From Caldisericota bacterium (GTDB taxonomy: Bacteria > Caldisericota > Caldisericia > UBA6126): a stretch of DNA of 40,231 nt. Of this stretch, positions 1 through 40,231 are shown one piece after another; positions within the stretch are counted from its first letter, which is position 1, and every line of letters begins with the position of its first letter. Under the pieces are notes generated by a model, which was not told where the DNA came from, made no database searches, and saw only the letters and a program-made list of their open reading frames with translations. Where the stretch lies: positions 1 to 40,231 of the forward strand of contig PXBT01000189.1 in the NCBI GenBank assembly GCA_003566815.1. Reading direction: 5' to 3'. Both the position numbers and the translations under genes were made by a program.

Positions 1-1858
1 CTGCAATCATTTTCATTTTCATCCTCTTCCGTGCCTCCATTCTCATTTTTGCTTTGGGAGGCGGTGGTCTGCTTCACACTGTCAAAAGTGCTCACCTGCT
101 GGCCCAGGAAGTAATAGTTCACGGTAACATTGCTCACCATGCGTCCCTGCATTGGGGAGCCTTCATAGGCGGTAATGGTTTCCGTGAGTCCAAGGGCATT
201 GTAGCCGAATTCAGTGACATGGCCTCCAAAGTCGGGGGTGCTCAGGAGGGCTCCCGTGTAAGGGCTGTAGCTTAAGCTCATGCTTTTGGGACCATTTACA
301 GAGGGAGTGGTGATGGTTTGGGGAAAACCATCCGGAGTGTAGCTGATTTGGGTGGTTTGGCCCAGTGCATCGGTAATATCGGAAGGCTGGCAGGGGTTGT
401 TGGGATCCTGGTAGTCAAAGGTGGTGGTGGCCCATACAGTGGGAGTGACCCGTTCCCTGTGCTGGACGAGCAAGCCGTCCACGTTGTTGGGGGGCTGGTA
501 GGTCCATTCCTGACGGGAAGGGGTGATGCCCTGTTCAGGGGGAGGGCCTTCCCGACTGATCAGGTGACCCACCTGGTTGTAGTCCATGGTGGTGGTGTGC
601 CCCAAAGGGTTCGTCACACTGCTTCGCCAGCCTTCGGGAGTGTAAGTGATGTTCCAGGTGCTGGTGTCCTGCCCGGTTCCCTGTTCCATGTGGATAAGGA
701 AGCCCTCATTATTAAAGCCGTAGTGATATTCCCGTTCTTCTCCATCGATAAAGGTGGTCTTGAGTTCCATGCCCTGCACCTGATCCTCATACTCCACCTG
801 GCTGAAAGCTTCGGAAGGGTCCGTCCAGCCTTTGAACCATGTGTCAAAGGTGCCGCTGGTATAGTAATCAATCGCATAGGTATAGCCCATGCGATCGGTA
901 TGTTCATTCATGAAGCCTGTTAAGGCGTCATAGCCAAACTCAAGGGCGGGAGGGTCTGGATCCGCAGAAGGAGGCGTGAGGCTGATCAGGTAGTCATCTC
1001 CTCCGTCATAGCCCAGTTCCCAGGAGCGACCTGCGGGGTCTTCCATTTCCAGCAGTTTACCCTGCGGGCTCCAGTGAAGCTCAATGCTGCGCCCACTGAG
1101 GCCATCGGTGATTTCCGAGGGGCGTCCCTGCTCATAGCTGATTTCCTGATAGCCTGCTGTGCAGGAGTCTTCTATCTTTTCCAAGTGGCCGTCCTGCCCA
1201 AAGATCAGGGCATTTCCCTGCAGGGGAGTGATGCTGATGTTGCCGTTCCCGAGGATTTCAGCTTTTCCGGCAAAACCATAGGGGTTAAGGTAGGAAGCTG
1301 TTGAAGCATCCCAGGTAAAGTTCAGGTGTTGCCCCGTGGAGGTGACATAAAGGATGTCCATGCTTAAGGGGTCCAGGGTGGCGGACGTATGAATATGCAT
1401 CATCCAGCCCTTGCCCAGACCGATATCCAGATCAGCATTGAAGTGATTGTACACAAGGGTGAGCCGTAAGGGTAAAGGCGTGCCGGGCAAGTCGATGGGG
1501 GTGACCACTGCCATGGCATTGCCGGTGGCTATATTGGCAGCCAAGGTGCTCCATTTCGTGGTGGCCAGGTACATCATGTTCTCTGAAGTCCCGCTCATGC
1601 CGGCCTCGGGATCGCCCTGGGTGGCCAGACTCATGGGGTACATGCGGGAGCTGTAAAATGAAAAAGTGCCCAGCATCTGGGCTAAAGGTTGAGGCATCGC
1701 TATCATAAAGAACATCACAAAGGCTACGAAAACAGCCAGGCATCGAGTTACACAGGAAACAGCACCTTTCTCACCTGTGCTCACCCGGGTGCTTACGCTC
1801 TCTCTCTCTCTCTCTCTCTCTGAAAAACCCTGTCATCCTTCAAGTTTCTAAAAAACAT
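1..1858 (-). CDS. Secreted RHS/YD-repeat protein, 5' part only (runs off the left edge), frameshifted near its start by an (AG)12 tract
   Basis: Hand translation of the minus frame from 1832 to the edge gives a hydrophobic signal/TM segment (CLAVFVAFVMFFMIAMPQP), a DUF6531-like region (NIATGN..IDLPGTPLPLRLTLVYN..GLGKGW) and YD-type repeats (MEDPAGRSWELGYD, VTNPLGHTTTMDY, ITDALGQTTQISY). SD AAGGAG at 1870-1865 precedes an ATG at 1858 that is in a different frame. Confidence 0.88.
1798..1821. repeat. Dinucleotide microsatellite (CT)12 / (AG)12 in the 5' coding region of the RHS gene
   Basis: Read directly: 24 nt of perfect CT alternation at 1798-1821. Confidence 0.97.
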
Positions 1859-2141
1859 GCTTCACTCCTTTCTAAAGGTAAATTAAATAAATAGAATTAA
1901 AAACCTCCACAACGAAAATACCTTGCCACTGAAAAATCCAAAAAAAGCATAGCTCGCCTGTAGGAAAAGGAAATCATTTGCTGTTGCGCTTCTGCACATT
2001 GCTCTGCTTGCATCATCCTGCACATCATGTTCCACTCCTATGGGAAAGAGCTTGTATATTTTCATTTAAGCTATAATTTTATGTTTGTCAATAGTTTTGA
2101 AGAGGTATTTTTATCCAACGTTGAAGGATGTGAAAAAAAAG

Positions 2142-2166
2142 AGACAACCCCCCGTCCCCTCGTCTT
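2142..2166 (+). repeat. REP-like palindromic repeat, copy 1
   Basis: AGACAACCCCCCGTCCCCTCGTCTT, near-identical to the copies at 17341 (inverted) and 18151. Confidence 0.85.
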
Positions 2167-2172
2167 TCTAAT

Positions 2173-2200
2173 TTGGTATAAGTTAGGTTTCTGTTATAAT
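2173..2200 (+). promoter_or_regulatory. Sigma70-type promoter for the lysine operon
   Basis: TTGGTA-16 nt-TATAAT with extended -10 (TGtTATAAT, 2192-2200), just upstream of the riboswitch. Confidence 0.55.
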
Positions 2201-2224
2201 ATATATTAATTATTGACAATTTGA

Positions 2225-2399
2225 AAAGTGCGGAGGAGCGATTTATGCGTATTTTGTATGTGCCTGAGGAGGTAAGTGTACAGAAAAGGGGTAAATCGCC
2301 GAAGGCTTTGTTTTCCTCAAAACAATGACCTGGGGATGCAAGAGAGACTTGCATCACTGTCATGAAGCTTATTTTGCTTCCTGAAGAGCCGTTAAACTT
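2225..2399 (+). ncRNA. Lysine riboswitch (L-box)
   Basis: L-box motifs in order (GGAGGAGCG, AAAGGGG..ATCGCCGAAG, CTGGG, ACTGTCA, TGAAGAGC) directly upstream of asd and the lysine operon. Confidence 0.9.
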
Positions 2400-2434
2400 A
2401 GCTTAAAACCTTTTTTTGGGCTTGTTTTGAACGG

Positions 2435-2460
2435 CGTTTCTTCAGGAAACGCTTTTTTTA
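2435..2460 (+). terminator. Riboswitch-controlled intrinsic terminator
   Basis: GCGTTTC-TTCAG-GAAACGC followed by a T run. AACGGC..TCTTCAGG can alternatively pair with the aptamer 3' end CCTGAAGAGCCGTT (antiterminator). Confidence 0.85.
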
Positions 2461-2479
2461 TTGTCTAAAAGGAGGTTAT

Positions 2480-3439
2480 ATGCGCATAGGAATAGTGGGT
2501 GCTACAGGACTCACCGGAAGAACATTGCTTGATATTTTGGAAAAGGCACCTGAACCCGTTGAAATTGCCTATCTTTCTGCATCATCTTCATCAGCAGGAA
2601 GAGAAATATCCTTTAAAGACCAATCCATAGAAATTGTTACCACAGATCAGTATGCTTTGTCGCAATCGGTGGATATAGTTTTTATGGCTTGCTCGACAGA
2701 GCTATCGATGGAGTGGGTACCCAGAGCTCTCGAACATTGCTCCTGGGTGATCGATTTTTCCAGTGCATTCCGTATGAAAAAAGAGGTACCTTTGGTGGTG
2801 CCGGAGATTAATGGAGATGTGCTGGAAAATTATAAGGGGCTGATTGCCAATCCCAACTGCAGTACGATTCAGTTGGCAAAAACCTGTCATCCTCTCGCCA
2901 AAAAGTATGGTTTGCAGAAAGTTGTGGTTTCTACCTATCAGTCGGTTTCTGGAATGGGTCAGAAAGGGATAGATCAGCTTCAAAAAGAAGAAGAGGGCAT
3001 GCTGTTTGCTGAAAACTTGCCACTGCATCATAATGTAGTGCCCTGGATAGGCCCTTTTACCCGTGATGATTATTGTGATGAAGAACAAAAAATTATTGAA
3101 GAAATGCGAAAGATATTGAGAATTCCCGGGCTTCCTGTTTATCCCACAACGGTCAGAGTCCCAGTGCCTATATGTCATGGCGAGTCGGTGTATCTGGAAA
3201 CTGAACGATCCCTTGGCGTGCAGGAAGCTATTGATCTTTGGAAGCAGACGGAAGGTTTGCAATATACTCATGAAATTGCTTGTCCGGTGCATATGGCGCA
3301 TCAAAATGAAGTTTTGATTGGTCATGCCCGTTCACCTGAAGGAAATATTCTGCAATTCTGGTCGGTAGCTGATAACCTGAGAGTGGGTTCCGCATGGAAT
3401 GCATACCAAATTCTCAAGCTATTGGACAATTGGGTGTAA
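2480..3439 (+). CDS. asd: Aspartate-semialdehyde dehydrogenase
   Basis: GIVGATG Rossmann motif, IANPNCSTIQ catalytic Cys, STYQSVSG, ADNLRVG; SD AGGAGG. Confidence 0.97.
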   Translation: MRIGIVGATGLTGRTLLDILEKAPEPVEIAYLSASSSSAGREISFKDQSIEIVTTDQYALSQSVDIVFMACSTELSMEWVPRALEHCSWVIDFSSAFRMKKEVPLVVPEINGDVLENYKGLIANPNCSTIQLAKTCHPLAKKYGLQKVVVSTYQSVSGMGQKGIDQLQKEEEGMLFAENLPLHHNVVPWIGPFTRDDYCDEEQKIIEEMRKILRIPGLPVYPTTVRVPVPICHGESVYLETERSLGVQEAIDLWKQTEGLQYTHEIACPVHMAHQNEVLIGHARSPEGNILQFWSVADNLRVGSAWNAYQILKLLDNWV

Positions 3440-3441
3440 AA

Positions 3442-4182
3442 ATGATAAAAGCGGATGCAACGGGTAATACTTTTATTATGATGTCTGAGGATGTACCTGG
3501 CGATGACAGGTCATCATGGGTAAAAGAACAGTCTTTTAAAGAGGACGGAGTCATTTGGGTGGAGCAAACCTCCAAAGGTTTTGCCATGGATTATTACAAT
3601 CGTGATGGATCAAATGCAGCACTTTGCGGCAATGGCACCCGAAGCGTGATAGCCTATTTATTCAAACAAGGCTTGATATCATTGGATCAATGGGTAACCC
3701 TTACTACTGCTTCCGGCGAATTAATGGGCAAGGCTGTTTCGCCAACGGAAATCATGGTATCGATGCCTCGACCTGAGGGGCTGGCAACGGTGCAGTGGAG
3801 AGGACAGTCTGGCATGGCAGTACGGGTGGGAGTGCCTCATCTGGTGTTTACTGTAGATTCCTGGAAGCAATGCAAAGAATGGGATCTGGAAGCTTGTTTT
3901 CGCACATTTTCAGCTCATTCTGCGCTTCCCGATGGAGCCAATGTCAATTGTTACGCTATCGAAAATCACCAGGTTTTTAATCGTACTTTTGAGCGGGGAG
4001 TGGAAAGAGAAACGCTGTCTTGCGGAACGGGATGCGTAGCAACAGCCTGGGCTATTCGGCAATGCATTCAACCCAAACAACCTTCCATTCCTGTGCATAC
4101 AAAGGGTGGTTTGTTGACCATAGAAGTTAAGGAAAAAACATACTTTTTAAAAGGAAAGGTGGAGTTATATGAATTGGTTTAA
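3442..4182 (+). CDS. dapF: Diaminopimelate epimerase
   Basis: ATGNTF, NRDGS..LCGNG, GVPH, RTFERGVERETLSCGTG; start placed at the ATG just after the asd stop. Confidence 0.93.
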   Translation: MIKADATGNTFIMMSEDVPGDDRSSWVKEQSFKEDGVIWVEQTSKGFAMDYYNRDGSNAALCGNGTRSVIAYLFKQGLISLDQWVTLTTASGELMGKAVSPTEIMVSMPRPEGLATVQWRGQSGMAVRVGVPHLVFTVDSWKQCKEWDLEACFRTFSAHSALPDGANVNCYAIENHQVFNRTFERGVERETLSCGTGCVATAWAIRQCIQPKQPSIPVHTKGGLLTIEVKEKTYFLKGKVELYELV

Positions 4183-5053
4183 AGGAACGGGTACCGCTTT
4201 GGCTACCCCATTTAATGAAGATTATTCTATAGATCAGGAACATTTTACGGTGATGTTGGAAAAACAAAAGCAAGCAAAAATGGATGCTTGCATTCTGTTG
4301 GGTACGACGGGAGAATCTCCTTGTATTTCGTTTAAGGAAAAAGAATGGATGATTCGTCGCGCCAAAGAAGTGTTGGGAGGCAGTATGCCCTTGATTGTGG
4401 GCACAGGAAACAACAATCCCGAGGTTGTGCTTGAAAACAACAAGCAGGCCAGGGAGCTTGGGGCGGATGCTTTGCTGATCGTCAATCCTTACTACAACAA
4501 GAGCACCCAGGATGGATTGGTGGATTATTATTCTTTTATAGCTCGTCAGACGGATTTGCATATTATGCTTTACAATGTGCCTTCTCGTACGGGCATGAAT
4601 ATCCTGCCTGATACGATGGTTCGCATTCATGAACAAGCACCCAATGTTTCTTCGATTAAAGAAGCATGCGCAGACATTTCGCAGATTGGACGATTGATGG
4701 CAATCAAGCAGGATAGCTTGGAGGTTTATTCGGGCAACGATGATCAAACCCTGCCCATCATGGCGCTTGGAGGAATTGGCGTGGTTTCGGTGGCTTCCAA
4801 TGTGATACCGGATGAAATGAAAGCGGTTACAGATGATTTGTTGAAAGGGGATTGGGTTTCGGGAAGAGCTAAATTTCTACGACTTTTTCCCTTTATGAAA
4901 GATCTCTTCATTGAGGCAAGCCCTTCACCGCTGAAATATGCGCTTTCGCTTCGAGGCTGGAGCAAAAATATTGTGCGAAGACCTATGATCCCTGCCAGCA
5001 AGGTTCTTGAAAAAATTATTCAGGAAGATTTGAAAGGCCTGGGAATCTTATGA
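4169..5053 (+). CDS. dapA: 4-hydroxy-tetrahydrodipicolinate synthase
   Basis: GTTGES, PYYNK, LYNVPSRTG, IKEA (Schiff-base Lys), YSGND. Confidence 0.97.
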   Translation: MNWFKGTGTALATPFNEDYSIDQEHFTVMLEKQKQAKMDACILLGTTGESPCISFKEKEWMIRRAKEVLGGSMPLIVGTGNNNPEVVLENNKQARELGADALLIVNPYYNKSTQDGLVDYYSFIARQTDLHIMLYNVPSRTGMNILPDTMVRIHEQAPNVSSIKEACADISQIGRLMAIKQDSLEVYSGNDDQTLPIMALGGIGVVSVASNVIPDEMKAVTDDLLKGDWVSGRAKFLRLFPFMKDLFIEASPSPLKYALSLRGWSKNIVRRPMIPASKVLEKIIQEDLKGLGIL

Positions 5054-5691
5054 ACATAGGAATTATAGGTTCGCAAGGTCGCATGGGTCAGGAGCTTCAA
5101 GCCTGGTTTGAAGCTGAGGGGCATGTTGTTTCGTATCGCAAAGATGTGGAAGAGGAAATTCTTAAAGAGGTTCCCCAGTGTTTGGTGGATTTTTCCAAGG
5201 CTTCTGCTATTGAGAGTTCCATTGATCTTGCAAAGAAATTTTCCTGTCCTTTGGTCATAGGTACGACTGCTCTGGATAAAGACCATTGGGATTTGATTTA
5301 TAAGGCTGCTCATTCTTTGCCTGTTTTTTATAGCGCCAACTATTCGATGGGAATTTATTTATTTCATAAGATGCTTCGCTCTATAAAAGATCAACTTTCT
5401 GGCTGGAGCGCAGGGATGGTGGAAATTCATCATCAGCAAAAAAAAGATAAACCTTCTGGTACTGCTCTGGCTTTGAAAGATAGTATTGAAGTTCCCATTG
5501 ATGTTCAGGCCCTTCGGTTGAAAGGAGTTCCTGGCGAGCATACGGTGATATTGACGCAGGCAGGTGAAACCTTGCGCATTGAGCATCGAGCCTTGTCAAG
5601 AGTGGTGTTTGCCCAGGGTGCCCTGCAGTGTGCGCTTTGGGTGGTCGGTCAACCTCCAGGACTATATTCGATGGATGATATGATGAAATGA
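5050..5691 (+). CDS. dapB: 4-hydroxy-tetrahydrodipicolinate reductase
   Basis: GRMG, IGTT, EIHHQQKKDKPSGTA, FAQGAL. Confidence 0.96.
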   Translation: MNIGIIGSQGRMGQELQAWFEAEGHVVSYRKDVEEEILKEVPQCLVDFSKASAIESSIDLAKKFSCPLVIGTTALDKDHWDLIYKAAHSLPVFYSANYSMGIYLFHKMLRSIKDQLSGWSAGMVEIHHQQKKDKPSGTALALKDSIEVPIDVQALRLKGVPGEHTVILTQAGETLRIEHRALSRVVFAQGALQCALWVVGQPPGLYSMDDMMK

Positions 5692-5715
5692 TAAGAAAAC
5701 GAAAGGAAGAGAAAA

Positions 5716-6417
5716 GTGGATACTGAAACTATAATACGAACGATCGCGGAGTCTCCTCGGAGAACCCCTGTTGAAGTATATGTGAAAGGTGATCTTGGCG
5801 AAAAAGAGCTGGGAGACATGGAATACTATCAAGGAGTTAATTATTTTCATATTTTTGGAGATTGGAAAGACATCGAGCCCTGGTTGGAAAAAAATAAAGA
5901 CAAAATCACTTCAAAGCGAATATTGTCGGATCGCAAAAACTCTGCTATTCCTTTAAAAAATCTGCTTCACTGTCATGCTCGCATTGAACCTGGCGCATTT
6001 ATTCGGGATATGGTTGAAATTGGAGATCGGGTTGTGATCATGATGGGAGCTGTGATCAATATTGGAGTAGTGATTGGCGCGGAAACCATGATTGATATGA
6101 ATGTGGTGATTGGGGGCCGTGCGCAAATAGGCAGGCAATGTCACATTGGGGCTGGATCTGTGATTGCTGGAGTGATTGAGCCTGCCAGTGCCCAGCCTGT
6201 CATTATTGAAGATGAGGTTATGATTGGGGCGAATGCAGTGATTCTTGAGGGCGTGAGAGTAGGCAAGGGAGCTGTAGTGGCTGCTGGAGCTATTGTGGTT
6301 CGCGATGTGCCACCAGGTGTAGTGGTGGCTGGAACTCCTGCAAAAGAAATCAAAAAAGTGGATGCGAATACCCAGTCTAAAACAGCCATACAATCAGCAC
6401 TGAGGAGCCTTGAGTAG
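5716..6417 (+). CDS. dapH: Tetrahydrodipicolinate N-acetyltransferase
   Basis: DapH N-domain ([18 protein letters not shown]) plus hexapeptide repeats ([22 protein letters not shown]). Confidence 0.95.
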
Positions 6418-6418
6418 C

Positions 6419-7615
6419 ATGCAGATTGTAGTGCAAAAATTTGGGGGCAGTTCACTGCAGGACAAAGAGCGACTCGAGAAAGTGACTGAAAAAATAATCC
6501 AAGCCACACAAAAGGGCCGCAAGGTGCTTACAGTAGTTTCTGCTATGGGTAGCACCACCCAACAGTTGATTGATTTGTCTCGGTCGATTACTTCCCATCC
6601 TCCCCCAAGAGAGTTGGATATGTTGCTTACCACGGGTGAACAGGTATCTGCATCTCTATTATGTATGGTGCTGACAGAGAAAGGCATCAAGAGTCGCTCG
6701 CTTAATGCTTTTCAAGCAGGAATTGCCACAGATAATGCGCACAATCGTGCAAGAATTCGTTCCATTGATGGCCAACGACTTCAAAAATGGATAAATGAGT
6801 ACGATGTCCTGGTTGTTACAGGTTTTCAAGGGATTACTTCTCGCGGAGATCTGACCACCCTCGGCAGAGGAGGGTCGGATACTACTGCGGTGGCTCTTGC
6901 TGCTGCGCTTAAGGTGCCTTGTGAAATTTATAGTGATGTTCCAGGAATTTTCACCGTGGATCCCAAAATTTTTCCATCTGCAAGAAAGCTCGATAAAATA
7001 GGCTACGATGAAATGTTGGAAATGGCAAGGCAGGGATGTCGAGCTTTGCATGATCGTTCGGTTGAAATTGCAAAAAAATTTAATGTTCCGCTGACTTGTG
7101 CTTCTACATTCAGCAATGAGGAGGGAACCCGAGTGATTGAAGACATTGATTTGCACCATTCCATGCCTGTAACTGGCATGAGTTTGCTGGATAATCAGTG
7201 GCTGGTTAAAGTTATAATGAAAAACTCATCAGCTCCAGCTATTGAAGATTTCCGCAAGCTCTTTGAAGAAATGGATTTAAATATTGATATGATTGCGCTT
7301 TTCCACCAGGATGATGAAATTTTTGTATCATTTACTGTATGGGAAGAAAACTGGGAAGAAGCAGGCAAAAAGCTTCATGAGATTCAAACTGGTTTTAAAG
7401 AAGGTGCCATGGAAGTGGAAAACAATTTTACCAAAATCACGCTGGTGGGATCTCACATGAGAACAACAATGGGAGTAGCTTCTTTGATATTTCAGGTGAT
7501 ACCTCCAGATAGAATTTTTCTCACCACTACCTCGGAAATAAGCATATCGCTTTTGGTTCGATCTGATGAAAGCGAGGAAATGGTAAAAGAGCTTGCAGGG
7601 AAATTTTCATTATGA
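6419..7615 (+). CDS. lysC: Aspartate kinase
   Basis: VQKFGGSS, VVSAMG, TTLGRGGSDTTA, C-terminal ACT domains (TTSEISIS). ATG 6419 preferred over TTG 6410. Confidence 0.96.
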   Translation: MQIVVQKFGGSSLQDKERLEKVTEKIIQATQKGRKVLTVVSAMGSTTQQLIDLSRSITSHPPPRELDMLLTTGEQVSASLLCMVLTEKGIKSRSLNAFQAGIATDNAHNRARIRSIDGQRLQKWINEYDVLVVTGFQGITSRGDLTTLGRGGSDTTAVALAAALKVPCEIYSDVPGIFTVDPKIFPSARKLDKIGYDEMLEMARQGCRALHDRSVEIAKKFNVPLTCASTFSNEEGTRVIEDIDLHHSMPVTGMSLLDNQWLVKVIMKNSSAPAIEDFRKLFEEMDLNIDMIALFHQDDEIFVSFTVWEENWEEAGKKLHEIQTGFKEGAMEVENNFTKITLVGSHMRTTMGVASLIFQVIPPDRIFLTTTSEISISLLVRSDESEEMVKELAGKFSL

Positions 7616-8769
7616 TGCATTCTTGTGATTGGTACCCCTATTTTCCTGTGCGGATACTTCGCGGGTCCGGGTTGTATCTTTTTGCTGATGATGGCAAAAG
7701 ATATATGGATACTTTTTCAGGAATTGGCGTGCAAGTGCTGGGGCATAGCTATGTGCCTGTCCTGAGGCAGATGTTGCGCAAAATGAGACGCTATACTCAC
7801 TTGTCCAATTTTTTTAAGGATGATGATTTGGATACCTGCATCTATTATTTGATGGAGGCCTCAGGACTTGGAGGAGGTGTGTTTTTTACCAATTCTGGCA
7901 CTGAAGCGACTGAATGTGCTTTGAAGGTGATCAAAAAGCATGCTGATGATGAGAAAAATCAGATACTGTATTTTGATCACGCTTTTCATGGAAGGACGCT
8001 GGGAGCTCTTTCAGTGAATGGCTTTGAAGGTTTGTCTCGACCTTTCAAACCTTTATTGCCTTATACTTCCATGCTTCCGAGGAATGATCCCCAGTCTTTT
8101 AATAATTTTATGAAAGCGAATGGGCACCATGTAAAAGCTATTTTTTGTGAGTTTATTCAAGGAGCAGGAGGTGTCCATCCAATGGATGATGCCATGGCTC
8201 ATTGCTTGAAGGAGTGGCACTCTAAACTGGATTTTTGGTGGGTGGCGGATGAGATTCAATCAGGGCTGGGAAGGACTGGAAAGATGTTTTCTTATCAGCA
8301 TTATGATGTTGAGCCCGATATGGTACTGGTAGGCAAGGGGCTGGGCGGAGGATTGCCATTGAGTGGCGTCATTTTGCATGAAAAGCTAAAGGATATGCTC
8401 AAGCCTGGCGACCATGGATCTACTTTTGCTCCCAATCCAGTGGCTTTGGCGGGGTGCAGAAAAATTTTAAAGAAAATCCCCAAATTTTTACCTGCAGTGC
8501 AAGCTATAGCTCCTGCAATTCGAGAAATTATTGTTGAAGAAATGGGGGACTATGTTCAAGAGATCAGGGGGGAAGGTTTTATGATGGCCATTGAGCTAAA
8601 ACAAACCATGCCCGATTTAAGGCTATATGCTATGGAGAAACATCAACTCCTGCTCAATGTATTGCAAGATAAAGTTGTTCGTCTGCTTCCTCCGTTGAAT
8701 ACCTCACTGGCGCAGTGGAAAAAAATGATTCATCGCCTGGCTCGAAGTGTAAAGGAGGTGAAAAAATGA
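7612..8769 (+). CDS. Class III PLP aminotransferase (ArgD-like), probably the N-acetyl-DAP aminotransferase step
   Basis: NSGTEA, AFHGRTLGAL, DEIQSGLGRTG, GKGLGGG, HGSTF; embedded in the dap operon. Confidence 0.85.
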   Translation: MMHSCDWYPYFPVRILRGSGLYLFADDGKRYMDTFSGIGVQVLGHSYVPVLRQMLRKMRRYTHLSNFFKDDDLDTCIYYLMEASGLGGGVFFTNSGTEATECALKVIKKHADDEKNQILYFDHAFHGRTLGALSVNGFEGLSRPFKPLLPYTSMLPRNDPQSFNNFMKANGHHVKAIFCEFIQGAGGVHPMDDAMAHCLKEWHSKLDFWWVADEIQSGLGRTGKMFSYQHYDVEPDMVLVGKGLGGGLPLSGVILHEKLKDMLKPGDHGSTFAPNPVALAGCRKILKKIPKFLPAVQAIAPAIREIIVEEMGDYVQEIRGEGFMMAIELKQTMPDLRLYAMEKHQLLLNVLQDKVVRLLPPLNTSLAQWKKMIHRLARSVKEVKK

Positions 8770-9968
8770 TATCAGCATTGGAAAAAATTGCCCAAAAGGA
8801 AGGAACTCCTTTTTATTGCTACGATGAAAAAAAAATGATTCATCAGGCACAGGAAATGTTTGGTTTTTTTCAGGGTATTAAAGCTTACCCGACTTTTGCA
8901 GTGAAAGCCAATGCCAACCCGCATTTGCTTGGTGTTTTTGTTCGGGAGGGATTGGGTATGGATGTGATCTCCATCGGAGAGTGGATAGCAGCCAGAAGAG
9001 CAGGAGCTGATCCTAAAAAAATAGTCTGGAATGGAAATGTCAAGCAATTGGATGAAATGCAATTTATGATAAAGGAAGGTTTGGGTTGGGCCAATGTGGA
9101 TTCTTTTCGTGAGCTGGAAAATTGGAATCGGGCCAAAGGCTTGGACCCATCGCATTTACCCGGGCTTTTTATACGCATCAATCCCTCAGTGGGTGCGGAT
9201 ACTCATCCTTCTATTGCTACAGGAAAAGGGGAGCATAAATTTGGTATTAGTTGCAAGGAATTGCCTGATGTGATGGCTTATGCGGCCCAGTTTCATCTGC
9301 CTGTAGTGGGGATGCATGTGCATATTGGCTCACAGATTAGCGATGTTGAGCCTTTGATTGAAGCTATCAATGTGGTCAGCAAGGAAGCTAAAACCTATGG
9401 TCTGGACAGGATTAACATAGGAGGTGGATGGGGCATTGTCTATGCAGAAGGTTCATCTTTGGATTTGAAAAGTTTTCGAAAACAGGCTTTTCCATTGCTC
9501 TCTTCATTCAAGGTTTGGTGTGAACTTGGTAGATTTTTGCTGGGAGAAGCCGGATGGTATGTTGTGCGAGTGGGCGAAGTGCGAAACAGAGATGAAGGTG
9601 TCCTGGTGATTACGGATGGGGGCATGCATCATTTGTTGAGACCCTCTCTATACCAGGCTCGTCATACATTTTCTCTTCCTGGAGCCGATGGCCAGGAACA
9701 GGGGAAGTTGAAAATCATGGGACGCCTTTGTGAAACTGGCGATGTATTGGTACCTGAAAGTGATGGGTTGATACCCAAAGAGGGTGATCTGATAGCCATT
9801 CATCAGGCAGGAGCCTATGGTTTTTCTATGGCAAGTCACTATAATGCTTTTCCTTTGCCCTCAGAGTGGCTGATCAAAAAGGATGGAAGGGCAGTGTGCA
9901 TACGACATCGAGAAGCTTCTGACGCTTTTTTGCATGCGGTACCTTTACCTGAGGAGCTTGAGTGTTAA
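8766..9968 (+). CDS. lysA: Diaminopimelate decarboxylase
   Basis: GTPFYCYD, FAVKAN, HKFG, HIGSQ, GRLCETGD, GAYG; SD AAGGAGGT before ATG 8766. Confidence 0.95.
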   Translation: MISALEKIAQKEGTPFYCYDEKKMIHQAQEMFGFFQGIKAYPTFAVKANANPHLLGVFVREGLGMDVISIGEWIAARRAGADPKKIVWNGNVKQLDEMQFMIKEGLGWANVDSFRELENWNRAKGLDPSHLPGLFIRINPSVGADTHPSIATGKGEHKFGISCKELPDVMAYAAQFHLPVVGMHVHIGSQISDVEPLIEAINVVSKEAKTYGLDRINIGGGWGIVYAEGSSLDLKSFRKQAFPLLSSFKVWCELGRFLLGEAGWYVVRVGEVRNRDEGVLVITDGGMHHLLRPSLYQARHTFSLPGADGQEQGKLKIMGRLCETGDVLVPESDGLIPKEGDLIAIHQAGAYGFSMASHYNAFPLPSEWLIKKDGRAVCIRHREASDAFLHAVPLPEELEC

Positions 9969-11050
9969 GTCCCATAGAACTACGACATTGGATGCATGAA
10001 CATCCGGAGCTTTCTTTCCAGGAGGAGCAAGTTACCCGTCTTCTACTGGAAGAGCTGTTGGGCTGGAAAGACTTAAAGCTGTTGCGACCCTTGAATACTG
10101 GATTGGTTGCAGTGCATCAGCCCAGACCTGAGGAGCCTTTTGTCTTGTTTAGGGCGGACATGGATGCTTTACCCATGAGGGATGATGCAAATGGGAAAAT
10201 GAAGCCCATGCATTCGTGCGGACATGATGTGCATACTGCTATTTTGTTTGGTCTGATCCAGCGATGCCTGGAAGAGCAAGTCCAGACTAATGCGGTCTTT
10301 GTTTTTCAACCTGCAGAAGAGACTGGCGGAGGGGCAAAACATTTGCTGGACAGTGGAGTGCTGGAGCCTTATAAAATACAGTCTGCCTATGCTTTACATG
10401 TTTCCGATGCTTTTCCTTTGGGGACAATAGCCAGCGCCATGCCTACCCTATTTTCTTCTTCGCAGGAGCTGGATTTGCATTGGAAAGGCATGCAGAGCCA
10501 TATTACTCAGCCTGAAAAAGGTCGCGACACCTGGAAGGCTTGCGTAGCTTTGGAACAATGGAAAGCAAACTCACAGGATCTATTGTCAGAGGGCTTTTTT
10601 TTGGGAATAGGTCAGGTGGAGGCAGGGACTGTGCGCAATAGTGTATCTGATAGTGCAGTGATGCGTATGACTGCGCGAGGGAAAACTACAGAGATTTTGC
10701 ACAAGGGTCTTGAAAAAGTCCAGCAAGCTGTGCGTGAAGTTGAACTTAAATATGGCGTGGAGGCTTCGTTGACTTATGGCTCTTATTACCCCGCGGTGGA
10801 ACAAAATCAGGAACTGTTTGACCGGTGGATGAAAGATTTTGGTGAACAGGGGAAAGTGGAAAACTGTGATCCTGTATGGGCTGCGGAAGACTTTGGCTTT
10901 TTTGCGCAACAATACCCTTCATGGATGTTTTGGCTGGGCACTCGTCTTGCAGGTGAGCCTGCTTATGGACTTCATCACCGAAAATTCTATCCCCCGGATG
11001 ATGCTATTAATGAGGGGATTAATGTTTTTTTTAAGTTATTGAGCAAGTAA
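9962..11050 (+). CDS. M20 amidohydrolase, N-acetyldiaminopimelate deacetylase (YkuR-like)
   Basis: HPELSFQE, RADMDAL, MHSCGHDVH, FQPAEE, AEDFG; last gene of the dap operon. Confidence 0.88.
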   Translation: MLSPIELRHWMHEHPELSFQEEQVTRLLLEELLGWKDLKLLRPLNTGLVAVHQPRPEEPFVLFRADMDALPMRDDANGKMKPMHSCGHDVHTAILFGLIQRCLEEQVQTNAVFVFQPAEETGGGAKHLLDSGVLEPYKIQSAYALHVSDAFPLGTIASAMPTLFSSSQELDLHWKGMQSHITQPEKGRDTWKACVALEQWKANSQDLLSEGFFLGIGQVEAGTVRNSVSDSAVMRMTARGKTTEILHKGLEKVQQAVREVELKYGVEASLTYGSYYPAVEQNQELFDRWMKDFGEQGKVENCDPVWAAEDFGFFAQQYPSWMFWLGTRLAGEPAYGLHHRKFYPPDDAINEGINVFFKLLSK

Positions 11051-13948
11051 ATATAAGTTAATTTTTTCATCGGGTTCATTTACCAGGATTACTATTTTAT
11101 TTTGTTTCTGTTCAATTATTTCTATGGTTTCAGTCTTGTTGCTTTCAATCCTGATTTTGGTCAGATCGGTTTTTTCAGATTTCACGACAAGCGGAGCTCC
11201 TGAAAACATAAAACCTGACCATTTTCCATCATCTATATAAACCCCTGGTCCATCTTTGGACAATGGAATCGTATGCACTATGATATCATCAGCAGTATCC
11301 AGTCCGTGGATATTTAATTCAAAAGATCCTGAAATGTCTTCAAAGTAATCGATGAGTTGATTTCGAAACCTTTCAGGGCGATGATGAGCAAAATCTATCA
11401 TGATATTGATTTCTTCGTTCCAGGTTTCAGGACAGGGTAGTTTCCATCTCTTGTAATGGGTTTTTATTTCCGGCTCAATAACAGATTTATGTTCAGTTAT
11501 TGTTGAGGTCACTCGATCAGGATGAAAAGTTGTATTTAAGTGGATGGCAACTCTTTGAATGAATTCATTTAATACTTCTTCCCGGCCCAGGATGTCTTGG
11601 AAAAAAGTCATGGATTGTTGCAATGAAGGAAATTTTTTTTCATCCAACACAAAATGAAACATGTTGAATTCCTGATCTTCTTTCTGCAAAAAGTAGCGAC
11701 CGAGAGAAAAATCCAAATCAAAGAGAAACCATCGCCATCGTCCATCAAAGGGCCCTCTCTCGCTACTGGTTTTGGGACCAAAATATCGCCAGAATTTGAT
11801 ATTATTGGTGGGCCAGTCACTGTTGACTGCATAAAAGTGGGTGACGACATAATCTAATAACTCATGCAATGCTATATATTGATCAATGCAATTTAAGCTT
11901 TCATATTGACCAGTGTTTAATTGGTGGGCAAAAGTTAAAAAATCATGTACATGCGCAGGCTCTCCGCAATATGTTGTTACTCTCCCCAAAAAGCTTTCAA
12001 GTATGGAAATATTGTTTAAAGGCAGTTTGTGATGAGTGTGCACATAGTAATGATCAAATCGGTCGCGCAAGTTGTGAATGCCCCAATATTCTCCATTAAT
12101 AAACACAATAGTGGGCTGATAGTGTTGTGTGTCTATAGACAAATGGCGCACCAGGGATTGCATGATGGCATCTCTCATCAACCCATGAGAGGCATCCTGA
12201 CCTGCATTTCTTAAAATAAAATTGTAATAAACATCATTTTTTTTGCTGTTAAAAAACGGATAGTTTAATGGATATGAAGCATAGTTTTTCTGAGGATAAA
12301 TTCTTAATGACTTCTGAGGGTAGGATCGGCTTCCTTTTCCATGAATTCTTAATCCTGTTTTTTGATGCAATGCGCGAAGACCCTGTTGGTCAAAATATTC
12401 AAAATATCCTATTCGCTCCCATTGCTTGCCTCTCTGCGCAAAGTTTCCTGTTCTGATCAGGGTATGCTCATAATGAGCTCCAGGAACATAGATTCCATAA
12501 TCATGATCAAATAAATGGGACCGATCTGTTGAAATACTTATGACAGGCAAATTTTTATATTCGACTGAGGATTGAAAAAAATAAGTATTTGTTTTAGTTC
12601 TTGATGGATAGTTATTTTTAATGGATATTGCTTTGACCACCAGGGCTTTGGGGGTATCATCATCAGGTTTTTTCCAGGGTAGATGCCAAAAGGACAAACC
12701 TTGTTCGTGGCCCTCAATAAGGTCAAGAAAATTGGTGGGCAGGGTTGAAATATCAAGTTCTCTTTCTATGTGGCGCTGAAGGTCGATAGGATTACTGTAT
12801 AGGTAGGTTCTTGATCTGGTTTCTCTGGGCAGGGAAGCCCAGGTTTCATTGTCCATTACATGCTGGGGATCTGGAACTGATCCATCCAGGGTGTAGTAAA
12901 TGTCATAGCCTTCTTTGCTTTCGAGACTCAAAAGAAAATGATTGGAGTAGAAGCCAGCAGGATGTGAAAATCTTGGAGGCAGAATGTTAAAATCCGGGAG
13001 ATGTTGGGGATACCTAAAGGTAATATTTCCCCAAAAAGGCCTTATGGGAGCAAAAAAGTCATTTGCTATGCTTTGTTCGTGGCTATGATTGAGTCGAAGG
13101 TCTATTTCTTCAATCATGCCCAGCTTTAATATATCTCCAAGAATAGAAAAATCGGTAATTCCCGTGTTTCTCAGGTTGAGCCTTTTAAGGTTTTCCATGT
13201 TTGAAATTATTTCTATTTCATTTCCTATGTGAATATTTGGAGCAATAAATGTTTCCAGCTGAGAAAGATTTTGCAGAGGTCGAATAGAATGAATAGAAGA
13301 GTTGGAGTGAATATTTAAATACTTCAATTTGGAAAGGTTTGACAGAGGGGTTAAATCTTGTATTAAGTTTTCTCTCAAGTTGAGAGATCTTAAATTGCTT
13401 AACTTTTCCAGGGGGGCGATGTTTTGGATATGATTTCCCATTAAATTGAGTTCTTCCAATGTTGTCAGGTTTTGCAATAGTTGAATATCTTTCATTTTCT
13501 CGATTTCTCCGCTGGAGCTTATTTTTCCATTATGGCTCAGATCCAGGGATAGCAAAGGGGTATTTAACAAATGGTCAAAGCCTGCTTTTTCCAGATCAGT
13601 GATACCATTTTTGCTCAGGTTGATTTCTCTTAAATATGCCAGATCTTTCAATGACTCAAGGTTTTTTATCCTATTATAGGAAAGATCTATGCTGACTAGT
13701 TTTGGAACTAGTTCTATCCCATCCAGGTGTTGGATATTTCTCCTTGAAAGGTTCAAATAATGTATTTTAAGCAAATCACTTCTTTTTATTGGGTGCGAAG
13801 GATCAGATGGCATGCTTAATGCGCATCGAATTGCTTGTTCCAGATGAATGTCCTTGAAGGATACTCCCCACTGATTAATCTTTGGAATCAGTTGATTGAG
13901 GAAAATAAAAAAAACAATGATAGCAACAAAAATACCTGCTTTACGAAT
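11036..13948 (-). CDS. Membrane-anchored leucine-rich-repeat + Fn3-associated + CotH-family kinase protein
   Basis: LRRs (LxxLxLxxNxIxxL), PPRFSHPAGFY..IYYTLDGS domain, CotH motifs (RIHGKGSR..QKSL, NSDWPTNN, WRWFLFDLD). The frame stays open 47 codons upstream of ATG 13813 and encodes a TM helix and LRR cap, so the start is placed at ATT 13948. Confidence 0.87.
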   Translation of the reverse strand: MRKAGIFVAIIVFFIFLNQLIPKINQWGVSFKDIHLEQAIRCALSMPSDPSHPIKRSDLLKIHYLNLSRRNIQHLDGIELVPKLVSIDLSYNRIKNLESLKDLAYLREINLSKNGITDLEKAGFDHLLNTPLLSLDLSHNGKISSSGEIEKMKDIQLLQNLTTLEELNLMGNHIQNIAPLEKLSNLRSLNLRENLIQDLTPLSNLSKLKYLNIHSNSSIHSIRPLQNLSQLETFIAPNIHIGNEIEIISNMENLKRLNLRNTGITDFSILGDILKLGMIEEIDLRLNHSHEQSIANDFFAPIRPFWGNITFRYPQHLPDFNILPPRFSHPAGFYSNHFLLSLESKEGYDIYYTLDGSVPDPQHVMDNETWASLPRETRSRTYLYSNPIDLQRHIERELDISTLPTNFLDLIEGHEQGLSFWHLPWKKPDDDTPKALVVKAISIKNNYPSRTKTNTYFFQSSVEYKNLPVISISTDRSHLFDHDYGIYVPGAHYEHTLIRTGNFAQRGKQWERIGYFEYFDQQGLRALHQKTGLRIHGKGSRSYPQKSLRIYPQKNYASYPLNYPFFNSKKNDVYYNFILRNAGQDASHGLMRDAIMQSLVRHLSIDTQHYQPTIVFINGEYWGIHNLRDRFDHYYVHTHHKLPLNNISILESFLGRVTTYCGEPAHVHDFLTFAHQLNTGQYESLNCIDQYIALHELLDYVVTHFYAVNSDWPTNNIKFWRYFGPKTSSERGPFDGRWRWFLFDLDFSLGRYFLQKEDQEFNMFHFVLDEKKFPSLQQSMTFFQDILGREEVLNEFIQRVAIHLNTTFHPDRVTSTITEHKSVIEPEIKTHYKRWKLPCPETWNEEINIMIDFAHHRPERFRNQLIDYFEDISGSFELNIHGLDTADDIIVHTIPLSKDGPGVYIDDGKWSGFMFSGAPLVVKSEKTDLTKIRIESNKTETIEIIEQKQNKIVILVNEPDEKINLYLLAQ

Positions 13949-13954
13949 AGCAAT

Positions 13955-14719
13955 CTACCTCACAATCACAATGCCATCCAGGTAATATTGATCTTGTCTG
14001 GATGCTTCGATGGATTGAGTATATTTGCTGTTGGCGATATAGCTTAGCCCATGATCAAGAATGATTTTTTTTAGCCAGAAGGGGTAGGTATGTTTGCACT
14101 TAATTTCAAGAACAATTTCAAAAGGGTGATGGGTTCTAAAAAAAGGATTGCAGGGGAATAATGTTTTTTCGTGAACGCTTCTAACATTATGGTCAAAGGT
14201 CATTCGAACCTCGCTGTCGGAGCGTGACTCATATCCTTCTCTATGGTATTCCACCAGCACTTTTGGCCTCAATGCTTTTGCAAGAAGGTAGCGATTAAAT
14301 TCTATTAGCACTGGGTCCGATTCATCCATCTTCCACATGCAGTTATCAATAAAATATTGATAAGAAGCTATAGAAGTAAAGGTGGAATATTTTGCCAATG
14401 ATTCTCCTTGTCGAACTTTAATTTCTGCTCGAATTTTTTGGGCTTGTTCCATTTTTGAAGAATAGGTGCGAAGACGAAATTTTGCTCTTTCAGCGTCGCC
14501 GCTCATTTTCTGTGAGTATATTTCGTAGTCTGAGGTTTCATAGTATAAGCTTCGGACAAGATATTTTTTTGATTTATTATTTTGAGTGTAGTCGTCAAGT
14601 TTCATGTATGGAAGGATGGAGTGTTTTATATTTAGATACTGATAGTAGCTGATGCGGTACTTAAATTCAAAACGAAATGCTGACTCATCGCTTTTGATCT
14701 TGTTAGTTTTTATCATCAA
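13955..14719 (-). CDS. VTC-domain (polyphosphate polymerase / CYTH-like) protein
   Basis: RFEFKY, VRSLYYET, KFRLRTY, VEYHREGY, RMTFD, LEIK, SKY. Confidence 0.92.
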   Translation of the reverse strand: MMIKTNKIKSDESAFRFEFKYRISYYQYLNIKHSILPYMKLDDYTQNNKSKKYLVRSLYYETSDYEIYSQKMSGDAERAKFRLRTYSSKMEQAQKIRAEIKVRQGESLAKYSTFTSIASYQYFIDNCMWKMDESDPVLIEFNRYLLAKALRPKVLVEYHREGYESRSDSEVRMTFDHNVRSVHEKTLFPCNPFFRTHHPFEIVLEIKCKHTYPFWLKKIILDHGLSYIANSKYTQSIEASRQDQYYLDGIVIVR

Positions 14720-14720
14720 A

Positions 14721-15380
14721 TTACACTGGCAAATTAAGTTGGGGAGAAAGCAAAGATGTTTTTTTCACTCCTTTTATGGTGTTTACTTTGTCCACAAGTT
14801 TTGTAACTGAAGCTGATGATTTTTCCAAAAGGTTGATTTCAAAAACAATTTCCCTAATTTCTTCCTGTATTTCATGGGAGCGCACTTTAGCATGCAATGC
14901 ATATTGCTTGATAATTTTCTCAGCTTCATCTACTGAAAAGGCAATATTTCCACTGATGATAAAAATATAATTTATATGAGTGGACCTGCCATAACGAAGA
15001 AAATAGAGCAAAAAAACAAGGGGAGCCATAATTAAGCTTGAAATGCTTACAATTTCCCAGTTATAAGTTCCTGCGCCCAAGCCTACTGCAATAGCCCAAA
15101 ACAAAAAAACCATATCCCTGGAATCTTTAATGGGAGTTCTGAATCTTATAATTGAAAGTGAGCCAATCAAGCCAAGTGAAAGCACAAGATCGCCTCTTAT
15201 AAAAAGCATAACCAGGGTGACTATAGGAGCCAGGAGCACCAGCGTACTCATGAAAGATAGCTCATAGTTCATTCCACGATGAGTATGTTTGTAGATTTGA
15301 GATATGATAAAGGAAATGCAGGCAGATAAAAGCAAAGAGAAAACGACTTGAAACATTTCGTATGACATTAAGCCAGACAC
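14721..15380 (-). CDS. DUF4956 membrane protein
   Basis: SLGLIGSLSIIRFRTPIKDSRD..FLFWAIAVGLGAG signature, several TM helices, soluble C-terminal domain. Confidence 0.92.
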   Translation of the reverse strand: MSGLMSYEMFQVVFSLLLSACISFIISQIYKHTHRGMNYELSFMSTLVLLAPIVTLVMLFIRGDLVLSLGLIGSLSIIRFRTPIKDSRDMVFLFWAIAVGLGAGTYNWEIVSISSLIMAPLVFLLYFLRYGRSTHINYIFIISGNIAFSVDEAEKIIKQYALHAKVRSHEIQEEIREIVFEINLLEKSSASVTKLVDKVNTIKGVKKTSLLSPQLNLPV

Positions 15381-15544
15381 CTGTAAATATTAATCATAAT
15401 AAAGTTTTACCCCCATATCCATTTAAAGCTTTTTTAACATTATAATAAGACTTCTATTTTATTCTATGTATTCAGAGCGGTGTTTATTTTCTGAACCGTG
15501 AATATTTGTTTTTAGGCAAGCTTTGGGTATGCTTTTAGCTTGTT

Positions 15545-16399
15545 ATGATTAATTTGTTGATGGCAGTGCTTTGCAGTGCTTCGATTGCTCTTGCTTTTCG
15601 CTTGAGTGAATTACGGAAACAGGAACGATTGACGCTGACTATAGGCAATTATATGATTGCAACAGTGGTAGCTGGGGGGATGCTTATTTACCGGAATAGC
15701 CAGGTGCCCTTGTTAGCAACTTATCGATCGGAGCTTTTACCTGTTTTATTGTTAGGCGTGCTTACTGGAGCTTTGTTTTTTGCCACTTTCATGGTTTATC
15801 AGCGGTCGGTAGGGAGCAAGGGTGCGCCACTCGCAGGAGCTTTTGCTAAAATGGGAACTCTGGTACCCATGAGCTTGTCCCTGATTATCTGGCAGGAAAC
15901 ATTGAGCGGTTTTCAGTATATAGGCCTTGGAGTAGCTTTGATGGCTATGCTTCTAATGAGCGTACCCCTAAAGAAATTGGACTGGAAAAATATCCACTTA
16001 TTACTATGGGCTCTTTTATTGATGGGTGGATTGGCGGATTTTAGCAATAAAATTTTTCAGGAACTATATCCGTTGATGCTCAAGGAATGGTTTTTGTGGT
16101 GGGTTTTCTTTTCAGCTCTGGTGATGAGCTCTATCACTCAGATGATAGTAAAAAAGTCCTGGCGATGGGCAGACCTGCGATGGGGTTTTTTGATCGGCGT
16201 GCCGAATATTTTTTCTTCTTTCTTTCTTATATTGGCGCTGACTACCCTGCCTGCTTCCATTACATACCCGCTTTTTAGCACAGGGACCTTACTGGTGATT
16301 CAATCTGTAACACGCTGGGTTTATAAAGAGCGACTTTCAACGCAGGACCAATGGGGTTTTGGGCTGGCTATTTTAGCTTTGTTGCTTTTGTATCGTTAA
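15545..16399 (+). CDS. EamA/DMT family transporter
   Basis: About 10 hydrophobic segments in two repeats, each ending in a WQETLS/YKERLS-type motif. Confidence 0.85.
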   Translation: MINLLMAVLCSASIALAFRLSELRKQERLTLTIGNYMIATVVAGGMLIYRNSQVPLLATYRSELLPVLLLGVLTGALFFATFMVYQRSVGSKGAPLAGAFAKMGTLVPMSLSLIIWQETLSGFQYIGLGVALMAMLLMSVPLKKLDWKNIHLLLWALLLMGGLADFSNKIFQELYPLMLKEWFLWWVFFSALVMSSITQMIVKKSWRWADLRWGFLIGVPNIFSSFFLILALTTLPASITYPLFSTGTLLVIQSVTRWVYKERLSTQDQWGFGLAILALLLLYR

Positions 16400-17304
16400 A
16401 AATCCGTAATCTGCGCAAAAGTGTAACCCTGGTCACGCAAGGTAGCTGCAATATGGGGGAGAGCCTCAAGATTGTCGGGGGTTATTAGATGCATCAAGAC
16501 AATTGCTCCTGGGTGGATATGTTGCGTCACAATACGATGCGCATCCTTCCAGCCATTGGGCAAAGGCTCCCAGTCAGGGTATGCAATACTCCAGAAGATG
16601 GATTTGTATCCCATTTGATGAATAATGCTCATGGAATATTCGCAAAAATGACCCATGGGAGGCCGATAATAGTACATGATTTCCCCTGTGAGTTCATGGA
16701 AAAATTCTTGCGCTCTATGGGTGTCACGGATGATTTCTTTCTTGCTCATTCCTGGTAAAGACTCGTGAATAGTGGAATGGTTGCCTATGGCATGACCTTC
16801 ATCCACGATCCGCTGTACCAGATCAGGTCGGGATTGAATATAGTGGGTCACCAAAAAGAAAGAAGCTGGGATACTTAGCTCTTTCAGCTTGTCCAGCAAT
16901 GCTTCGGTGTAACCTGCTTCATAGCCCAGGTCAAAGGTGAGATAAACTTTTTTTTCTTCTGGGGATCCTGCGAAAAATCCTTCGAAACGCCCGAAAATAC
17001 CAAGCCATTCCTGAGGTACGGTGGGTTGCAAACCATCATTGGTCATGCGAATGCCAAATTCATGAAGTTTTCGTGATCCTTCTGGAGAGATCTTGCTGTG
17101 GTCGATATTCATGGGGTGGATAGCTGGTACAATTTTGTTGGGACTAACCACTTCTTCCGAGGCCTCAACCTCTTCCTCTACTTGCTCTATGATTAAAGGC
17201 TCAGGCGGATCAGGGGTGCTTTGCAAGCAGGATACTTGCAAAAAGACAAGAAAAAGAGCAATTATAGCTATCATGAACCTTTTTTTGAACCTTTTTTGTT
17301 TCAT
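16396..17304 (-). CDS. Polysaccharide deacetylase (PdaA-like, CE4), probable lipoprotein
   Basis: VYLTFDLGYE, GHAIGNHS..H, YRPPMG, GAIVLMH; N-terminal signal ending LQVSC. Confidence 0.9.
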   Translation of the reverse strand: MKQKRFKKRFMIAIIALFLVFLQVSCLQSTPDPPEPLIIEQVEEEVEASEEVVSPNKIVPAIHPMNIDHSKISPEGSRKLHEFGIRMTNDGLQPTVPQEWLGIFGRFEGFFAGSPEEKKVYLTFDLGYEAGYTEALLDKLKELSIPASFFLVTHYIQSRPDLVQRIVDEGHAIGNHSTIHESLPGMSKKEIIRDTHRAQEFFHELTGEIMYYYRPPMGHFCEYSMSIIHQMGYKSIFWSIAYPDWEPLPNGWKDAHRIVTQHIHPGAIVLMHLITPDNLEALPHIAATLRDQGYTFAQITDF

Positions 17305-17310
17305 ATTTTA

Positions 17311-17339
17311 ACTATAACATTACTAATCAAACCTTGCAA
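17311..17339 (-). promoter_or_regulatory. Promoter for the deacetylase gene, probably leaderless
   Basis: TTGCAA-17 nt-TATAGT with TG extension; ATG 6 nt after the -10; no SD. Confidence 0.7.
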
Positions 17340-17340
17340 A

Positions 17341-17367
17341 AAGACAAGGGGACGGGGGTGTTGTCTT
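17341..17367 (-). repeat. REP-like palindromic repeat, copy 2 (inverted); possible bidirectional terminator
   Basis: AAGACAAGGGGACGGGGGTGTTGTCTT flanked by an A run and a T run, right after the metallophosphoesterase stop. Confidence 0.85.
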
Positions 17368-17370
17368 TTT

Positions 17371-18072
17371 TTATGGAAGAAATGCCAAAGGTAGCCCTGT
17401 GGAAGGAAATCGTTGCCTTAAAAGAGGAAGTTCACAGACTGTGCGGTGAATGGAGCATTTAATTTCTTTCATTTCCATTTCGATCAAGGCCCAGGTAAAT
17501 CCAGGGATGCCATCTTTAGGCCGACCCGCACTGCCATCATTGAGCAATACCATAGAGTCTATGTTTCTAATATAGGGCTTGTGAGTATGTCCGCAAGCCA
17601 AAAGCTTGGGTATTTTTTCTGAAAACATTCTGCGGATGCTACTTTCAGGACGATCTTCAAAGAGGTATTCATTGATTTTTCGGGGGCTTCCGTGTACGAA
17701 AATGATCTGTTGACCGTCGATTTCCAAGAGATACTGTGGCAATAAGTTCTGAAGGAAACTTTTATTTTCCAAAGAAACTTCTTTTTGCGTCCATCGAAGA
17801 GATATATCGCCCAGCTTTCGCTCTTCCTCAGTGGGGTAAGCGCAACCACAGTCGTCCAGGTCAAAGCCCACTCCCTGGTCATAGTTGCCCATAATAACAG
17901 GAATACCCAAATCTCGCACAGCTTCAATGACTTCATTAGGAAAGGGAAGATAGCCTACCAGATCCCCCAGACAGATCATTTGGTCAACCTTGTGGTTTTC
18001 AATATCTTTGAGCACAGCATCCAGTGCTTCAATATTGCCATGAATATCCGAAAAAACTGCTATTTTTTTCAT
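17371..18072 (-). CDS. Calcineurin-like metallophosphoesterase (YfcE family)
   Basis: SDIHGN, LGDLVG, GNYD, VHGSP, CGHTH; also a DCGC motif. Confidence 0.92.
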   Translation of the reverse strand: MKKIAVFSDIHGNIEALDAVLKDIENHKVDQMICLGDLVGYLPFPNEVIEAVRDLGIPVIMGNYDQGVGFDLDDCGCAYPTEEERKLGDISLRWTQKEVSLENKSFLQNLLPQYLLEIDGQQIIFVHGSPRKINEYLFEDRPESSIRRMFSEKIPKLLACGHTHKPYIRNIDSMVLLNDGSAGRPKDGIPGFTWALIEMEMKEIKCSIHRTVCELPLLRQRFPSTGLPLAFLP

Positions 18073-18150
18073 AAACTCCTCCCTTATTTATAAAGTTTAG
18101 CCATGTTTTTGCTCTATCAAAGAAAATTTTTATTAAGTTTGAGTTAAAAA

Positions 18151-18176
18151 AAGACAACCCCCCGTCCCCTTGACTC
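18151..18176 (+). repeat. REP-like palindromic repeat, copy 3
   Basis: AAGACAACCCCCCGTCCCCTTGACTC, one mismatch in the 3' arm. Confidence 0.85.
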
Positions 18177-18204
18177 ATTTTGGTTGTGGTATAATTTTAT
18201 AATT

Positions 18205-19464
18205 ATGAAGCAAATGAAACGATGGGATCGCTGGATGTTGCGTCGACTGGAAGCTTTTGTGCAATGGGAAGGTCGCAAGTTTTTGCATTTACAGCCAGGA
18301 TATGAGGAATCTTTTCTGGAGATAGATCAGCAAAAAAAACCTGTACACTCGATGTATCTTCATATTCCTTTTTGTCGCCAGCTTTGCCCTTATTGCTCTT
18401 TTAATCGGGTGGCATATGAGCCAGTGCTCGTCAAAGCTTATTTTGAAGCCTTGAAAAAAGAAATTTCCCACTATGCTCAAGCTGGATATGCTTTTACCCA
18501 TGTCTATCTGGGAGGTGGTACTCCTACGGTGGATGTGGAGCTTCTTCTTGATTTGCTGACATTTACTCGGAGCCAGTTTCCCATTGAGCAGATCTCGCTT
18601 GAGACCAACCCTGCTGATCTGAATGGCGCTACTATCGAAGGATTGCAAAAGGCAGATATCCAGCGTTTATCCCTTGGAGTCCAGAGCTTCAATGATACTA
18701 TGCTCAAATCGCTGGGCAGACTCTCGCATGATGGAAAAACTGCAATGCAAAATATCGCAAAAGTGAAGGGATTGTTTGATACGGTCAATATTGACTTGAT
18801 GTACAATTTTCCCTCCCAGACGATGGAGCATTTCCTGGAAGATATTCGCATCTTCAAATCGCTGGACATAGAGCAGGTAACCTTTTATCCTCTCATGCCT
18901 TCGCCTCATAAAAAAACTGCTTTGGAACGAAGGTTCAGTCGGGTGGATCCGTCTCGAGAAATGGAGTTTTATCAAGTTTTGCTGGATGAGATGCTTGAAG
19001 TTTACCACCCTTCCACGGTGTGGTGTTTTTCCAGGGGTGAGCGTATTATTGATGAGTATATCATTGAGTATGATGATTACGCAGGTCTGGGAGCAGGATC
19101 TGTAGGGTTTATAGACGGAGTATTTCTGGTGAATGCTTTCAAGCCCGAGCGATATATTGAGCAAATTAACCAGGACAGGAATGCTGTGGTGTATCATACT
19201 CGCAGTAGCAGAAAAGACCATGCTCGCTATCAGATGCTTACTCGCCTTTTTGGTATGAAGTGGAACTGGAAGGAACACCAGCAACTATTTGGGAAAGTGC
19301 TTTGGCCCGAGGTGGCAATGCTCAAGACTGCAGGAATTGTTGAGGAAAAAGATGGGACACTGATACCCACACGCAAGGGCATGTATTATGTGAGCATTAT
19401 GATGAAAAACTTTTTTGCCACCTTGAATGGTTTGCGAGAAGAGTGTATTAGCTCCGGGGTTTAA
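18205..19464 (+). CDS. HemN-like class C radical SAM enzyme, MenK/MqnK (menaquinone methyltransferase)-like
   Basis: YLHIPFCRQLCPYCSF (CxxxCxxC), GGGTPT, RLSLGVQSF, QVTFYPLM, IDEYII. ATG 18205 follows an extended -10 TGTGGTATAAT. Confidence 0.85.
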   Translation: MKQMKRWDRWMLRRLEAFVQWEGRKFLHLQPGYEESFLEIDQQKKPVHSMYLHIPFCRQLCPYCSFNRVAYEPVLVKAYFEALKKEISHYAQAGYAFTHVYLGGGTPTVDVELLLDLLTFTRSQFPIEQISLETNPADLNGATIEGLQKADIQRLSLGVQSFNDTMLKSLGRLSHDGKTAMQNIAKVKGLFDTVNIDLMYNFPSQTMEHFLEDIRIFKSLDIEQVTFYPLMPSPHKKTALERRFSRVDPSREMEFYQVLLDEMLEVYHPSTVWCFSRGERIIDEYIIEYDDYAGLGAGSVGFIDGVFLVNAFKPERYIEQINQDRNAVVYHTRSSRKDHARYQMLTRLFGMKWNWKEHQQLFGKVLWPEVAMLKTAGIVEEKDGTLIPTRKGMYYVSIMMKNFFATLNGLREECISSGV

Positions 19465-19479
19465 ACCTGGCTAAAAAAT

Positions 19480-19517
19480 AAAAAAAGCCTGCCCCGGGGG
19501 TTAAAGTCGGGACAGGC
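19480..19517 (-). terminator. Intrinsic terminator of hcp
   Basis: Minus strand GCCTGTCCCG..CGGGGCAGGC followed by T7. Confidence 0.75.
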
Positions 19518-19535
19518 ATGTGCAAAAACCAGAGT

Positions 19536-21155
19536 TTAGGCCTGGTTTAATATTTGCGCAAGATCTTTTTGAGGATCATCAATGGCTTTCATACCCCATT
19601 GATTTTGCAGGACTTCCCATACTGGAGCTTTGATAAAAGCTGGCAAACTGGGGCCAATCCGGATATTTTTCACACCCAGAGCCAACAGGCTCAGGAGAAT
19701 AGCTACGGCTTTTTGTTCATACCAGCTCAATACCAGAGTCAAAGGAAGCTGGTTGATGTCAGTGCCCAAAGCATCAGCAAGGGCTTTGGCAATCATGACT
19801 GCAGAATAGGCGTCGTTGCATTGACCTACATCCAAAAGGCGAGGAATGCCATCAATGTCACCGTAAGTTTCGCTGTTAATCCTGAATTTTCCACATGCCA
19901 GCGTGAGCATCAAAGTGTCAGGCGGAGTAGCTTTTGCAAAGTCTGCATAATAACTGCGACCTGGCTTGGCACCATCACAACCTCCAATGAGGAAAACATG
20001 CTTGATTTTGCCTTCGCCAATTTTTTGAAGCAATACTTCTGCCACTCCTAATACTGTATTGCGAGCATATCCTACATCGGTAAACTTTTCAGGAGCATCT
20101 TCCTGAAACCCTTCCATGGAAAGAGCATCTTGAATAAGGGGAGCAAAATTTCGATCAGTAATATGGGTTACCCCTGGCCAGGCTACCAGACCGCTGGTGT
20201 ATATTCTTCCCATGTATTCAGTTTTGGGCTGTTGGATGCAATTGGTGGTCATTAGAATAGGACCAGGGAAATCGTTGAATTCTTTGGTTTGATTTTGCCA
20301 GGCTGAACCATAGTTGCCAATAAAATGGTCGTATTGTTTGAATTTGGGGTAAGCAAGCGTAGGAAGCATTTCTCCATGAGTATAGACATGGATACCCTTT
20401 CCTTTGGTCTGCTCCAACAATGCTTCCAGATCTTTGAGATCATGACCTGATATGAGGATGGCTTTTCCTTTTTTGGGAGTCATTCGAGCTTTGATAGGCT
20501 CAGGATGGCCATAGGTTTCGGTGTTGGCTTTGTCGAGAAGCTCCATAACAGCAACATTAAGGTTTCCTGTTTCCATTGCTTTTTCCAATAATTGATCGAG
20601 CGGGTGGGATCCTTCTGCGATAAAGCTCATCAGTTCATGAAATTTACCAGCGAGCTCGGGATGATCATAGCCCAGAACATGGGCATGATCTGCATAAGCT
20701 GCAGCTCCCTTGAGACCGTAAAGAATCAGATGAAGGATACCAGCTCGCACTTCGTCCATTTTTTCAATATGTCGCTCCAGCCCAGCTTCATGAAATTGAC
20801 CCAAAAGTTCTTCCCTGGTAGCTCCGGGCTGAAAAGCTGCCGGGCCTTCAAGCTGTCCATTGATATTTGCTTTAAGCTCGTCTCTTTTTTTTGTAACTTC
20901 ATGGATGAGCTGCACGATTCGATCAGCATCAAAATTGACATTGGTCACGGTAGTAAAAAGACCTTCAAGCATCAATTGGTCAGCTCTTTGGTCCACCACC
21001 CCTTTTTTACGAGCAAGATGAGCTACCTGCCCCAAACCTTGCAAGGTGTAAATCAAAATGTCCTGAAGATTTGACACCGCATCTTCTTTTCCACAAACAC
21101 CTTTGAGGGTGCAACCAGTTCCTTTTGCAGTCTGTTCACATTGATAACAAAACAT
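19536..21155 (-). CDS. hcp: Hybrid cluster protein (hydroxylamine / NO reductase)
   Basis: MFCYQCEQT..GC..GVCGK, SGHDL, YTHGEMLP, GGCDG, GQCNDAYS, SWYEQKA. Confidence 0.98.
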   Translation of the reverse strand: MFCYQCEQTAKGTGCTLKGVCGKEDAVSNLQDILIYTLQGLGQVAHLARKKGVVDQRADQLMLEGLFTTVTNVNFDADRIVQLIHEVTKKRDELKANINGQLEGPAAFQPGATREELLGQFHEAGLERHIEKMDEVRAGILHLILYGLKGAAAYADHAHVLGYDHPELAGKFHELMSFIAEGSHPLDQLLEKAMETGNLNVAVMELLDKANTETYGHPEPIKARMTPKKGKAILISGHDLKDLEALLEQTKGKGIHVYTHGEMLPTLAYPKFKQYDHFIGNYGSAWQNQTKEFNDFPGPILMTTNCIQQPKTEYMGRIYTSGLVAWPGVTHITDRNFAPLIQDALSMEGFQEDAPEKFTDVGYARNTVLGVAEVLLQKIGEGKIKHVFLIGGCDGAKPGRSYYADFAKATPPDTLMLTLACGKFRINSETYGDIDGIPRLLDVGQCNDAYSAVMIAKALADALGTDINQLPLTLVLSWYEQKAVAILLSLLALGVKNIRIGPSLPAFIKAPVWEVLQNQWGMKAIDDPQKDLAQILNQA

Positions 21156-21167
21156 AAAATAGCCTCC

Positions 21168-21587
21168 TTATGATTTAATATAGTTAAATTGCTGATGAAT
21201 AGCTTGCTCCAGGCTGGTATTCTCAAGAAAATCTTTCATTTGCTGAGGGATGCCCTGGGTAAGATTTTTTAGAATACAGGCATCAAAAAGACATTTTTTT
21301 CGACCCAGAAGACAGGGACAAGCTTTGACAGGGCCCTGCATGGCTTCAATAATCTCAAGCAGATTGATGGAGGAAGCAGGACGATGAAGCCTGAACCCAC
21401 CACTGGGACCTTTTACCGAGCTTAAAAAATCCTGCCTGACCATTTGTTGAAGGATCTTGGAGAGGGTGTTGGAAGGTTTTTGCAACCACTCTGCTAACTC
21501 AGGAAGCTTCCAGTTTTTTTCTGGCTGGGAACCCACCAATATTGCTAAATGGACTGCGATGAGTGATGAACTGGTAATATTTAGCAT
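21168..21587 (-). CDS. Rrf2 family transcriptional regulator with Fe-S ligands
   Basis: LSKILQ..SVKGPSGGFRL..INLLEIIEA; Cys cluster CPCLLGRKKCLFDAC. Confidence 0.92.
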   Translation of the reverse strand: MLNITSSSLIAVHLAILVGSQPEKNWKLPELAEWLQKPSNTLSKILQQMVRQDFLSSVKGPSGGFRLHRPASSINLLEIIEAMQGPVKACPCLLGRKKCLFDACILKNLTQGIPQQMKDFLENTSLEQAIHQQFNYIKS

Positions 21588-21610
21588 TTTTTAACCTCCA
21601 TATAAATATT

Positions 21611-21628
21611 TTAGTACTATAATACCAA
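21611..21628. promoter_or_regulatory. Candidate Rrf2 operator overlapping the rrf2-hcp promoter
   Basis: Imperfect palindrome TTAGTACT-AT-AATACCAA overlapping the -10 of a minus-strand TTGCAA-16-TATTAT promoter. Confidence 0.45.
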
Positions 21629-21728
21629 TATAGAAAAGAATTGCAAGTGAAAAACTTAAAAAATTCTTTCTAAAATCTAATAGGTCTTCAGTTCTTAAAA
21701 AATCTTTTAAATATAAAAATGAAATCGC

Positions 21729-21763
21729 AAAAAAATACCCGTTGACTTTGATTTGTCAACAGG
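21729..21763 (-). terminator. Intrinsic terminator downstream of the LiaF-like gene
   Basis: Minus strand CCTGTTGAC-N8-GTCAACGGG-TATTTTTTT. Confidence 0.6.
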
Positions 21764-21920
21764 TGTGGAAAAAAAGTGGATAACCTTGTATGATATGTAG
21801 AAAAAACCTCATAAATAGTTAGAAAAACGAGCTTAACAGAATCTTAATATAATCTCAATATCTATTCGCATTTCCTTGCGTTAGAAAAAGAAGTATTTAA
21901 AAATAAACAAAAAAAAATAC

Positions 21921-22466
21921 TTAGCAATCCTGAATGAATGAGCTTTCTGCATTCATAGACTTAAAATGAATATTCAGTTTGGCGAATATGCATTCTGTCT
22001 TAAGAAATCTCACAGGAGCATCTTCAGTTAAACCTTTGGCAATATAGGTTTGTTCACCAAAAACAAGCGTGGTTTTGTCGGGAAAACGAGTATGCCCAAA
22101 GACGGTATTGGCTTTGATTTTCCAGGTAAAATGGGGATCCAGATAACAGATTGCTTCCCCGAAAATGATATTAATGGCATAAGAGGAGGATGAAGAGGTC
22201 TCTGCCCAGGAAGATAAATCTATGTGGTCAGTGCCAAAGATTATATTTTTTTGCTGGGGTGTGGTGGATGAAAACAGGGTTTCATCTTTTTCGATCCATT
22301 TGCCTGGCGTGATTTTTGGTTTAAGCAACAAGTGAAGCCCAAGAGCAACAAAGAAGGATGATAAAGCCAGACTCCACAAAGACCAATGGAAATCAAAAAG
22401 CACATTAATCAACCAGAGAAAACCACACAAGAAAAGAAAATAACCCAGAATAGAGTTTCTCAGCAC
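21921..22466 (-). CDS. LiaF-related membrane protein (cell-envelope stress family)
   Basis: Two N-terminal TM helices then repeated I/V-F-G beta motifs (NIIFG, NTVFG); SD GGGAGG before GTG. Confidence 0.65.
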   Translation of the reverse strand: MLRNSILGYFLFLCGFLWLINVLFDFHWSLWSLALSSFFVALGLHLLLKPKITPGKWIEKDETLFSSTTPQQKNIIFGTDHIDLSSWAETSSSSSYAINIIFGEAICYLDPHFTWKIKANTVFGHTRFPDKTTLVFGEQTYIAKGLTEDAPVRFLKTECIFAKLNIHFKSMNAESSFIQDC

Positions 22467-22539
22467 TTCAAAACCTCCCTAACATATCCTGAAACCTTGA
22501 TTTATTATAGCATGTTTCAGAAAATGCGAGGAGTATTAC

Positions 22540-23526
22540 TTAGTATTCCAGATGCGCATTGGCTTGGTACAAAGGTTTCCCTGTTTTTAGCCAATGTTCA
22601 ATGTTTTGAAAGGTTTCCTGGATCATTTGCTGGTGACCTTCTTCACAAAAACATGCCACATGGGGAGACATAACAACATTGTCAAGCTCATGAAATGGAA
22701 AACGAGAAGGCATATGCACTTCATTTCTTTTTTTGGGGTATTGGAACCATACATCCAGTCCTGCCCCTGCCAGCAAGCCTTCCTTGAGACTATGATAAAG
22801 AGATTCTTCTTCGATTAACTCTCCCCGAGAAACATTGATGAGGTATTTATCTTTCATCTGCTGAATCCTCTCGGTATTGATGATGTTTTTGGTATCCGGG
22901 GTTAGCGGCATGGTCAAAAAAAGTACACTGCTTTTTTCTATGACCTCGTCAATATCGACACTGCAGGAGGAGAGCCCTTCAGGCAAGGATGAGAGAGAGT
23001 GTTTTTTTAAAGCATGAAAAGGTCCTTTAAAAGGTTTCAACATGCTTAGCAGATGCTTGCCTATACTACCAAAACCTAATATACCGCAAGGTCTGTTTTT
23101 TAAAGTTTGCCAGCGATCATCAAATTGACCTGCGGCAAAACCATGCCATCTGCCTTGCGTCAAATCATTGTGGTAGGGTACAATATGCCCCAAAAGAGAA
23201 AGGCACAACTGGAAAGCTTTTTCGGCTACCACTTCTGCATTGCCATGGGTGTGCGCCACTTGAATATTTCGTTTTCGCAAAGTTTCCCATGGGAGATGAT
23301 TAACTCCTGTCCAGGGCACAAAAATGGTTTTTAAGTTTTCTGCATGGTCCAAATCTCCTGGATGCAACCTGCCCAGCACTATACCATCAGCATCCTTTAT
23401 TAAAGAGGGTCGTTCCTGATAGGATTCCTCCCGATGAAAAGAAAAATCAGGGTACTGTTCTTTTAAATGGTGAAGCTGAAGAATAAAATTATCTGAAAAA
23501 GGATGTTGTAATAGGACCAACTTCAT
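22540..23526 (-). CDS. D-2-hydroxyacid dehydrogenase
   Basis: GILGFGSIG, PLTPDT, INVSRG, GLDVW, SPHVA. Confidence 0.93.
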   Translation of the reverse strand: MKLVLLQHPFSDNFILQLHHLKEQYPDFSFHREESYQERPSLIKDADGIVLGRLHPGDLDHAENLKTIFVPWTGVNHLPWETLRKRNIQVAHTHGNAEVVAEKAFQLCLSLLGHIVPYHNDLTQGRWHGFAAGQFDDRWQTLKNRPCGILGFGSIGKHLLSMLKPFKGPFHALKKHSLSSLPEGLSSCSVDIDEVIEKSSVLFLTMPLTPDTKNIINTERIQQMKDKYLINVSRGELIEEESLYHSLKEGLLAGAGLDVWFQYPKKRNEVHMPSRFPFHELDNVVMSPHVACFCEEGHQQMIQETFQNIEHWLKTGKPLYQANAHLEY

Positions 23527-23707
23527 TTTAAACCTCCATGGAAAGTTTTGTAGTATTGTTTTTGAATCATATGGATATAGATGCTCCTTTGAGTTTTTAT
23601 AATGATTTTAACAGATTTTCTCTTGTAACTCCATATGGAGAAAGGTAAACTTTAATGCATAAAGTAATGCAATGCTTGAAAACAAATAAAGCAACAAGGA
23701 GCAAGCA

Positions 23708-24865
23708 ATGAAAAATTTTATTTTTCACAATCCTGTTCGAATAGTTTTTGGCAAAGAAATTATACCTACGCTGAGCTCTTATATGGCTCGTAATGAAAAA
23801 GTACTATTACTGTATGGCAAAGGTAGTATTCTCAACAATGGAATTTACGACCAGGTGACCCAAAGCCTTAAGCAAGCAGGGATTACCTGGAAAGACTTTG
23901 CCGGCATAAAACCCAATCCGACTTTAAGTCAGGTTCGTTCGGCTATAGCAATATGCAGACAGGAAAATATCAAAGCTGTTGTGGCTGTGGGAGGAGGCTC
24001 AGTTATTGATGCAGGCAAGGCTATTGCTGCTGGTGCTTGTTTTGATGGCGATGTATGGGATGGTTTTTTAAAGAAAATCAGTTGGCCACAAGCTCTTCCT
24101 TTGTATGTCGTATTGACGATATCCGCTACAGGCTCTGAAATGAATAGTGCTGCAGTGGTTACCAATGAGGAAACCCAGGCAAAAATGTCTTTTTATTCTC
24201 CAGGTACATTTCCCAAAGTTTCTTTTTTGGATCCCACACTTCAATATACTTTACCGGAAAAACAAACCATATATGGCGCAATGGATATGATGGCGCATGT
24301 GTTGGAGTTTTATTTCAATGGAACACCTGATACTGATGTGCAGGATTATTTTTCGGAAGGACTGATGAAGACTATTATGAAGCATCTGGATATAGTGCTG
24401 AATCATCCGAAAAATTATGAGTCAAGGGCTCAATTGGTCTGGGCAGGCACCCTGGCCCTCAATGGCCTCAATGCAGCAGGAAGAGACAAGGGAGATTTCA
24501 GCAGTCATCGCATAGGTCATGCGTTGTCGGCTTGTTATGATTTGCCTCACGCAGAAACACTTTCTATCGTTATGCCCGCTTGGATGAGGTATGTTTACAA
24601 ACAGGATATTCCTCAGTTTGCTCGCTTTGCAAGAGAAGTTTTTGGTTTGCAGGGAAGTGAAAATGATTTGGCTTCAAAAGGAGTACAAGCTTTTCAGGAT
24701 TGGGTGCGAAAGTTGGGGTTACCTTTGTCATGCGTGGATGTCGGCATTCGTATGGACGCTATTCCTTCGCTTGCCAACAACCCAAGCATTCCTTTTCCTT
24801 TGGGTACTTTAAAGCCAATGCAATCAGAGGATGTTGAAAGTATTCTTCGATTGAGCAATTACTAA
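23708..24865 (+). CDS. Iron-containing alcohol (butanol) dehydrogenase
   Basis: GIKPNP, AVGGGSVID, SATGSEMN, metal-binding H..GH..H residues. Confidence 0.94.
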   Translation: MKNFIFHNPVRIVFGKEIIPTLSSYMARNEKVLLLYGKGSILNNGIYDQVTQSLKQAGITWKDFAGIKPNPTLSQVRSAIAICRQENIKAVVAVGGGSVIDAGKAIAAGACFDGDVWDGFLKKISWPQALPLYVVLTISATGSEMNSAAVVTNEETQAKMSFYSPGTFPKVSFLDPTLQYTLPEKQTIYGAMDMMAHVLEFYFNGTPDTDVQDYFSEGLMKTIMKHLDIVLNHPKNYESRAQLVWAGTLALNGLNAAGRDKGDFSSHRIGHALSACYDLPHAETLSIVMPAWMRYVYKQDIPQFARFAREVFGLQGSENDLASKGVQAFQDWVRKLGLPLSCVDVGIRMDAIPSLANNPSIPFPLGTLKPMQSEDVESILRLSNY

Positions 24866-24928
24866 AATGTTTTTGCTTGTTCAGTATATCTTTTATTACT
24901 ATATAGTTGAAGCAAGGCAGAAAATAGC

Positions 24929-27052
24929 ATGAAAAAAAACTTAAAATGTTGGATGTTGAATTTTTTATTAATTTTATTGCTCCCTTTTGCCCCTGCATTT
25001 CTGATGCAAGCTGAACATGGCTCAGCTTTTCAGGAGCATGCAATGCAATCGGGCAATGGAGTATGGATGCATGTTGATACCTTTATGAATGAGCCGGATA
25101 TTGTTTTGCAGCAATATGCTGATGCATTGGTGCGTTCAGAAATAAAAACTGTTTTCATTCTGGCCAAAAAAATTGATGGATCGGTAAATTTTCCTTCCCC
25201 CCATGCTTTGAAGCGATCATTTTCAGGCGATCCCATGAAGCGTTTGATAGAGATTTTAAAGTCGCGACATATCAAAGTATTTTTTTATTTTCCTATTAAT
25301 ACAGATCCAGCATGGAACAGTGCTCATCCGCAGGATATTGCCTGGCAAATGGGAAATCCTGCAGAAAAGAGACCTTTGCAGGATCCCTCCAAAAGACTTG
25401 TCAATCTTACAAGCACAGCATATCGGGACTATATCTTAAAATTAGCACTGGATGCTCTCAACAGGTATCCCCTCGATGGGATTCAGTTGGACTATATTCG
25501 GTATCGCAATGGGCATTGGGGTTTTTCGCAGACTGAAAACACTATGGCCAGACAACGGGGTATTAATATTGAACGAGTAAAGGAATTATCTTATCAAACC
25601 TTTGTGCAACCGGGAGATTGGCGCACCTTGCTTCAACAATATGATGCAAATGACAAGGATGTTGTTTCCTGGGTCAGAATGAGAGAAGATATTGTTTTTA
25701 ACTTTGCCAGTCATATAGGTCATCAAATTCGCAACAAGGGGAAAGAGTTTTCTATAACTTTGGTGCATGCTGGTGCTTTGGGAAATGCATATGGGGCCGT
25801 TCATTTCAGTCAATCCTATGAGCGTCTTTCTTCGGTTGCGGATATTGCTGTTCCCATGGCGTATCATGGTAGTATAGAAAATGTAGAGGAATTTGTGCAT
25901 TCTATCATAAAAGGAGCAAAAAAGCGTATTGCGCCTGGTTGCACTCTCATGATAGGCCTTCAAGCTTATGAAACTTCGACTCATCGAATGAATCAGGCAA
26001 TCTCTACGGCAAAAAAGCATAACATTAATTTTGTGTTGTTCAGAGTGGGAACTTTTTCTTTTGTTCATCTTGACTATGAAATGCTTCATCCAGAACAAAT
26101 CCAAATCAATGCTGATGTATTTCACGGGATACCTTACCAGCAAGTTTATGGAATGGAAATCAGAGGGCTGGGGGGATGGTTGAAAGCAAATACTGATGAG
26201 TGGAGATTTCAACAGGCTCATTATGTGGATGGATTTAAAATTTGGGGTGAAACTTTTTTTACCCGAATGGGGCAACAATCTTTTCTCTTTCCAATGGACT
26301 TGAAAGTACCCGATCTTCAAGGTTTTTTCATGCCTTTTGTTGTTCTGGCTGATCAAAAAAAAGATTTACCCACTTTTACCACCAGTTCACTTCAAATTTA
26401 TCATTATCAAATTTGTCCGAGCTCGGGAAGACTTCATGATACAATCAATCCATCGCAGAAAATGCGCCTCCAGCTTCATCGGGGAATAACTTTTATTCAT
26501 GTTGATGAATTGAGCTTATGGGGAATAGCAGCTCATTATGATGAGTTAAATAACGAGTTAACTTTGAGCAAAGGTTTTCGCCAACTCACTTTCAATTATT
26601 CCAAAGAAACTTTGAACGTTTTATTCCTTCCTGATACAAAGCCCATGGAATATCCAAAAGAATTGAAGTTGGGGGTTTTTTCGTGGGTACCTTTAAGGCT
26701 GACTTTTGAAATGATGGGTTATTTTGTCCATTATGCTGTTGATCAAAAAATGATCCATCTCTTGAAGGCTGAAAGAACTTCAAATGAAATACTTCCTGCA
26801 ACCATTCATAACTGGAGCGATGAAGCATGGTTTTGGAAATCATCGGACCTCTGTGTTTTTTTAATGGAAGATTTTTTGAAGACTGATTTTTACCAACTAA
26901 CTTCATGGGTTCATCAAAAAGGTAGAAAGGTTGTGCTCAGCATCCACCCTTCCTGGAGCCATTCTTCCCATGGAGAAACTCTCTATTGGATGATGCAGAT
27001 GGATGTGCCTCGATGGTATCAGCCAGATCAATTGGAGTGGCGGACTAAATGA
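24929..27052 (+). CDS. Secreted GHL10/DUF187-like glycoside hydrolase with C-terminal copper-amine-oxidase-like (stalk) domain
   Basis: Signal peptide; YPLDGIQLDYIRY; PMAY; C-terminal WVPLRLTFEMMGYFV motif. Confidence 0.75.
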   Translation: MKKNLKCWMLNFLLILLLPFAPAFLMQAEHGSAFQEHAMQSGNGVWMHVDTFMNEPDIVLQQYADALVRSEIKTVFILAKKIDGSVNFPSPHALKRSFSGDPMKRLIEILKSRHIKVFFYFPINTDPAWNSAHPQDIAWQMGNPAEKRPLQDPSKRLVNLTSTAYRDYILKLALDALNRYPLDGIQLDYIRYRNGHWGFSQTENTMARQRGINIERVKELSYQTFVQPGDWRTLLQQYDANDKDVVSWVRMREDIVFNFASHIGHQIRNKGKEFSITLVHAGALGNAYGAVHFSQSYERLSSVADIAVPMAYHGSIENVEEFVHSIIKGAKKRIAPGCTLMIGLQAYETSTHRMNQAISTAKKHNINFVLFRVGTFSFVHLDYEMLHPEQIQINADVFHGIPYQQVYGMEIRGLGGWLKANTDEWRFQQAHYVDGFKIWGETFFTRMGQQSFLFPMDLKVPDLQGFFMPFVVLADQKKDLPTFTTSSLQIYHYQICPSSGRLHDTINPSQKMRLQLHRGITFIHVDELSLWGIAAHYDELNNELTLSKGFRQLTFNYSKETLNVLFLPDTKPMEYPKELKLGVFSWVPLRLTFEMMGYFVHYAVDQKMIHLLKAERTSNEILPATIHNWSDEAWFWKSSDLCVFLMEDFLKTDFYQLTSWVHQKGRKVVLSIHPSWSHSSHGETLYWMMQMDVPRWYQPDQLEWRTK

Positions 27053-27061
27053 GGATTTGAT

Positions 27062-27622
27062 TCAGGGGTTGATATCAAATTCCTGGTCTGCAATTAAAAA
27101 GCGGACTGCATTTTCTTCTTTGGGAATTATAAAGATAAAGTACCCTTTTGTTCTTGATTGAGCGTCAAGATAGCCAAAAGGATCTCTGGATAAGGTCAAA
27201 TCCGGTGAATAGGATTCCTGATCAGTGTATAATTTGGGTTGATCGACCAGGGAAACATAAAACTGCTCTTTTTTGCTTTGATTGATGACAGAAATTTCAA
27301 CTTTCGCAAAGATAAACCCATCTTCTGCTTCAAAGGTATCATTGAAACTATTGAGAGCAGTGGGAGAATAATGAAAGCCAAGAAACTGGTAAGTAAAAAT
27401 ATCCAATGGAGGTGTTTCACCGCTTTGAGTTCGTGGAGCAATTTGAAAATGAAGCAGGAGAATTATTAACATGGATCCAAGCAAAAAACCTGTGCAAACT
27501 TTTGTGCCCAGCTTGATCTTTGGGTGATTGCCTATCAGAACCAAACCAAGAGGAGGCAAAATCAATAGCAGGATCAATATGATTACAGGATGGCAAAGAA
27601 TTTTTCCCCAATTTTTTTTCAT
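27062..27622 (-). CDS. Membrane protein with DUF4352-like domain
   Basis: Two TM helices; FAKVEISVIN..TKGYFIFIIPKE pattern. Confidence 0.6.
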   Translation of the reverse strand: MKKNWGKILCHPVIILILLLILPPLGLVLIGNHPKIKLGTKVCTGFLLGSMLIILLLHFQIAPRTQSGETPPLDIFTYQFLGFHYSPTALNSFNDTFEAEDGFIFAKVEISVINQSKKEQFYVSLVDQPKLYTDQESYSPDLTLSRDPFGYLDAQSRTKGYFIFIIPKEENAVRFLIADQEFDINP

Positions 27623-27727
27623 GGGCTTATTTTATTCACAATTCAGTTATCGTAAAGGTTGAATTTTTTTATTACTTTGTCGATTCATTGACTTTATCAA
27701 CAAATCTCGTATATCATTGATTAATAT

Positions 27728-28678
27728 ATGATGAAAAGATCAAGGGCTTTAATGACGATTTGCATGTTTTTTTTGGGAGGGGTTTTTTTTGCTTATGCAT
27801 CACCCTCAGTAAGTATTTATAATGATGATGTGGTGGTTTCAACCCATTATGCAAATCAGGTGACTTTTGAAAAACCTTCCCAGGAGGGCCAATGGATTGA
27901 AACACATATTGATCATGATTTAAATATAATCAAGTATAGCATTGGAAAAGTAGTTACCATTCAAGCAGACGGTGAAAAAAAATCATTTACAACAAATGCT
28001 CTTGCTGTCAAAGATTTGCTAAATGAGCAAAAAATAAAACTAAAGGAACATGACGAAATTAATTTGCCTCTTGATGAGCTGTTAAATGATCACGACAAAG
28101 TGATCATCAAGAGAGTCAAATATAGAGATACCACTAAAGTGGTCCAAATACCCTACAAGATACAGCATGAAGAAAATGATTGGATTTATAATGGCTTGAA
28201 AGTAGTGTGGCGACCAGGCGAAACAGGAAAAAAAAGACAACATTGGCAAGAGCGGTTTGAAGATGGAAAAAGTATTTCCAAAACCTTGATAAAAGAAGAA
28301 ATATTGGTGCCTCCTGTGGACGAAATTATTGCTCACGGAACTTTGATCTTTGAAGGCCCCTATGTAAAAAGATTGCCCATGTTGGCCAGCTCATATAACC
28401 CTACGGTGGAACAATGCGGTCCAAATCCCTTTGTAACATTTTCCGGACTACGGGTTCGATATGGAATTGTGGCTACAGATCCTGAATTTATCCCTCTGGG
28501 CACCTGGCTTTATGTTTCAGGATACGGCTATGCGCTGGCTGCTGATATTGGCGGACTAATCAAAGGGAATCGTATTGATTGTTTTTTCTGGACCAGTCAT
28601 GTGGGAAGTGGATGGCGGGGTGGTCATATTTATGTATATGTATTGGAAGGCAAGCCTGAAGGAGGAAAAGGATTTTGA
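27728..28678 (+). CDS. DUF348-G5-3D domain cell-wall protein (YabE-like)
   Basis: Ubiquitin-like DUF348 segment, G5 (PGETG..PVDEIIAHGT), 3D (VATDP..IPLGT..AADIGGLIKGNRID). Confidence 0.9.
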   Translation: MMKRSRALMTICMFFLGGVFFAYASPSVSIYNDDVVVSTHYANQVTFEKPSQEGQWIETHIDHDLNIIKYSIGKVVTIQADGEKKSFTTNALAVKDLLNEQKIKLKEHDEINLPLDELLNDHDKVIIKRVKYRDTTKVVQIPYKIQHEENDWIYNGLKVVWRPGETGKKRQHWQERFEDGKSISKTLIKEEILVPPVDEIIAHGTLIFEGPYVKRLPMLASSYNPTVEQCGPNPFVTFSGLRVRYGIVATDPEFIPLGTWLYVSGYGYALAADIGGLIKGNRIDCFFWTSHVGSGWRGGHIYVYVLEGKPEGGKGF

Positions 28679-30357
28679 AGTTTTCAACATTGTATATCAA
28701 AACATTAAGAGATGATCCGCAAGAAGCAGAAACCGTAAGTCACAAATTAATGATTAGAGCGGGATTGGTAAAAAAGATTTCTACAGGTATTTATGCCTAC
28801 CTGCCTTTGGGCTTGAAGGTATTGCAACATATTATGAAAGCGGTTAGAGAAGAGTTAAATATGATTGGGTGCAGCGAGTTGCTGCTTCCTGCATTGATAC
28901 CTTCAGATCCATGGAAAAAGACAGGAAGATGGGATCTTTATGGAAAAGAAATGTTTAGACTGTCGGATAGAACTGACCGTTTGTTTTGCCTTGGACCAAC
29001 CCATGAAGAGGTTGTAACTGAGGTAGTAAAAAATGATATTCGATCATACAGAGATTTGCCTTTGTATGTATATCAAATACAAGCAAAATATCGCGATGAA
29101 TTGAGGCCTCGCTTTGGAATCGTGAGAGCAAAAGAGTTTATCATGAAGGATTTATATAGTTTTCATGCTGACAATGACTGCCTTGAGAAGGGGTACAAGA
29201 AAGTTTTCCATGCTTATGAGAAAATTTTTGAACGATGTTCAATAAAAAGCATTCCTGTGGAAGCTGACAATGGAGCTATTGGAGGAGCCTACTCGCATGA
29301 ATTTGTGGCCCAAACTCCTATTGGAGAAACTGCTTATGTGATTTGTTCCTCCTGCGGATATGCTGCTAATCTTGAAGCTGCGCGAAGCAAAGTGGCCATT
29401 TGTTCTTCTCATGAAGAAAGCAAGAAAGAAATGAGTGAAATGGCAACCCCAGGAAAGAAAACGATAGAAGAAGTGTCCACCTTTTTAAATCAGGATCCTT
29501 CAAAATTTTTAAAAACATTATGCTACCGCAATCAAAAAGGAAAAAAAATATTGGCCATTGTAAGAGGCGATGATGAGGTCAATGAAGCCAAATTGAAAAA
29601 AATTGCAGGAGCCGATATTGAATGGAGCCATGAAGACCAGGAATTAATGGGTTTTGTGGGTCCTGCTGGAATGAGTGGTGTTTTAATCGTTGCGGATGAG
29701 CGAACTAAAAAAATAATTAATGCTATTTGTGGCGCTAATAAAGTGGACGCTCATTTTATGAATGTAAACTACGAGCGAGACTGGAAAGCCCAGTTGTCGG
29801 GTGATATTCGAGAAGTAAAAGATAAAGATCTCTGTCCGGAATGTGGCAAAGAGCTTTCTTTGTCCCTTGGCATGGAGCTGGGACACACTTTTGTACTGAA
29901 TGATCGATACACCAAGCCTCTTGAGGTCAAATTTGCCTCAGTAGACGGCAGGATGAAAACTGTTTTGATGGGTTGTTATGGAATTGGGATTTCCAGAATG
30001 ATTGCCGCTCTAATTGAACAGCATCATGACGAAAAAGGGTTGACCTGGCCTGTTCAAATGGCACCTTATAAAGTAATTGTTATTCCAGTAAATGCTGAAT
30101 CTGAAGAGCAAACCATCCTGGCTGAAAAATTATCGAATGAACTAAACAGCAATGGAATATCAAATATATGGGATGACCGAAATTTGTCCCCAGGAGTGAA
30201 ATTTAAAGATGCTGAGCTGATTGGTTTTCCTTATGCCGTTATATTGGGAAAATGTCTGGAAGAAGGATTAGCGGAAATTAAAGTCAGGAAAACAGGAGAA
30301 ACTTTTAAAATTCCTTTAAACGATGTTATCGAAAAACTAAAACAGTGGATGGAATAA
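28675..30357 (+). CDS. proS: Proline--tRNA ligase (bacterial type with editing domain)
   Basis: SHKLMIRAG, LGPTHEE, KYRDELRPRFG..EFIMKD, MGCYGIG; TTG start. Confidence 0.98.
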   Translation: MKFSTLYIKTLRDDPQEAETVSHKLMIRAGLVKKISTGIYAYLPLGLKVLQHIMKAVREELNMIGCSELLLPALIPSDPWKKTGRWDLYGKEMFRLSDRTDRLFCLGPTHEEVVTEVVKNDIRSYRDLPLYVYQIQAKYRDELRPRFGIVRAKEFIMKDLYSFHADNDCLEKGYKKVFHAYEKIFERCSIKSIPVEADNGAIGGAYSHEFVAQTPIGETAYVICSSCGYAANLEAARSKVAICSSHEESKKEMSEMATPGKKTIEEVSTFLNQDPSKFLKTLCYRNQKGKKILAIVRGDDEVNEAKLKKIAGADIEWSHEDQELMGFVGPAGMSGVLIVADERTKKIINAICGANKVDAHFMNVNYERDWKAQLSGDIREVKDKDLCPECGKELSLSLGMELGHTFVLNDRYTKPLEVKFASVDGRMKTVLMGCYGIGISRMIAALIEQHHDEKGLTWPVQMAPYKVIVIPVNAESEEQTILAEKLSNELNSNGISNIWDDRNLSPGVKFKDAELIGFPYAVILGKCLEEGLAEIKVRKTGETFKIPLNDVIEKLKQWME

Positions 30358-30362
30358 AAAAA

Positions 30363-31022
30363 ATGGGAGAATTAACCCTGGTTTCTGTTTTGATACCAGC
30401 TTTTAACGAAGAGCTAACCATAGAGAGCGTAGTGTCAGAATGCAAAAAGTGTTCTCTGGTGGCAGAAGTTATTGTAATTGATGATGGTTCAGAAGACGAA
30501 ACTTTCAATTTAGCGAAAAAAGCAGGAGCCAGGGTATTAAATTATGGTGAAAACAGGGGAAAAGCATTTGCTGTAATGCATGGAGCAAAACAGGCCAGGG
30601 AAGAAATCCTGCTTCTTCTGGATGCAGATTTGATAGGTTTTACTTCTGATCATGCCACACAGCTTATACTTCCTGTATTGGAAGGCATCACCGAAGTAAC
30701 TTTGGGTTTATTTGAGAAAGGTAGAATGAAAACAGACCTGGCTCATACAGTTACCCCGTGGCTTTCTGGACAACGATGTTTGAAAAAAAGTTTACTGCTA
30801 AGCATGGATAATTGTGATCAGGGAAGATTTGCATTTGAAGTTCAACTAAATGAATGGATGAAAAAAAATAATATTATTCCTGTGAAAGTTCCTTTGGAGT
30901 ATGTTTCTCATTTGACCAAGGAAGAAAAAAGAGGACGAAAAAAAGGTTTTAGCACAAGGATGAAAATGTATAAAAACATTGCTTCTCAGTTTTTTAAAAA
31001 AGATAAATATTCGATATATTAA
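30363..31022 (+). CDS. Glycosyltransferase family 2
   Basis: LIPAFNEE, VIDDGS, NRGK, LDAD, LSGQR. Confidence 0.92.
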   Translation: MGELTLVSVLIPAFNEELTIESVVSECKKCSLVAEVIVIDDGSEDETFNLAKKAGARVLNYGENRGKAFAVMHGAKQAREEILLLLDADLIGFTSDHATQLILPVLEGITEVTLGLFEKGRMKTDLAHTVTPWLSGQRCLKKSLLLSMDNCDQGRFAFEVQLNEWMKKNNIIPVKVPLEYVSHLTKEEKRGRKKGFSTRMKMYKNIASQFFKKDKYSIY

Positions 31023-31041
31023 TTCACAAAAGGGGGGTAAC

Positions 31042-31992
31042 ATGGAAAAAATGTTAAAAATTGTTACGGATACAAGTTGCAACTTTACAGAAGAAGAGAT
31101 AGAAAAATATGGAATTTTGGTTATACCCATGGCTGTTCAGTTGGGAAAAGAATTAATCAGAGAAAACTCTGCTTATGATTTTTTTAGTCTTGCTTATCGC
31201 ATTAGCACTGAACGGTTGCTTCCTCATGTGATTTATCCAAGCATTGATGAATTTTTTAAAACTTATTCTTTAGCTTTTCCAAAATTCAGCTATATTCTTT
31301 CGATGCATATTTCATCAAGAATAGCGAGGATTATTGACCAGGCTAAAAATGCTCAGGCTTTGCTGTACGATGCTAAAATTGATGTATTGGATACTCCTTT
31401 GACTGAAGTGGGGCTAAAGCCACTTATTATAAAAGCTGCTCATTTGGCTCAAAAAGGTGATGTTCCCAGACATATCATTTTAAATACTTTGAATGCTCAA
31501 GCTTCAAAATTTCATCACTATATCATTTCGGATGACCAGCGTTTTATCAGAACCAATACTACTTATTCGGGGACTTTTGGGTTTCCTTTAAGCTTTAAAG
31601 GATCCAGGCGAAGATATATTTTCTCTACTACTGGAGGCGATTTGTTTTTTATTGATAGATTTCCTCGTCATGTAGTGATTGACAAGCTGTCTCGAATAAT
31701 TGAAGCAGTTTCAAAAGGAAATCCAGTATACGCAAGGATTTTATATTCACTGGATGATGATTTTGCAAAAAATTTGGCAGAAGTTCTCAAGAGTCGGTTT
31801 GATTTTGATTTAAAAGGAATGGAACCCATGTCGTTGTCTTCTATGTGTAGATATGGACCCAATTCTACAGCTATAGGTTTTTCTTTTGATAAAAATTATT
31901 TTTCAGAATATTGCCCTTCGGATGCTTCAGAAAATGAAACAGACAATAATGTAGAAAATGAAGAAGAGAAGGTCTCTCTCGAAGAAGACTGA
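31042..31992 (+). CDS. DegV family fatty-acid-binding protein (divergent, acidic tail)
   Basis: KIVTDTSCN, HISS, IDVLDT, YGPNSTAIG; G-rich SD before ATG 31042. Confidence 0.8.
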   Translation: MEKMLKIVTDTSCNFTEEEIEKYGILVIPMAVQLGKELIRENSAYDFFSLAYRISTERLLPHVIYPSIDEFFKTYSLAFPKFSYILSMHISSRIARIIDQAKNAQALLYDAKIDVLDTPLTEVGLKPLIIKAAHLAQKGDVPRHIILNTLNAQASKFHHYIISDDQRFIRTNTTYSGTFGFPLSFKGSRRRYIFSTTGGDLFFIDRFPRHVVIDKLSRIIEAVSKGNPVYARILYSLDDDFAKNLAEVLKSRFDFDLKGMEPMSLSSMCRYGPNSTAIGFSFDKNYFSEYCPSDASENETDNNVENEEEKVSLEED

Positions 31993-31995
31993 TGA

Positions 31996-33138
31996 TTGAT
32001 GGGTGTAGTTAAACGCAAATCATATTTTATTTTTTTGCTATTTGTTGTCCTGTTAACCATCGGGGGCTTTTTTTTTCAAAAATGGATTAGCCAGGCATAT
32101 TGGTTTAATCGTTCTGCATTGGCTTTCATAAATAATAACATTGACGGAGCAGTAGCATTTGCTAAAAGAGGCGAACAAGTTCAAATCAAAACACAAGCTG
32201 TGCAGGATTATCATTCTTATAAACTAAATCAGGATTATTCCAAACTTCAAGATGCTTTTCACAAGCATCCAACCTCATTTCATTACCTTATGCAGTACAC
32301 AGAACAATCTATAGCAGGTAGAGAATGGTACAAGGTTAAACCTTATTTTTATTCGCTTCGGTGGGCAAGGTATCTTTCCGCTCAAGGGAGATCCATAGCT
32401 CAGGAAAGTGATGATGCAATAGCATACAGAGGCTTGTTTTATATGCTTTTTGCAAAAAAGATTTCAGAAGATCCTCGAATATCTCATGATTTGGGATCCG
32501 TACTTGCTTTTAGGCACCAATCCATGGAAAAGGCGGAAGTTTTATTGATGGATGCATTGCTGAAAGAGAACAGAAATCCACTCTATTACAGAACTTTGGG
32601 AAGGTTACATGCACAAAGGAACCCTTTTTTGGCTATTTCTTTTTATGAATGCGCCAGAAGAATGGATCCAGGCTTTTATACTACTTATATTAATATAGGT
32701 CGAATCTATTTTAACGAAAAAAAATATACTCAGGCTCATGATTGGTTTGACCGAGCAAAGAAAATCGATCCCAAGCGTGAAAATGCTTACTTTGAAAAAG
32801 CAAGAATTTTCATTGCAAATGAAGAAATTGAAAAAGCACATATGGAATATAGAAGTATTGTTAAGTTGATTCCCGGAGCATGGAGACCAAGGTATCAGTG
32901 GGGTGTTTTTTTGTTTCGTCAAAAGGAGTTTGAGCAAGCTGTAACTCAGCTTACCTTAACCCTTACTTTTAACCCTGATTATTTTTGGGCTTATTTTTAT
33001 AGATCCAGTGCTTATTTCCAGTTACAAGATTACTCAAATGCCATGTTGGATGTTGAAAAAGCTTTGAGCATAAATCCTGATAATGTCAGCGCAGATAGGC
33101 TTTATCAACGAATTAAAAATGAAATTATTAACTCTTAA
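31996..33138 (+). CDS. Membrane-anchored tetratricopeptide-repeat protein
   Basis: N-terminal TM; tandem TPRs (AYFYRSSAYFQLQDYSNAMLDVEKALSINPDN). Confidence 0.88.
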   Translation: MMGVVKRKSYFIFLLFVVLLTIGGFFFQKWISQAYWFNRSALAFINNNIDGAVAFAKRGEQVQIKTQAVQDYHSYKLNQDYSKLQDAFHKHPTSFHYLMQYTEQSIAGREWYKVKPYFYSLRWARYLSAQGRSIAQESDDAIAYRGLFYMLFAKKISEDPRISHDLGSVLAFRHQSMEKAEVLLMDALLKENRNPLYYRTLGRLHAQRNPFLAISFYECARRMDPGFYTTYINIGRIYFNEKKYTQAHDWFDRAKKIDPKRENAYFEKARIFIANEEIEKAHMEYRSIVKLIPGAWRPRYQWGVFLFRQKEFEQAVTQLTLTLTFNPDYFWAYFYRSSAYFQLQDYSNAMLDVEKALSINPDNVSADRLYQRIKNEIINS

Positions 33139-33381
33139 AAAAAGTTTTTTTTATGTCTTGATTCACATAAAAAAATAGCTATTATAGAAACATAATTATG
33201 TGTGAACTATGTGTTGCTTTGTTTAGGCAAGATATGTTTTTTAAGGTGGTAATATTATTTTGAATGCGATTGTTCTTGCAATGTTGAAAAAAAAAGGTAT
33301 ATATTGCCGCATAGGACATTTAGTTTGCTTTATTAATTACAGGAAAAAATTTAGTTTAGTAATGAGTAGGAGGGTATCTTA

Positions 33382-36300
33382 ATGAGAAAATTGTTATCCT
33401 ACGTAGTTGTCTTTTCGCTTCTTTTCTCATCGTTTCAGGTTATTCCCGCATCCTTTACCTCTGTTACTGCAGCCAGCAGAAACAAGGGAGCCACGTTTAT
33501 CGCCAACCGGTTCATCCCGGTAGGGTATGGACGCGATGGCCTCCCCCTGACCGGTGGCCGCCAGTTTCCCTGGCAGGCTACTGCCAACATTAATGTATGG
33601 GGCAACGATGAGTACCCCATGCCGCATGCTGCTCGAGCTCGCGAGGGCAACATCAACATCCCTGCCGTAGCAGGCGTTTCCGATGTTCACCCCGTGCTCT
33701 GGACAGAATTCTTCCTTTCCGTGCACCCCGAAGGCCCCAGGTCCCAATTGGACGATCGCTGGTACGCCATTTTGGACAGTGCCGGACAGTTATGGATGGA
33801 TCCTGACGGTACCTTCCATGATCCCCGCTACAATGCCTTTGCGGATCCCCGCAGCGTCCATTATGTAGCCGGCTCCTGCCGTGATGCCTCCAATCGGCAA
33901 CATGGCATTGACCGCTACAGCGTGGATCCTGTAGCTGACAATAATACCCAGGGCCCCTACATCCTCAGCCCCACCCACCCCCTCTTCACCGACAAGCCCC
34001 TGGTGTTTGAAGCTCGCGGTACCCTCCACGGCAACCGCAGGTGGCAGATTGGTTATGTGGATATGGTGGATTATCCGCCCTTCCGTTTTGTAGCCAACAA
34101 CACCCCCAACGACGAACATGGCGTGATCTTTGATCCCACCGAAGTGCATACCACTCATTGGGATGCAGGCTACCGTGAAGGAGCCTCCAATGTCGAAGGG
34201 CTCGAACTCGTCCCGTTTCGTCGCCGCCATTCCCAGCAACTTAACCCAGGGGATGAAATGTTCCACAAGTACCACCTGTATTCAGGCTGGCAGAGTGATG
34301 TCAACCAGAACGTGGTCTACAATGGACACCTCCACACCCGCGTAGGGGTGTATCGCCCTTATGAATACATCTACCGCAAAAACCCCATCATCGACCCCAC
34401 CGTTCCCTTTCATGCCACCATTCAGGACTATGTCCAGGTGGGCGACATCCGTCTGACCGACATGTCCTTCAGGACCTGGGACGGCTCCACCGTCATCAAC
34501 TACCCGGCCAACTCCGTGGTACGCTTTGGCGATGCTGATGCTCCCGTGGATCATGACGGCAACTGGTGGTTGGAAGCAGATGAGCGAAAAACCCTCTGGC
34601 ACTTCCATCCTGCCCTCAAACACAGCGAAAATGTGCGTGCTTATGACCGCACCCGCTATAACCTGGGCCACCCCAATCCCAATGCATATCACTTGGATGA
34701 TGCCATCTGGGACCTGGCCCCCACCTTTGACACTGAATTTCGTCACGGGTATCAGTACAGCGAATTCATCTACTGGGACAGCAACAACAGCAACCGCGTG
34801 GATCAAGGCGACTGGCGCTTCTCCCCCGTCAACACCCGCATCAACCTGGACACCTACCAGCCGATCAACGGTCTGGGCCTGGTGGGCTTCAATGCCACCA
34901 ACCGCACCCAGGGCGATGTCCTCATTCTTTCCGAGCTCCTTGAAGGCGGCTGCGAAGCTCCCACCTATGATATCTCAGTGCAGACCGACCTGTGGATGGG
35001 CACCGATGCCCACATCGGAGGCGACAAGCCCCTGGTGCCCTCCGTCACCGCAGCACGGTTGCATTCCCCCAACGACGACATCCCTGCCAATGCCCAACGC
35101 ATCCAGAAAAGCACCGTTCTCGATCCCACCGGGCTCGAGTTCTTTGTCCCCGCCACCACCTTCCACAACATTAAACTCCAGTACCGCCAATACATCGGCG
35201 TGCAAATTTTTAAAGACAACGGGATTGACAATCACCTCGGCATTAACTTATCCTCCGATAATTTATATGAACAAAACCTCACCGATGACTACATGCCCGA
35301 ACGCAGAGGCGAAGAGTTCATCGGCGCGGTCAATGGCGTGAACGCCAAGGACTACGGGCAACCCCTCACGCCGTTCCCCGACAATGTGCGCTTTTATGAC
35401 ACCCGGCGTCCCGAGACCTCTGCCGCTGCCCGCTATGGCTGTGGCGAGCCCATCTACCGCATCAGCTGGGACAACATGGAAGCCTTCTACAATGAACGCG
35501 AAGATGACCCTCTATATATCTATGGAATTCAGGTGGGCGATGAACGTATCACAGGCGTGACCGTGCTGCGCGGCAGCAACGAGATCACCTACGCCCCCGG
35601 CACCAAAGTCACCACAGGGGACGCAGATGTAGGCTTCCCTGTTCATCCCTTTGACAGCAACAAATACTTCTTTGTGGACAAAGTCTTCCCTGAGCGCGAC
35701 ATTGTCCTCAACCGTACCTATGACCTGGGCGAACCCATCTACCTCAACACCCAGTTGGGTGTGGACTGGACCAGTCCCAATACTGGCACCTGGACCCCCT
35801 TCCCCTATGCTCAGAGCTTCCCTGCCCTTGACCCTGACACAGGCACCCCCACCAACTACATCACCTATGTGCCTCTTGGCGATGCGCAGTGCCCGCAACA
35901 AAACTACAGCCATGCCACTTCCACCATCCCCGTTTACATTGATGTGGATCAAAGTGGCCGCGTCACCCCGGGCGACATCCGCCTGACCCGGGTGCGCAAT
36001 ACCCGCAGCGCTCATGTTTATTACCCTGCTTACTCCACCGTCCATGAGCACGACACCGACGCCCAGGCTTTCGGTGAAACCGGACTGCCTTTAACCCCCG
36101 TTCCCAACATGGGCATCAACTACTGGTACGCCAAAGCTGATTTCTTTGGGGGCATCCTTGACCTGTGGAACCGGTTCAACGATGTCTACATTGATGTGAC
36201 CAACACTGGCTACGTCTCAGGCACCGGTACCCGTTCTCCCGCCGATAATGCCGACATCCGCCTGACCAATACCTTTGGCTATGGCGTGGGCTCCACCGTC

Positions 36301-39300
36301 TTTGATCAAGGCGCGGACGGCTTGTGGAATGCCATCAATGAAGAACACGATGACCGGGATGTAGGCGAACGCAATCATCCTACGGATAATGTACGTTATT
36401 ATGATATAAATGCCCAGAGTTGGGGACTCAATGCGTTCACCGTTCACATGACGCAGGACGGCCTCTTCTTTATGGATCCCGATGATCCCATGGGAGAAAA
36501 CAATTACACGCCTTATGCCGTTCAGCTCAACCCCATGACCGTGGACTCCCGCTTCATTCGCTTAACCGAAGTAAGCATCAGCAACGAAACCTATGCCTGT
36601 GGCTCCACCGTTTCCAGCGGCGACTTCTGGTACCTCCAGAACCCCGTCCATGGCGTGAGCATGGGCCTCAACTGTGACTTCCGTTTCTTTGATGCCGTGG
36701 TCCAACCCGGACCTGTGCGCGTCAACATCAACCTGTCCGCTCCCTTTAAAGTCGAGCAGACCACCCAGGTGGACATCAGCCTGGTCACCCCCCTCAAAGA
36801 AGGCGAAGAAGCCTGGATCCTCGTGCAGGATGTTCTGGCTCCGGGAGCCCAGGGAGACATCAATCCTTTTGTCAATGTCTATCAACTGGATCATGAAAAA
36901 CAGGAAGTCAGCTTCCAATTTACTCCTTATCGTGGTTCTGCAGGGGAATTTCGCACCAACTACCCCTTGCGCATCTATACCTTCAAGGAAGTCGGCGGTA
37001 TTCGTGAACCCGTACCTCCCAATGCCGGCTCCAACCTCTACGTTGACCCCTTCTATGCCAATTTCCTTGACCAGGATGAATTGGGCCGCATCGTAACCAC
37101 CAATGCGCCTCATCCCCCCACCCCTCCCATCCCTGAACGCATTGCCTATACTTATGACTGCTGGAATAGAAGAAGTTTCATCGTTCAACCTGAAGATTTG
37201 GATATCACTTCAGCATCTCTTTGCATAGAAACATTAGATCAGCGATTTCCCAACCTTACCGTAAGACTTTATGATGCAGACAATCCTGATGATGTTAATG
37301 ATCCTGCCAATATTCGTTTGACCCTATCACATGGCGAAAGGCTTATTGCCAATTATAATGCCACTGGTGGTGGAGTTGACTATATGTTTACCGGATGGGA
37401 TGTCAGAGGACATGAACCTCAAAAAGTTATTGTTCAAATGAATCTCGATGGATCTTATAATTATTGGTACTGGCAGGATGAATATCCTTATGGTGTGCTA
37501 ACGAGAGAATGTGTATTAAGTGAAAAGCATACTGGTTGGGATCGACTCTTGCTTTACAATGCTGATTGCTCCTTAAGAAACACTGCATATCGTGGCGACA
37601 GAGATTTTAGATACAATAATGAAATTACCAGAGGCGATCGATATTACATTGGCAATGAAGATTACTTTACCGTTGAGACTTTTGGTGTTAATGCATTGGC
37701 AACCAGCTATAATGAAATCCCTGGAAACCCAGGTGGAGAACTTAGAATTGCAGTAGCACCCAATGATCCCTCATCAGATCTTAGAATAAGAATTTATACC
37801 ACCAATGCTTTATTTGATTACAATAGCACTATCGAGCATCCCCCCCATTTTATTTATGACACCTCACCTGGAATTGATTATAGTGGTATCCTTGAACTTA
37901 GTGTATTACCACCTGACCCTTATGTTAATTTTGCTGAATTTAGAATTGTGGACCATGCTTTGCAAAATTCTCGAGTCAACTATACCGCAGGAAGCGATGC
38001 TCTTTATGAAATGTCACCACCTGCGCCTCAGATTCAGTCACCATATGACCCAATCATTAAAGATGTAGGAAGAGATTTCCGTGCTTATCCTGGAGGACAA
38101 ACTCATACAGGTCGCGTTAGAGGAATGATAAATAGTGGATCCTTCGTAAGAACTGAAGGCTATCACAATGGTTGGAATGCATATCCTGCCATTTGGTGGT
38201 GGTATTGGTATCAAAATGTCAGTATGCATAATTTTACTGACTTTAACAGACTTGGTACTGAATTTTTCCCCTTAACTGATTACACCATGTACTTTATCAT
38301 GAAAGATGGAGATGGTAATCATCTTACCTTGGATCCCGATCCAAGCATACCTCTAGAAAGAAGAGTCAGGCAATTAAGAATCACAGGACCTTTTATGACA
38401 CCTGAAATGTTCAATCCTCAAAGAGGCGACCTTGTTTCGGATTGGAGATACAATGGAGTGGATCATGTACCCATTAAATATGATTATTCAGGTGAAATCA
38501 TAATTGATGAAACCAATTTCATGGATTATCAAGGCTATTATGGTCAACATGGCTCTGATTGGACAAGAATGCAGTGGAATGGTGGCAATGATGTTCCTTA
38601 TCCATTTATCAACGAGTATCTACGATTTGGTGGAGATTTGGATTATTCCACTGTGCAGGATGTAGTCCGAATTCCTGAAATAATTCCGATTGGAAGCGGA
38701 ATTATTCGTATCGAAGCAATCCTTTGGGATGGAACAGTAAAGATTTATCAAGATTGCTGTGCTGAACCTCCCACGGATGGAGTGGATGTTCATGGACTGG
38801 AAATAGAAACCAATTCAACTGTTGTGGTTGATATGGACAATAAAGTTGAAGTAGTGGTAAAAGATTTTGACTCCATGCAGGAAGTACAACCCGCCAACAA
38901 TGCTGTTGTTGTAATTTGGCAGGATAGAGGAATATTGAACCCTGATACGGGTCTTTATGACGGAGCGGGTGATGGTTGGATCACCAATCCTCCATCTTCT
39001 TCCGAAGCAACTGAAGTACAATATCAATATGATCGTTCTGCTGATATCAATGGTGATGGAAAAGTTTCATTTGCCGATTTTGAAACTGAAATTGTCGGCA
39101 CCTATGACCTAGCAACCAACACATGGATGTCGGGTATTATCGATGCCCGCACCTTCCAGCGCGATAATGGCCGATATGTATTTGACTTGACAGCTTCCAA
39201 TGGAGCATTAATAACACAGACCGGACATGATTTTGGCGGACTGGATCGAGGCGGATTAGGAAAAGAACCTGACCATATAATTTCAGAATTCGAAACCCTT

Positions 39301-40231
39301 CCTGTAAATGTTACTGCTTATAAATATGCAGATGACAACAATGATAGAGCATTTACGCCTCTTTATAATCTGGGCGACAATCTTCCTCAATTTTCACACG
39401 AAGTATATCTTGCTGGACAAATTGCACTTGATGTTATGCCAAGGCAAGACATGTCTGTCACAATATCACCTTCAGTACTTACTGCGGGATGTATCCCTGA
39501 ATTAGTCGATCCTGCAAGCCCTCTGACAGTTATTGTTACGGATGCAGATGGCAACCCTGTGGATCTTACTTATGGAATTCCCAACCATCTCGGTGAAGAT
39601 AGAATTGATACCGATGATCTATGGAACTATTTGTTCCATGATCCTCATCCCGATCCATTGCCACAATATTATTGGCTAAGAACTGATCTTCATAACAATG
39701 ATTTTACAAGAATTAACAATAACCGTTTGTATGGAAGGTTTTTTAACCCCATAACCGTTGATTTCTCCTTGGCAAGTGATGGAAGATATACTTTCCGTGG
39801 ATTCTGTGCCAACGATCAGGGCGAATTTGACATTATTGTTTACACTCCATGTCGTAAACACATGGGAGTCGGAACTGTTCGCGTTGAATTGCCACAAGTT
39901 GAGTATTTCATCACCAATGTTGAAGACGAACAGGGAACAGAATATAACCTGCCAGGAGATCCTGACTTTATCATGACTGCGGCTGATAACAGAATTTATC
40001 ACGTAAGAGCTTCAGTTACAGATGCAAGAGGAATTCCTATTCGTGGTGTAACTCGAGGGGTGTCCACTTGCGGAGGCGGCACCAGAAATACTGCTCGCTT
40101 TGCCCCCTATACCACACGTCCTCTTTCCTGGAACTTTACCGAACGCGACAAGTTTCTCTTTGCAGATCATTTCATGCAGGAGCTTTATCCTTACAATCTC
40201 CATATTGGGTTTGACTTTAATGACAACCAAA
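33382..40231 (+). CDS. Giant secreted/surface protein, at least 2283 aa, 3' end beyond the window
   Basis: SD AGGAGG, ATG 33382, signal peptide MRKLLSYVVVFSLLFSSFQVIPASF. The frame was open in every stretch I translated and at the edge (..PYNLHIGFDFNDNQ). Contains GDIRLT repeats and an EF-hand-like DINGDGKVSFADFE. Confidence 0.9.
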   Translation, partial: MRKLLSYVVVFSLLFSSFQVIPASFTSVTAASRNKGATFIANRFIPVGYGRDGLPLTGGRQFPWQATANINVWGNDEYPMPHAARAREGNINIPAVAGVSDVHPVLWTEFFLSVHPEGPRSQLDDRWYAILDSAGQLWMDPDGTFHDPRYNAFADPRSVHYVAGSCRDASNRQHGIDRYSVDPVADNNTQGPYILSPTHPLFTDKPLVFEARGTLHGNRRWQIGYVDMVDYPPFRFVANNTPNDEHGVIFDPTEVHTTHWDAGYREGASNVEGLELVPFRRRHSQQLNPGDEMFHKYHLYSGWQSDVNQNVVYNGHLHTRVGVYRPYEYIYRKNPIIDPTVPFHATIQDYVQVGDIRLTDMSFRTWDGSTVINYPANSVVRFGDADAPVDHDGNWWLEADERKTLWHFHPALKHSENVRAYDRTRYNLGHPNPNAYHLDDAIWDLAPTFDTEFRHGYQYSEFIYWDSNNSNRVDQGDWRFSPVNTRINLDTYQPINGLGLVGFNATNRTQGDVLILSELLEGGCEAPTYDISVQTDLWMGTDAHIGGDKPLVPSVTAARLHSPNDDIPANAQRIQKSTVLDPTGLEFFVPATTFHNIKLQYRQYIGVQIFKDNGIDNHLGINLSSDNLYEQNLTDDYMPERRGEEFIGAVNGVNAKDYGQPLTPFPDNVRFYDTRRPETSAAARYGCGEPIYRISWDNMEAFYNEREDDPLYIYGIQVGDERITGVTVLRGSNEITYAPGTKVTTGDADVGFPVHPFDSNKYFFVDKVFPERDIVLNRTYDLGEPIYLNTQLGVDWTSPNTGTWTPFPYAQSFPALDPDTGTPTNYITYVPLGDAQCPQQNYSHATSTIPVYIDVDQSGRVTPGDIRLTRVRNTRSAHVYYPAYSTVHEHDTDAQAFGETGLPLTPVPNMGINYWYAKADFFGGILDLWNRFNDVYIDVTNTGYVSGTGTRSPADNADIRLTNTFGYGVGSTVFDQGADGLWNAINEEHDDRDVGERNHPTDNVRYYDINAQSWGLNAFTVHMTQDGLFFMDPDDPMGENNYTPYAVQLNPMTVDSRFIRLTEVSISNETYACGSTVSSGDFWYLQNPVHGVSMGLNCDFRFFDAVVQPGPVRVNINLSAPFKVEQTTQVDISLVTPLKEGEEAWILVQDVLAPGAQGDINPFVNVYQLDHEKQEVSFQFTPYRGSAGEFRTNYPLRIYTFKEVGGIREPVPPNAGSNLYVDPFYANFLDQDELGRIVTTNAPHPPTPPIPERIAYTYDCWNRRSFIVQPEDLDITSASLCIETLDQRFPNLTVRLYDADNPDDVNDPANIRLTLSHGERLIANYNATGGGVDYMFTGWDVRGHEPQKVIVQMNLDGSYNYWYWQDEYPYGVLTRECVLSEKHTGWDRLLLYNADCSLRNTAYRGDRDFRYNNEITRGDRYYIGNEDYFTVETFGVNALATSYNEIPGNPGGELRIAVAPNDPSSDLRIRIYTTNALFDYNSTIEHPPHFIYDTSPGIDYSGILELSVLPPDPYVNFAEFRIVDHALQNSRVNYTAGSDALYEMSPPAPQIQSPYDPIIKDVGRDFRAYPGGQTHTGRVRGMINSGSFVRTEGYHNGWNAYPAIWWWYWYQNVSMHNFTDFNRLGTEFFPLTDYTMYFIMKDGDGNHLTLDPDPSIPLERRVRQLRITGPFMTPEMFNPQRGDLVSDWRYNGVDHVPIKYDYSGEIIIDETNFMDYQGYYGQHGSDWTRMQWNGGNDVPYPFINEYLRFGGDLDYSTVQDVVRIPEIIPIGSGIIRIEAILWDGTVKIYQDCCAEPPTDGVDVHGLEIETNSTVVVDMDNKVEVVVKDFDSMQEVQPANNAVVVIWQDRGILNPDTGLYDGAGDGWITNPPSSSEATEVQYQYDRSADINGDGKVSFADFETEIVGTYDLATNTWMSGIIDARTFQRDNGRYVFDLTASNGALITQTGHDFGGLDRGGLGKEPDHIISEFETLPVNVTAYKYADDNNDRAFTPLYNLGDNLPQFSHEVYLAGQIALDVMPRQDMSVTISPSVLTAGCIPELVDPASPLTVIVTDADGNPVDLTYGIPNHLGEDRIDTDDLWNYLFHDPHPDPLPQYYWLRTDLHNNDFTRINNNRLYGRFFNPITVDFSLASDGRYTFRGFCANDQGEFDIIVYTPCRKHMGVGTVRVELPQVEYFITNVEDEQGTEYNLPGDPDFIMTAADNRIYHVRASVTDARGIPIRGVTRGVSTCGGGTRNTARFAPYTTRPLSWNFTERDKFLFADHFMQELYPYNLHIGFDFNDNQ

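Follow-up and report, generated by a model that had tools for sequence, protein, structure and literature searches.

In Neisseria, the multi-copy opa family of adhesins carries (CTCTT)n repeats in its signal-peptide codons, and its members switch independently. The lic loci of Haemophilus influenzae, whose products are LPS-modifying enzymes, combine tetranucleotide repeats with alternative starts in different frames. Repeats also act from the promoter spacer, as do (TA)n between the -35 and -10 elements of H. influenzae hif and homopolymers in Neisseria porA and opc. Helicobacter pylori provides a dinucleotide example: the accessible part of one account describes CT repeats in the signal-peptide coding region of the Hop-family gene oipA/hopH, as well as of sabA and babA, with slipped-strand mispairing setting the ON/OFF state and many repeat numbers among isolates (PMC10564699). 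A second account, likewise available in part, describes Helicobacter as having no MutS1, MutH or MutL and MutS2 only (PMC5381349). In the portions of the literature available to us, work on repeat-driven phase variation deals almost exclusively with host-adapted pathogens, namely species of Neisseria, Haemophilus, Campylobacter, Helicobacter and Staphylococcus, and no report of it was found for an RHS gene.

Here we describe a candidate contingency locus in the window, a stretch of 40,231 nucleotides (contig PXBT01000189.1, assembly GCA_003566815.1) from a Caldisericota metagenome-assembled genome (MAG) that derives from soda or salt lakes and belongs to a free-living soda-lake lineage. Comparison of this locus with its relatives indicates that an (AG)12 tract is quite probably a slipped-strand switch that lies in the n-region of the signal peptide of an RHS/YD-repeat protein exported by the Sec pathway. 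A sequence-only reading of the same DNA had proposed such a switch, and each of the local features on which it drew can be found (Table 1). Tandem Repeats Finder returned the tract with period 2, 12.0 copies and 100% matches, and the Shine-Dalgarno (SD) sequence with its spacer, ATG 1858 and the short peptide that ends at TAA 1795-1793 are all read in the sequence. The distance from ATG to tract is 37 nt on the minus strand, and the stop of the 21-residue peptide lies two codons beyond the tract. The long RHS frame is 2 nt out of register, as had been claimed; it is the frame of position 1856, is bounded upstream by the stops TAG (1850-1848) and TGA (1835-1833), and runs without a stop from 1832 to base 3, where the contig ends and the 3' end of the gene is lost. 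Counted from GTG 1784, it comprises at least 594 codons. Because this frame is offset by 2 nt from the ATG, 11 or 14 units would fuse the ATG to the RHS body, and the arithmetic of the sequence-only reading is correct on this point. The ON condition in this gene is thus a unit number of 2 modulo 3 (8, 11, 14), and the present 12 is OFF.

Table 1. Positions of the start signals, repeat tract and reading frames at the RHS locus of the window
Feature	Position	Strand	Basis or remark
Shine-Dalgarno AAGGAG	1865..1870	-	Read directly; 6-nt spacer to ATG
ATG start codon, proposed true RHS start	1856..1858	-	Read directly and alignment
OFF reading from ATG: 21-codon peptide and TAA (1795-1793)	1793..1858	-	Translation
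Perfect (AG)12, proposed slippage site	1798..1821	-	Tandem Repeats Finder, shuffles, census
GTG, first in-frame start of RHS frame, rival start	1782..1784	-	ORF listing
Hydrophobic core of predicted signal peptide; residues 15-29 from GTG 1784	1698..1742	-	Kyte-Doolittle
RHS/YD-repeat open frame, at least 610 codons, runs off contig end	3..1832	-	ORF listing, Pfam

The (AG)12 tract is far above chance occurrence. None of 100 shuffles of the window that kept its dinucleotide composition contained an (AG)8, and tracts of at least eight units number three in the 1.86-Mb genome against about 6.5e-4 expected under an i.i.d. or first-order Markov model. AG-tract lengths in this genome are bimodal, with 640 tracts of 3 units, 27 of 4, 2 of 5 and none of 6-8; past this gap stand the longest tracts, of 9, 10 and 12 units. 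A search of Rfam near the locus returned nothing beyond a lysine riboswitch.

The 610-aa translation of the open frame matches the Pfam family RHS_repeat (PF05593, E 4.5e-11), and its closest full-length relative is P0001, a protein of 1381 aa that is 85% identical to it. Relatives encoded in genome G001 match PF05593 at E 1e-22 to 1e-41 and also contain DUF6531; these paralogues share a body to about residues 1150-1209 and then continue into unrelated C-termini of about 170-200 aa. Pfam and NCBIfam recognized no known toxin family in the G001 relatives. RHS/YD-repeat polymorphic toxins have a DPxGL-type autoproteolysis motif that marks the end of the core, and a simple pattern for it (DP.G[LWM]) matched 0 of 4 sequences. 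Of the earlier proposal that the gene encodes a toxin candidate, the RHS repeats stand, and a toxin role is suggested by the RHS layout of the relatives. At the far end of the window lies an ORF of 2283 aa, for which Pfam and NCBIfam gave no family.

Signal-peptide calls were made by a heuristic reading of charge and Kyte-Doolittle (KD) hydropathy. By this reading, seven natural in-frame alleles have signal-peptide-like traits: an n-region of net charge +2 to +5, a core with a mean KD of 2.7-3.1, and cleavage-like sites near ..SFAQ. The 15-residue core in the window has a mean of 2.92.

The arrangement recurs in relatives in a constant order of SD, ATG, a leader of 10-16 codons, (AG)n and a hydrophobic signal peptide. 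We counted 26 distinct copies with 5-13 units, from seven relatives' genomes and 11 metagenome contigs. In these counts, L142, L145 and L146 were merged with G001:C3, G001:C18 and G002:C222, their flanks being 100% identical; L141 was taken as a copy of G001:C7 by its shared leader and unit number, and L130-132 count as one locus. L153 was excluded throughout, as its match sets in at query residue 80 and leaves the N-terminus uncovered. The metagenome scan itself gave 202 pattern matches and 25 confirmed loci, 19 of them with a tract of 4-13 units at the cassette position. Within the order, tracts of at least eight units occur in 7 of 15 genomes, and 15 of the 16 such tracts lie 15-48 nt 3' of a start codon, directly 5' of a hydrophobic stretch; a reversed-pattern control of this (AG)n search is uninformative, the pattern being a tandem repeat. 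The sequence-only reading had looked to other (AG)n tracts behind the starts of surface proteins, and to orthologues with Arg-Glu N-termini of variable length, as ways to check the switch, and the comparison with relatives supports it. Each of several RHS paralogues has a tract of its own, as do two unrelated families of secreted proteins; one tract-bearing protein of 762 aa (G001:C4) has no family in Pfam or NCBIfam. At the DNA level, the 561-nt 5' region of the window gene, compared with 60 relatives, matched G002 and G008 over the tract and a short part of the body only, with weak matches in G020 and G031 (E about 5e-4). The clearest picture of an ON state comes from a congener, G002:C222, in which SD-ATG, a 16-codon leader, (AG)10, the hydrophobic stretch and the RHS body all share one frame.

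The alternative that survives best places the start of the protein downstream of the repeat. A constitutive product could arise from GTG 1784, whether by initiation there or by ribosomes that restart past the 21-codon frame, and the tract would then at most tune its level. This codon is the earliest start available in the long frame, sits 8 nt past TAA 1795-1793, and would retain a plausible signal peptide, with an n-region of 14 residues (+1) before the hydrophobic core; the alleles seen in the window's leader group, all OFF, are also compatible with it. We nonetheless consider such a product unlikely. In a three-way alignment of G000:C19, G000:C20 and L129, GAAAGGAG, its spacing and the ATG are invariant, whereas GTG 1784 is kept in C20 and replaced by GTA in L129; the stretch from the tract to the hydrophobic core contains no other conserved start. 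Apart from the tract itself, 13 nt off, GTG 1784 has no SD. Moreover, sister genes have the upstream ATG fused in frame through the tract, and in several of them the tract leads to the hydrophobic core without an intervening start codon.

If ATG 1858 is the true start, as the switch reading holds, frame states can be assigned across the cassette. Among 26 distinct 5' ends with at least five units, 8 are ON and 18 OFF, close to the one-third ON predicted for random phase; these assignments depend on a best SD-ATG rule, G001:C7 has a nearby in-frame TTG, the start is ambiguous at G004:C26, and the call for L149 is tentative. RHS 5' ends with short, interrupted or no tracts are open in 8 of 8 cases, a difference from the long-tract ends with a hypergeometric P of 7e-4 for loci that are not independent of one another. 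Three leader groups, all of sister genes, hold both ON and OFF alleles. The leader MFFKKTNVELPSFS is ON at 7 units and OFF at 8 (twice), M[AS]KSNF.. is OFF at 5 and 6 units and ON at 7, and MVLKRSFVPS is OFF at 9 units in G001:C7 and ON in protein P0019. In three genus-g2 loci (G008:C19, G011:C8 and G011:C25), the tract is preceded by two ATGs that differ in frame, so that two of the three phases would be translatable there.

The window's own leader group (MFFRNL..) is OFF in all of its members, with 12 units in C19, 10 in C20 and 9 in L129, and no ON allele of it was seen among genome, metagenome and protein matches. In the P0001 cluster, every full N-terminus begins at an internal Met, and a search among proteins of near length (335-1068 aa) returned 0 of 1093 candidates at E <= 1e-30, with no partial ON allele. 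Gene callers pick arbitrary internal starts, and databases would consequently hold shortened N-termini for this RHS family. With every member seen out of frame, the window's copy might be a decaying pseudogene in which a frameshift has become fixed in a once-switching repeat. We regard this as improbable, given the length over which the frame remains open in the window and in full-length P0001, the perfect and uninterrupted tract, and the occurrence of the three copies in different OFF phases (9 and 12 versus 10 units), as ongoing slippage predicts. Three OFF genes in G001 are intact, with 1320-1375 open codons 3' of the tract.

A switch that operates by slippage is expected to leave tracts of different length on otherwise similar DNA, and the AG tract changes faster than its flanks. 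Tracts of 11 versus 13 units have flanks that are 99.3% and 98.7% identical; the corresponding values are 100% and 95.3% for 8 versus 9 units, 98.7% and 95.3% for 5 versus 6, and 100% and 100% for 18 versus 13, the last pair being two copies in one complete genome (G033). The window locus was also recovered in contigs from two sequencing runs, with between-sample lengths read from assembled contigs, in which MAG or contig consensus may hide minor alleles: the X2 contig covers 1698-1870 free of gaps and at the length of the window, and the X1 contig has 175 letters on the 173 positions of 1698-1870 with no substitutions. The additional two letters of X1, somewhere within this interval, would also leave the gene OFF. 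From two further runs, X3 and X4, no contig bridged 1788-1831, where the repeat is masked, and these runs carry no information on length. From these comparisons we infer that slippage is the cause of the variation and that it is reversible. It is very improbable that DNA length is fixed and that slippage during transcription, or a programmed ribosomal frameshift at the AG run, regains the frame: repeats can in general provoke polymerase slippage, which is not specific support, known transcriptional slippage occurs mostly on homopolymers, and tract lengths differ in the DNA of near-identical loci. Equally improbable is an assembly or sequencing artefact that conceals an in-frame gene, for although the window is a MAG contig and dinucleotide repeats stutter in PCR-based libraries, the independent X2 assembly has the same length with 0 gaps, the X1 variant is likewise out of frame, and 18 of 26 comparable loci are out of frame across many assemblies.

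The slipped-strand switch proposed by the sequence-only reading is therefore supported by the in-frame congener, by mixed frame states and by length variation on near-identical flanks. Under this model, translation would begin at ATG 1858, and AG units gained or lost as the DNA is replicated would shift the RHS body into or out of frame with it, with probable loss of the protein in the OFF state. The repeat reads as Arg-Glu in every frame without adding a stop, and the Arg-Glu run is neutral in charge. It belongs to a segment that is presumably removed from the protein, so tract length should leave the mature protein unaltered. These three properties (Arg-Glu in all frames, neutral charge and cleaved location) suggest a position well suited to a switch. 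With a tract of its own in each RHS paralogue or secreted family, expression may be combinatorial and bet-hedged.

The genomic background may favor such slippage. In a sample of 61 genomes of the class, which are often incomplete, MutS1 was above cut-off in none and MutL in only one. The sole MutS-like gene of G000 is MutS2 (758 bits). The lineage thus appears to be without MutS1/MutL mismatch repair, and slips would go uncorrected for this reason.

Tracts of the same unit occupy a different position in another Caldisericota family, f5, where 8 of 8 are placed in the spacer that separates TTGACA from a TATAAT-like hexamer, a spacer of 16-18 nt in four cases and of 26 nt or more in the other four. 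In 10 promoter-type and other loci, no Rfam family reached its gathering score. We give about even chances to a broader reading, in which (AG)n tracts form a phylum-wide contingency system on secreted proteins in Caldisericota, a phylum that branches deeply, is free-living and is for the most part uncultured; a class-wide lack of MutS1/MutL would favor it. Its translational mode would belong to the soda-lake family and act on RHS and other secreted proteins, and its transcriptional mode would act through the promoter spacer in f5. If the switch operates as proposed, independently switched RHS paralogues could serve as a bet-hedged arsenal or help to evade phages, in this case within a natural sediment community and not within a host, and populations may be mosaics of cells with differing secreted weapons or surface proteins. 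The complete single-contig genome G033, with its two identical-flank promoter tracts of 18 and 13 units ahead of secreted-protein genes, offers a possible experimental handle.

Compared with described systems, the locus most resembles different ones in different respects. As far as the available portions of the Helicobacter accounts extend, it is like the H. pylori Hop genes in having a CT/AG duplex repeat in 5' signal-peptide codons with ON/OFF control by frameshift, and the Caldisericia sample is like Helicobacter in its apparent lack of MutS1 and MutL, with MutS2 as the sole MutS-like gene of G000. The H. pylori CT repeat codes for Leu/Ser-type residues, whereas at this locus the sense strand carries the purines and encodes Arg-Glu in a charged n-region. 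The targets also differ, being RHS proteins and two unnamed secreted families rather than beta-barrel porins, as does the host, a free-living soda-lake bacterium rather than a host-adapted pathogen. The two systems share no sequence homology and are alike by analogy only.

Placement of the repeat in the leader codons of a multi-copy secreted or surface family, with combinatorial expression, recalls Neisseria opa, in which, however, the unit is a pentanucleotide, the host a pathogen and the products adhesins, in contrast to RHS proteins here. The three genus-g2 loci with two ATGs in two frames resemble the lic loci but differ in repeat unit and products. The f5 tracts are comparable to the promoter-spacer switches of hif, porA and opc, with an AG unit, and would constitute a second mode in relatives that is distinct from the mechanism in the window. 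With respect to the protein, Bacillus subtilis WapA is a Sec-exported RHS/YD-repeat polymorphic toxin. The window protein shares with toxins of this type its RHS repeats and signal-peptide-like N-terminus, and its relatives have DUF6531 and a conserved body with variable C-termini; on the other side of the comparison, neither a DPxG[LWM] motif (by a simple pattern) nor any known toxin domain or immunity gene came to light, in a window gene that is cut by the contig end. The device known from pathogens would act here on RHS toxin-like proteins as well as on further secreted proteins, in a lineage of free-living extremophiles that appears to be without canonical mismatch repair.

The Shine-Dalgarno (SD) sequence, ATG, (AG)12 tract and early TAA that the sequence-only reading had placed at the 5' end of the RHS gene were all read where it had put them (see table). 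The long RHS frame is out of register with this start, as had been claimed, and upstream it is blocked by TAG 1850-1848 and TGA 1835-1833 (- strand); its 610-aa translation matches Pfam RHS_repeat (E 4.5e-11). Chance does not account for the tract. When the window was shuffled 100 times with dinucleotides preserved, (AG)8 never appeared, and the 1.86-Mb genome contains three (AG)≥8-type tracts against approximately 6.5e-4 expected, its AG runs of three (n = 640), four (n = 27) and five units (n = 2) being followed by a gap and then by tracts of 9, 10 and 12.

Features of the window, with the RHS 5' end and its surroundings
Feature	Position	Strand	Basis or remark
SD AAGGAG	1870-1865	-	read from sequence; 6-nt spacer to ATG
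ATG start	1858-1856	-	read from sequence
Perfect (AG)12	1798-1821	-	begins 37 nt past ATG
21-residue peptide from ATG	stop TAA 1795-1793	-	translation of ATG frame
Long RHS frame	open 1832 to base 3	-	cut by contig end; in phase with 1856
Promoter-like site for lysine riboswitch	2173-2200		
Lysine riboswitch RF00168	2223-2399	+	79.9 bits
Aspartate-semialdehyde dehydrogenase gene	2480-3439	+	after lysine riboswitch
925-aa protein	11036-13813	-	leucine-rich repeats, Fn3-associated domain, CotH kinase domain
Giant secreted protein	33382-40230	+	ORF of at least 2283 aa, cut by the other contig end; plain signal peptide; no Pfam/NCBIfam match

The RHS gene is divergent from the lysine riboswitch and aspartate-semialdehyde dehydrogenase gene, whose layout is ordinary. 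Within 1870-2085, contigs from sequencing runs fork at 1870/1879 and again at 2076-2085, leaving loose ends; the stretch just upstream of the cassette therefore varies among strains or copies. Contig C19, which the window covers in full, belongs to an assembly of 220 contigs that is 94.8% complete. The prolyl-tRNA synthetase of this assembly has its best matches, at 69% identity, in Caldisericia or Caldisericota MAGs. Among the 10 runs listed, five contain at least half of the sampled words of 1500-2400, all from soda-lake, salt-lake or alkali-sediment metagenomes, and two RHS relatives carry the NCBI name 'Caldisericia bacterium'.

The sequence-only reading had suggested scanning the genome for further AG tracts after start codons, and this yielded one clear case. 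Contig C20 begins within a paralogous RHS 5' end that has the SD, ATG and 37-nt leader of C19 but (AG)10; the two are 89% identical over 262 nt, with the tract as sole indel. The C20 copy is also out of frame (OFF), in the other of the two OFF phases, and both would consequently be in frame (ON) at 11 units. Contig depth roughly doubles from the C19-specific 5' end to the RHS body common to both copies (from 11 to 24.7 in run X1; from 5.96 to 14.2 in X2), as would be expected if two genes had been collapsed into a single body. The remaining long tract, (GA)9 at C58 762-780 (L041), is an orphan, with neither a start codon ahead of it nor an ORF behind it; it is followed by TAATCG, as in some copies of the SD-ATG-leader-(AG)n-signal peptide cassette, and may be a cassette remnant. 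A further RHS gene, C78 (31% identity), is tract-free, with a plain SD-ATG signal peptide.

The same cassette recurs among relatives. In a congener (G002:C222), a single frame of the orthologous RHS gene runs from SD-ATG through a 16-codon leader, (AG)10 and a hydrophobic stretch into the RHS body. Tracts of (AG)≥8 are present in 7 of the 15 genomes of the order, all seven in family f1, and 15 of 16 lie 15-48 nt past a start codon and directly ahead of a hydrophobic stretch. The proteins downstream of them fall into three families: RHS proteins (1325-1384 aa, carrying DUF6531 as well as RHS repeats), a small secreted protein (genus g2), and a 762-aa secreted protein with no match in Pfam or NCBIfam, whose cassette is ON at 10 units (L125, G001:C4 62117-64400) and OFF at 9 (L013, G002:C176). 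An alignment covering the first 200 residues of the mature protein picked out 25 metagenome loci from 202 pattern matches; in 19 of these loci, a tract of 4-13 units occupies the equivalent position.

Orthologous N-termini that vary in unit number, another suggestion of that reading, were indeed found. After removal of copies, 26 distinct 5' ends have at least five units; judged from the best SD-ATG, 8 of these are in frame and 18 are not. By comparison, the frame is open in all eight RHS 5' ends whose tract is interrupted, missing or 4 units long (L133-135, L143, L149-151 and C78; L149 on the frame alone; hypergeometric P = 7e-4, indicative only, as the loci are related). Because 1320-1375 codons stay open past the tract, the OFF genes are not decayed. 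Single leader groups, defined by a common leader peptide, include both states (see table), and the group beginning MKILFYQNRQ is ON at both 7 and 10 units, as predicted for a frame-preserving difference of three units.

Tract lengths in and out of frame within leader groups
Leader	ON	OFF
MFFKKTNVELPSFS	7 units	8 units (twice)
M[AS]KSNF..	7 units	5 and 6 units
MVLKRSFVPS	protein P0019	9 units
MKILFYQNRQ..	7 and 10 units	none seen

Tract length also differs between near-identical 150-nt flanks (upstream and downstream identity in parentheses): 11 versus 13 units in L144 and G001:C18 (99.3%, 98.7%), 8 versus 9 in L136 and G001:C40 (100%, 95.3%), 5 versus 6 in L147 and L148 (98.7%, 95.3%), and 18 versus 13 in two copies within the single-contig genome G033 (100%, 100%). 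Over window positions 1698-1870, the X2 contig aligns with 0 gaps, and the X1 contig places 175 letters on 173 positions without substitutions; we infer that its two extra letters lie in the tract region, as the indel table omits 1788-1831. No contig of X3 or X4 bridges this region.

An alternative is that the RHS gene is made constitutively from GTG 1784, either directly or, because this codon sits 8 nt past the stop of the short frame, by re-initiation. The codon is kept in C20, and a start there would still place an n-region of 14 residues (+1) before a hydrophobic core. Moreover, the window's leader group offers no ON allele (C19, C20 and L129 are all OFF), and in the cluster of P0001, the closest full-length relative, members covering the N-terminus begin at an internal Met. 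However, GTG 1784 is GTA in L129 (85% identical), whereas SD, spacer and ATG do not vary among C19, C20 and L129, and we consider constitutive initiation improbable. Public gene calls (P0001, P0006, P0007, P0011, P0013-P0021) use assorted internal or upstream starts (internal Met, TTG, GTG) that vary with tract phase, making database N-termini of this family unreliable.

We favor a frameshift switch, in which slipped-strand mispairing within (AG)n would change the register between ATG 1858 and the RHS body. In all frames the repeat encodes charge-neutral Arg-Glu without a stop, and it falls in the n-region of a long predicted signal peptide; the mature protein should thus not change with tract length. 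As the sequence-only reading had anticipated, ON alleles combine a charged n-region (25-40 residues, net +2 to +5) with a hydrophobic core (mean KD 2.7-3.1), then ..SFAQ. In one of the OFF frames, the tract is succeeded by TAA or TAG. Slips might stay uncorrected for want of MutS1 and MutL. The sole MutS-like gene of the window's genome is MutS2 (TIGR01069, 758 bits versus a cut-off of 400). Across the 61 genomes of the class sample, MutS1 (TIGR01070) exceeded the cut-off in none and MutL (TIGR00585) in one (a 311-aa piece in G059), compared with 11 of 14 control genomes; we grade both 'not found' rather than 'absent' because many sampled genomes are incomplete. Canonical mismatch repair appears to be missing class-wide.

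RHS bodies of G001 are alike to residue ~1150-1209 and then continue into unrelated C-termini, which is how polymorphic toxins are laid out. No toxin domain, DPxGL-type motif or immunity gene was identified for the RHS proteins, and for that reason we infer the toxin role rather than assign it. With five RHS-type switches and one of another type, G001 could express them combinatorially.

Across the phylum, (AG)≥8 occurs in 17 of 93 genomes. In family f5, all eight tracts (L154-L161: G033:C1 133096-133131 and 1010733-1010758; G058:C35, C52; G069:C27, C56; G017:C33; G061:C171) lie directly between TTGACA and a TATAAT-like hexamer, with spacers of 16-18 nt in four cases (8-9 units) and 26 nt or longer in the other four (13-18 units); the two G033 tracts are the pair of 18 and 13 units compared above. 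ORFs follow 148-389 nt downstream, most of them with signal-peptide-like N-termini, and the tracts resemble promoter-spacer phase switches. ORFs of family f7 (higher G+C) contain (AG)12-16 tracts just ahead of a conserved PAS-like segment (L164-L168: G088:C102, C250, C39; G090:C151; G091:C295), and several contigs end at the tract.

At title and abstract level, the literature contained no repeat-switched RHS gene and, for Caldisericum and mismatch repair, nothing bearing on the switch; the switch type itself is already known. Its nearest known counterpart is found in H. pylori, where a CT-repeat switch lies in the signal-peptide codons of oipA and further Hop genes (PMC10564699); this species likewise has no MutS/MutH/MutL, its one MutS-type protein being MutS2 (PMC5381349). 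Both systems use a CT/AG duplex repeat in the signal-peptide region, switch ON/OFF by frameshift and are missing canonical mismatch repair (here, not found). They differ in that the sense strand here is the purine strand, the repeat falls in the n-region as Arg-Glu, the targets are RHS proteins and two unnamed secreted families, and the host is a free-living extremophile.
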